DNA from: Syncephalis fuscata S228
Taxonomy: Eukaryota; Fungi; Zoopagomycota
NCBI GenBank assembly: GCA_025786725.1
Contig: JAHLTZ010000002.1
Span: 558,001 to 622,000, forward strand
Length of the DNA stretch: 64,000 nt
Direction of reading: 5' to 3'
Positions 1 through 64,000 of the stretch are shown here, piece by piece. The notes below the pieces were generated by a model. That model was not told the origin of the DNA. It saw only the letters and a list, made by a program, of their open reading frames with translations, and searched no databases. Numbering within the stretch: position 1 is the stretch's first letter; each line of letters begins with the position of its first letter. The position numbers and the translations under genes were made by a program.

Positions 1-1192
1 ATGAAAAAATAGTATTATTTACCAGCGGCACTCATCTGTCCCTCTAACATATACATTAAATGATGATGAAAAATAAATACACTTGTTCCATATTCCAATG
101 CTAGACGAATATAATCCTATTAATTATATTAGTATTTAGTCTAACATTTATAATCTATAATGTATAATCAACTTAAAGTTTAAATTAATTACCTCGACAC
201 ATTGCCATGGTGTATGTTTGTGGCCAGCAAATAATGCAGGATTTTCCAATAATCCACGGGCTGCCATAATACCTAATAAAATAGAGAGTTAATGCGTTTA
301 CTTTGTTTAATGAGTAACATGTCTACCATCGACTTTGGTTGCTGCATATACGTTATCAGCATCTTCCGCTGTAAATATATCTCCATTAGCTACTACAGGA
401 ATGTTCGATTGTTCTTTAACCATTCGGATGGATTCGATATTGACTGGGACACTCGATCGTTGGTGTCGCGTGCGTCCATGAACGGTCAGCCAATCTGCAC
501 CGGCCATTTCCATCTGACGAGCAAACTCCATAGTTTCACTAGTTATATTGGCGTTTATTATGATGATCAGTGCATTAATATTAATCAAACTTACCGTAAA
601 TCCTGATGAATACGAATTTTAACTGAACAAGGAATATCGACTTGCGCTTTAACCTGGCGTACCATATCTCGTACCGTTTCCGGTTCTTCCATTAAACGTG
701 AGCCGATACCTTCTTGGTAAGCCCATCGCTGAGGACAGCCACAATTGATATCCACAGCAGCAGCATGTCCTACAACTAGCTGGGCCGATCGTGTTAGATC
801 AACGGGATCACGGGCGGCAAATTGGACTACCACTGGCGTATCGTCATCGTTGGTAGAGAAATCCGAGTCGCGTGCAAACGGTGACTTGTGAAATACATCA
901 GCCAATGTCATAGGAGTATAGGCAATATCAACGCCATATCTAATGTAAAAAGCACGTATTATTATTATTATTATTAGCTTTCTAATTTTATACTTGCCCA
1001 CGGACTAATTCACGAAACGGCAGCTGGTTTAGACAATTATTTAGTACCAACTAGTAAAAAGTAGGTTCTATCTTGACAATCTACCTTTGAGTACCGCACC
1101 ATAGGTGCACATATGCTAACATATGGCCTATTCGCGCCAGCAGTAAATAGCTCCTCGACTGAGTAGCGTTTTCGTCTTTCTAATGTTGTCAT
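1..1192 (-). CDS. DUS4: tRNA-dihydrouridine synthase, DUS4-like (multi-exon; 3' end runs off the window)
   Basis: ATG at 1192; spliced translation gives ICAPMVRYSK-LPFRELVRGYGVDIAYTPM, VDINCGCPQRWAYQEGIGSRLM, VKIRIH, LTVHGRT, PVVANGDIF and MAARGLLENPALF, all typical Dus/Dus4 motifs. Confidence 0.9.
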
Positions 1193-1641
1193 GCTGAGCA
1201 ATTTATTTAAAAAGAGGGAAATATGTTATTTAGTAGCTATTAATTAAATTGTAATGATTTGTGAGGTGAAAAAATACAATTAATTGCCACAGTTAGCTGT
1301 GGGTGTTGAAAAGAAAAAGAAAAAAGCTTATGTCCATATTTGGTAATATGAATTATCCAATTCTTTCAAAATTTTCTTATAACTAAAGAACTGGCTGACT
1401 ATATTCAGTATTATATTCAAATGATAGAAATATTTATATAACTAATGGATTTTCTTGAAAAATAAAACACATTCTTTTAACATTTCTTTTTTACGTTACA
1501 TGTTTATAAGTGCTACGTTTATTTGCTTGAACAGTATAACTCATACAAGTTGGTAATTCAAAAATATAAACTTTTACAGCCACAGCTAAAGTGCTATATT
1601 AACGAATAATAGTTTGTTTATAATTATCAAATAGTGCTAGT

Positions 1642-3743
1642 ATGGATGTTAGCAGAAACAACATTGATAAACGCGTGGTTTCAGCAGAGGAGGAGGGCCT
1701 GCGCTTGCATCAATTCTTACGGCGCAACTATCCAGAACACTTCTCGTCTAGACGGCGTTGTATTGTAGCCATTCGTGCAGGCGAAATACATGTTAATGGA
1801 GCAATAGCTGAAGAGACGCGTATAGTGCATTTTGAAGATAACGTTGAGGTGTATGAAGATGTGCACTTGTCTGCTATACGAGAACTAGAACGGCTTTGTG
1901 TTACTGTTCATCATACTACAACGCCCGAGACAGTTTGCGACGCATCAAATAAAGCTACCCAAGCAAATTCATGGTCATTTTCTGTGGTATGGAAGCCGGC
2001 TGGTGTAGCAAGCCAAGAGATAGAGCTGATAGACACCAAAATAAGAACTTGGAAGGGAGATAATGTAGCGTTTAATACACAAGCCATCTACTGGATAGAA
2101 AAATCGGCTAGTGGCTGGGTAAGTAATGAAGAGGTAATGTATCATTCGTACTAAATAGTGTTGTATTTTATTCAGTTAATATTAGCACGTAATTTGGCAA
2201 CATTTAATGCACTTCAACAGCAATTAGTTGGCGGTGAGATGCAGTGTCAATTTCGTGCACTGTGTAAAGGCAAAATAGCGCCAGGTATTCCAGGTGCAAC
2301 CATTGAAATTCCACTATCGTCCCTCGATAGTATTGAGCCAAACGATAACGATGATATCAAGAAAAATGATGATATGGCAGATTGCACTAATATTCTTGCT
2401 GTTAATAGCAGCACAACGACTTACGATTCTGATGCTATTCTTATCCACGTTGCAATACCTGTTCATGGACGAATTGTAAATATATCGGCAAGCAATAGTG
2501 CTGGACATCTCACAACGATTGACACATGGCTTGATATACAGCGTGGAAGCTGTGACTCAAATCAGCAAATGTCAGAATGTACTACTGCAAAAGCAGTGCA
2601 AATCAATGTTTTGACAAAAATAGGCGCTATTGGTCGGTTTATACGTCGTGCTCTCGCTTCTATTGGGCATCCAATTATTGGCAACGTTCGTGGATCAGAG
2701 GCTTTACCATCTGGACGTGGCAAAGGCTATATGCTATCGCTAATAGATTTGAAATTCCAGCATCCAAGCCAAGACAGCACTTTGGATAAAGAGCTGCATT
2801 TTCAGCATGAAGAGCCTAGCAAAATGACGGCAGTTCGGGCACGTGAAGAACGATTTAGAGCACAAAGGCGTGTATTAGAAGCAGAGGATTTAGCACTTGC
2901 TGGTATGGAATTAAATGAATTCGATACTAGCGAGAAACATACGCCCATTGCTTATGTTACTGGTGAAAAGGTACAATAGTTTATTACAGCTGCAGCCTAT
3001 TTATACAATGTCATTAGAAATTTTGCTCTTTACGATTCCAAGTCACCAAGGACACGCTAATTCCACGAATCAGCACAGAAACGCTGGTATCAGCTGCTTT
3101 ACGTTGGATACCTCAATGGCAGCAACCAGACTCCCTGCCAAAAATTATGGATATTGGCACAGGCTGTGGCTGCCTATTGATTTCTGTTTTGAATGCGGTA
3201 CCAACGCTAACTGGCGTCGGGATTGATTTATCCACCTCAGCATTAGCTGTAGCCAATGCCAACGCTAAACGTTTGTTAAACAGCAGCAGTTCAGAAGTGC
3301 GCTACAAGTTTCTGCAAGCAGACATGCTGCAGCTTGATCAGCCACACGAGCTGGCAAAATTTGAACCGAAAGAAGCACCAAAATCAGATGATGCTATCGA
3401 TGCAGTATCATGCACAGCGCCATTCACTCATGTTATTTGTAATCCGCCCTATTTAACCGAAAAACGCTACCAGCAGCTGTCTCAACTGACTGCAGAACCG
3501 GCTATGGCCGTAGTAGGAACAGACGAGGACGGACTTGGTGCCTATCGCGCACTGGCTAGCGTACTGCAGTCGGATCAATTGCTGCAGCCCGGTGGTCTAC
3601 TCATTCTTGAGGTAGGCCATGGATTGGCTTATCGTGTTGAAAATAGTATATTTGCATCATATGGCATATGGCATTTAAAAGATCACTTGCAAGACCAACA
3701 TGCGACAGTGCGTTGTCTTGTTTTCGAAAAACGTGGAATCTAA
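1642..3743 (+). CDS. Fusion protein: S4-like RNA-binding + degenerate RluA-type pseudouridine synthase + HemK/PrmC N5-glutamine methyltransferase; exons ~1642-2118, 2176-2970, 3018-3743
   Basis: GLRLHQFL..SRRRCIVAIRAGEIHVNG (S4); VVWKPAGV, WIEKSASGW|LILAR and IRRALASIGHPIIGN (RluA motifs). The GT-AG intron 2971-3017 joins PIAYVTGEK|KFCSLRFQVTKDTLIPRISTETLV in frame to MDIGTGCGCL, NPPY and LILEVG (PrmC). Confidence 0.82.
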
Positions 3744-6700
3744 TAATTTCATGCTCAACGGTAGATGCGGCCGTCCCAAATAATAAGAACTGCTCTAGCG
3801 GTCCACGTGCGTCTTCAACTACTCCAGAAGACAATTGCTTAGATTACGGAAAGCACATGATCAGTTGTATAGCAATAAAATGATTGGTATTAGTTAATTT
3901 ATAGCACAAATAAACTAATTAATTCAATTAAATTGGCTATTCCAATGGTGGTAATAGCAAGTCACAACACAATAAATGGTACTGCCTAAAAAGGCAAGTT
4001 ACTTTTTTAATTACTGCTTGTTTAAAGGGTCGATCAATAGTATTTTAAAAATAGAAAAACAATAAACAGCGTGAATGACGAGAGAGTTCAATGGCTGCTT
4101 GGCAATGTCCGTTCCACAGAGGCTGCAGCGTGAGTTGTGCCTTGTAGCATTGGTCCAGCATAAGGTCTAGACCGATATATTAGCACGTAAATTACTGCCA
4201 ATAAACGCACTGGCAGGCCATGACGTTCTGGCCACTGCAAATAAACCATAATGCCATGAGTGCAATGCATGGAGTATTACAATTGTGAGCAATTTCATTC
4301 GCTAATATCCTGTACAAGCTGGCTAATGTATATATATATATGTGTGTGTGTGTGTGTTCTATTAGCGCCTTGACCATGCAGATAGGACGTAACAGATACG
4401 ACTGCGATTTGCAACATATCCTAAACACTTGAAAAGTCAACAATACGCTTATCCCACATTGCATTACTCGTATTCTAGCATTGCTAAACACAAAATTAAG
4501 GCCAGTTTTATTTTACAAGTAAATTCGTTGTATAAACTAGGCCAATAATAGGTGTAAAAAAACAAAAAAAAGCACAACCTTCGGAGTCAAACTTGGCTAC
4601 AAGGTAGCAATAGAATTAAGTTGCCCGATATAGTAATCAAGGCTGCATGTTAGGCACGCATTCGCACATGGAATACACTGTATAGAACGCGGTAAACGTA
4701 AAATAGTCAACGCCCGACCATGCTATTACCGCTTGAAAGCCATTTCTACAAACGAGCAAAGCTGACAAAAGCGTAGAAATTATACCGATGAGTGGACATG
4801 TCTGTGCTTTGCCACCAGAAAAGACCGAACGAGCCGGGCGCCACTTTTAGTACTCAGTAGTCACTATGGATTTCCTTTTTGCCTACTGTCCCGTACTCCG
4901 ACCACTCCAAAAAAGCCCCTGAGCTCGTGTTTTCCTACCAAATGCCACGCGGATCCCATGATCTCCGTGCATGGTGAATGTTTAAATAATACAGGTTTGC
5001 TTCCACATTTCATGCCTGCCATAGTCCCTCACGTCCGGTTGTCGTCGTTACTGTCGTCGCCGTCTGAAATCCTATATTATTGCCGCGCTTCTACCTTTCC
5101 ACACCTATTGCGTTATCTTTTTGTCGTTGGCGTTCAGCTTTTATTTCTAGAATTATCTTTATACAGCAGCGTAAACTTGGTGTTACCTGTTATTTCTCGC
5201 TATTCTTACCATTTCTCGGCGTAGCTTAGAGACAGTACCGGTTTTCTTATCCTAGTCTACTTTTTATGTCAGCAATTTAAAGCTACATTTTTCCCGTATT
5301 ATTATTATTATTATCACTGCTATTATTATAATTTTATTATTTATATTTGCGTTAGTAAGCGTCAGCGTGCTAGAATCTCTAGATAAATCTTGGCATTAAT
5401 ACGGTAAGCTTCCCAAACAATTGAGTGATGGCATAGTCGCCATTTGGTCTGGATCGTATGATTTTGCTCAGCCAATTAAATGAACTGTATGAGTATGCAA
5501 ATTGTGATTTATTTATATCGGTAAAATGGCTATGTAAGCAGTTTTTATAATGTGTGTGTCTTAATTCAAGATGCTTGCTTTCAGTATTTGCTGCATGTCG
5601 GCTATGTTGAATTTCCCATACTTGGCACTGACGCTGCACAGCGCCCCAATGGGCAGCACATGCTCCTATTATCGATTGACAGCGATAATACAATGGCTTG
5701 GGAAGTGCATTGTTCGGGGCATGTACACGCTGTATTTGAGTGCAAAACACTAGACTTGGCATAGACAAATGTATGTACACAGGTCGCCGTCTTGCCTAAC
5801 AATACACTTTTCGGATCTAAGCGCCAAAGGCAGTACTAGAGCTGTAATCATTGTGATGTATAATTGGTGCAATGTAAACAAAGACCCGATTAAAAATAGA
5901 TTTAATGTATTTGTGTAAATCTATTATTTTACAAAGAATAGCGTCTCCCATTTTAACTTTATCAATGGCTTCATTGACAAGATAATGGACACAAATAGCT
6001 GCTGTTTTATAATAGTCGTAAAGTACTTGATGACAACGGTGTAGTTGATCATTCATTTGTATATATTCCCACATACACATATATATACATGTGCAATTAC
6101 ACGTGTACATTCGGCTTTACTAGCAAGCGGCCGTCAACAAATTCTATTTTTTACCTTAGGCTTGAAACTACTGACCGACATCCGGGGCATGCACTTTTAT
6201 TGGTTAACTAAAGATATGCAACGTCAAATGCATTGCCTTGTATGTCTTCTATAATAGCTATTTTTGTTTTGTGACATATGTGTATTCTCGGTATATTTAC
6301 TTTACTAGTTCACAGCCGTTGCCAATACGTAGTACCCATAAGATAGAATAAGTTCAAGGTGTTCCTTGAATAAACAAATGGGAATGCTTATACAAAGTAG
6401 CTTATTTTGTTTTTAATTCACTATACGTATTTAAATCCTCTCTGTTTAAGACGCAATAGTCTTTACAGCCTACATTGTCGACACTTTAATCCATTTATCT
6501 TTATTGCCGTCCATCTTTTCAAACCATTTTAGCTTGTACAGGCCGTAGATTATCTGTTTTCTTTATTTCTCCTTCCTTCCCTTTTCTTTCTTTCAATTGG
6601 TGCCTGTGCTTGTGTGTGTGTGTGTGTTCTACTGTATGTAGAACGCAGATCATCTCTTTCTAACCTGACATGCTGTTTGTGGCACGGCTTGTAACACTGA

Positions 6701-8629
6701 CTTTCGCCTTGCTATCTTGATTTGTTCTGCCATCTGACTCGCTCCCGACACCGCTATAGCACTATCTTGCTTTGATTCTCTTCCTTGATAGTGGTGCCGC
6801 ATACTACATATGCAACTGGCTGCATTCTTGCTGTCTTGCATTGAAACCACCTGGCACGTGGCAAAACAATTATTGGAGAAGGCACGCGTGTATTTTAATC
6901 TCACTGCGTCTACCTTGGTATGTAGCTGAATGTAGTCTGTGCATTACAACGTGGTGTAGAGTCGGTTATACCCATTGCCAAGCTAGACGTACATAGATGC
7001 TCTGGGAATTATATTTGTTGAATTTGCCGCATCTTAACCATATCTGTAGAAGCCGCTCAAGGCATTGAGTTCTACTGGTCTTACCATCATACAGCACTAT
7101 GCAGCTGCTTGCATAGTCGTTCGAGCTAATTGTAATGAGCTATCTGGGGAAAATTCTATGTTGCATAATTAACTAACCATTGTTTGTTCTCTATATTTTC
7201 TTTCTATCATCGCCATCAACACTTCTACTCCTTCTGGTATGACCGACAATGATTCTTTTATCAAATCCAAACGTGTGGTAACCACTAAATCGACTTGGCT
7301 TAACATTCATCATGGTAACTATACATCCTATCACCATCCACTTATCCATACACGTACTTAATAATATATATATAAACGCTCAAATCACTCCATTGCTTTT
7401 ATAATCTTACATATATTACTTCTTTTATTCGATTACCCCGCCTTTTACCAAATTATTCGACGATTTCTTATTTCCTGACTTCATATTTCTCCCGTGACTC
7501 ACTGGGACTAATATCACCTTATTTCTAACGTGACTGGCCTGGCATTCCACTGTCACTCCTTGTCATCTCTCCCTCTCTCTCTCCCTCTCTCTCTCCCTCT
7601 CTACTATACACTTCCTTTTTTGACCCTCATCATCCAATACACGCGACTCAACTCATTGTCTCACTATTATCCTTTTTGACACGTTGTGTGTGGCCGTGTA
7701 TCATTATCTCTTACCTTTGCTGGTCATTCGTGTGCTTTATTTTGGGTGGGCTGTGCATGCACTACTACTCTCACGCGTTCTTTTGATTGAACTTTTCATA
7801 CCTTGTCCTTTGCACGTGGTATACGCGAACTCTTCGCATCGATCACCCCCAACGCCACCCCCTCACACTATACACACGCACGCTGTCATATACATCCATA
7901 CTCATCCATACTCATCGGATCACCATACAACGCCTATATAAATCACCTTGATCCACTGCTCGCCCTTCTTTCTTCGCCACCCTTCTTGCTCTCTGAATTC
8001 TTGCAACGACGATTTCTTCGCTGGTCTCACGTCTGCAATATTCAATCTCTACCATAATCTTATTTGGTGGAATGCCCACGAATTTGTAAATTTGTCTTGT
8101 TTAACTTGTGGATTGACTTGATTAGTAGTCGGCCAGTATTTTAAACACGCTTTCTTGCTACTATTATTTTATCCTATTATACTACTACTACTACTATTAT
8201 TATATTACACCATCGCCTCCTCTCCGCCAATTTATTTCTTCTATTAAGCGCGATTATTCTGCTGCTGGAAGAGTATGTATTTGGCGTGCTAGATCTTTTC
8301 ATTCTATTATTTCATCCCTCACGTAACTACCATTGTGCTAGTTTGCACCATCATTTCTCATACTTGATCCATTTCTGCAGCCTTACACTCGCCTATTAAG
8401 TGCAGATCATTTATTTACTTTTTGGCTATTTTCCTTATTATCCATTAACATTTGGTTAACGAAAGTACACTATTTGACATTTGCAACGCTGATTTGCAGA
8501 TATTCTACTTTCATTTACTATTCGTGTTTACGTCCAACGCTCCCTAACAATTGGAATCTAGCCTTGAACTTACCAGTCAATTTCCGTCGATCTATCTTGC
8601 AGCAACAATAACAGCAATAACAATCAACC

Positions 8630-8976
8630 ATGGTTGCACTAGAAAAGCTATCCTTGGACGCGCTTTCTTTGCCGTCACAAGAGGATTTGATTGGTGAGTA
8701 TTTTAATGGTGTGGCAATACTGTATAGAGTGATTATTGCGTATGGGGTGATATGTGAAATGTGGTGCTTGTGCTGTCACATGTTTTTTGGGACTGCGTTT
8801 TTCCGTATCTCTACCTGTCTGTCTACCTTCCTTCCTTCCTTGTTTATTTTAGGCAGTTTGGGGGGAAGAGAAAGGCAGTTGTGCGGCAGTTTGCATACAA
8901 ATTTGGGCCAGCTGCACATTCATGTGTGGTTGGCTGTAAGTGTAAGGTGGAGAGGAGAGCTCAGTGAACATGTGTA

Positions 8977-9008
<32 letters not shown>

Positions 9009-10158
9009 CACTTTATGGCATGGCACCTCGTACTAGAGAATATGGTGTTACCTTTGCTTCAATGTAAACTGGCCACGTAACGCGGATACAAGTGAGCCTT
9101 GAACATAACCTGTAATTCATTGTGCATGCTATCCATGCCTCTGTCTAAGACTTTTTGAATAGAGGTTTCTATATTATGCATGTAGAAGGATAGATATATT
9201 GATAATGCCGGATGCTGTACCCCAGTATTTTCGGAGCATCGGAATATCAAATGAATTGGCTTGCATTTGTTTTGCAGCTTGGCCTTGTTGTGTCCACTGC
9301 CACAGCTAGCACAACAGCTACAATGAACAAAGCATTGCCGCAGTATTAATGGCTGCTTGACACGCGTGTCGTACAGCATAGGTCGATTGATTACTATCGA
9401 TACAGTTTACCTTTTTGTACTGCGGACAATGGCCATTTTGATTCTGTAATACGATGCACTGCCCAGTGCAGTGACAAATTCATAGTATATCACTAAACTT
9501 GTACTAACATGGCCTCGCCCTTTTCTTTAATAGTATGGACCGCAAAGGCTGCTGAGGACCTTTTACCACGCAGCTCTAGAACTGCTAACGATGCACACTT
9601 GCCAGAAATGCTGGACTTTGTGCGCCAAGTCGTAGAACGGTCTCGCATCCGGCCTGCAGTGTGGCCATCACTCTCGTGTATATCCAACGTTTCAAGCCTT
9701 GTTTACCGCAAGGATCCCGCGGCGATTTTGATGCTCCTTATCGGATCTTTGTTGCGGCCGCTCTTACCGCCAGCAAGTTCCTGATTGACACCGGTATGAG
9801 AACCGAAACTATGAGCCGTGCTACTCGAGGCATATTCACCCCTCGTGATGTCAGTCGCGCAGAGCGTACCTTCCTTCGCTTAGTTAACTACCGTCTATGG
9901 GTAGAGCCAAGCGAGTTGATGTTTATGGAGGAACGTTTCTGCAGCTCGCCAAACTGCCGTGGTACCGATCACATCGGTAGTGCTAATGCCACTAGCGCAC
10001 CCATTCCAGTGATGGTGCGCGCACAACGCTCATCAATTGACATCGAGACAGCATCTGTCGTGTCTTGCCTGAGCGATACCGATTCGGCTTGTGAGACAAT
10101 GGAGGAGGCAATGACGGCCACTATACCGTCTAAAAAATCGCACCTCATTAATGCTTAA
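8630..10158 (+). CDS. Pcl1/2-like (Pho85-type) cyclin; exon 1 8630-8693, intron 8694-9533, 1-nt frameshift near 9659
   Basis: LPEMLDFVRQVVERSRI..AITLVYIQRFK..YRIFVAAALTASKFLID..F..RDVSRAERTFLRLVNYRLWV is a Pcl-family cyclin box. The GTGAGT donor and TTTAATAG acceptor are phase-compatible. Confidence 0.85.
8981..9008. repeat. (TG)14 microsatellite in the cyclin intron
   Basis: Directly visible tandem TG run. Confidence 0.95.
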
Positions 10159-10204
10159 TCGTCTCTTAGATAGATGTTGATAATCACATTATTATCAGCC
10201 TAAT

Positions 10205-10239
10205 ACGGCGCTGCTAGCTAGCATTACTAGCAGCGCCGT
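10205..10239 (+). other. Perfect 13-bp GC-rich stem-loop in the cyclin 3' UTR
   Basis: ACGGCGCTGCTAG (10205-10217) pairs with CTAGCAGCGCCGT (10227-10239); 9-nt loop. Confidence 0.85.
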
Positions 10240-12392
10240 TTCCCTTCTCGACTCTTTCCCCATCCGCAACTTTCTACAATCACTTACTCAATCAACCAAT
10301 CAACCAATCAACCAATCATACATACATATATACATATTACATATAACATTAGGAACAATTACAACATTAATTGTAGCATATTTATTATAGCTACAACAAT
10401 ACAGCTGCTTTGTTCTCTATTTCCTCGTTTCCCTCGTTTACTCGTTTTCCTATATCGCGCTGTCTTTTCTCGTACGTCTTCCATTTGTATTACACGTAGA
10501 TACTACTTTATTTGCATTTTTTCACGCAAAGCTCACCCAATAACTGTCTTGCTTCAATGCAATCGACATTATTGGATGCGTCAAATGGCAGTTTAATAGT
10601 AGTTCTATGTTTATCACTTTAGTCATTTTTCTTCGTTTGCTGCCTTTAAGCCATTGCGCTTTCTATTCTTTTCGTCGTATACTTACCTTATTGCTTTCCC
10701 GAAGATGATACTAATTTCGACTCGTTTGAACGTATGCTTTCAAAAAACAACAAAAGAAAGAAAAGGAAGCACAGCCCGCTCATTCGTATCGTCACTTAAT
10801 CACACACTACACATCTATTATATTGCCGCCGTATTATTTCCGTCGCCGACTATTACACGCTACTGCTACAACAACGACAACGACATTGACGAATTTAAGC
10901 AACTATAGTTGAACCATATTCTTGGTTACCTTTCCTATTTCTTCCTGCATTGAACAATCCATGTGCTTGCTTTTTCAATTACCTTCAACATTCTAGTGTT
11001 GACATTTCTGCTCTTCGTTTTTCTTTCTTGACGCATTTTCGGATCTTTTTTGTCCGTTAATTGCACCTAGAACGCGGTCTCATTGGCCGACTGCATTGCA
11101 ATCGTTTCCTCAGTTGGCTGAACAACATCAAGTGCATGTATACAATTCATCATTGCAACATTTATTCCACTTGGCTCTTAATGGCCAGATGGTGAGATTC
11201 CGAGGAAGAATAGTGCCACTTTTGCCTTTCTTCCTCAAACCTCTGTTTTAGATGCTGCACACTTGCTTGCTTTTCTCCATATGGGCAGCATTTTCCAAGT
11301 GCAGTCTTGCACCTTTGAACCTTACAACTTGTACGCATTTTTTGCATTAATTCATAGATGTTCCGGACCCTTTATGATTTCGCATATAGCTGGTCTCTTT
11401 ACAGCCTGCATCGCATTTTGTATTTGTGCTATTACAATTTTGGAGTGATCTAAATAAATACATATTTGTAAAAGTTAACTAATAAATGATGTTGAAAAAC
11501 CGTAACAGTATTGTATAATTGTAGTTATGTGCAAAGCCAAAAGTTTTGGACAATATTTTTTATTTGACAACTGTAATTACTCGTTTTCATAGATGTTTGC
11601 AAATATAATTGATTGATAATTAAAAGATAGGTATGTTACCAAACTACTATAGTCAATATTTTATACTGTAATCATAGGTACTGTATTGGTAAGTACTGGT
11701 ACAGTTTATTATATTAAATAAATGCTATTATAAAGAACTATAAATTATTTGTTTTAAGAAAATTGTTATAGATAAATTGTGTAATTGATTTAAATAAACT
11801 TTAATTTGTTAACATTAGCAAATTACCGTAGCTACATTTTTATAGTTTAGGTATTATATTATACAGATCTTACTGAAGCTTTGATACTGCTATAAAGTAT
11901 CTAACATAACGAATAATAATAATTTTATTTTAGCTTTTATTAGTTAAGCATTATACTTGTTTTAATTGAATTTAATGCGTTAGTTTACTTATGATAGTTG
12001 TTTGAAATAAAATAAACACTAGCTGCACACATTAACAATTTATATTTCTTTATTTTTAATAAAATAATATTACTCTTTATTCATCTTCGTACTATTCGAC
12101 CGCCTATATGCAACATTGTCTATTTGAAAGTGCAACAGTGTTGTAATAATTTACAATTTACTCTTTATAACATTATTAATCACTCATATACTAACTATAA
12201 AATTAGCGTACTTTTTAAAACTAGCAGATAAGTAGATCCAAATTAGTACACACGTGCATTATAGGCCTTTGTTTAAACCGGAATAGGATTTATACGTCGT
12301 AGAATATTCTATACACAGAATTTATCGACGTGTACACAAACAATATCTGTTTTTATTTTATCATCTTTTCCAATCTTTTACTACTGCTCAAC

Positions 12393-14237
12393 ATGAAGCT
12401 CAAGTTTAAACAAACTATTATTACTACCATTGTGTTTTTTACATATGGAACCATTTTTTGCTGCCATTCATGTGCTACAGCCTCAGCATTAACCGCTGAA
12501 AAGCCGCTGAACATTATTGTGGATCAACTTGGCAATAAATCTCATGCAATTCCTATGCTAGAAATTATTCGAGAACTCATAAAACGAGGCCATCAAATTA
12601 CCTTTGTATCCAACGATCAAAGCGGAGAATGGGCTACTGATCAGCCTACTATAAAGCAAGTCTTTTTAGACATGGAGCTACCCGTACCACTCAAGATGCA
12701 CAAACGTATGGAAAATTGTTTATTGGGTTTAATCAATATGATTTAGATGAGATGAACTGTGACCTATATGAATTGCTATATAGCGAATACGAGAAACAAA
12801 TAGCGGTATTTCGCCGTCTAATGCTCAATAGCCATAATAAAGTCATTGTGGATTTAGTGATGTGCGATTTTCTTAGTTTTGCCTGCATTGACACAGCATA
12901 TGAGCTAGATATTCCATTCGTAACTACTAGTATAAGCTTAGACTTTGTTGGTAGGTGTTATTTATTAAAATAACCATACAGCCGAATAACAATATGGCAA
13001 TAGGATTAAGTTACCAATCTTATTTGCCCTATCGTCCAGGAACATTGCATGCTAGCATGGAACATGCAGCTTTTATGGAACGTGCTTATAATACTATATA
13101 CGCTCCAATACGAAAATTAGTTAAAACATGGGACGGTCTTAACTATCAAAAAACTGCTTTACAAAAAGCTGGCGCAAAGCTCTATTCTGGCATTACCGAA
13201 AGATACGATCGAGGTCTAGTAATAGTTTATACATTTGCCGGATTTGAGGTACTTTTTACAGCCTTGCTAAACAATAGTCAAATAACTTAATCATTTGCAA
13301 TTAATATTAGCTACCTCGTCATTGCAAGGAATGTTTTTTATGCCGGCCCATTACTTGCTGAAAGCTATCCCGCTTTGACCACAGATGTCGAGCAGTTTTT
13401 CCAATCACGTTCAAAAGTGATCTATGTAGGATTTGGTGGAATGACACCATTATCTGGTGCACATTTCGAACTACTAACACGCGCCTTTTTGGCTGCCCAT
13501 AAAGCAGGCTTAATTGACGGTGTATTGTGGGGACTTATGTTAACCGATATTAGTAAGATGCCACAAGTAGTTGATGAAAATGACCAGTCTTTAGGTTACA
13601 TATCTGCGGACAGTGGCAACCCATTAAAGCATCACATAGAAGATATGCTTAATGGCAATCATCCGTTTATAAAAATTATGCAGCGTGCTCCACAACGTGC
13701 GGTACTCGAGCATCCTGCAGTCCGTGCATTTGTTTCACACTGTGGACTCACGTCTATACACGAAGCAATGATGGCTAGCACACCAGTGCTTTGCATTCCT
13801 GGATTCGGTGATCAGCCTATGAATGCCTTGCGTTTAGAGCATCTTGGCGCAGGCAAAAATTGTTTTGGACAGATGCCACAGTAGATCGAGTTGTAGATAA
13901 ATTAAATCGGTTGCTTAGTGGTAACAGCGCACAACGAGCCCAGCTAGCAATGCAGCGCCTAAATAAAATGGCTGTATTGGCTAGTCGACGTGTACCAATG
14001 GCAGCCGATATGGTTGAAATGGCCGCTATACCAGGCGCCCTCCAGTTATTAGAACCTGCCAGTGAACGTATGGCATGGTGGCGCGCCAACAATGCAGACA
14101 TATGGCTATTTATTGTACTTGTTTCATCGGCAATAGTCATGTTTTTATACTACGGCTGTCGTCGTATGTTTACAACAAAGCAAAGCAATATTACACCTCA
14201 AGCTAAACATTTATCGTATAAAGCACACACTGAATAA
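12393..14237 (+). CDS. UDP-glycosyltransferase (GT1) copy 1 with signal peptide and C-terminal TM helix; apparent 1-nt deletions near 12716 and 13858
   Basis: MKLKF..hydrophobic leader; SHAIPMLEIIRELIKRGHQITFV; DLVMCDF; signature APQRAVLEHPAVRAFVSHCGLTSIHEAMMASTPVLCIPGFGDQPMNA; TM IWLFIVLVSSAIVMFLYY. Confidence 0.9.
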
Positions 14238-15639
14238 AGCAGCAATGCTAATTCCTTATTAATATTAACATATTTAATAATAAAATTATCCATTTAAATA
14301 TAGCTTAATTTAAAAAATTTAAAGTAAATTGAAGAAAAAAGTATGTTTATTATTATTTGGGCGACAGTGTTAAGTATTTACAATAATTTTAAGCTTTAAT
14401 AAAACTATATAACATAAAATGAATGGTAAGTAGAAATGTGTAAGTACAATAAATACTACAAAGCTTAATTTAAAACTCTGTATATTTATGTACTTTAGTG
14501 AATTGTGGCAATATACTAACTGTTTATTACTAAATTAGAATTACGGATGCAACTACGCATAGCTTTAATGGCACCTAGTACTTTACAGTAGGATCGTTTA
14601 AGTATTAGATTTTAGCTTTATGGAGGCATTATATGAATTTTCCATTCATTCAGGTCGTTGATGCTTTTGTTCATTATATCATATTTATTCACCATTCAGC
14701 TACTATATTATTTGCTGTGCTGTATGTTATTACCAATTTGCTGGTGTTATTATAAGACTGCAATAAAATAATACATTTAATTTTATAGCATACACTTTTT
14801 TAATCTAATCAGAATAGTTGTATATTATAAAAGCACCATTTACCATTCGTATTTCATCTGATTAGATGTATCATCTGAGTATGCATCAATATTATATATT
14901 AGTAATAAATAAGCATGCTAATTAAAATTGTAGAATTATTAACCCGAAATGATTCGAATTATAGTTTTGGAAGTAACCATATATAGTAAGTATTAAATTA
15001 AGTATCATTGGAGTAAAATGACATTTATTAACAAATATGTAATAATGATAATGAATAATATAGTAAATGTATTAGTACAGATACAGCGATGTTTGAACAA
15101 CCATTCCGCATTTATATGGTAATTGCTATATTAATGTTTAATAATTTGGACTAACTGTTATAATTTAATATAGAAGGGAGCCTTATTAAGTGTTAAGTAT
15201 ATTATTATTATTATACATTTTATAATTAGCATCTATTTAGAGTTTCAATGAAACACCATTAAATGGTAATTATTAAACACATTATTTAATTATACACCAA
15301 CATCTTGTACAGTTAATGGTATATTTGTAAAGGAAAACAAATATATTTTTTTTGAAAGATGGTTTTATTACCATTATTATTAATTGCAGAAATAAGTTAT
15401 AATAAGTATTACAATCAATACAATCAATAATTAATTACTAGTTACATTATTGTGCATGTTATGGAATTCATAGCTCCATTTGTGCTTGATGCCAGCCCGA
15501 GATATGTTAAGATAAGTTTAATTAACATAAAAAACTACATTGATTATAACACATGTAATAATATATAAACGGTTTAAAGTAAAAATGTCATTACTTCAAC
15601 TGTATCTTAGATCGTAAGTACAGCATTTGTTTATTAGCA

Positions 15640-16235
15640 CAAAATAGTAATTTCTAGTGTTAGTGGGACCTTTAGTGAAATTCGTTTGGCAGTAAATAGA
15701 AATACTGGCAAACGAGCTGCCATAAAAAAGTTGATAATGAGTTGGGATCGGACAAACCAGATAAAGAGGCAGAAGCAATTTTAATTATAGAAAAGTGCAA
15801 CTATATTGCCCAGTACATTACACACCAATTAGTGCATGCTCCAAAAGTATGGAACAATTATAATAGCAAATATTTTACTAATACAAGTTAATTAATTCCT
15901 TTATGGAAAAAGTATAATGCATCAGGATAAGCGCAATGATTATTTACTAACAACATTTACCAATAATATTTATTAGCATTATCAAAAATTAGATATCAAA
16001 GTACGTTCTAACTAATCATATTTTTTATCTTTATTAACATATATAATAGAAACATTAACTAGTAAAAAAACTTGACTGAGGATTGTTGAGGAAAAGCAAA
16101 CAGCCGAGCAAGAAGAGCAGACTAAGGGAGAGCAGGAAGTAGCTAAATATGCTCTTCCTCCTAAGTTGAAAAAGCTCCAGCTTTTTATGCTTGAGATAAT
16201 TAAACTGAAGGAAGCCAGCGCAACAAACCTGGTAA
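15640..16235 (+). pseudogene. Degenerate protein-kinase relic (N-lobe) plus a downstream exon-like fragment
   Basis: Translation from 15662 reads SGTFSEIRLAVNRNTGKRAAIKK (Gly-loop remnant + VAIK-like Lys), followed by stops. 16082-16231 reads IVEEKQTAEQEE..LPPKLKKLQLFMLEII..ATNL|GTAAGT. Confidence 0.55.
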
Positions 16236-16294
16236 GTACATATTAATAATACATTACAGTAACTAACAGCAATATTAGATAGCCACTTATAAAT

Positions 16295-16435
16295 ATGTAT
16301 TTATTTTTGTTCTAGCTTTATTATTAACAAATAACTAATTTCGCTCATTTGCTCATGCATATATGTTCAATAACTCCAACACGACTAATCGTCATTTAAT
16401 AGCATACATTCTTTATATTGTATATCATTTTATTA
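16295..16435 (+). mobile_element. Internal fragment of the inverted-repeat element family also seen at 23.3 kb and 49 kb
   Basis: TTTTGTTCTAGCTTTATTATTAA..TAATTTCGCTCATT..TCATGCATATATG..ATATTGTATATCATTTTATT matches ~49405-49523. Confidence 0.7.
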
Positions 16436-18358
16436 CATGTTGTGTATGCATTGTCCAGAACTGTTGTCTGTTCAACTCTAGCTTTATTTACAATGAATTT
16501 CGACTCATTTCAACTTATTGGGGCATACGCACTATAGTCTTAATATTATTAATTGTGCTTTTCTCCATTTGCATAGCTATTCCATTGTAAATCGCTATAT
16601 TATTTACTAACTGCACATTACTAATAAAAGCTGTTTGTGCATAAATAGTTTTATTAGATGTATCGTGGGTTAGACGTCGCTCTTTCTATCACAAATAGCA
16701 CACTGTCACTCTGTTGGCCCATTTTAATATTTATTCTGTCATATAATACTTTGGAATAGCTATCAATACATTTTTTAGTGTATAAATAGCATGTTAGCAG
16801 TAAATCTACGTTTTTGCTTGGCAAAATAAGCCAGCTATTATTATATGATCTCTATGGTCAGTATATATGTATGAAATCTCTCTTTATTTTTAGGTTGGTG
16901 TACTGGCATAACAGTGACAATATTCAAGCGGAATTGATATAAAACTATTATAAAGAAATTAATAAAATTAGGAAAATACAGAGTAGCAACCAGTATTTTA
17001 TTATGTGTAGCTGCCGTAATGGCTATAGGAATAATAAAAACAAAACAAGACTATTGATAGTGTTACAATTTTTGAATGAATTAATAGAATAAATTAAAAA
17101 ATAGATTACACGGTATAGAAAAGTATAGCTGTTGTAAACTATTTTTAAATTGAAGTAAACAACTTATACCAAATAAATAGTACAGCTTAAAGTTAGTGAC
17201 TTTATCACAAGTAGAAAGTTGCATATTCTCATCAGCATTTACAACAGTTGTCTAAAGTATTGCTTGATGCAGCTGTGGCTTTATAGTATTTATTCCGCTT
17301 AACGGTAAAATAAATGATTAATTTGCACAATAGGACAAATCATTTGGTTTTTTTTCATTATTTTTATGTTAAAACCAGCAGTGGATAAAACTGCAAACTC
17401 TGTGCAACTGCCTATGATACTTTTTTAATTAAAGCCATTTGTTTAAATTGGTTTTAAACCATAAACATTAAATCTAGTAAGTAAAGCGGTTAATTCAATG
17501 AGCAAAGACCATGAAGACGTTTTGAAATACAAACTTGTACAAATGGTCTCATATAAAAATAATTTAAAAATATATCAGAAGTAATTGCTATTGCTACTAA
17601 TTTCAAAGAGAGTTTCCTAAAGGGAAAAATCAATGGCTAGCGCCTTGTAAAAATACTGCTAAAGTGTAGCAAGTAAGAAAAAGAAAAAGAGTTTTGATGA
17701 AAAAAAAATCATAGATAGACCGACAGCGTTGGATAGATGCGTGGAAAAACTTGGCAACACAGTACAGCCGCCGGATATAGAAATGATCTTATATCGCCGA
17801 CTATTCCAGCTCGAATTGATTAACCAAAGTAATATCCACTGACAGTGTAAATATGGCGAAGAAAGTGATGCAAGTCAAGTAAAAAATTGACAAAAAATAC
17901 CGCCAATTTTACACTTGCGGTGAAAACAAAAGAAAAAGAAACTTAATAAAAGTAAAAGTAAATATGAATGCTACGAACACTAATGTAGCGATATGCCAAA
18001 AATAATGATCAGTAATTTTTGCAAAAATTACCGCCATTCATAAGTGCAAAGATGATTTTGTGTCAATCGACAATTGTGCAATGCCAACGATTATTGTGAA
18101 AGTAATATCAAATAATTATATGCGCGCTGCGCACTATAATTAGACCAGTCACATAATTCACTGTCCACCGACGAACTGGCACAATTGGTGTGGCGTTAAA
18201 GCCACTAAATTTATGGAGACTCAGGGGTGCGTTTTAAGTGATTTCCACTCGAAGCCACTGACCTAACCTGATTAGATGGTAGAAAAACCTGGCGTTGGCG
18301 GAATAACTAATCGATTATATACCAAGTAATGGCAATATTATTATTAAGATGCCGTTCC

Positions 18359-19831
18359 CTATATATCCAGCTTTAAACTTACCTCGTCCTCCAACTCACA
18401 TGCCCTTGATGCCTGTCTCTGAGCCTCCATGCGCCATCGTTCTGCCTCTAGTCGAGCATTGCCGACATCAGATGAATTTAGCAAAGCTTCAAGCTGCATC
18501 ACGCGCTGTTCCAATTGCTCACAGCGACCACGCATTTCACGCTCACGCTGCTTACGACGGTCACGGAAGCGGGCAGAGGCTCGGGCGTTACGTCTTCTTT
18601 TTTCGGTCAATAAAGGATCTTCGTGTTCGTCTACACTGCCGGTGCCACTGGCATTTCCATTAGCGCTGTTGCTGTTGCCACCAAAATTATCCGCCACATA
18701 GGATGAGTGCATTGGATAAGGGGAAATACGGCGTATTGGCGATGATTCACCACTGCTGCTGTGAATCGACGTTCTTCGACCCAAGTTCTCACCATCTGAG
18801 TGGATATAGGCCGCTACGCCATCAGTGTGATGTGGATACTGGCGATATCGCTGCTGGTGTTCAGGATGGCTTAATTGAGTTGGAGAGGTCATTGAATGTT
18901 GAGTTTGATTATGAGCCGAAAAAGCATCCGGTGACGGTGCAAATGGCATAATATTTGCAGCCAAGTTTGATGGTGTGCCAGCTAGATGGCGTGCTGTAAT
19001 GACATGATTATTTGATAATGCCCGGTCGATAGAAGGCTGAGCAATGGTAGGTTTTGTTAAATTGTTATAGGGAAATGGCGCAGAAGGAGCATTTGGGAGT
19101 AATGGCGACAATGATGATGAAGATGACGTCGACTGAGTCGTTCGATTCAAAACGGTGAGCTGCGAGGCAGATGCAGATGCCGAGCTAGATGTCACATGGG
19201 CGACTGCTGTATTTGTTGATACAAGATAGGAGATCGGTGGTCGTTCAGTCGTTCTAGAATTTAAAATAGCTGGCATACTTGCGCCGACACCAGGACTATT
19301 TGTCGAGGTAGGCGATGACATCATGCTATCTCTACGCATATCCATCATTGGGGTATTAACCCGTAATGATGTGCCGGTACGAGGGCCCAGCGAGGCAGAC
19401 ATGTAGTTATCGGTCGACATTGAAGCGGACGAGTCCAGTTGCATATGCATTGGACCTGAAGGTGAGAAAACAAGATTGTTGCGCAAGGTGCGTGATAAGT
19501 TATTTGAGCACATGGCCATCGAATCTGCTGCATTGTTATTCATAGAAAGGGCCGACCCGTAAGAATAGGATCGTGCACGAGGTCCACTGCGAGCAAAAAT
19601 ATCCGACTGTCTGTTAGCATTTGAGTTGCTGACAGTGGCATTGATGCTATTACCACCATCGCCGTTATTATTGCCGCCACCACTACTACTAACAGCCACA
19701 GCGGTAGTTATACCCGGGCCCACAGGTGTCCAAGGCCGTCCATTGTCACGTGACTCGTTTGGCACATTGGTCAATATCGCCGTTAATGGCGGCAAGCGGT
19801 CCTGCTGCGTATGAGGTGAATGAGGCTGCAT
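18359..19831 (-). CDS. bZIP transcription factor, CYS-3/MetR/Zip1-type basic region
   Basis: Intronless 490-aa ORF; S/P/N-rich low-complexity N-terminus; EKRRRNARASARFRDRRKQREREMRGRCEQLEQRVMQLE basic region and zipper. Confidence 0.88.
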   Translation of the reverse strand: MQPHSPHTQQDRLPPLTAILTNVPNESRDNGRPWTPVGPGITTAVAVSSSGGGNNNGDGGNSINATVSNSNANRQSDIFARSGPRARSYSYGSALSMNNNAADSMAMCSNNLSRTLRNNLVFSPSGPMHMQLDSSASMSTDNYMSASLGPRTGTSLRVNTPMMDMRRDSMMSSPTSTNSPGVGASMPAILNSRTTERPPISYLVSTNTAVAHVTSSSASASASQLTVLNRTTQSTSSSSSLSPLLPNAPSAPFPYNNLTKPTIAQPSIDRALSNNHVITARHLAGTPSNLAANIMPFAPSPDAFSAHNQTQHSMTSPTQLSHPEHQQRYRQYPHHTDGVAAYIHSDGENLGRRTSIHSSSGESSPIRRISPYPMHSSYVADNFGGNSNSANGNASGTGSVDEHEDPLLTEKRRRNARASARFRDRRKQREREMRGRCEQLEQRVMQLEALLNSSDVGNARLEAERWRMEAQRQASRACELEDEVSLKLDI

Positions 19832-22800
19832 CGTCTACTTGCACTCGTTCAAACGATTAAAAGCCAAGCAATATAATCAAATACACAATTGAACACAAAG
19901 TGTGAAAAACGGCGCAGTGTACTGAATATGTAAGTTTATGCGTCTGTAAGCACACTCAAGGCATCAAGGTGCGTCAACAGAGTGGCAATAATATTCAAGT
20001 AAATAATGGCAAGGTCGGACTTTTAAAAAAGGAAATCAAACAACAAAGTATTGTAGTAATAATAGCAAACGATAAAAGACTTAAATATTACTATTTTTGA
20101 AAAACGTTCAAGTTAAAATGATCGTTCAAAAACTTTTCTGGTCAGTAAAGCTACGGCAGAAAGTATCAATTGTTAATATTCTACAAGAATATTGATTGGA
20201 CCTTAAAACGGTGATCAAATAGGCAAATTGATCTTGGTAAGTTGTGATTTAAAGGAGCAAATAAAAGGGGGGATAAAAAAATTGGTACTTTGTAATACTG
20301 ATGGACAATAAAACGATTACCAAATAAAGTTTCAAAAATAAAGCATTAATGAATTATTTGGTAATAATTCAGTAATGGCTGTAGGACAATTTAGGGGTAA
20401 GCAAAAACAATAAAGATACTATCGAAGAAGAAAGGGAAGGCGGAGTAATTGTGGATAAAGGGCGGCGATGAAAAGAGTATTTTGATTTTATGGTTCTTTA
20501 TGTTTAGGTAAAGCGTCCTAAACGTCACTTTATAAAGCACAAAAGTGAATGCCAAGCAACCAGAAATTAGTAGTAGTAGTAGTAGTAGTAGTAGCAATAG
20601 TTGTCGTTGTAGTTCTGGTTATTGCTAAAGCTGCGGTATTGATGTAGATGTAGCTGTTGTTATACTTGTTATGAATGAGGGCTTGGCAAGTGTACGACAA
20701 TAAACGTAGAATGTGAATTCGCACGCGTACGTCCATAAATACGCACACAAGCAAATCGAAATAAAAAAAGAGCAAAGGCTGTGATGATGAAGCAAACGGA
20801 CGACAAAATAAGAATGTGGTGACGTGCACAAGTGAAAGCCATTTAAAAGAAAATCTGGCCTTAAGCAATGGTGACTTGTTTAGGCTATACCTCTGAAACG
20901 CGTTCCTCGCGTTCATTTACGCGTGTAAGGCATGCCTTCGGGGCTATCTTTCATAGTTGAAAACAATTAGATACGTATTGCCTTTCCGAGTTAAAGGAAG
21001 TTCGTATGTTTGCCAGCCCAAGGTCAGTGGCCGACACGAAGTAATGAATAATGACAACGATGCTGATTGTAACAATACCACCGATAATAGTGCCAATGAA
21101 ACCACGCGTGTGCAAAATTGTGTGGCAGTTAAACAATGGCCCATGCAATCATTACTAGCACAAAATTACTAAGCCAAATTATGGCCGATCTGAAAAGCAA
21201 ACAAGCAATGGGAAGATAATTTGTACGTATGGCACATGTGAACTGGAACAGGTGTGTTTAGAGGGCAAATGAAATAAAGGCATACAAGTAGGGAGCAAAT
21301 GAATACAGAGAGAGACAGAGCGGAAAGCCGGATACAAGCGCATGATTTTGCTTGGCCAAATGGGCATGTGAATTGCGCACCTTCTCATGTAATTTAATGG
21401 CTTAACATTAATCATTAGCATGAATTTCCCAAAACTGTTGTTAACTAACCAAGCACGTCGATGCTTGTTTAGTAGTTGACGTCAATAAACAATTATTATT
21501 GTCATTGAGCGGTACAATCATGGATTAATGACTTGTTTTCTGAGGAATAGGCAATGCAGGGCCACATGGTCGTATTTACATATTATCGTCATTCAATCAG
21601 TTTAGTAATTGCGTTTAGCTTTAATTTTATTATTGTAATGTACTGCACTATTTAATTTACATGGATAGAACATTACAATAATAATTATTAATTGTCATAA
21701 TACGCACAAAGTGCTAACATTCTCCCCGTGACTATGTCTTTCTGATGTTTTTTTCTGTTATCCACCTGACATGGCACCTGTTGGACAAGGTCATTGTAGA
21801 CGTTCATGGTTTATCGTCACACGATATAGGCAAGCATGCGCGATACTATTGGCCATGTGGATACACAGATTAGCTATAATGCACCTAGCACAGAGGCGGT
21901 TGCACTATCTTTGCGTAGGCCGTTGACGATAATAAACGGAGGTTCGGCGTCATCTTGGGCTTTGCTCTAGGTAACGGATAGTATATTTTAATATTGCAAC
22001 ACAAACTACCATCCATTACTCCGAGATGCTCTCTCTTTTTTGGCAATGATCTTTAGGTTGAATAATGGAGCAATACGAAAACACCTGACTATAATTCGTC
22101 TTCTGAACAGAGCCATGCATACGTTGTACTGCATGTAGAACTATGCATTAACCGGCCTAGCCTTCCTCGGAGTTACTGTTCAAAGGAAGGTTACGTCAGA
22201 GTTCATGTAAAGTTGCACTTAATGTGAGCATCCTTGGCAAGCTCGCCTCGGATGGCATCAGTCGTGCAGAGCCCGGTGATCACATGAAAAGATGATGCAG
22301 GCCGAATTTCATACGCCAACGGCTATTCTAATGACCGCCTTGTACTTTCGTAATTGTTATTACTGTTGCTTGACCAACCCTTATGCACGCGTGATTGAAC
22401 ATGCCAAGGTCACGCGTACACGTTTGCTCGTAAGTTGTCGCATTTGCATTTACTTCACAAGGCCTACGACTAAGATCGAGCACGCCATGCTAAGCTACCT
22501 CCACATTCCTAATTCGGTAGCTGTTCGGCCCGAGCCTTTTATTCGTTTTAGCAAACACTATAATGACGGCTTTTAGAAAATTTCGGTACAACTAATACAA
22601 GTTACTTCTCAACACGTGTACTCTTTGCTCCTTTGGGATTATGAAGTTTCCAAATGACGCGACTGTTCATCATTCGGTTGTAACAATTGAAGACATGTGT
22701 ACGCTCTAGATGAGTAAAACCACTTGTTTCCAAAATTATGGAAGTGTGAATAAGGTGTACATGCAGTCCTCAGTCACGCTTGTATTACAATTCATGAACG

Positions 22801-23279
22801 GACCTAGCTGTCATGTCTGCATCCTGTTCTCGCTATTACTATTATTCCGTGTGGTGCATCATCGACCGACAGTTTAGCGCCTGATTTGAGTTGATTGGTA
22901 CATGAAGAATGTCAAGCCGCGTAGAAATGTCGACATATTGCTTATCGGCCCGCGTCGAGCATGAGGTATTTCTTTGCACTAATCATGCTGTTCGCTACTT
23001 AATATTCGGTTGTAATTTACAAGTATAGTTTTAGCATGCATGACAAGGCCGTGTTTGACAATATGACAATTAAATGTTTTGTAGGTTACAAGCTCTGAAC
23101 ACAACAACATACTGGAATTTGGCGTTTGCATAGACGAGACATAGCAACAATCATGATTATAATTAAAATTAGCTGCTGAAAGGCACAATACAAGGATTAG
23201 CATAACATTAATCGTCTAACATGTTGTGTGCTATTTAACATCACTACAATTTATTTTTTATAAACAATTTATTAATTAT

Positions 23280-24128
23280 TAAATGATTTGATGATTAAAT
23301 AACTATTTTTAATAACATTTAATCTATTTAACATAATGATGAGTGGTGAGTGCCATCAATCATCAAATACTCATCATTGTAGATTATTATCCAGTATGCA
23401 TATATCATCACATTATGTGTTGTTACTATGTATACCCGTTATTTTGCTTGATTGATATTAAAATCATAACTAATTAACATGATCCAGTTTATTTATAAAT
23501 ATTCTTAATAAAACATAACTCGGTTTATATTCATATTATTTGTTCTTCCAATATAACTCAGCGAACAAACTAAGTGCAATATGTCAATTTTTATTCATAA
23601 AAGGTTTGAAACCATACCAACAACGGTTATAGACAGCGTATAACTAATATATAATGAAATGATAAGCATTATAATGAATATGCAATATTGAACGAGGTTA
23701 GCAATGTTAAAGTTATTGAGCATTATTCTAGTGAACAAGATGACCGATATTAGTCAAAATTTATTAATAATAGTGCTAGAGCAAAAGTAAAAAACAGTTT
23801 TGGATAGAGTAAGACTAAATGAGTATAAAATAATATATAGAACGACAAATGTACAGTGAGGAAGCATATAAGGCAATGAGTGGAGTGAGTGAAGTATATT
23901 AGTACATATAAACAATAGAATGTGTCTAGTACATCATTAAATGCTATATATTAGTGTGGAATAGAATGGTAATGATATAGGTGAATAGAGTATATGTGTA
24001 CTGAATATATGCATACTGGATAATAAATCTACAATGATGGGTATTTGATGATTGATGTCACTCACCGCCCATCATTAATAGATTGGATGTCATTAAATAT
24101 TAGTCATTTGACCACCAAATCACAATTT
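23280..24128. mobile_element. Non-autonomous MITE/foldback-like element, copy A, with ~125-bp imperfect terminal inverted repeats
   Basis: Left GGTGAGTGCCATCAATCATCAAATACTCATCATTGTAGATTATTATCCAGTATGCATATA is mirrored by right TATATGCATACTGGATAATAAATCTACAATGATGGGTATTTGATGATTGATGTCACTCACC; no ORF inside. Confidence 0.8.
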
Positions 24129-24719
24129 TATTTTTTTATTTTTTTATTTTTTTATTAATATTGCTTACTATTTATCACTATTTCAATAGTGCCGTGTGGC
24201 GTAATTGTTGCTGCGGCAGAACAGCACTACTTACTTATTAGCTAATAGTCAAATGTGAATATGATGATTACAAGGTAGACAAGCAAGTAGTTATAATGGA
24301 CAAATACATAATATGTATATAATAGGTGTACAGTATGTTTACTAGTTACTACAGCACAGCTGTATCTGCATAATCTACAACATCTTTAAAACAATATTAT
24401 GTGAAATAAAACTAAGGCTTTGTAATCATTAATGAACATTCAGCTATATTATTAAGTACATGGTAACATTAAAATGAATTATGAATTAATATCTATAAGT
24501 TGTGTGACGCCCAAAAGGAAACGTTACAAAATGTAATAATATAAATGAAATCACAAGCGAAACAAATAGCCGTAAAAATAGCGCAAGACATTGTCAGTGG
24601 GCATATATTGATGATTCGCGCCAATATATTTATCCGTCGCCATTTGGTTAATAAAATGGCTGATATACCATCGATGCTCTATGCGAAACACGGCTTATGT
24701 TCCAAAATCACCATGAAAC

Positions 24720-25885
24720 TTATACTCGACGCTTTTCAGCACCTGATTTCTCATCTCGACCAGTAACCAAGGCAGCCTTATTCGACATGGGCTGTTTGGG
24801 TGGCAGTTTGTTTGATGTGGCGGCAGGCTTTTGGAATCTGCGCAAAACGGTTGTCACCATAGCTCGGAACCAGTAAAGATTCAACAAGTTCATGCAAACA
24901 TTGGCCACCGAGTAGATGGTAACAAAGTGAGGTTGAACTTGGCCCCGTGCGTTGTAGATCTCGCCTAAATTTTAATAAGTAAATGAATTAATAATAAATA
25001 TCTGTATCAGCTTACTGAAAAATTCAAACGATGAGAAAATGCCGAAAACAATACGGGCTACAAAGAAGGCGGCCAAAAGAATAGCACCATTAATAGCTTG
25101 CCAGATAGTGCCAGTCATACCAGTCTTGTCCTGAATAAATGGTTAGTGCGCTGTTTTACAGTCTATTTAATGCTAATAGCAACACCTACCATAAACCAGT
25201 GAATATTAAGGAATGGCGTGCTCAATTCAAACATCAAGAATATAGCACCAAAATAGTTCAAGAATGGACGCTGTATAGCAATGTTAATTAGTATCGAGAT
25301 ATTCTTACTATGCTTAATCCACGTCAATACTTACGAAGCAAAAATAAAGACTGAGAAGCATACAATGCCGTGTAACATAAAGCTAACGCCAAAATGACGT
25401 ACATAGCGCAGACTTGTCAAGCCATCCCATAGAAAATAGCTAGCAGTAGAGATAAGCGTTGTATATTGTTAGTCACTGTCGATTGATTTACTCAATAGGC
25501 ATAATAGAAGTTATTGCCATGTAACTTACCCACAAGTGTAGGCGTAAACATTGCCGGCATAGGTATCATAACCAAATAGCTTATCGGCTTGGAGTGTGGG
25601 TAAGCCGTATATCTGGAAGGCCATGTAGAGTACAGATACGCAGTGCACCATAGATACCACATGAATATCCCAGTTGATACGTCTAATACGTGATAGCTGT
25701 GGATATGTTTTTGGTGCTAGTAGCGGACTAATCTTAGTCGAAGCATAGGCTACAAAATGCCAGCCGATAAAGGAGGCAGCAAGAATATGCCAATGGTTTG
25801 AAAGCTTTGGCAAGCCAATGGAGTGAAAGAACGGATCGAGCACGTCCGTCATTTGTGCATGCATGGAACTAATCAACGAGGCCAT
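24720..25885 (-). CDS. TLC (TRAM/LAG1/CLN8) domain membrane protein, TMEM56/Tda4-like
   Basis: RINWDIHVVSMVH, DKLFGY, GYFLWD, FMLHGI, RPFLNYFGAIFLMFELSTPFLNIHWFMDK, LNLYWFRAMV over five exons. Confidence 0.85.
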
Positions 25886-26555
25886 AGCTGTTGTTGTAGA
25901 TTGCGCCAAGTGAAAGAAAAGAAGGAAAGAAAGCGTGAGGAAAGGAGTGCAAGCCGGACGGCTGATGGATAGAAATAAGAAAAAGCACAATGATAACAAC
26001 GGCAGTAGCCGCGATAACTGATCGCATGGCAGTTGTAATGAGAATAAAAGCAAAAGTCTTTGCTCACACGTACTTTTTAATGTGTGTATGTGTGTATACG
26101 TTCAGCAAATATGTATGTAATATATATGCTGTAATCAACTATGAACACAATATAAAACTTGCAGTTGTAATAGAGGAAAAGGACTTTTAAAATAGCAATA
26201 TTTTCCGCAGTGGTGAGAGAAAGCGGTAGTAATAAGAACCGGATTAGTAAAGAAAACGTGCACATGCCAACAATAAGTTTCTACCCCAACAGCTGTAGCT
26301 CTTTCAATGGCTGCTCTATCCGATTGGTTGATAGAGTAGCTAGTTTATCGTTTATCAGCATCACATTAACTACTATTAATAAGCTGATGGTTATTCAATG
26401 GCGATTATAATGGATGTGTTAAATGGTAATCAATCATTATTACGATAATCTGTTAAACTATTTATTAAAATATACTACTTCCCAATACTAACACAAAACA
26501 AAATACTATGTTTTGAGCTATTTACTATAGTTATAATGATGCTTAAACTAGTAAA

Positions 26556-28748
26556 CTAGAAATCAAATTCGCCTTTAAACTGGTCGAGGTTAGCGCCAGG
26601 TTGGGCAAGTTCAGCCAAGTCCGCACGATCCTATTGTCATATGGCATGATTAATCATTGATGATGCTGCCAGATAATAGCACTATTGCCACTTACCATCA
26701 TGTAGAATGAACGACGTAAAGTCTCCCATAGGCTAGCACTAACATTAACGGTAGTTTGCTTGTTATCGTGCATCGCTAGTGCACCAAGTAAATGCTCTAC
26801 AGCTTCTCGGTGACAACCAATATTGACACAACTAACACCGAGGTTGTAGCGGGCCCGTACAAATGTTGGTTTAATATCAAGTGCTCGATGATAAGCCGAT
26901 ATCGCTTCTTCGCTTTTGCCCGAGTTGGCAAGTGTTGCACCCAAACGATTCCATAATAAATAGTCCTATTTAAATAAACATTTAATTAATTAACTAATTA
27001 ACCAATTAAAGAGTTAATTAAATGATATGCTTACCTGAGGACGACTTTCTAGCGCTGATACAAAGCAGTCGACAGCCTTTGTATATTCGCCGCCACCATA
27101 GAATAGAATGCCTAGGCCTACTTGGACATCTGGATCCATATCACGGCTAATGCCATCGCTGTTACGTGCAGCAATAAGGAATGAATCGATAATACGATCA
27201 CGTAATTCCATGCTCATAGCAGCACCATCAACAATGGGTAAATCCGGATAACGTTCTCGTAACCAGCGTTCAAGTGTAGCATACGCTTGTCGATCGTAGC
27301 CTTCGTTGACAAGACTAACGGCCAATGGCTATTATACAGATATAACCGTTAAACATCAACTATACCATTGATAACATGATTACTTACCACGTAAGCAGCT
27401 AGACAGCCTGAATCCAATTCGAGAGATCGTTCTAAAGCGCGTACAGCAGCTGATTCTTTTTCATTTTCGGCTTGGACCTCACCCAACTCTCGCCATACAT
27501 CTGCGTTATCCGACGAGGCTCCTTGGACAGCTGCTTCAAATGCGAGTGCTGCCTCGGTAAGCGAGCCACCTTCATGACGAAGTCGTTGACCCTCAGCCAA
27601 TGGATCTGGATGTTGCATATATGGATTATCCGTTTCAAATGTATAAGGACCACCAGCCAGTGTACGCTGGAACTGAGACTGCCAGTCATCTTCGCCGACA
27701 TCATCCTCCAAATCCTGGTTCCAAAGTGCCTCAAACTTCGACATCATCTCATCTTGTACCTTTTGCGCGTTGTTTTCATCATCAACGGTCGGTTCAAATT
27801 CTTTGGTCCAATCCTCGGCCGTTGCGGCTGTATCTACTTCTCCAAGAATAGAGGCACCTTCTGGCTGTTGCCCTTAACATCATGTTGTGCAAATTCGGTT
27901 GACCAATCGGCATGTCGTGCGAATGCCGCCTCTAACGCCGCCTCTTCTTCCGGACCAAACTTTACCGGCTGCTGTGCATGATGATTAAGAAATTCATTTC
28001 GCCAATTAGCTAATCATTATAATTAGCGCCATCAATCTACATCTATTCATTATACGCTACTTACCTGGCATGTGCTCATAGACAGAAAATGCTTGATTAA
28101 ATGCCTCTTGTTCAGCCGGCGCTAATGCTCCCAACTTTGGCTCGAATCCATGAACTCTTGAGCCCAATTGCCTAGTTGCCAATACTTAGTATGCCAGCTA
28201 CTTAATCATTAATATGTTTACTAATACCAACCTTGCATTGGTGGTGCAACATCTGGTGGCAGTACAGAAATATCAGCCAATTCACCATGTAGTTGACTGA
28301 ATTCAAATGGATGATTGCCCATTTCTCGGCCTTCAGCACCAGCTTGTTGCTGTTGAAAGAACTCTTTCACCATCTATAGCATAATATATTAATAAATAGC
28401 ACAATTAAATACAATAGCCTCCTACCTCCTGGTCCATTAAACTAGGCCCCGGACCAGCTTGACGAAATACGCCCTATTACAACACGTATAATTAGACTAG
28501 ACAAACAATCCTTTTAAACTACCTACCTGACCAGTGCTTGAACCACTTTGTAACGCGTCATGAACTCGATCCTATATAAATAAATAGAAAAACATCAATC
28601 ATAAGTAGACATATGTTAGATATGCCTTTTGCGCAGTATATGTACAGCTACTTACACGCTGTAGCGATTTGTCTTCTTGAAACTTTTTCGAGAACTGCAT
28701 CATGGCATTAGAGCCAGAGCACTCGGCACCGTTAAACATGTTAGCCAT
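26556..28748 (-). CDS. PEX5: Peroxisomal PTS1 receptor PEX5
   Basis: N-terminal MANMFNGAECSGSN with the conserved Cys; several WxxxF motifs (WAQEF, WRNEF, WSTEF, WTKEF, WQSQF); TPRs LWNRLGATLANSG..FVRARYNLGVSC; ends FKGEFDF. Confidence 0.95.
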
Positions 28749-29107
28749 AACAATTCGTATAGATTCAAGCTAAAGATACAAAAGAACTAAAGAAGCAGGA
28801 ATACAAGTAGACATCAACAAGCAGAAGTAGGAACAACCGTGGTAGCCGTTGGTTGATCAATTAGTACCAACAAGCGTGAGAGAGTCGATAGGCGAGTCGG
28901 TTTGATGATGCCGACTATAATCCCGTGATCTAAATTGATGACATTAATGTAGTTTAATCCTATTATTTTAATCAACGGACATTCTCACCTTAGTATTACT
29001 GCCACCACCATTATTATTATTATCGCTACCTACATTCAGTCGTTCTTGTCATCTCTTCCACGAGGCCCTGTTATCAATAAATACATATTCATTGCAAATA
29101 ACCATTT

Positions 29108-29828
29108 AATTACATGCGTAGTAATTGAACAGTTAATAATTAATATAAATTAATATAATTGAAGTAAATGTTGGCAACCACATTTTTATTTACTCATTTC
29201 ACTTCCTTTTCTTGATACTTTAAATACAATTAAACACTATTCATTACTATTACATGTATAATATTGTATTCAACATTAATTAATTCATGTGTAATGATCA
29301 GTACAATAATGTAATTAATTAGTTATTTTTATTATTGCTTTAATATATATATATATTGTCATTTATTTAGTCGATTGGCTATAGTGAGAAGTGGCTGTTT
29401 AATAAACGACATTTATAATAATTATATTAATATTGATCTTACATCACAAATATGCCCAAAATGCAATAGTAGAATATTAAAAAATAAAAGAAACCATTAA
29501 AATGTAATAATCTATGCTGTACATAGACACAATAACAACAAATGCGGAATGGCATGGAATCACAATCATATGGCTTCTATTAATATTTGATCAATCTTTC
29601 TACACATGACCAACAACAATAATAATCGGTCTAAATGTTTCAAAGTAGTCAAATGAAAGCATTATAGCTATATTTGTTGTACATATCAGTGCGACTTGAA
29701 TTGGAACAAATTTGCTTTGAAGACTTCAAATGTGGGAGTCAAAGTAAAGTTCAAGCAATTACATACGTAGTAATTGATCAACGTTAATTAATATAAATAA
29801 TAGAATTTGAAGTAAACGTTGGTAACCA
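29108..29828. repeat. Pair of ~72-bp imperfect direct repeats (29108-29180 and 29757-29828)
   Basis: AATTACATGCGTAGTAATTGA..TGAAGTAAATGTTGGCAACCA versus AATTACATACGTAGTAATTGA..TGAAGTAAACGTTGGTAACCA. Confidence 0.75.
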
Positions 29829-30162
29829 GTCACGTACATACCATTGATACACACGGCACAGACACGTTTCTGCCCCGTCAATGATTTCCCGTGCAGTTTC
29901 TATTTCTGTCCAAGCCCGATTCCTTGTACGCTCCACAAAGCTACCCGCTAATTTGGTGCACATCTTTGTATCTCTATTTCTTGGCTTTTTGCAACCTCAG
30001 TGTTCATTTTATTTCACTTTACTCAACTCTTGCGGAGCATGTTGCTTTGGTGACGGTATAAACGGCGCATTTCACTCACTTCAACTAAAACATAGAACTA
30101 GTGTCCAATTGATTGTAGATACGCTATCGTCCGCTACCTGTTCGTCTTGCTGCTCTTCTGTC

Positions 30163-30883
30163 ATGCAGTGCACAGCAAGTAGTCCACAATCATGGCCAAA
30201 TGGCCCATTATCCACACTGGCGTCGTCGTCGTCGTCGTCGTTGTCGACACAGCCATCCCCATCAGCATCGGCATTGTCACAAGGTATGTTTAATTAATAC
30301 TTTAAGCTTTATTTTGCTTTATATCACTAATAAAACAAATTCAGCTGTACTGGATACAGCCTATAAATCAATTACCAATACCAACTATCCACATATCCAG
30401 CGAAAGTGGCTTGTAGACTCATTTGACGAGGATGATTTGGAAAACAACGTCGGTGATACGCATAGAGAACGTCATATGACCAACTCATCTGATCATAACA
30501 AATCAACTGAACATTGTAGCGAGGATAATCAAGAACTTGCCAATGGCCATATAAAACATAGTAAGCACAATTCATCTCTAGGTACACTGCGTCGCATTCG
30601 TATTTCATTACGGGGTCTATCTCGTCCACGTACTGCCATGAATATTACTAAAAATCTACATCCATTTATTCCAGAAGAGAATACCAACGAATTTCAAAAT
30701 ACACAGATCCCACAAAAGCCTATGAAAATTATTCGTAAAAATCGGCAACAATATACACCACTCGTACCACTTTTATCTCCACCTAACAATAGCAATAGTT
30801 TTTCGCGCTCTGTATCGTTATCATCGTGTTCATCGGCCGCGTTAAACGATATAAACTTTCAACGTGCTGTATTAAGTGCATAA
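30163..30883 (+). CDS. Hypothetical Ser-rich protein, two exons (30163-30283, 30345-30883)
   Basis: The intron GTATGT..ACTAAT..TTCAG joins the two ORFs in phase (SALSQ-AVLDTAY); no recognised domain. Confidence 0.6.
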
Positions 30884-31074
30884 TTATCTAAAACGTGCTT
30901 GAAAGTCTTTTTCTTTTACTTATACATAATCAATTAAATAGCTTTATGATAAATAAAGAATAGTATTAGCAATTACAATAACAAATAGCTAAATAATATT
31001 AATAAAATATATAAAACTTTTATCCAATTGTAACAAAGAATTAGCTATTATTTTTTTCTGTTTTTTGTAACTTC

Positions 31075-33352
31075 ATGGCCCATTCAAAAAAAGACGATAA
31101 GCAGCTTAAACGCGATAAAAAGCGTAAAAGCATTCAACATGAATCTGAAACAGTAAAAGACCTTACTGTCTTAAAAGATCATTCAAATGATTCTATGAAA
31201 AAGCAAAAGGTATTTTATACAAGCAAACTTAAGCATGGCACTAAGATTAGAATAGCACAAACATTCCAAACCAGCCTTGGAGGAAAAGAAGGAAAAGGAG
31301 CATAAGAAACACAAGAAGCATAAGAAGCATAAGACTTTATCAGGAGATACAGATAAAGAGTCAGATACAGTAATTGAAAAGACAAAAATACATAAAGAAC
31401 ATAAATCTGAAAAGAAGAAAAAAGAAGGAAAAGAAAGCGTTAAAGCATCAACAGAAAGATGATATCGATAGCGATATGAGAAGAAAAGTGAAATGAAGAG
31501 AATAAGAAGACATACTAGCGACAGTGCCATCTGAATATCATAAAGTGTATCTAAAATGGCCATGGCATCATCTGATGAAGAATTGGATGAAATGTCTGAT
31601 GAAGAGAGTGACAGTGAACGAAGAATGACAACACGATTAAACAGGACAAAGTACGAAATTAAGTTTACGTGAAATATTCCAGAAACGATGGAAAAAGCAA
31701 GAAAGCAATAAACATGTAGCACCATTGCCCACTCAACAGCCATGGGGAACAATCAAGCTTGTTGATGGACAATATACTAATATGTCGCATGAAAATCTTC
31801 ATCCCAATGCTGTAGAGAGACGTGAAACACTGACACAAAAAGAAAAAGCTACATTATTACAGTATCGTATCATAAGAGAAAACCACCCTAGAGCAGTTAA
31901 CAGTTTTGCACAGTTAGAAAGTATTGGTAAGTAAATTTTACATAATATTAGTATATTCACTATCAAATAGTTGACTAATATGCTTTCTAATTGCTATTTA
32001 AACCATAGGTATTGTGCCACGGCGTGGACCCATCAATGCTGATGAAAGTATGCGTATGTTGCAGATATTAGAGTCTTTATGTCTGGTAAGTTGTTGTTTA
32101 TTAACAAAACAGTAAAGAATAAATAACTAATAGAGAACAACACACTAGGAGTACAATCTTACACCTTCAGATTTACGTGAAGTTATGAGCCAGCGTACCG
32201 ATGCTACCGATCGACAATATAATGGATTTTGGCAACAACTTCAATTAGCCTGTCCGGATCGACCATCAGTAATGATTGTACGTCATCTTCGATATATTTT
32301 GGACGATGAACTGCACACGCGAGACTGGACCAAAGAGGAGAAGCCCAACTATTACGGTAGGTATTGCATAATAGTATAAATAAGGCCATTGTGCAATGAT
32401 CTAATGATTCAATAGTCTATTTACAAATATAACGGTAACTGGATAAAGATAGCTGAACGTATGGGTATTAAGCGACGTGTTTGCTACGAACACTATCGCA
32501 CACTGCATATTGATCGTAATTTAGAACGAGGTAAGTATGGGAGTAGTCAGCGCAATATAACTGACCATTTATTCGATGATAGGTAGTTGGTCGTTATTGG
32601 AGAAACGACGTCTCGTAGCCACCGTGCTTGAACATATTAAAAAGAATCATGGTGATATTCGTGAGTTTATGCGTTTACGTATTAAAGAAGCCTATGCATC
32701 TATACGATGGCAGGAGATCAGTCGTGAATTCCCTCGTCGTGATGCATGGCAGTGTCGCAATGCTTGGTGAGTATCAATAGTATACAAAATGTATTGATAA
32801 TATGGAAAGTTAATTAAGTACACCCATTTAGGCGAAGTATCATCCATACTGTATATAACAATATGGAAGAATTTGGTCGTCGAATGACAGCTGAGGAATT
32901 TAATATTCATGATGATCGTCGTTTATTATCTTTGTATGTATAATGAAAAGCCAATACTATCTTAGAGTATTCACTAATAATATACAAATAGGATCTACGA
33001 TAGTGGTATAGAAAGAGATAGTGAAATTAGTTGGATGAGTGTGGCACGCGATATGGATTTTAAATAGTAAGTTGCTAAAACAGCGTTTTTATAGCAATAT
33101 TCTATTTTATTAATCATCTTTATAGTTCTGGATCCATTCTTAGCAAAAGATTTACCCAACTAAAACGCAGTATATTGAACTATAAAACAAAAAGCTTGGA
33201 TGGTGAGTGAAATTTACAAGATATTAATTAGTCTATTTGCTTTATTAACTATTTATATAGAAATTCTTGACGAATTAATTGTTTTAAATAATCAGGCCAT
33301 CCAACAATATGCTAAACCAGTAGAACATGCTGATAACACTTCATCTGATTAA
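31075..33352 (+). CDS. Myb/SANT-repeat protein, Reb1/TTF1/DMTF1-like, with Lys/His-rich N-terminus (several apparent frameshifts)
   Basis: FWQQLQLACPDRP, RDWTKEE, GNWIKIAERMG, GSWSLLEKRRL, IRWQEISREFPRRDAWQCRNAW, EISWMSVA repeats across short introns. Confidence 0.78.
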
Positions 33353-33671
33353 AAATAGTTTTTACAGTAATAATCATAAAGGAGTATTAATTAGTTCATA
33401 AATATTTTGCAATAAAATAATATTTTTTATTTAAAATATGATAAATATACCGTAGCATTTACAAGCGACTTTTGTTGTAATGTCAATGACAGTAATAATA
33501 ATAATAACAATAATAGTATGCAGTAATACAAATCATCCAAGCAATTAAGATTGTCTAAATAAGCCAATAGTAGCTAATTACTAATAGTTTTAATAATAGT
33601 AATAATGATATGAATGAATTGCAGTTTGTAAATTATTGCATTGATAACTTACCTTAATTCTTAATAATTCA

Positions 33672-35379
33672 TTATTGTTTTTTGTCTTTAATAAGCCATT
33701 GCTTTCCAAGTTCATATGTGCCAATCATCACTGCACATGATGGTGCTATCTTCACTACTCGTGCTACCATGCCACGAGTCAATCCGGCCCAGCCTTCACG
33801 ATATACAATATCTCGCATAACCTGACTAAGTTTTACCTGAGAATGGCCTAATAAAAAGCATAATATATTATTGTAAATAACACAAATCATTATTAATATA
33901 CAACTATTTTTTACTTACCATAAGAAGCATTATATTGATGTGTTTGAATACGTGTTTTTATCACATCAAATGGCGTAGTTACAATCGCGGCAATCTATGG
34001 TGTACAAAACATGTATAAGTAATCAATTATTATTATTATATCGATTTATCTACACTGATAAACTTACCATGCCAGAGGTAGCACCGGCTATAAATGCATA
34101 CTGAAATTCATTAAAAATACTCGTTGTCTCTCGGTAATTATTTTGTACAAGTGCTTTTTTAATTGATTCATATCCGAGCCAGTATACAGCAGAAAATGGA
34201 ACATCTCTCCAAAGAGTTGGTGCCAATCCGCGCCACAACGATCTTAGGCCTTCTCGTTGTGTCATTTGACGGACATCACGTACAACTCCTTAATCAAACG
34301 GATATTTGTAAGTATATTTACGATACACGTATGATTAACAAACTTATTTACCTCGAAGATTGCGAGATTCACCATAGGATTGCATCCGAGTACGCACGAG
34401 TTCCATAGGAGATATGACAGTGGCAGTGGCGGCTAAACAACAATCATTAGCACTTGATTTATCAACATTGCCATAGACAGCGTACCTCTCATAGTTCCGC
34501 CAGCCACCAAAGGAATAACATACTGTATCTGTGAAGAGTTTTGGTATTTATTGGACAATAACTCTCGTAATTGGTCATAGCCCACATAGTACATTATGGT
34601 GGCGGGTAAGGACATGGCTCTATATTCACACTTAATTAGTTCCTGCTACTTGCTTGCTGTTCATATAACTTACAGTGTTGGTACAAGTCCACGCCATAGT
34701 GTAGTTGCTCCTTCATGCCGCATGATCGTAAATAAACCATGCTATAATTCAATTAATACGAGTAATGCACATATTAAGTTAGTGTCAAACTTACCCAAGT
34801 GCCACGGATTGGCCTACTACTACTAGCATGGCTAGATGGCATTCTAGCCTTATGGGCAGCCCATAAAAGCTTAGATTTGTACAGTGATGCCACATTAGTT
34901 AACGTAATACGAGGTGGACATAGACATGCGGTATGGTTGTAGCGACAAGGTAGCTCTTTAGCTATATTCTTTCAAAAACCATATGGCATATCTTTTTAGT
35001 GTTAAACGGTTTACGTGTCTTTACCGTCGAAACAGGCTGCGACTGAAGACGAGTTTTTACTACATCCAGCGGTGTTACTAAAAGCGAGGTGATAAGAGCT
35101 CCTGCACATGCAGACACCGCCTTGTAGTAATATTCGTTTAGTGGAGAATTGGCCAGTTGACTAGATGCAGTGGATGAAAGATTACCATCTGCTACAGCTG
35201 TACTGGTCTTTGCCCATTCAGTCGTGTTAATTGTCGTATTATTGTGCTCGCTCATAAGCATCTGTAGCATGAATTAATAAACCAAATCAGTCAGTCATGT
35301 TAGAAAACCTTACTGTTTCGTATTTCATGTTGCTCAGCGCGGTTACAGCGACAGAGGTTCCACCAGTCGGTAGGGTCAT
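33672..35379 (-). CDS. MTM1: Mitochondrial carrier, SLC25A39/40 (Mtm1)-like
   Basis: GALITSLLVTPLDVVKTRLQSQ, LWRGLVPTL.MSLPAT, LWRGLAPTLWRDVPFSAVYW, TTPFDVIKTR, KIAPSCAVMIGTYELGK. The start codon is tentative. Confidence 0.88.
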
Positions 35380-35731
35380 ACTAGCAAAGCAACTGTTTAT
35401 CGTCAACACGTTTCTTCAGCTGCTCTATGGACAATAAAGGCGTATATGTTTTATATATACACTGTTATTGCCTATATGCTTTCTTTTATTACTATTTATA
35501 CAATGCTAAAGGCAGTGATCGTAACAAACAAGTGGGCATATATCGACAAAAAAGAATGACGACCTGAAAGTAAGGAAAAAGACAAGGAATTAATTTGTTC
35601 CATGTATCAGAAATTGTGTGAGTTATATCCGTTGATTGGCAGACAAAAATAGATCTGGGAACTATTGCTTATCAGATGGTCAATCGACAGTTTTAATATC
35701 CGCCTTTTTCTTTTATTCTACAACAAAATCA

Positions 35732-37267
35732 ATGACATCCCAGCCTTCCTTGGCCCAGGTGGACACCGGCTATCATGCCGATTGTGTTGAGTGCTGTCCG
35801 CTCGCAGGTGATAAAGAAGCAGACACGGCCCGATGGCTGGTATGTGGCACCTATCAACTAGTGGATGCTAAGGAAGGTGGCGACGAGAATATAGCTACGT
35901 CGTCGGATGCGCCAGACGATACAGCGTCACCACAGAAGCGACGTATTGGACGTGTTATGGTGTATGAAATGTTGCACAGTCATGATGGAGATAGTAAAGT
36001 AACAGAGCAATTGTAACTATATTACTTAATATTGATTGGCTATTATTAATCTACTATTGATCAATTAGACGATTGCACCAAACGATAGATACATCTGCGG
36101 TATTAGATATGAAATGGTAAGTTACTGCTTGTTAAATAAATAACTGTGTAATTATTATTGTAGGTCACATCGTGCTATGGGTTCAAATAATGAATGGGTT
36201 ATTGGACAGGCCAGCGCTGATGGATCGGTGACAATCCACGCACTTACAGACCAGGCCCAGCAATCTAACAATGAGTCCAATTATCCTGTGTTGCGCGAAT
36301 TAGCTCGTACACCATTAGAAAAGTCAGAAAGTCTAGACAAAGATTTGCTTTGCTTGTCATTGGATTGGGGAAATCGTGTTGTTGCAAGGTATGGTATAAA
36401 ACGGTGTGTATTATTATCAATAGAACTCATATGAGATATAGCTATGACAAACTTGTAGTTAGCCGTAGTGATGGGAAGATTGAATTATTGACGTGGGGAG
36501 ATGGCGGTCATTTGACGACTGAGCAATGCTGGTCAGCTCATGAGTTTGAAGCTTGGATTGCCGCCTTTGACTATCATCGGCCCACTACTGTGTTTTCGGG
36601 TAAGCAATTTCGTTGCTAGTTACCGAGTATCTCATTGATATTGTTATAGGTGGAGATGATAGCAAGCTTTGTGCCTGGGATCTACGCTCCGGTAGTGCTA
36701 TGCCAATGTGGAAAAGTAGCGCGTAAGTAGCGACTATTCAAAGCTATCATTTATGGGCCGGCAATACTGATTATTAGTAGACATGATATGGGAGTCTGTA
36801 GTATACAATCTAGCCCATTTCGTGAACACATCATTGTTTCTGGCAGGTAATTTGTTTAGATGCTCACATAGTAATAATAATACTAATTGTTGTTAGCTAT
36901 GATGAGCGTGTTTTGTTATGGGATACACGCCAACGGCGACGACCTTTATCTGAATGTCGCGTTGACGGTGGGGTCTGGCGTTTGAAATGGCATCCTACCG
37001 ATGAGACGCGTCTTCTTGCCGCTTGTATGCACGCTGGTGCACGTTGTCTTAAAGTTGAGAATGATATATTAACCGTTACCGAGCAATTTGAAGCACATCA
37101 GTCAATGAACTATGGTGCCGATTGGAGTTATGAAACTCAAAGAGACTCGCAGTCTTTAATTGGTACATGTTCATTTTATGACCATGTATTACATCTCTGG
37201 TGAGTAGTTTATTAATTACTCAAATAGATGAGAATGCTAATACTTTATTAGGCAAACTAGCACTTAA
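35732..37267 (+). CDS. DPH7: Diphthine methylesterase DPH7/WDR85 (WD40)
   Basis: ADCVECCP, LVCGTYQL, LCLSLDW, AHEFEAWIAAFDY, GGDDSKLCAWDLR, HDMGVCSI, GGVWRLKWHP, MNYGADWS, TCSFYDHVLHLW. Confidence 0.92.
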
Positions 37268-37696
37268 ATTGATGTTCAATAAAGTGTGTTAAATAAATTA
37301 TTAATACAATTTTATTAAGACTATTAAATGAAAATAATTTACTAGCTATTGTGTAATTTGATGATCAAATAACTACATTTAATAACATATATGCTTAATC
37401 ACTTCAACGCTCTTAATTGCCACTCCCTACTGTATATTTTTTAACTCTATAATATTTATGGTCTAATAAGTACATGTTAGCTATTGCAATTATTCTTTTG
37501 GTTTTAGAGCTATTATTAATAAATTTCAACTTATTTATTTAACAAACTATGTGTATTTGTAACCTATAATAATATGTTTTTAATATAAAAATGGTATTAG
37601 AAACTAATTCATTGCTATTAATCGTGATAGAAGATTAAAAATGGATAATTTTATTACTAAATATGTTAATATTAATAAGGAATTAGCACTGTTGCT

Positions 37697-39464
37697 TTAT
37701 TCAGTGTGTGCTTTATACGATAAATGTTTAGCTTGAGGTGTAATATTGCTTTGCTTTGTTGTAAACATACGACGACAGCCGTAGTATAAAAACATGACTA
37801 TTGCCGATGAAACAAGTACAATAAATAGCCATATGTCTGCATTGTTGGCGCGCCACCATGCCATACGTTCACTGGCAGGTTCTAATAACTGGAGGGTGCC
37901 TGGTATAGCGGCCATTTCAACCATATCGGCTGCCATTGGTACACGTCGACTAGCCAATACAGCCATTTTATTTAGGCGCTGCATTGCTAGCTGAGCTTGC
38001 AGCCCATTGTTACCATGCAGCAACTGATCCAATTTATCTACAATATTATCCACAGTAGCATCTGCCCAAAGCAGTCTTTCACCGGCACCAAGATGCTTTA
38101 AACGCAAGGCATTCCAAGGCTGATCAGCAAATCCAGGTATACAAAGCACTAAAGTATTGGTTATCATAGCGTCATGTACAGATGTGAGACCGCAATGAGA
38201 AATGGTTCCACGAACGGAAGGATGCTCGAGTACTGCACGTTGCGGAGCACGCTGCATAATTCTTATAAATGGATGGTTTCCATTAAGCATGTCATCTAAA
38301 CGATGCTCTTTTGTATTAGAAGAATCTAGTAAATGCGAGTTAACGTATCCTGTTTGACTACAGTGTACTGACTGCGATAGATTATTAGTATTTGTTAACA
38401 TTAAGCCAAAAATTACACCATCTATCACGCCTTTCTCATAAGCCAAACTAAATGCACATATCAATAATTTGTAATGCGAATCAGGCAATACTGTAATGCT
38501 GCCAAATCCCGTGTATATAATATTTGATCGCTTCTCAATAAATTTTTCTAAATCTGAAGATAGTGGATCATAAACGCTATTTAGCAATGGACCAGCATAG
38601 AACATAGTTGGTGGTAATGGACGGGGTGGCTATATATTGAAATTAGTATTACTTGATTAAGAATTTGAAGATTTACCTCGAATCCCTCAATTGTAAAGAT
38701 AATAACCAATCCAGATGCGTATCGTCCTGTAAAGTCAGTATACAGCTCGATTCCATTTTGTTTTAAAATTGCCTGTTGATAATTCAAACCTCCCCACAAG
38801 TGTATCATGGTTCGAATTGGTTCGTAAACAGCATTAGAAAAGCGCTCCCAAAAAGTGGCATGCTCCATGGTAGCACCAATTGTTCCGGGAGTATATGGCA
38901 AATATGAGGGTGTATCGAATACTATTTAGCCACGTTAGATATTATCTATTAATGGACAAAGCATTTACCTCCAATATCTGCACCAGTAACTGTCACGGCA
39001 AATGGCACATTTGCTTCATACGCAGCATCAATACACGCAAGCGTGAAAAAATCGCAAATAGCTATATCAACATTATTTAATAAAAGCTTACGAAACATCT
39101 TTAGTTCAATTGAATAGTTTGAATACAGGATGTGTAATAGTCTAGCTTTCTGTTCAACAGCATCAAAGTTGGAAGCATCTTCTAATATGTCTTTAAGCTT
39201 TGGAGTCCGCTCCACCATTGGTGCTCCATAGTCAACGTAAGTTACATTTGGATGTTGCAAAGTATCTTGCGGCAAATTTGTAACAAATGTAATACGGTGT
39301 GAACGTTTTACTAATTCACGACATATCTCAAGTACTGGTGTTATATGGCCTTGACTACTATAAATAGATGCGGCCAGTATATGTAGGCTTTGTGTATCAC
39401 TCATGGTGAATAATAAAAACAGTGTTACTACAATAAATAAACCGCGAAAATGATGAATTTTGAT
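37697..39464 (-). CDS. UDP-glycosyltransferase (GT1) copy 2 with C-terminal TM; start unresolved (first ATG at 39404)
   Basis: GHITPVLEICRELVKRSHRITFV, DIAICDFF, APQRAVLEHPSVRGTISHCGLTSVHDAM..IPGFADQPWNA; introns at positions equivalent to copy 1. Confidence 0.9.
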
Positions 39465-40603
39465 AAGAATTGCGCTGCAGTTTTACTAGCGCTATTTATT
39501 GTTCTTTAGAACAAAGAAATAATAATAGCCTTTGCTCAACGCTCATTTGATTTTTTATGAAAATTCAATGCATGGCATCATGGAGCTGCATATATTGGCA
39601 TAAACAAGTATTTTTATTTTCTAAGTCGTTGCTGCATATTTATATTTCGATACTTTTATTCGTTCCAATGAAACACAGTAGTTTGTGTTAATAGTGAATT
39701 TACTACTATTATTGTCAATTTACAAAATATATATCATTTGGCTATTTTTACTATTTACAAGAAATAGTACTAAATGATTCTTAGTATTTCCTTCTGAATA
39801 TACAGATAACTACTGTATAATTAATTACTTTTATTACTAGAATAAACAACAATTACTTTCATATTCTTTCATAAATTAAGCGTTTATTAATGTTACTATA
39901 TTTCTACGGTAGTATTATAACTTTATTCTACTTTGACTCTCACATTTGACGTCCTTAAGCAAAATTTGTTCCAATTGAAGTCAATTGTAACAAAATGGCT
40001 ATAAAATGACAACTGTTACTGCTGCTATGCATAACAAAATACAACTATAATGCTTTCATTTGATTACTTTAAAATCCACAAGGCCGATCATTATTGCTGT
40101 TGACCATGCGTAGAAAGTTTGATCGAATATTAATAAAAGCCATTGATCGCGATTCCATATCGCTCCCCAGCTGTTATTGTTGTTACTGCATACAATGTGG
40201 TTTTTTGTGTCTGAATGGACTCTTCTATTTTTCAATCTTCTACTGTTGCATTTGGGCATATTTACGATGTAAAATACCCGTCTATGGTGACAAAAAGGTA
40301 GAATGACTAGCGTTTCTGATGTTCACCATTCTCTTGAGTATACTTGGTATCAACTTGGTAGGCGTAGTTTATTTGCCAACCATTGATAAAGCAAATGGCC
40401 TCCAACATATGCAATAATGATAGGTTAAGTGTCTTCGCCAGGAAGATCTTGTGACGACGGTTGTAACCAGAATATACGGCATGCTGTTGAGGCTACTTGA
40501 ACAGGTGTTGATGTAAAATAAGAGAAATAAAGACTAGGATTGAATAGTGTTTTTTATTAATGTCTGATCATCTCTTTTAAACGTCACCACTTTGCTCTCA
40601 ACT

Positions 40604-41964
40604 ATGGCAAATCCACTATTGCGACCATTCCGTCTTGCGCTTGTTCAGCTTGCTGTCACCTCGCATAAAACAGTTAATATTACTCAGGCACGCGCTCGTG
40701 TCTTTGAAGCTGCACGTAACGGTGCAAAAGTGGTGTGCTTACCTGAATGCTTTAACTGTCCATACGGAACACAACATTTCGGTGACTACGCGGAATCTAT
40801 CCCTGGAGAAACGTCGCAGGCCCTAAGTGACATTGCCAAAGTTGGTGTATAATATAAGCCAAACATACACGATTGCTGACTTGTAATAGGAAACTAACGT
40901 TTATCTGATAGGCGGTACTGCTGACAGCGCGATATTTCATGCCAATCACTAACATATTTTCTTTAGGCTCTATTCCAGAGCGTGACAGCACCGGCCACCT
41001 GTTCAACACTTCGGTTGTACATGGACCCGATGGTGTGTTTATCTTAGTGTTTGCTTAATTAGTATTAAATCAGTATACTAGGAAACCGGTTGGCCGTGCA
41101 TCGTAAAGTTCATCTTTTCGATATTGATGTACCCGGCAAAATAAGATTCCAGGCAAGTACTGTTATGATAAATAAATTAACTATACAGCTAACGTCAACA
41201 TATTCAGGAAAGTGAAGTGCTTAGTCCCGGTAACAGTGTCACTACATTTGATACTGGTAGGTGCCAATAAATAAAATAGCCCATTGTTTACTATCTCGAA
41301 GTAGAATACGGCAGAATAGGATTAGGAATTTGCTATGATATTCGATTTCCAGAGTTGGCTATGATTGCTGCACGTAAAGGTAGTTAATAAGGCTATGTCA
41401 TTTTTAGCATTAATAAATGGTATAGGTTGCATGGCAATGATATATCCTGGCGCTTTCAATAGGACAACGGGACCATTACACTGGGAGCTGCTGCAGCGTG
41501 CTCGGCAAGTATTCTGCGTTATACTAATCACATAGCTGCTAACCAGACTGCAACTGTAATTAGTGCCGTTGATAATCAGGTAATTAAGCTAATAATAACT
41601 TTCAAGTTTAGCGCTGACCAGTAATAAAGATTTATGTTGCAGCTTGCTCGCCTGCACGGGATGAGAATGCCGGTTATGTAGCTTGGGGACATTCAACTGT
41701 CGTGGATCCTAAGTAAGAAAATGTTTTTTAATATAAACGTGTAACTAATTAAATGTTAAGCGGCATTGTTGTTGCCACTACCGAGCATAACGAGGCCATC
41801 GTCTATGCTGACCTCAGTAAGTGAACATGCTAAGCATTACTGGGTTGCTCATTATGGAACAAATAGATCCTGAAGCAGTGCAAATAGTCCGTGATTCGAT
41901 TCCTGTTACGCAGCAGCGTCGGTTTGATGTGTATCCCAATGTTGCTGAAGGAATTGAACAATAG
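40604..41964 (+). CDS. NIT3: Omega-amidase (carbon-nitrogen hydrolase; yeast Nit3/human NIT2-like), about ten exons
   Basis: [10 protein letters not shown] (catalytic E), [14 protein letters not shown] (K), [10 protein letters not shown] (C), [41 protein letters not shown]. Confidence 0.92.
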
Positions 41965-42307
41965 AATTAGCTGTGGCCAGCTAACAGTAAATAAAACTAG
42001 AGTTTCTAGTCAGAACAAAAGCAATTGTTTCTATTGAAAGATGCGCACAGATTCAGCATAGTTAATGCATGTTTATTCAATGTAATGATGGCGCGATGTA
42101 GGGGCCAGAACCTGATGAGACATGAATAAAACTATTCAAGGGGCCATCAATATTGTTTGCTGTATATCTGCAGGGGCTATAGTGCTCATTTTGGCCAGGA
42201 GTTTGTGCCTGCATTGTTTTTGTGAATATTTAAACCGCCTAAACTAGTGTCTAATTTACCGTGTATTACTCGTCATTTTTACATCGATTATCTAAGCTAT
42301 ATTTGCA

Positions 42308-42815
42308 ATGTACTCACTTAAAGCTATCATCGCCATCGTTGCTATGGCATCTCTAGCCATAACTGTGGACTCTGTGCCAGTGCCACAACTGCCATCGTTA
42401 AGCAGTCTCAATCTTGGAGGATCTAACAACAGCAACAACAGCGGACTTAACGGCCTGCCATTAGGCCAGGTTTCGGGACTTGTGAGCGGACTACTAGGCA
42501 AAAAAGATGTTGCATCCAATGGCCAACCACGTCGTATTGCAGCCAATAGATCCCAATCGGTGCCGCAAGTCAATCAGATGGCAGGTAAAGTACGTAATCG
42601 ATATAGCTGATAAAATTGCTATGTAATATACGTCTTTGGCTAATTAAAACTAAAAACTGTTAGATGCCAGAGAGCAACAAGGCACGCCGAATGAAGCTAG
42701 TAGTAAGCAAGGCTTAAAACCGGTAGACGCTAATACATTAGCAACGTTTGCTGCTTTAAATGCCATTCAAAATCGTCCGCACTGCAGCCACCAAATACGC
42801 TTCTTACTGGTTTAA
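42308..42815 (+). CDS. Small secreted protein, two exons (intron ~42585-42663)
   Basis: Signal peptide MYSLKAIIAIVAMASLAITVDS-VPVP; G/L/N-rich segment; in-phase GTAAAG..TTAG intron to a stop at 42813-42815. Confidence 0.72.
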
Positions 42816-43392
42816 CTCATTAAATAAATTGTAGTTACTATAATATATAAAATTGTAATGCTCTCTTGTAATAATAATGGTAGTAATGATAACAGTACAT
42901 AACTTATAATAATTGTTTATTATAATTAATATTATAAAAATAAATATATTCCTGCTTAAACGATTCAATGTTTATAAATATGCTTGATTAGTACGTGGTG
43001 AAAATGCACAATAATCTAACAGAGTAGATATACTGAAACAACGATATATCGTAAAGATAAATTGCTATTTGGTTTATTCAATTGTATTAAGGGATTATGT
43101 CTGTGCCCCCTTGTAGATTCACTATTATCTAGGGGCTTACTGGGGCCAATAATTTATAGTACAGGAGCAACTAAGTTTGCTGCATGCGTCTGGCTGTTTA
43201 TTTGAATCGACGGCAAAAAGGATACGTGCATAAGGGGTGTTTTAAGGAGAGCTATGCGTAATTAGTATTTGAGAACTTTTAGGCATATAAACGGTGGCTA
43301 TCTGTATTCTTAGCAGCTAATTAATGTTAGTCAATTGTCTACAAATACAATAACTTAGCTATTTATCATCAGATTATTATTCTATATTTACA

Positions 43393-44268
43393 ATGAAGGC
43401 GTCAATTGCTGCTGCTTTATTTCTTGCATCGACTGCATATGCAGCGCCACTACTTACTGGCAACCTTTTAAATGCCGACCGAACTGATCGGGGCCTAGTA
43501 GGCAGTTTGAATCGTGTTGGTAGAATTCTTACCGGTTCTCGCTACACACCACAAGCATGGAACTTGCCGGAGCGTCAAGCAAGCGTCAAGCAAGCTGAGC
43601 AACCAAAAGAGGCCACTGGTCTTGCTCGTGATTTTGAACAACTTAAACAAATTGAAACACTTCAAGAGCTTAGCGAGAAGCGTGCCAAGGAAGAAGCTTT
43701 CCCTGGAGCTCGTGCTTTGCCAAAAGAAAAGTTTGAACCATACCCAAGCGCCAATGGGATAGTAGAACGTCTACTTCGTCGTGGTGACTATGGCAGCTAT
43801 GGCGATCATGATGATGAAGGTAACGATAGTGGTGACGACGAAGGTGAGGATGATTATGACAACAAAAAAGATTGCGACAATAACGGCGAAGAAGGCGAGA
43901 ATGATGATGATGATGAAGGACACAAGAGTTACAATGCCGGAGGTCACGGTAACGATGAAGGCGAAGATGACGATAACGATGATGGTCATGGTTCCAAAGG
44001 TTATAACGCTGGCGGCAATGAAGGAGAAGATGATTATGACGAAGGACACAAGAGCTACAATGCCGGTGGCCACGGTGGCGATGAAGGCGAGGATGATCAC
44101 GACAAAAAACACAAGAGTTACGATGCCGGTGGCCACGGCGGCCACAATGGTGAAGAAGGCGAAGATGACGACAACGATGACAGCCACAGTTGCTCATATG
44201 GCAAAGTCTGGAAGCATGGTAAATGTGTCAAGCCAGGCAAAGGACACAAAACATACCGTGCTTATTAG
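43393..44268 (+). CDS. Secreted acidic Gly/His/Tyr repeat protein (291 aa)
   Basis: Signal peptide MKASIAAALFLASTAYA-AP; LLRR dibasic site; about four HKSY[ND]AGG..EGEDD repeats; C-terminal CSYGKVWKHGKC. Confidence 0.88.
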   Translation: MKASIAAALFLASTAYAAPLLTGNLLNADRTDRGLVGSLNRVGRILTGSRYTPQAWNLPERQASVKQAEQPKEATGLARDFEQLKQIETLQELSEKRAKEEAFPGARALPKEKFEPYPSANGIVERLLRRGDYGSYGDHDDEGNDSGDDEGEDDYDNKKDCDNNGEEGENDDDDEGHKSYNAGGHGNDEGEDDDNDDGHGSKGYNAGGNEGEDDYDEGHKSYNAGGHGGDEGEDDHDKKHKSYDAGGHGGHNGEEGEDDDNDDSHSCSYGKVWKHGKCVKPGKGHKTYRAY

Positions 44269-45267
44269 GCAATAGGACTATGGTCATTCCGTCCATAAAT
44301 ATACGGCTACGGATTTACTATATGTTGATTGATTGATTTTTATACTAAAATTTACACTTTATAAAGTTTTAAATTACAAATTACTTGTTTTGGCAGTTAT
44401 ATCAAAATGTGTTTATTGTAAAATCATATTGCACTTTATTAAATGTATTACCTGATTAATTTCCTTTTTAGTAAATTGTCAATAAGTGATTACAAAATGC
44501 ACACACTTTGTGCTGCGGTCGCACACAATTATTATTCTATACTCCTTCTATTGATCCATGTGTTGTAGGTGTATATACAACTAGATATCGGCTAGTACAG
44601 GGGCGTGTTATTACTGTCGATTGCCTCCAGCCATATACGTAGTAGCGTGTGCAAAGGAGCAGCTTTGGCCAGTGCTAGTAAGTAGTAAAGGGGCTGCTTA
44701 CGTTGTCTTTACCCATTTACCCGTGCCATCGGCGAAGATATGCACTAGCCGTACTCCTGGCCTCCTTCCTTCGAGTACGTATACCAACTATCTCCTTAAA
44801 CAGCCAAAGTGGACTTGCCACGCCTTTCTTCCTTTCTATTTCCCCTTAATCACTGTGCTAGCCCCTGATAATTATAATGATAGCGCTACTGTCGCTTAGA
44901 GTATTCTGCCAATTACTGCAGGGTGGCTGTGCTTTTATTATATATGTTATATAGTCGAGATGGACACTGCCATTGACAATACTGGCCATTGCGTCTTACT
45001 CGGTCAACACTTACATTTTGCCACTTATTGGACCTACGGCTTGCATAGTTATCAATTGCCGCTTAGGTATTGCAAACGCTTTTCGTTTTATTCATTCATC
45101 AAGATACATTTGGGTAGGTAGCGTTTTTAAAGAGCAACTGCATTTCAACTGTGCATTGCTATTTTGTTCAAGTGTTATTTACGTATACTCAGTAGAATTT
45201 TCGTTAGTCTGTGGTATTCCACTCCTTATATCTTAAATTCAAATTATTACTCTTTATTTAGTTCAAA

Positions 45268-48200
45268 ATGAAAGCCACCATGCTACAGCTGGTGGCTGTT
45301 ACGCTCCTCGCATCGGGGGCGCTAACGGCACCTCTAGACGGCCCAGGCCATCATGGAACACATAGCAAAATGCCAGCTATGGGCCGTAATGGCCTAATGA
45401 AATCAAGCATCACATACAAAATCTGCCTCACTACAGTACATGTGCATGTTGCTGCCAAAGCTAAGATGCAGCCTGAGATGATGAGCACGCTGATGCGCCG
45501 TAGCTATGACAGTGGCTCTTATGGCAAACCAGCTAAATCTTATGGAGCCTACAATGCCGACAAGAAACATAAAAAATATAACGTAAAGCCATCTCATAAA
45601 AAGGCACCAGTAAAGCATCGCCATAATAAGCCACATCATGGCAATGGACATAAGCATACGCATCCTCATCCACACCCAGTTGGAGAAGGTGGCCATGAAG
45701 ATTGCGGTGGTCATCATGAAACCTCACCAGGCCATTCCTATACTCCAGTACCAGCGCCAGCTCCAAGCTATGAGCCAGTGGATGACCAGCAACCAGAAGC
45801 TGGTGACGACTCTGACTGCGAATCTGACTGCGAAAGTGGCTCAGACAACGAGGAATCACACAATGACACTGATGATTATTCTGAAGATGATTATGGTAGT
45901 GATGAAGATAACAGTGATGAAGAAAACAATAGCAACGATGAAGGTGATGAGGACTCTGATGAAGGCAGCAGCTATGGCAGTGACAATGATGCTGTCGATA
46001 ATACTGAAGGTGGCAATGGCGACAATGAATCCAACTATGATTCCGATAATAGCTGCCACCACCACAAAGATGATGAAAGCGAGCAAGAGGAAGACTACAA
46101 TCTTAACTGCTCAGAAGGTGAAATGGATTTCGAAGGCAACTGCATGCCCAACACGAACTATAAACCACCTACAGTTGTGAAATTCGTAGTTAATCCAGTG
46201 CCAGTTACTGATGTACAGTCACACATAACAGAATCAATTCCAGTGCAACAAAAAACTCAGGTAAATCGTTTATTCAGCCGCAGCCAGTTCAGCCACAGGT
46301 TGTAAATCCAATCCCCGAAACGAATCCGGTCCCAGTAGAGCAGCCACAGCTTGTCTCCATGCCAGCTCCAGTCCAGCCAGTAGTTAAAGACTTTCGCCCA
46401 GCTCCGGCTCAAAAGATTGCTACTACGCCATCTACTCCAGTAGACGTTGCACAAAAGTACCCGGTTATTAATACAAACGTGATTAAAACAAGCTACTCCA
46501 ACGATAATGACGATTGTGATGAAGAATCTGAGCGTAAGTGTGACACTAGATTATTTATTATTTATTAACAGCTATAATAGGGCCCGTGCCAAAGCCGGCT
46601 CCGGCTCCAACCTATCCGGCTCCAGCCCCAGCTCCACCATCATACGAAGGCGATAACGAAGAAGAAAAGGACGAATCATCAGACAATTGTGAAGATAACC
46701 ACGATCACGACACTCCAGCACCTACTCCGGCTCCGGCTCCTGTATATCCACCAGCCGGTTCATGTGAAGAATGCGAAGATGAGGATACTTCATCCTATCC
46801 GGCTCCGGCTCCGGCTCCAGCTCCTGGTGGCTATGATACTAATTCGGCCACCGTGCCAGTGCCTACCAAATACCTTGAACAAATGCCCAAACATGCTTCA
46901 AAGGTAGTTAATCGTCCAGATGTTGTACCAGTTTACGAAACAACAGAAACCGTAGTGCATACCAATGAATCACCATACAAATTTTCGCCTCAAGTGGATT
47001 CTTATGAAACGACGCCACACAACGTCAAGGAGGCAGCCTATGTTAAGCCGGTGGTAGATAGCTACAGACCATCAACTGATAGCCATGCTGAAAAAGATAG
47101 CTATGATATGCCACAGGAAGAAAGCTCATACCGCACTACGACGCCTTCAGTAAAGGAGTCGATGCCAATGCCAGAGTCTACCTGTGAAGGTCAAAACTGC
47201 TATAATAGCTTGCCGGCTGAAGACCAGTCACCCTATCATCCGGACTCTACCAAGCTAGTGACGGAGGAAAACAGCAAGGCGCACAACTCTGTTCCTTCTT
47301 CCTACAATGCTGAAAAGCCGCACTACTCGAAAGCAGCCGTAAAGCCATATGGCGGTGAAGGCGACAGCGATAAAAAGACGCCTGCTCCTTACGATGTCGA
47401 AAAGGAACAGCCATATCGCACATCGCCTTCAGCTCCATCCACCGGTGGCTATGGTGACGATGAATCCAATAACTCGGATAGCAAGCCAGCTCCGTCACAC
47501 AACAGCGGCAGTGACGACAACAATGAGAAACCATACAATAGCGGCAGTGGTAGCAATGACGATAAGCCATACAATGCTGGCAATGGCGACGAAGGTGAAA
47601 AGCCAAACGAAGAGTCGTCCTATAACACCTCTCCTAAGCCATCACCACCGTCCAATGAAGGAGAGAAGAACTGTGAAGATAACAACGGCGGCTCAGGTAC
47701 ACCATCCAAGCCCGGTAAGAGCTATGACAGTGGTGAAAAGCCGGACAAGACCTATTCAACTGGCGATGATAACGATAACGAGTCCGAAAATAACGGCAAT
47801 GATGATTATGAAAATAGCAAGTCTTATGATGCCGGCAACAATGAAGGTGAAGACCAAGATGAGAAGCCATCCAAGTCATATGATGCTGGCAACAATGAAG
47901 GTGAAGACCAAGATGAGAAGCCATCCAAGTCATATGATGCTGGCAACAATGAAGGTGAAGACCAAGATGAAAAGCCATCCAAGTCATATGATGCTGGCAA
48001 CAATGAAGGTGAAGACCAAGATGAGAAGCCATCCAAGTCATATGATGCTGGCAACAATGAAGGTGAAGACCAAGATGAGAAGCCATCCAAGTCATATGAT
48101 GCTGGCAACAATGAAGGTGAAGACCAAGATGAGAAGCCATCCAAGTCATATGGCGACTATGCAACTGGTAACGATGATAAAGAAAGCGACTCTGACGACA

Positions 48201-48676
48201 AACCGTATGACTATAATGATACGGATAAGAGTCCATCACACGGCCACAAGTCCTATAATGCTGGAAATGGCGACGAAGAAAGTGAGGACTCTGAGAAGTC
48301 TTACTACAATTCATCTAAACACGGCAGCGATGAAGGCGAAGATGATTATAATAATAGCAAACCACATCACAGCTCATCTGGCGGCGATGAAGATGAAGAA
48401 GGCGGCAAATCCTTCTATGATGGAGACAAATCATTTGGTGAGACTGAAGGCGAATATGGCGCGACAGATCCTTATCGCGATGCTTACGACTATAATGGCA
48501 CTGGTGGTACTCAAGATGCCAGTGACTTTTACGCACCGGGCGGTGGTGCCTTGGTTAAAGAAGATGACTTCTATGCACCATCTGGTGGCAAATACGGCAT
48601 GGAAGCCGAGCACACACCCGACTTTTACATGCCAAGTGGTGGCGAATCGATGCCATACGGCGACAACGACTACTAA
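45268..48676 (+). CDS. Large secreted acidic low-complexity repeat protein (~1100 aa; intron ~46533-46580; apparent frameshifts at ~46255-46350)
   Basis: Signal peptide MKATMLQLVAVTLLASGALTA-P; LMRR site; His/Lys-rich, D/E/S-rich, PAPAP and SKSYDAGNNEGEDQDEKP repeats; the composition is continuous across the ORF pieces. Confidence 0.8.
47819..48152 (+). repeat. 54-bp coding tandem repeat, ~6.2 near-identical copies (KSYDAGNNEGEDQDEKPS)
   Basis: Unit AAGTCATATGATGCTGGCAACAATGAAGGTGAAGACCAAGATGAGAAGCCATCC read directly. Confidence 0.95.
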
Positions 48677-48990
48677 GCCGCCTTTCTTTCAACTCAAACA
48701 ATATCAATCGGCCATATATTTCTTCAATAATTATACTTGAATTTCCATGGGCCAAAAAGATTATTGTTTTGTTGGTGCTTATTTTATTCTGATATATAAT
48801 CGCAAATAATAAACTATTCCTTAACAGCATTCGTAGCTACTATCCTATTAAAAGAATGTTTGCAACACCAAGACTTTAAATGTGTATTTAATTTTGTATA
48901 TTGAATAAATTGCTTTTTATTATTAACTCGTTATAATTTGGTGCCAAATGACTTTTTTTTAATAACATTCGCGCAATTGCACTGCACATT

Positions 48991-49907
48991 CAATCTATTG
49001 AACATGGGGACAAGTGGTGAGTTTGATTTATCATCACATCATCACATTTATTGTTTATTGGTGGCTAAATGACTAACATTTAATAACATCCAACCTATTG
49101 AACATGATGATGGGTGGTGAGTGATATTGATCATCAAATACTCGTCATCATAGATTCGTTATCCAGTATGCATATAACCGCCATTTACTTACATCATTCC
49201 CATTCTGCTCCACACTAATATGTATCATTCTACGATACACTAGACGTATTTTATCTATTATATATTTCAATATACTTTACTCATTTCACCCATTACTTAT
49301 ATGCACTATAATTTTAATAATAATTTATATGCTTTCTCACCATACATTTGTTATTTTGTATATCAATCTATACTCACTTGGCCTTCCTCTATCCAAACTA
49401 TTTTTGTTTTTGTTCCAGCTTTACTATTAATAAATGTCGATTAATTTCGCTCATTGATCATGCATATATGCTCATTAACTTTGACATAGCTAATCATTAC
49501 TCAATATTGTATATCATTTTATTGTCTAGTAAATACGTGCTGTTTATTACAGTTGTCCTTTTGGTTCTAGCTTCATTAGTAATAAATCTCGGCTCATTCA
49601 CTTCATTCATTTAACAAGCTATATGTAATTGAAACCATAACAATATGGCGTATTCAGTATATCATAGAATGATATATAATAGTATAGACATATATTGTTA
49701 ACAATATAGATGTATACTGGATATATGCATACTGGATAGTGAATCTATGATTATAAGTATTTTAAACTTTAATGTCGCTCACTACCCATCATCATGTTCA
49801 ATAGATTGAATATTATTAAAATAGCCATTTGACAAATAAACAAACAATAAATGTAATGATGTGATGATTAAATAAAACTCACCACCTGTTTCCATGTTAA
49901 ATACATT
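48991..49907. mobile_element. Non-autonomous MITE/foldback-like element, copy B, with ~185-bp compound terminal inverted repeats; opposite orientation to copy A
   Basis: Left CAATCTATTGAACATGGGGACAAGTGGTGAGTTT..ATCCAGTATGCATATA versus right TATATGCATACTGGAT..AAACTCACCACCTGTTTCCATGTTAAATACATT; the interior is a reverse-complement match to ~23700-23990. Confidence 0.82.
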
Positions 49908-50053
49908 TTATCTGCCAATCTATATACAATAAATCAATTTTCATTACTATCGTTTTAATGAAATATATCAAGACAATAGAAACGCGTATGCGATGCAGAC
50001 AAAGCAAGTGAACATAGAATATGTGCGCGTGTAAGAAGAAGCAGTGACAATAT

Positions 50054-51166
50054 TTAAATAGCTACTTGGGTCAACTCATGCATGTAAGTGCCCAACAACT
50101 TGATGCCTTCGATAAAGTTGCGGCGATCGAGCTTTTCGTTGATCGAGTGAGCACCATCATCACATGCGCCCATAGGCAACAAAAGTACATTCTTTTGAAG
50201 TGCATCCTGGAAAGTTAGCGTCACAGGGATAGATCCACCCTCACGAGTCAGATCTGGCTTAAGACCAAATACGCGCTCGACAGCACGGGCGCCGGCCACA
50301 AAGTTTGGATGGTTTGGCGAGCTAAGCCACCATTTGCCATCGTGTAGACAGCTCACCTCAAGCTGGTTGCGACTACCAAGCTTGTTGAATTCATCTTTAA
50401 CATATTGCTTCACCAGCTCTGTAATACGCGCCGGGTTCTGGTTGGGCACGGTACGAATACTGAATTTACCAATGACCTGTGCAGGAATGACGGTCTTTGC
50501 ACCTGGTGCATGGAATGCACCCTCAATGCCATGCAGAGAAAGTGAAGGGAAGCGCCAGCGCTGCATTAGAGTACGCTCAACATCTTCGTGAATGTTACAT
50601 TCAGAGCCAGCAGCACCTCGGAACTCATCCATTGAAAACTCCAATCCTTTGTAGGTTTCACGCTCCTCATCTGTTAGTATCATCGTTGGTAATGATATAT
50701 CAGATGCCCAGCTCGTATAACTATGTTGCTGTTATCACTGTACTTACCAGTCACAGGAAGTACATCATCACTGATGCCTGGAATGCGAATGGTGCCATCA
50801 GGCTTTACGAGTTGGGCCATGACATGAACCAAATCGGTCATTGGCTCGTGTACTGTGCCGCCAAATACGCCCGAGTGCAAATCTTGACCAGGCCCTTTGA
50901 TGACAATTCGATAGTAGGAAACACCACGTAGACCATAAGTTAGGCAAGGCTTTGTTTTACCAAGCCAGTCTAATAGCCATGTCAAAAAACATGATTATTG
51001 CAAAATATAGCTAATTAGTATAATTATTTTAATAAATGATTTTAACTTACAGTTGTCGCTAATGCAGACAACATCAACATCTTTGAAATAGCCACTGGCC
51101 TCTTGTTCAATTACATCGTCCAAACCTTCGCTGCCGCTTTCTTCCATGCCTATGTTATTTCAAAAA

Positions 51167-51210
<44 letters not shown>

Positions 51211-51852
51211 GTCTAGTGGTTAAAATGACTATACAATACTTACCTTCAAAGCAAACTTGACATTGACAGGCAAGTCAATACCGAGATCCTTATGAGCCTG
51301 GATAGCACACAGCCAGCCTAGAACTGGGCCCTTGTCGTCAGTACTGCCACGGCCAAACATACGGCCTTGATTATCTTCTGTCAGTTGCCATGGATCGGTA
51401 TTCCAGCCATCATCCTTTAAAGCTGGCTGTACATCGTAATGGCCGTAGACGAGCAAAGTCTTTTTTGCTGGATCCGTGCCATAGGTACCAAGTACGACTG
51501 GTGGCAGATCAATTGTTTGTCCTTCAAGGACTTGAGTTCCTGGTTCAACTCGTTTAGTACTATTCCGTACATAATCAACAGGGTTAGAGAGTGCGTAATT
51601 AAAAGTAACAGCATAGCTTCTTACCTGGCTCCTAGCTTTTCTAGCTCATTAATAAGCCATTCGCCCATACGAACAACATCCTTGCGGCGCTCCAAGTCGC
51701 AGCTTACACTACAAGCAATAGACAAAGGTATTTAGCGCCTCATTTCAGTTAATACTGTTTGCTTACCTTGGGATGGCAACAATCTCGCGTAGACGTTGTA
51801 CATAGTCGTCTTGTTGTTTGTCGACGTGCTCAAAGAATTTTTCCACGCTCAT
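50054..51852 (-). CDS. DUG1: Cys-Gly metallodipeptidase DUG1 / CNDP2 (M20A); apparent 1-nt deletion near 51252
   Basis: [92 protein letters not shown]. Confidence 0.95.
51167..51210. repeat. (TTA)n microsatellite in a DUG1 intron
   Basis: Directly visible, about 14 units with one interruption. Confidence 0.9.
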
Positions 51853-52974
51853 AGTGTTGGTTTTGATAATGGTTATTTGACAATGGCAAACAAGAGTAGA
51901 ATAAACTTGACTAGAAATGACAAGGCCTCTGAGTTGATGACGCAACAAGGCCAACAACGCTAATCGTTCAATTAGATCATTCGTCGACCGGGGCTTATCC
52001 CCTGCCTTATCGACAGTCATCAAAGTCAATGACGTAGTACTCAATATAGAATAAATTCATATGTCTATTATATACGCCTGCATTTGCTGTAATAAGTTAT
52101 TATTTAGATGTGATTTAGCAAATTCTCTTGATCTACCTTCTGATACCATATTGATCAAATACTAGTATAGATATTGTTGGTCATCTAACAGTATTTCAAT
52201 AATGAACCACTGTAATAAATAAAATCAGCTCGAATAAGGTTTTATTAGAATAATGACTGTAACAAGTATGGACAATATATCAAACAAATAGTCCATTAGA
52301 GTAAAATACTGATATCAAATATTTACTTAAAAATAAAAGATTAATTAATTAATATAGCAATGAGTTGCTTGTAATAAAAGCATTGCTTTAATAAATATTA
52401 ATCATGGCTGATATGTGAAAATTATACAATAGTTTTGTAGATTACATGGCACTACTCTTTACAATGGATATAAATACCACAAATAGATGTCAATTAAATA
52501 AAACAACTATTATTACTATTATTACTATTATTTAAATGCATTCTAATTTTCTCTTTCAATATTTATTTATTTGATGAAACTAATACAGTTATAATGAATA
52601 TGCTCACAGGTTATTTCTAAAGCATAACATAAAATCTTTTAAGTAAATTTATAGTAATAACTTGCTAATACCATATTTGGTAATTATAAAGTATTTGTTT
52701 TCCCACACTAAAGAATCGTAATTACCCACGTTTTGCCATTTTCAAAGCGCCATTTTCCACATAAAAAACAGTATATAAAAATCATCTGATTAACAAGAAA
52801 GGATATCCAAGTTCATTTACAATTTTCTAGATTATGTCAAACAAATAAATATAAAAAGAGGAAGCTAAATTGCATCCAGACAATTGTAATAATAATAAAG
52901 GCTACTTTATTTAATGGCAATATATTTAACATGAAAATAAATTGTTGTAACTTTCTAAAACTAAAGTTTATTAT

Positions 52975-54993
52975 TTATAGCATAAATGCTTCGTATAAAC
53001 CATTTTTCTTATTAACTCGACTAATAATGCCAACGGATACATTCCATTCGATGCGTCTGGAATATGTATTGGAAAATGAGGACGGTAAAGAGGCTACCTC
53101 AATGGGACATAAAGACCCACTTTCATTACCTTCAGCTTCTTCGCTAATAAGATAAGCTGGTGCTTTGTAAACGTGGCCAGTATGCATATCTACAAACCAA
53201 TTTTCTTCGGGTATACTGGTCATCATTGCGCATAAAGGCCCAAGAAAGGGTACGCGTTCATAATAATATACACAAAATATTGAGCGCAGTATATTTCCAT
53301 TCTGAGCATCTAATACATCGAGTGCGAGATGGTTTCGAATGACAACTAGCTTTTCATTGCATAGTTTTGTAATTGTATTTCTGACTATAGTTCGACTCCA
53401 TAATAGACGGCCTTGATCGGAACTATTAATTGGTAGTAATTGGCCGTGGTCTCTAGTGTCGAATAATGATTGTAGTGCATTATTTGATGAAAAATCATCA
53501 AATGCAAATAAATTCAATAAAAACATATTTTCATTTCTATTGCGCTTTTGATGCTGGTCTTCAATTTGTATAATAACTAAACACGTTTTTTCTGTATATG
53601 GCTCAGCATCAACTACAGCAAGTGAATAATACGGAATGGTGACTTGATCCGATATAATTTTTTGGCATTGAGGTTGTTCCTGTTGAGCATTAAATAGCTC
53701 CCATCGAATGCACGTTGATTTTTTGTCATTGACAGCAGTTTGCAAATTTTGAGTGATTGTAGAAGTAGAATCAACGCCATAATTTACAGAATTACGTATG
53801 ATCTCCCATTTTAGAAGTTGACACTGTTTGCGAGAAGTGAATTGCGTAGAGATATTTGATGTAAACCAGGGAAATTCTGGCCCTTTTATAAATTGGTTTG
53901 TTTCCAAGTCAAGTAAATTAAATGTATAGTTTGAGTCTTCCATATGATCGCTTCTCATTGGCACCCAATTGTTATAGATGCCAAACAAACAAGGCGAATT
54001 ATTTCTCCTGGCTCTAGGCACGGTTTGAATATCAATAATCTTGGCAGGTAAATTACTAGCATGGCGCCATATCACAATAATAGTTTGTCTACAACTTTCT
54101 ATTTTTTGTGTGTATCTTTTAGTCGATTGCCTATTAGAATGTTTATCTAAATTGTCAAAAAGTCAGACTAATTTTCTTTATTGTGCTGTGCTCCCGTATT
54201 GCTTATATTGCTATTAGCATCGATCATTATTACTACCTACTGAATTAAATACAGTCTTTACTTCCTCATATGTAATTATGGCGACTTTGGCCACAACAAA
54301 CTGATGCGTTCCGCTGACATATTTGATTTCCATAGTTTGATTCAATAAACATGGTGATAAAGGAATAGTTAATTCTTTCCATGTCAACTCTTTGCCGCCA
54401 TGGCTATTTTTCTTGCTAAATAAATTGTGTTGAATTGACCATATTTTTGAATTTTTTGTATCCCACACCAATCCATTCCAAGGATTGACTTCAACTAGCT
54501 TTAATTCAGCGTGTTCTTCAAATGGTAGCTGGCAATTTTGTCTTTTGAATCGGCCTGCCATAAAGTTATGATTAATTTGTTGGCGTCGGTGATAAGCATA
54601 AAACCATTGAATAGTACCAAAATTAGGAATGGATGGTAAATAATTAAAGAACAATGTACTTTCAGTATTGGCATTATTAGCAGTTGTAGTGACAGATAAC
54701 GATGAATGTTTTCGTTTTTTCTTGTTTAAATTGGACGTCAATTCTTTCAATTTTGTTGTATCATTGATATGCCAGTTATACCATGTAAGCCATTCTTGCT
54801 CGCGTTGATCATCTACACCAAATTTTTGTCTATATTGGCGTTCCCAGTAATTAGGTCGATCAATTATTATTTTATAAAAAAACCGACAGCTAGTAGCAAA
54901 AAGTATCAGCTCTTGGCCTTCCATAAATTGACACAAATACAGCAAAATATCATGATTTTGCCATACTCGTTGGCTATTAGCACTCAAAGACAT
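52975..54993 (-). CDS. F-box-like protein, paralog A (two exons)
   Basis: N-terminal WQNHDILLYLCQFMEGQELILFATSCRFFYKII..YWERQYRQKF resembles an F-box; beta-rich C-terminal region; colinear with paralog B. Confidence 0.7.
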
Positions 54994-55916
54994 GGTTGAC
55001 TAGAAATATTGCGCTAGAGTTGATACGCGGTAGACGACAGAAATAATAGTAGGCAAAAAATAGAAAGAGAAGCTTGTCGCATTATCATAAGCTGTTTCAG
55101 CCTATTTAAGCGACAATAGTTACACGATTACGTATATTTGTTGAAGATTGACGTCGCTATTATTTTATTTATAAATAGAGTGTAAGCTTATAAAAAATTA
55201 AGTTATTAATAGATGGCTGATTTTTAAGAAACTAATTATATAGTTTATTAGTATATAATTAACATTAATACTTGTGAAGTTGCAGTAACAGTAATAAAGA
55301 GACGTATGATTTTAAGCAGCATTTGCTTTTTTCGCCTATGCTTGTTATTGCTATATTTGATAACTATAAATAATCTGTTTTCTCGCATTAAAGAACTGTA
55401 ACTGCACACGTTTTGCCATATTCTAAACGTCATTCTTTGCTTATTCAAAAAAATAGCTATATACTGATTATTACTAAAAATAATAAAAAATATTTAATTC
55501 ATTTAATTCGTATTTTTACCACCTTTATATCTATAATTGTTGCTGTGTTTTCATTGTAACATTTTAGTTTATTAAAAATGAAAACAAAAACTGTTGTTTA
55601 AAGCCATGCATTTTTTACTGATGTTACTTTAATTTAACAAATATTAATACTGATTATAATGCCAATAGATTATATAGCTGGTTTTTTAACGATTAGCCAT
55701 TTATTAATGACTTGAATCTTTATAATTTTACATTCTATTTGTAAATAAAACGATAGTAATAGATATTATATTTCAACAAGCATTGAATTCGTGTAACCAT
55801 TTTCCGTAGATGGTCTAAATCAACTCGTGATCATGCGACGCCCTTTTCTCTACCTATAAAAAACTGTCGACGATCCGTCTATCATATAAGTTCAGCACAA
55901 CCATTTTTAGTCAAAT

Positions 55917-57980
55917 ATGTCTTTGAGTACTTGCAACGGACGCTTCTGGCAAAATCGTGATGCTTTACTGTATTTATGTCATTTTATGGATAACCAAGCA
56001 CTGGTACTTTTTGCCACCAGTAGTCGATTTATTTATCGAACAATAATTGATCAATCTGATCATTGGGAACGAAAGTATAGACGGAAATTTTGCCTGGGCG
56101 ATCAGCGCGAGCAGAATTGGATTGCCTGGTATAATTGGGATATCAATGCTATAGCAAAATTAAAGAGTATTACATCCAATGTAAATCAAGCAAAGCAAAA
56201 ATCTTTATTATCATCTACAACTACAACTATTGATGATAATGCTAATGAGTATACACGACCTATTAAAGATCTGTCATTCATTCCTAATTTTAATGCAGCT
56301 CAATGGTTCCACGCTTATCACCGACGCCGACAGGTTCATCATAACTTTATGGCAGGCCGATTCAAAAGACGAGTTTGCCAGTTGCCAGTCGATAGATACG
56401 GCTGGGCAAGTTTAGTCGATGTAAATCCTTGGTATGCACTGTTGTGGCACAAACAAGAATCAAAGCTTTGGCTAGTTCGACATGACGTTCTTAACAAGGG
56501 AAATGAGCACAAAAAGAAATTAGTTTGGAAAGAATTGACTAGTTCTTTAGCAGCATCTTCATTTAATCGAGTTTTCCAAGTCGATTCTGTTTATGGAACA
56601 CACCGGTATGTTATAACCTATGTTACTATACGTGCATACGATGACATAGACCCAGTATTTATTGGCAGCCAAACAGGTAACTGCTAATTGCCAATTTAAA
56701 AACTATATAATCGTTTATCAATGCAATTAATAATAGTAAACCTGGCCGAGATGGAAGCAGGGTACATTAGGAACAACGAAGCTTCTACTGCTTTAGACAA
56801 GTTGTATAACATTTTCTCGACCATCACATTATCAAAAGAACAAAAAAGCTACAAACGAGATGCTATTTTAGTATGGCCTATTAATGGCAATTCATCTCCT
56901 CATGTAATTTATTACCAACGCAAAGACTATAGCTGGAAAGGGATAAATAAGCCTAGCCTAGTTGCTATTAATGACAATTGGATGATTATGCAAACCAAGT
57001 ATATGCAAGATCGTTACCAAAGACTTGATTTATACGATTTAGATAGAAACAAGTGGATAGAAGGCTCAAGAATGATTCGGTATAATTCAAGTGTTTGTAT
57101 CCAGTTTAGTTCTAGCGACCAATGCCAATTGTTAACATGGTCAATAATGCCTGAGTCTCAAAAGAACGGCAATACCTTTACAGCTGATAATACTCAGGAT
57201 TTGCAAGTTATTAGTAATGAAGATCAATTATTGAACATTCAATGGGAGCTACTTGACTTTCAAAAAGGAAAATATCGGTATAAAACGATTCTATCCGGTC
57301 AAATTATTGTTCCATATTTTTCAAACGCGATAGTTAAAGCCGAAACATATACAGAAAAAATGTGCTTAATCATTGTATGGGATAAAAAAGATAGAGCAAG
57401 TCGCGTTGAAGACGGAACATTCAGTGCCTCATTGTCGTTATTTGCATTTGAAAATTCTTCATCAAATAATCTACCACAATCTTTATTCGACATTAGAGAT
57501 TACAAAAAATTACTGCCGATTAATAGTTCCGACCAAGGACGGATATTATGGACCCGCAATATAACTAACGATAAAATTACAACATTATACAGCGAAAAAC
57601 TAATTGTTGTTCAGAACTATCTAACGCTTGATGTCTTGGATGCTCACAATGGAAACCTGCTGCGTTCAATTGCTTGTCCAATAGATTCAAAGATTACACC
57701 TTTTCTTGGGTCTTTATGCGCAATGGTTGAAGGAGAACACAGACAAAATTGGTTTATTGATATGCACACTGGTCGTGTTTATAGACCACCAGCGCATCTT
57801 ACTAAACGAGAAACTAAAAATAACACTGAAGATGAGTCTTTAGGCCCTATTGAAACAACATTCCAATCAGTCCCAAGTGGAGATGTTGGGATCAATTCAT
57901 CTGAATATCGTGTATCGAATGCTGCCATCGGTAGAATTAATGTTAGCACTAATGGCTTATACGAAGCATTTATGTTATAA
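55917..57980 (+). CDS. F-box-like protein, paralog B (two exons; intron ~56677-56737)
   Basis: WQNRDALLYLCHFMDNQALVLFATSSRFIYRTII..HWERKYRRKF; shares QWF.AYHRR, LLPINSSDQGR.LW and NGLYEAFML with paralog A. Confidence 0.7.
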
Positions 57981-58370
57981 GTAATAAATTCAAGTTATAG
58001 TCCTTTGCTACAATTTATTTTCATGTTGACTATCTTAAAGTTCACATGTTCATAAAAAATATATATCTTCAGTAATAATACTGTTGTGAGATAGACCAAC
58101 AAATTCATCTGGTTTATTTTTTGGTCTGTATTACTTTGGTAATAACAAAAATACACTTTCATGGTCTTACTCTATGAAACCACATTGTGTCAAATCCATC
58201 TACCTTTTATAAAATTATTAAAATAGCCTCTTTTTGTATACGTCATTCCACACATCGTTGTTCATATACCATTTTACTCCATTAAGCTTCAGCTTACAAC
58301 CATTAAGCTTTTCAACACCTTAAGAACAAGGCGTCGTAAGCAAGACAAGACAATCATTTATTGACGTATC

Positions 58371-59955
58371 ATGGACACGCCACCAAACCACGCCGGACTC
58401 ACTACCGGCGAGACAGACTGGAGAACTGTGGCTTGTGGTCATATCATTGACCAGCAAACGCTAATTACAATGTAAGTAAAGAACACTGTAAGGTATCTTT
58501 ATTTTCTAACTAAACTTTATTGGTGTACATTAGTGATGCCAAAGCTTCTATGGAAACGGCTTGTGAAGTAAGTGACTAGGTGCCAACTGATGTAATAGTT
58601 AATTATTGACTATCTGTACCTATTTAATAATAATAAAATAATAGACATTGGTCACTCATTGTATTAGCTCGGCACCTATCTATGATGAAACGCTGAAAAG
58701 CTATATTGGCATGTTTGACTACTCGGATCTACTTACCTATGTGCTGCTTGTGTTAAAGCGTGCCAAAATACCGCAGCATGAGAATACACGACAGGTATTG
58801 CGTCTGGTGCAAAAGGCTGCTGCTGAGCAAAATGTACCAGTTCATCTAGCATCAGGCAAGTATCAATTTGCGATAATAAAGTATACTGATCATCATTATT
58901 CTCGTATTATATTAGATTTAAGTCAAAAGAACCATTTTACGCACTTTTGGCCGAATCATCACTGATCCAAGCCTTGGAAATCTTTTCCAAGGGTGCTCAT
59001 CGATGTAAGCGTGAGCTTATAAATATTAAACATTTACTTATTTGCTGTTTTATTCCGTGTTTGTCACAGTGGCTATAATTAACCAGGATGGCTCCGTCAA
59101 GGTAGTGGAAATATTCAGTTACTTTTCATTTTACTTAAACTATGTTAATCTTTAGGGCATTTTATCCCAGTCATCATTGATTAAATACATTTCACAGCAG
59201 GTAATTACATCAATGCCTATTGCAAATCACTATTGATTTATTTGTTACAATGAATAGTCGGGAAAATATCCATCATTAGATGCTATTTTAAAGCAAACGG
59301 TAATACACAATAGTACTACTGAGTCTATTATTTATTTATATAAACTGTGGATTGTTCTAGCTACGTGAACTTGGAATGGCCCAGCATAAAGTAGTTTCGG
59401 TTGATAGTAGTGATCAAGTGCTTGATGCACTTAGTGTTATGAGTAAGTTAACGCTTACTATTAAAGATATTATTAATATGGCGTTCATCAATGATTAGAC
59501 GAACATGGCGTGTCTTCTATTGCCGTATTAGATGGTCAATCGCATATTATTGGAAACATTTCGGTATCTGATATTAAAGTACGTATTTAACAGCTTTTAT
59601 ACTCAATAGCTTATTGTTATATTGTCATTAGCATATACTGGCTCGCGATAAGCACTCACTGCTCTACACTCAGTGTCATTCCTTTGTATCACATATAAAG
59701 ATGGAGGATGGCTTGCAAAATGGCATGGTACGTAACAGCTAAATAGATGGATAAGTAGCTCTAACCAAGCTACGACCATAGGATTCGGTACCAGTATTTG
59801 ATGTTCACGCCGATACCACGCTACGAGACTGCCTGGCCAAACTCGTGGCCACAAAAGCTCATCGTGTATGGGTGAGCGATGAACAACGACGAGTAACAGG
59901 CGTTGTATCGCTTACAGATATTGCTCGTATGCTTGCAGAACATGCCAATTTATAA
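58371..59955 (+). CDS. SDS23: CBS-domain protein, Sds23/24-like (many micro-exons; apparent 1-nt deletion near 58932)
   Basis: DWRTV, ASMETACETL, IGMFDYSDLLTYVL, LSQKN(P)F, GILSQSSLIKY, GVSSIAV..IGNISVSDIK, GMDSVPVFDV, KLVATKAHRVWV, GVVSLTDI. Confidence 0.85.
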
Positions 59956-60051
59956 ATGACTGTTTATTGCTTCTTAATCAACTGTGCACTATTATCACCA
60001 GTAATGTATCACTGGTCGGTATTGTTTATCAAAGTGAATTGACCTATTTAT

Positions 60052-61643
60052 TTAATAATGACGATCCAACACTTGACGCGTAAATTGGCCAAAAGTAAGA
60101 CCTTGAGCGTTAAGAGGCTGTGCCACAGGCGGCTGTAAGAATACAGCAAATGTATTGCGAGCAATCTTAGCCGATGGATGCTGAGGCGGACTTTGCTTAG
60201 GTGCACGCACACAATGCCATGTACCTTGCAATTGACCGGACGTGACCACTTGAAGTGCTTCGCCTGCCTGGAAAGCAATCATCTCAGCTGGTATATCAAC
60301 CTAGTATCATATCATTTAGTAGAATTGCAAGCCATTATTGCCAATCTACTTACCTGGACCACTTGGCCTGATCGTTTTTTAACATATAAGCCACTGATAG
60401 GATCGGCCGGTTCAGTCTCGCGATAGTCGGTTGTTTCATCAACATACATGGCACGTGTCAAGCCTATTGTACAATTTAGTATGTTTTAATTAATTATTTA
60501 AATCATATATATATATACCTGTCAATAGTGAATGATCTAAATGCCATCCACACCATGATGCTTCATCGGTACCTGTAGCTTCTCCTGATTCCGATGCTGC
60601 TGGTACTGCTGGTGGAAAATAGTGCAATAAACGAGCCTTTGTAGTATCAGAAGCTTCCAAGGCATTGGCAATAAATCCAGGCGTATAATTTGGTTGCTGA
60701 GATTGAACTATTCAAGTATTAGTCTATAGTATTATCATACAATCTAACGAGCAAAGTAAATAGCTGCATTAATTCTTACCATAAGCATCACAATGACGTC
60801 CAAGTAAATATCCTACAGCCGCAATAATTGCACCAAGTGCTTTAAAATCCTGTTCAAAGGCCGGGCATTCTTGAGCGGTAGGCCAGACATTGCCATGGTA
60901 ATAACTGGCGTATTCTCGGCGTATTTTTTCATCTGTCACTTGATCGCCCGGCGTATCTTTTAACGGGTTGGCGTAGAATGAGCCTTTTTCAGTATCTAGA
61001 TGAGTATTAAATAATTATTAAATTGTTTATTATTTTAATACTGAGCTATTACTAACCTGGCTTGCCGTTCATGCTTTCTTTACCATGGCTCCAGCCAAAG
61101 CTGTATTGAGCATCTGGAACAGTAAGACGGTTTTTGACATCCTCAGGTAACTGAGCAAATACCGAAGCTTGACGTAGCAAATGAGAACGTAAAGTAGGAT
61201 AATCAGGTATACCACGCACTAAAATCACACCTAGTGCTTCATCGTGATTACCAAACGCTTCCTATCCATTTAGAACACATATAAATAATTAAATAAAGAT
61301 AGGCATTGAAACATGATAACTAACTAACCTGTAGACTTGCTGATAGATCGGGCAGTGGCTCTCCTTGGACCAGTAAAGGAAAGTCAATTACAACAACGCC
61401 GTTGACTTTTTCCACGGCCGAAGCCGGCTGTTGTTGTGACAACATTGCCAAAGGAAGATTGGTACGGGACAGTGGCGGAGAAGTATACCAAGACCACGGG
61501 TTTAACGATAGCAATAGACCATGTAACGTAGAAGAAGAAGAAGAGTAAACAGAAACACTAGTTAGTTGACTATACCATAGATAGAGTGCAGTAATAGCGG
61601 TAAAGACTGCAATAATTGATAAAGATTTAGTAGAAACCAACAT
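60052..61643 (-). CDS. 2-oxoglutarate/Fe(II)-dependent dioxygenase (IPNS-like fold); start at 61643 or 61445
   Basis: LGVILVRGIP, YSFGWSHGKE, KGSFYANP, GNVWP, KARLLHYFP, WCGWHLDHSLLTGL (HxD), GTWHCVRAP (distal His), RNTFAVFLQP. Confidence 0.88.
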
Positions 61644-62002
61644 TTTGTACAGCTGTAGTAGCAATAGGATTGGGTTGTGCCATAACAAAAGGCGTCGTCG
61701 TTGTAGTCTTGGTTATAGTAAAAGCAACAATAAACGAGAAAAGCTTGATGGGGTACGTAAAATGGCAATGACCAAAGGTGACAAATAAATAGAATTGACG
61801 AGTAAGCATGATGATGACGACGACACTTGTTAACGGATCAATTACTTTGTAACACAGTAATAACAAAATAGACACCACAACTCAATCATTTATCGTTTAT
61901 ATGTTAATGTGTGTTGTTTTGGAAACTATATTATCCTACTTTTCAGTCGATTGACATGTAATTGCTGAGCTACTACTGATTATGCTATTAGTATCGTAGC
62001 TT

Positions 62003-62005
62003 TTA

Positions 62006-62036
<31 letters not shown>

Positions 62037-63017
62037 GACATTGGTTCAGGCTTAGGAAATGTATCTCTAAGCCTAGCCCATTCTTCAGCACGTACTGTAT
62101 CTTCGCGAGCAAGGAAGCCATGTTGTATTAAGTCTGCAATCTCATAATTCATACCATTCATTTCCCATAGCTCTTCAGCCGTCTCAACAGCTCGTGGCCA
62201 TGCCTGCTTAATGTTTACTTCAAGGCCGGCATGTACCAAACGAGCATACATAGCACTGGTCCATGCAACATCATAATAAGGAGCTAGGCCAAATGTAGCG
62301 TACATACGGTCAAGAGCAAGTTCTGCAGCCTCTTGTTCGTTCTTTTCAGCTGCCTCAATAGCTTGACGTTCAAACGACTCCATAATCATTAAAAAGTCGC
62401 CTTCATATACAATGGGGCCGTAGCGATTGCGATCGGCCAACATTGTTAGGCAAAGATCGGGACGATTAAACCGGATAAGATTACGAATAGCTACAGTCGT
62501 GGAACGAGCCGTTAAAAGCAGCGGCGTTCGACGCCACCGAGAAATAATCGGCACAAATAGTTCACAGTCAGCACCGGTACGTAGATTATAAAGTAGTCGA
62601 TTAATGGCGGCATGACGTGGCAATTCATGATCGGGCGTTCGTGGCTCAGTCGATGCCCATAACTCTTTAAATTAGTGTGGAATAGGACAGAGACACCAGG
62701 TGGTGCACGATGAGCATCTGCTGCCCGCGCGCCGTATTCTTCAAGGGCCTCAATATCGGCGATAAGTGCATCGTTAGTTATAAATTTTCCTTGTTGTGCC
62801 AAGCGAAACGATGGAGATCTGTCAACACCTTTACTTTCTAAATATTTAAAATATATAAATAAATAAAATTTTAACTATTTATTAACTTACGAGAATCGCG
62901 TTTTTGATATTCAGTGCTGGCTGTAGCCCATCGAGTCGACGTGGTTAGTGATCGACTGGCACGCGTCGCAATACTCGTAAGTAGACGGGCTCCATAAGTT
63001 CCACTTTGCAGCCACAT
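62003..63017 (-). CDS. Probable mitochondrial helical-repeat protein with poly-Q tail (frameshift near 62625)
   Basis: N-terminus is R/S/T-rich with no acidic residues (MWLQSGTYGARLLTSIATRASRSLTTSTRW), like a presequence; intron ~62839-62890; RPDLCLTMLADRNRYG; ends in 10 Gln. Confidence 0.6.
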
Positions 63018-63285
63018 GATCTAATTGTTTAACTGGCGTATATCTTGAAATAAATAGTATACAGCCAACAATCGAAAAGCGTAAAATTTAAAAGAATCCA
63101 AAGATCTGTTAGTGCTGTAACTACAATTTGTTTTTTATTAATGTCAACTCGAACTAAGCAGATCAATATTGACTCAATTCGGTATATAGATAGATGCAAA
63201 ACATTGGCCTACTTGCATTCACATCACTTGATCTTTTTATCGGTCTTGTTATTGTTGTTATACGAGTCGCCGCTTATTGTTAACA

Positions 63286-64000
63286 ATGACGGCCGAGGTA
63301 ATCAAGGCAAAGCCTTATTATAAGGCACTATTAATCGATCCAGAGGATTATGCATTTGATTTTGAAGAATTCATTAAAAATGAAGTAGGCTTGGACGGAG
63401 AAAGACGACGTGCAGGTAAGTAGTTGCTAGCACAACGAGAATGTAGCTAATATAAATGGCCTCTATAACCGTAGATACGTGCCAGTTCTTTGTACGTGGC
63501 CATTGTCCAAGAGGAACACGTTGTCCAAAACGGCACGATGTAGAAATGCAAAAACGACGTAATGCAGTAGTATGCAAGCATGGTTGCGTGCACTGTGTAA
63601 GAAAGGCGATCAGTGCGAGTTTTTACACGAATACAATCTACGCCGTATGCCTGAATGTTGGTTCTTTAGTAAATACGGCGAGTGCTGCAATGGAGAAGAG
63701 TGCTTTACTTGCATGTTGATCCGGAGAAACGTCGCGTTGAATGTCCATGGTATGCACGTGGATTCTGTAAACATGGTAAATAGCTTAATAATACCTATTA
63801 GTCATTAATAGACTAATCAATAAATGAATAGGACCGCATTGTCGTAATAAACATGTTCGACGCGTTATTTGCCAGCTGTATATTAATGGATTTTGCCCAC
63901 TGGGACCAGATTGTCCAAATGGACAGTATCCTTTTTACACTTTTATCAATAATGAATACGTAATATGCGTAAATAATGATTCTTAACACGTTTACTTAGT
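63286..64000 (+). CDS. YTH1: CPSF30/Yth1 CCCH zinc-finger polyadenylation factor (partial; apparent 1-nt deletions near 63580 and 63705)
   Basis: [31 protein letters not shown](W)[41 protein letters not shown]|[22 protein letters not shown]. Confidence 0.95.

What the first reader, a model, noticed from the sequence alone, without database searches (positions are those of the whole stretch)
1642..3743. RluA-like pseudouridine synthase (probably catalytically dead) fused in frame to a HemK/PrmC methyltransferase
Seen: two canonical introns join S4-like, RluA-like and PrmC-like regions into one ~665-aa frame, and the linker runs into PIAYVTGEK before the second intron, so the fusion does not depend on a frameshift. 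Known: RluA/RluD enzymes need the HRLD Asp; the aligned segment here reads IYWIEKSASG (HRLD to YWIE), and QIRVH appears as FIRRA. The methyltransferase keeps DIGTGCG and NPPY but the usual N-terminal helical domain of PrmC seems to be replaced. Inference: a dead RNA-modifying fold may act as an RNA/ribosome-docking module for a methyltransferase acting on a GGQ release factor, a ribosomal protein or RNA. I do not know this architecture, but cannot confirm that it is undescribed.
Basis: partly seen in the sequence, partly recalled or inferred. Interest (0 to 1): 0.78.

Follow-up and report, generated by a model that had tools for sequence, protein, structure and literature searches.

The report
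Dead pseudouridine synthase–HemK methyltransferase fusion
One spliced gene of an early-diverging fungus joins a pseudouridine synthase fold that lacks its catalytic aspartate to a HemK-type methyltransferase with intact core motifs; the same fusion occurs in many early fungi, a red alga and diatoms, and it likely docks on RNA to methylate a target that is probably not a release factor.

Summary
The 665-aa frame equals residues 21-685 of a Syncephalis fuscata protein. The AlphaFold model (pLDDT 87) matches RluD (Z 19) and PrmC (Z 28).

It is a family: 142 of the 150 best 50%-identity clusters carry both parts. Named members are 21 early-diverging fungi, a red alga and two diatoms. Their methyltransferase domains form one clade (100/99).

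The synthase Asp survives in 25 of 117 aligned members, and Arg plus Asp in 3; here it is Glu. NPPY is kept in 152 of 153. The PrmC acid after IPR is not kept: 150 of 153 have S/G/A/C, against D/E in 77 of 80 bacterial PrmC. Four more surface acids are lost, and most members lack room for a mitochondrial presequence.

Best reading (0.4): an RNA-docked glutamine methyltransferase for a protein other than a release factor. Rivals are RNA-base methylation and an Mtq1-like role. The substrate is untested. Five paper searches found no description. The scan noted this family before on other DNA (e1-7547681).

The parts
1457..3823 (+). Span of the single spliced contig (2203 nt) that covers the whole fusion gene
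   Evidence: table 8
1553..1612 (+).
1500..1634 (+). 24-codon upstream frame from ATG 1500 in the contig's splice form; with acceptor 1634 the same ATG would add 20 residues to the protein
1642..2118 (+). Coding exon: S4-like domain (about 1663-1866) and first lobe of the RluD-type fold
2098..2100 (+). Glu codon in the column of the catalytic Asp of RluA/RluD motif II (P0004 E173)
2119..2175 (+). Intron 1, phase 0; same position in the related fungal locus L028
2176..2970 (+). Coding exon: rest of the RluD-type fold, low-confidence acidic insert, conserved linker helix (about 2815-2898) and start of the PrmC-like part (2944 on)
2971..3017 (+). Intron 2, phase 0; same position in L028
3018..3743 (+). 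Coding exon: PrmC beta-hairpin and class I methyltransferase domain, with stop
3072..3074 (+). Ser codon (P0004 S463) in place of the PrmC acid (E. coli D94) after the IPR motif
3150..3170 (+). SAM-binding glycine motif, intact
3441..3452 (+). NPPY amide/base-binding motif, intact

Best explanation
The gene encodes one protein of an old eukaryotic family in which an S4 plus RluD-type shell, lacking its catalytic Asp, likely docks on a structured RNA or ribonucleoprotein and would place the PrmC-type NPPY site on a glutamine amide of a protein bound there, probably not a free release factor. Shown: the spliced fusion, the spread of the family, one clade of methyltransferase domains, loss of the synthase residues, and an intact SAM/NPPY core. 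Predicted: the three-part fold, with a compact arrangement (pTM 0.85). Inferred, step by step: (1) the synthase domain makes no pseudouridine; (2) its conserved basic loops and the S4 domain still bind RNA; (3) the methyltransferase is active, since its core is under strong constraint; (4) the chemistry is still N5-glutamine methylation, since the PrmC-specific pocket residues are kept; (5) the substrate has changed, since the acidic face that greets the basic GGQ loop is gone. A ribosomal or pre-ribosomal particle in the nucleus or cytosol is the likeliest place.
For: Fusion transcript. Of the 150 best clusters, 142 have the synthase C-lobe plus methyltransferase and 82 have all four test segments; 11 of the 150 helped build the profiles. 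The 24 fusion rows are one side of a branch at 100/99 against 33 PrmC/PrmB rows. Asp column: D 25, E 37, others 55 of 117 aligned, of 153 members; Arg and Asp together in 3; D in 8 of 8 RluA controls. Basic columns kept in the shell: K138 91% K/R, R336 83%, K362 74%, K395 97%, R402 92%. About 30 columns are near-invariant in both the family (153) and PrmC (166), including NPPY, E642, D670 and R676. Five columns lose a PrmC acid and none gains one. Two of the five (463, 469) fall, by ungapped register from the paper's Tyr15 = Leu89 equivalence (my inference), on yeast Mtq2 Asp20 and Asp26. There D20N was completely inactive and Asp26 was among the residues crucial for eRF1 methylation (PMC3152332, section 16 read whole; equivalence from passages). 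P0035 passes the uL3-methylase PrmB cut-off and also lacks this acid, so a change of protein substrate at this site has a precedent. 60 of 84 Met-starting members with an S4 hit have 20 or fewer residues before it. An RluA-family protein that works without its Asp as an RNA scaffold is known: mt-LAF3 (10.1101/2023.02.23.529727, abstract only).
Against: No activity, substrate, partner or location was measured. Nothing here separates a glutamine amide from a nucleobase amine, as NPPY serves both (PMC3152332). The shell is only moderately conserved (mean top-residue frequency 0.35-0.37, against 0.46 for the methyltransferase) and only slightly basic (median +1 to +4 per 100 residues). The diatom members P0244 and P0259 show no S4 and little of the first lobe, so RNA docking may not be universal. 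25 of 117 members keep the Asp. The PrmC controls are mostly Alphaproteobacteria (68 of 80), so part of the 'lost acids' may be drift against a narrow control. No fungal or animal Mtq1/HEMK1 was in the tree, and whether this fungus has a separate Mtq1 could not be checked (no genome).
Confidence: 0.4

Rival explanations
1. An RNA methyltransferase: the dead synthase shell grips an rRNA, tRNA or snRNA stem-loop and the NPPY site methylates an exocyclic base amine (m6A, m2G or m4C type).
For: The loss of five acids and the gain of one basic column around the site suit a polyanion. RNA-amine methylases with this fold follow PrmC in the fold search: TrmM Z 20.5, METTL16 18.2, RlmG and RsmC 17.9. 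Bacterial synthase + RlmI-type RNA methylase fusions were the nearest Atlas clusters (score 0.80, a lead only).
Against: PrmC is far the best match (Z 27.6 against 20.5; TIGR03534 159 bits against 35 or less for RNA-methylase models). The PrmC-type pocket columns stay near-invariant. I recall no PrmC-lineage enzyme shown to methylate RNA (own knowledge).
Confidence: 0.27
2. A release-factor methyltransferase: the organism's Mtq1/HEMK1 equivalent or a duplicate of it, with the shell tethering it to the organellar ribosome or standing in for the PrmC N-domain.
For: Best sequence and fold match is PrmC. The nearest prokaryotic relatives are mostly alphaproteobacterial (68 of 80). A clade of the fusions with a Phytophthora HemK is not rejected (AU p 0.85). 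Cys before NPPY is small, as in the PrmC/HEMK1 class (PMC8904536 passages). RluD and release factors are linked in bacterial termination (PMC3384335 passages). Some members do have long N-extensions (19 of 84 with 30 residues or more).
Against: The acid at the D94/D20 site is absent family-wide: S, G, A or C in 150 of 153, against D/E in 27 of 30, 82 of 86 and 77 of 80 PrmC controls. No PrmC_N hit. Under the PrmC equivalog cut-off, 159 of 199 bits. Most members begin at S4, and several long extensions are basic in a way that resembles nuclear signals (judged by eye). Mucor is reported to have a separate N6AMT1-type gene, metA (PMC11258239 passages); I did not check its sequence.
Confidence: 0.23
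3. Mainly a structural or bifunctional factor: a ribosome-assembly or RNA-stabilising scaffold in which methylation is secondary, with some members perhaps still making pseudouridine.
For: The mt-LAF3 precedent (abstract). The trypanosome mitoribosome assembly factors 6yxx_EC and 7aoi_XP rank 11-12 in Foldseek. 25 of 117 members keep the Asp.
Against: The strongest constraint is on the methyltransferase core (40 of 225 columns at 80% or more, against 13 of 275 in S4, the two lobes and the linker). Only 3 of 117 keep Arg and Asp together.
Confidence: 0.1

Closest known systems
PrmC/HemK release-factor N5-glutamine methyltransferase (E. coli 2b3t/1t43, T. maritima 1nv8); mitochondrial Mtq1/HEMK1
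   Same: Beta-hairpin plus class I domain, SAM motif, NPPY and pocket residues; Z 27.6, rmsd 2.4 over 239 residues; passes the hemK_fam cut-off.
   Different: Five-helix N-domain reduced and joined to an RluD fold; acid after IPR and four more surface acids lost; under the PrmC equivalog cut-off; usually no room for a presequence.
RluD/RluC/RluA pseudouridine synthases (E. coli RluD 2ist, 1qyu, 7bl5 chain 7)
   Same: S4 domain followed by the same fold (Z 19.1-19.3); family profile E 8.8e-21; motif I Lys and the motif III Arg and Gly kept.
   Different: Catalytic Asp is Glu here and not conserved in the family; motif II Arg/His, motif III Gln and the late His motif degenerate; C-terminal helix runs into a methyltransferase.
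PrmB, uL3 N5-glutamine methyltransferase (TIGR03533)
   Same: PrmC-lineage enzyme with another protein substrate; the one example in hand (P0035) also lacks the acid after IPR.
   Different: The fusion scores 88-101 bits against a cut-off of 230, and higher on PrmC; its clade does not contain P0035, which served as the root.
Trypanosome mt-LAF3 (RluA-family scaffold)
   Same: RluA-family fold whose Asp is not needed for function (abstract); fold match.
   Different: Mitochondrial and not described as fused to a methyltransferase.
Bacterial PF00849 + PF10672 (synthase + RlmI-type methylase) fusions
   Same: Same domain order in outline (Atlas score 0.80).
   Different: A different methyltransferase family; likely an independent fusion; a lead only, not aligned here.

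Membership tests
HemK family (TIGR00536) | Score above the curated cut-off | tested here: met
   P0004 124.2 bits against 115.5; 4 of 5 fusion proteins tested pass, the Seminavis one scores 107
HemK family (TIGR00536) | Glycine-rich SAM motif and NPPY | tested here: met
   Intact in the window; NPPY in 152 of 153 members
PrmC / Mtq1 release-factor methyltransferase | Equivalog score (TIGR03534) | tested here: not met
   159.1 against 199.1; 0 of 5 fusion proteins pass; the N-truncated Phytophthora HemK also misses (185)
PrmC / Mtq1 release-factor methyltransferase | N-terminal helical release-factor-binding domain (PF17827) | tested here: not met
   No PF17827 among the 33 hits; only about 35 residues before the hairpin overlay part of it
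PrmC / Mtq1 release-factor methyltransferase | Acid after the IPR motif (E. coli D94) | tested here: not met
   Ser here; S/G/A/C in 150 of 153; D/E in 77 of 80 and 82 of 86 controls
PrmC / Mtq1 release-factor methyltransferase | Methylates the GGQ glutamine; mitochondrial location (Mtq1) | not testable with these tools
   Needs an assay; N-terminal length was only a proxy
PrmC / Mtq1 release-factor methyltransferase | Orthology to fungal Mtq1 or animal HEMK1 | tested here: inconclusive
   Only one eukaryotic canonical HemK in the tree; its place is unresolved
RluA/RluD pseudouridine synthase | S4 + synthase fold | tested here: met
RluA/RluD pseudouridine synthase | Catalytic Asp in motif II with the preceding Arg | tested here: not met
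   Glu and Trp here; Asp in 25 of 117, Arg and Asp in 3 of 117
RluA/RluD pseudouridine synthase | Score above the TIGR00005 cut-off | tested here: not met
   30.7 against 192.7; best member tested 107
RluA/RluD pseudouridine synthase | Forms pseudouridine | not testable with these tools
   Needs a CMC or mass assay
PrmB (uL3 glutamine methyltransferase) | Equivalog score (TIGR03533) | tested here: not met
   101 against 229.7
Mucor MetB (asymmetric DNA 6mA writer) | PF02384 methylase with an MmeI-like target recognition domain | tested here: not met
   The paper describes MetB so (PMC11258239 passages); the model here resolves into S4, RluD and PrmC parts. MetB's sequence was not compared.

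The most novel reading that the evidence does not exclude
An ancestral eukaryotic enzyme class, kept in early fungi, red algae and diatoms and overlooked because no named member is a yeast, animal or plant: a PrmC-lineage active site retargeted by a catalytically dead RluD shell to methylate RNA itself, or a residue inside an assembling ribosome, laying down a modification not yet catalogued.
Probability: 0.3. Interest if true: 0.85.

Novelty: new variant of a known kind. Interest (0 to 1): 0.62.

Why it matters
Both parents serve translation termination in bacteria: RluD through helix 69, PrmC through the release factor. A fusion that drops the synthase chemistry, keeps the methyltransferase core and sheds PrmC's substrate face points to an unrecognised modification of the translation machinery in a wide band of eukaryotes. 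Databases label members 'hypothetical', 'SAM-dependent methyltransferase' or 'HemK family member 1', which hides the architecture. Orthologues occur in Rhizopus and in diatoms, groups with genetic tools (own knowledge), so the substrate can be tested directly.

Tried and rejected
Gene-model artefact or two neighbouring genes: rejected by the spliced contig, by the same intron positions in L028 and by the family. Identity with Mucor MetB: rejected from the paper's description. Complex prediction of residues 95-685 with E. coli RF1: no verdict, score 0.00, controls not folded; it counts neither way. Conserved link to the neighbouring Dus gene: not seen in the one other locus read, L028. Prokaryotic fusion: none in 80 GTDB loci (best 80 of 457, from 3 of 64 parts of the collection) or in 79 of 80 metagenome loci (best 80 of 576, 5 of 64 parts); the one fusion, L028, has introns. 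This is weak evidence of absence. The alignment search missed members that were in its own query, so it was not used for range. The quick tree was not the best tree, so the careful tree is quoted, and its bootstrap had not settled. The test of fungal monophyly did not finish. No genome was held, so paralogues such as Mtq1 could not be counted. A wider control that run X1 is RNA was not obtained. No RNA-labelled holder was listed. Paper searches for the architecture: 2 papers, neither on it by listing; 0 each. The library lacks most subscription journals. Look-ups of earlier findings by sequence and by genome showed nothing. No supplements were read; that of PMC11258239 might give metA's length.

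Full report
OBSERVATION. One 2203-nt contig of run X1 spans 1457-3823 and skips 2119-2175 and 2971-3017 at GT..AG ends. It also skips 1553-1612 in the leader. The run is labelled RNA only by guess and is one study, but a spliced contig with no cover of the flanking intergenic bins fits RNA. Exon 3 is 100% identical to a 685-aa protein of Syncephalis fuscata (P0004). The extra 20 residues need an acceptor at 1634, which the contig does not use; with the contig's acceptor, ATG 1500 gives a 24-codon upstream frame. A metagenome locus, L028, whose product resembles the Entomortierella member by eye, has introns at the same two codon positions. The fusion is real.

ANATOMY. Single-exon scans see the methyltransferase clearly (TIGR03534 143 bits) and the front part barely (S4 19 bits; RluA family E 0.03-0.09). 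A 16-sequence profile finds E. coli RluD over positions 5-249 (E 8.8e-21) and HemK/PrmC over 319-559. AlphaFold2 with 143 sequences gives pLDDT 86.7 and pTM 0.85, with low confidence only at 1-21, 117-119 and 239-265. The model aligns to PrmC 2b3t at Z 27.6 (residues 406-683 on 15-276, rmsd 2.4, 239 aligned), to RluD 2ist at Z 19.3 (24-416, rmsd 13.6) and to the RluD catalytic domain 1qyu at Z 19.1 (rmsd 4.0). So the last helix of the synthase fold runs on as a long helix (394-420) into the space of PrmC's N-domain: that domain is reduced, not simply swapped out.

FAMILY. A profile search of 1.84 billion cluster representatives listed its best 150. With split profiles at 15 bits, 142 have the synthase C-lobe and the methyltransferase, 82 have S4, both lobes and the methyltransferase, 7 have the methyltransferase only and 1 lacks it; 11 of the 150 were in the query. 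Many shorter ones may be fragments. There are 21 fungi: three Syncephalis, Thamnocephalis, Dimargaris, Linderina, Mycoemilia, Coemansia, Massospora, two Rhizopus, Spinellus, Jimgerdemannia, Calcarisporiella, Entomortierella, Glomus, Rhizophlyctis, two Rhizoclosmatium, Polychytrium and Sorochytrium. The others are the red alga Rhodosorus marinus and the diatoms Seminavis robusta and Amphora coffeaeformis. That these fungi span Zoopagomycota, Mucoromycota, chytrids and Blastocladiomycota is recalled. In a tree of methyltransferase domains (24 fusions picked across the family, 33 PrmC/PrmB rows, 215 columns, LG+G4) the fusions form one clade at 100/99. All 153 also formed one clade in a FastTree, at support 0.82. 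The nearest prokaryotic matches are mostly alphaproteobacterial (68 of 80), which fits a mitochondrial-ancestor source but does not show it. The clade lies beside, not within, the proteobacterial group, with weak support, and union with a Phytophthora HemK is not rejected (AU p 0.85). No prokaryotic fusion turned up in the small part of the collections scanned.

THE SYNTHASE PART. Aligned with 8 RluA-family controls, all with Asp, the catalytic column is Glu173 here. Of 153 members, 117 align through motif II: E 37, D 25, G 15, Q 11, S 7, P 7, others 15. Arg and Asp stand together in 3. That the Asp is needed for catalysis is established knowledge and is stated in the mt-LAF3 abstract. What is conserved instead is structural glycines, the motif I Lys, the motif III Arg, a basic loop after G348, and a family-specific signature at 393-406 (P393 88%, K395 88%, F at 396 85%, E403 96%). 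Inference: a non-catalytic shell that probably still binds RNA. Against: it is less conserved than the methyltransferase and only mildly basic, and the two named diatom members lack a detectable S4.

THE METHYLTRANSFERASE PART. About 30 columns are near-invariant in both the 153 members and 166 PrmC controls, among them the SAM motif, NPPY, P605, A608, Y620, E642, D670 and R676. It is very likely active. The family departs from PrmC at the substrate face. The acid after the IPR motif (E. coli D94, register) is S 107, G 24, A 15, C 4 of 153, against D/E in 27 of 30, 82 of 86 and 77 of 80 controls. Acids are also lost at columns 469, 504, about 599 and 615; none is gained, and one basic column is gained. 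PMC3152332 (passages; section 16 whole) equates PrmC Leu89 with Mtq2 Tyr15, reports D20N as inactive and describes an acidic helix face, Asp26 included, as crucial for methylating the basic GGQ region. By ungapped register, which is my inference, columns 463 and 469 are those two sites. A PrmB protein in the set (above cut-off) also lacks the first acid. The caveat is that the controls are phylogenetically narrow and no HEMK1/Mtq1 was in hand.

LOCATION. Of 84 members that start with Met and have an S4 hit, the median lead-in is 10 residues; 60 have 20 or fewer and 19 have 30 or more, several of these rich in Lys and Arg. HEMK1 carries a roughly 40-residue targeting region (PMC8904536 passages). 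This argues against routine mitochondrial import but does not exclude internal signals.

MECHANISM. Most likely (0.40) the shell docks on a structured RNA in a ribosomal or other particle and presents the NPPY pocket to a glutamine of a bound protein, a substrate switch like PrmB's. An RNA base as acceptor (0.27), a release factor (0.23) and a mainly structural role (0.10) remain open. Shown: fusion, splicing, spread, residue changes. Predicted: the fold. Inferred: RNA binding, activity, substrate and location.

KNOWN OR NEW. It is a HemK-family member by score and motifs, but fails the tests for PrmC, PrmB and active RluA/RluD. It is not Mucor MetB as that paper describes it (PMC11258239 passages). 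Five searches aimed at the architecture gave no paper on it; some searches were background searches, seen as listings. PMC3384335 was read in passages. It is not independent evidence, and I had written down my reading before seeing it. Verdict: a real, apparently undescribed and old eukaryotic variant of the HemK/PrmC kind, with an open and testable substrate.

Noticed in passing
window 230-1192 (- strand): A dihydrouridine synthase gene (PF01207) lies head to head with the fusion gene; its likely start codon at 1192 is 265 bp from the 5' end of the contig. L028 has other neighbours, so no conserved pairing was seen.
   Followed up: partly
window 1500-1634: Two possible acceptors for the leader intron: 1612 (seen in the contig) makes a 24-codon upstream frame; 1634 (NCBI model) puts ATG 1500 in frame and adds 20 uncharged residues. 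This could be alternative splicing that controls translation or targeting.
   Followed up: partly
window 1966, 2435, 2444: Three single-letter differences between run X1's contig and the window; strain or allele differences are the plain reading.
   Followed up: no
ESM Atlas clusters: Bacterial fusions of a pseudouridine synthase (PF00849) with an RlmI-type methyltransferase (PF10672) in Myxococcota, Bdellovibrionota and Verrucomicrobiota: an analogous architecture.
   Followed up: no
P0035: A 510-aa PrmB (above the TIGR03533 cut-off) with a 190-residue N-extension that looks like an organelle-targeting region, from an unnamed record.
   Followed up: no
P0030, P0146, P0168: Three unnamed family members keep both Arg and Asp of motif II; they are candidates for residual synthase activity.
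   Followed up: no
P0037, P0061, P0062: Database gene models that stop at or read into the conserved second intron, so they record the synthase part without the methyltransferase.
   Followed up: partly
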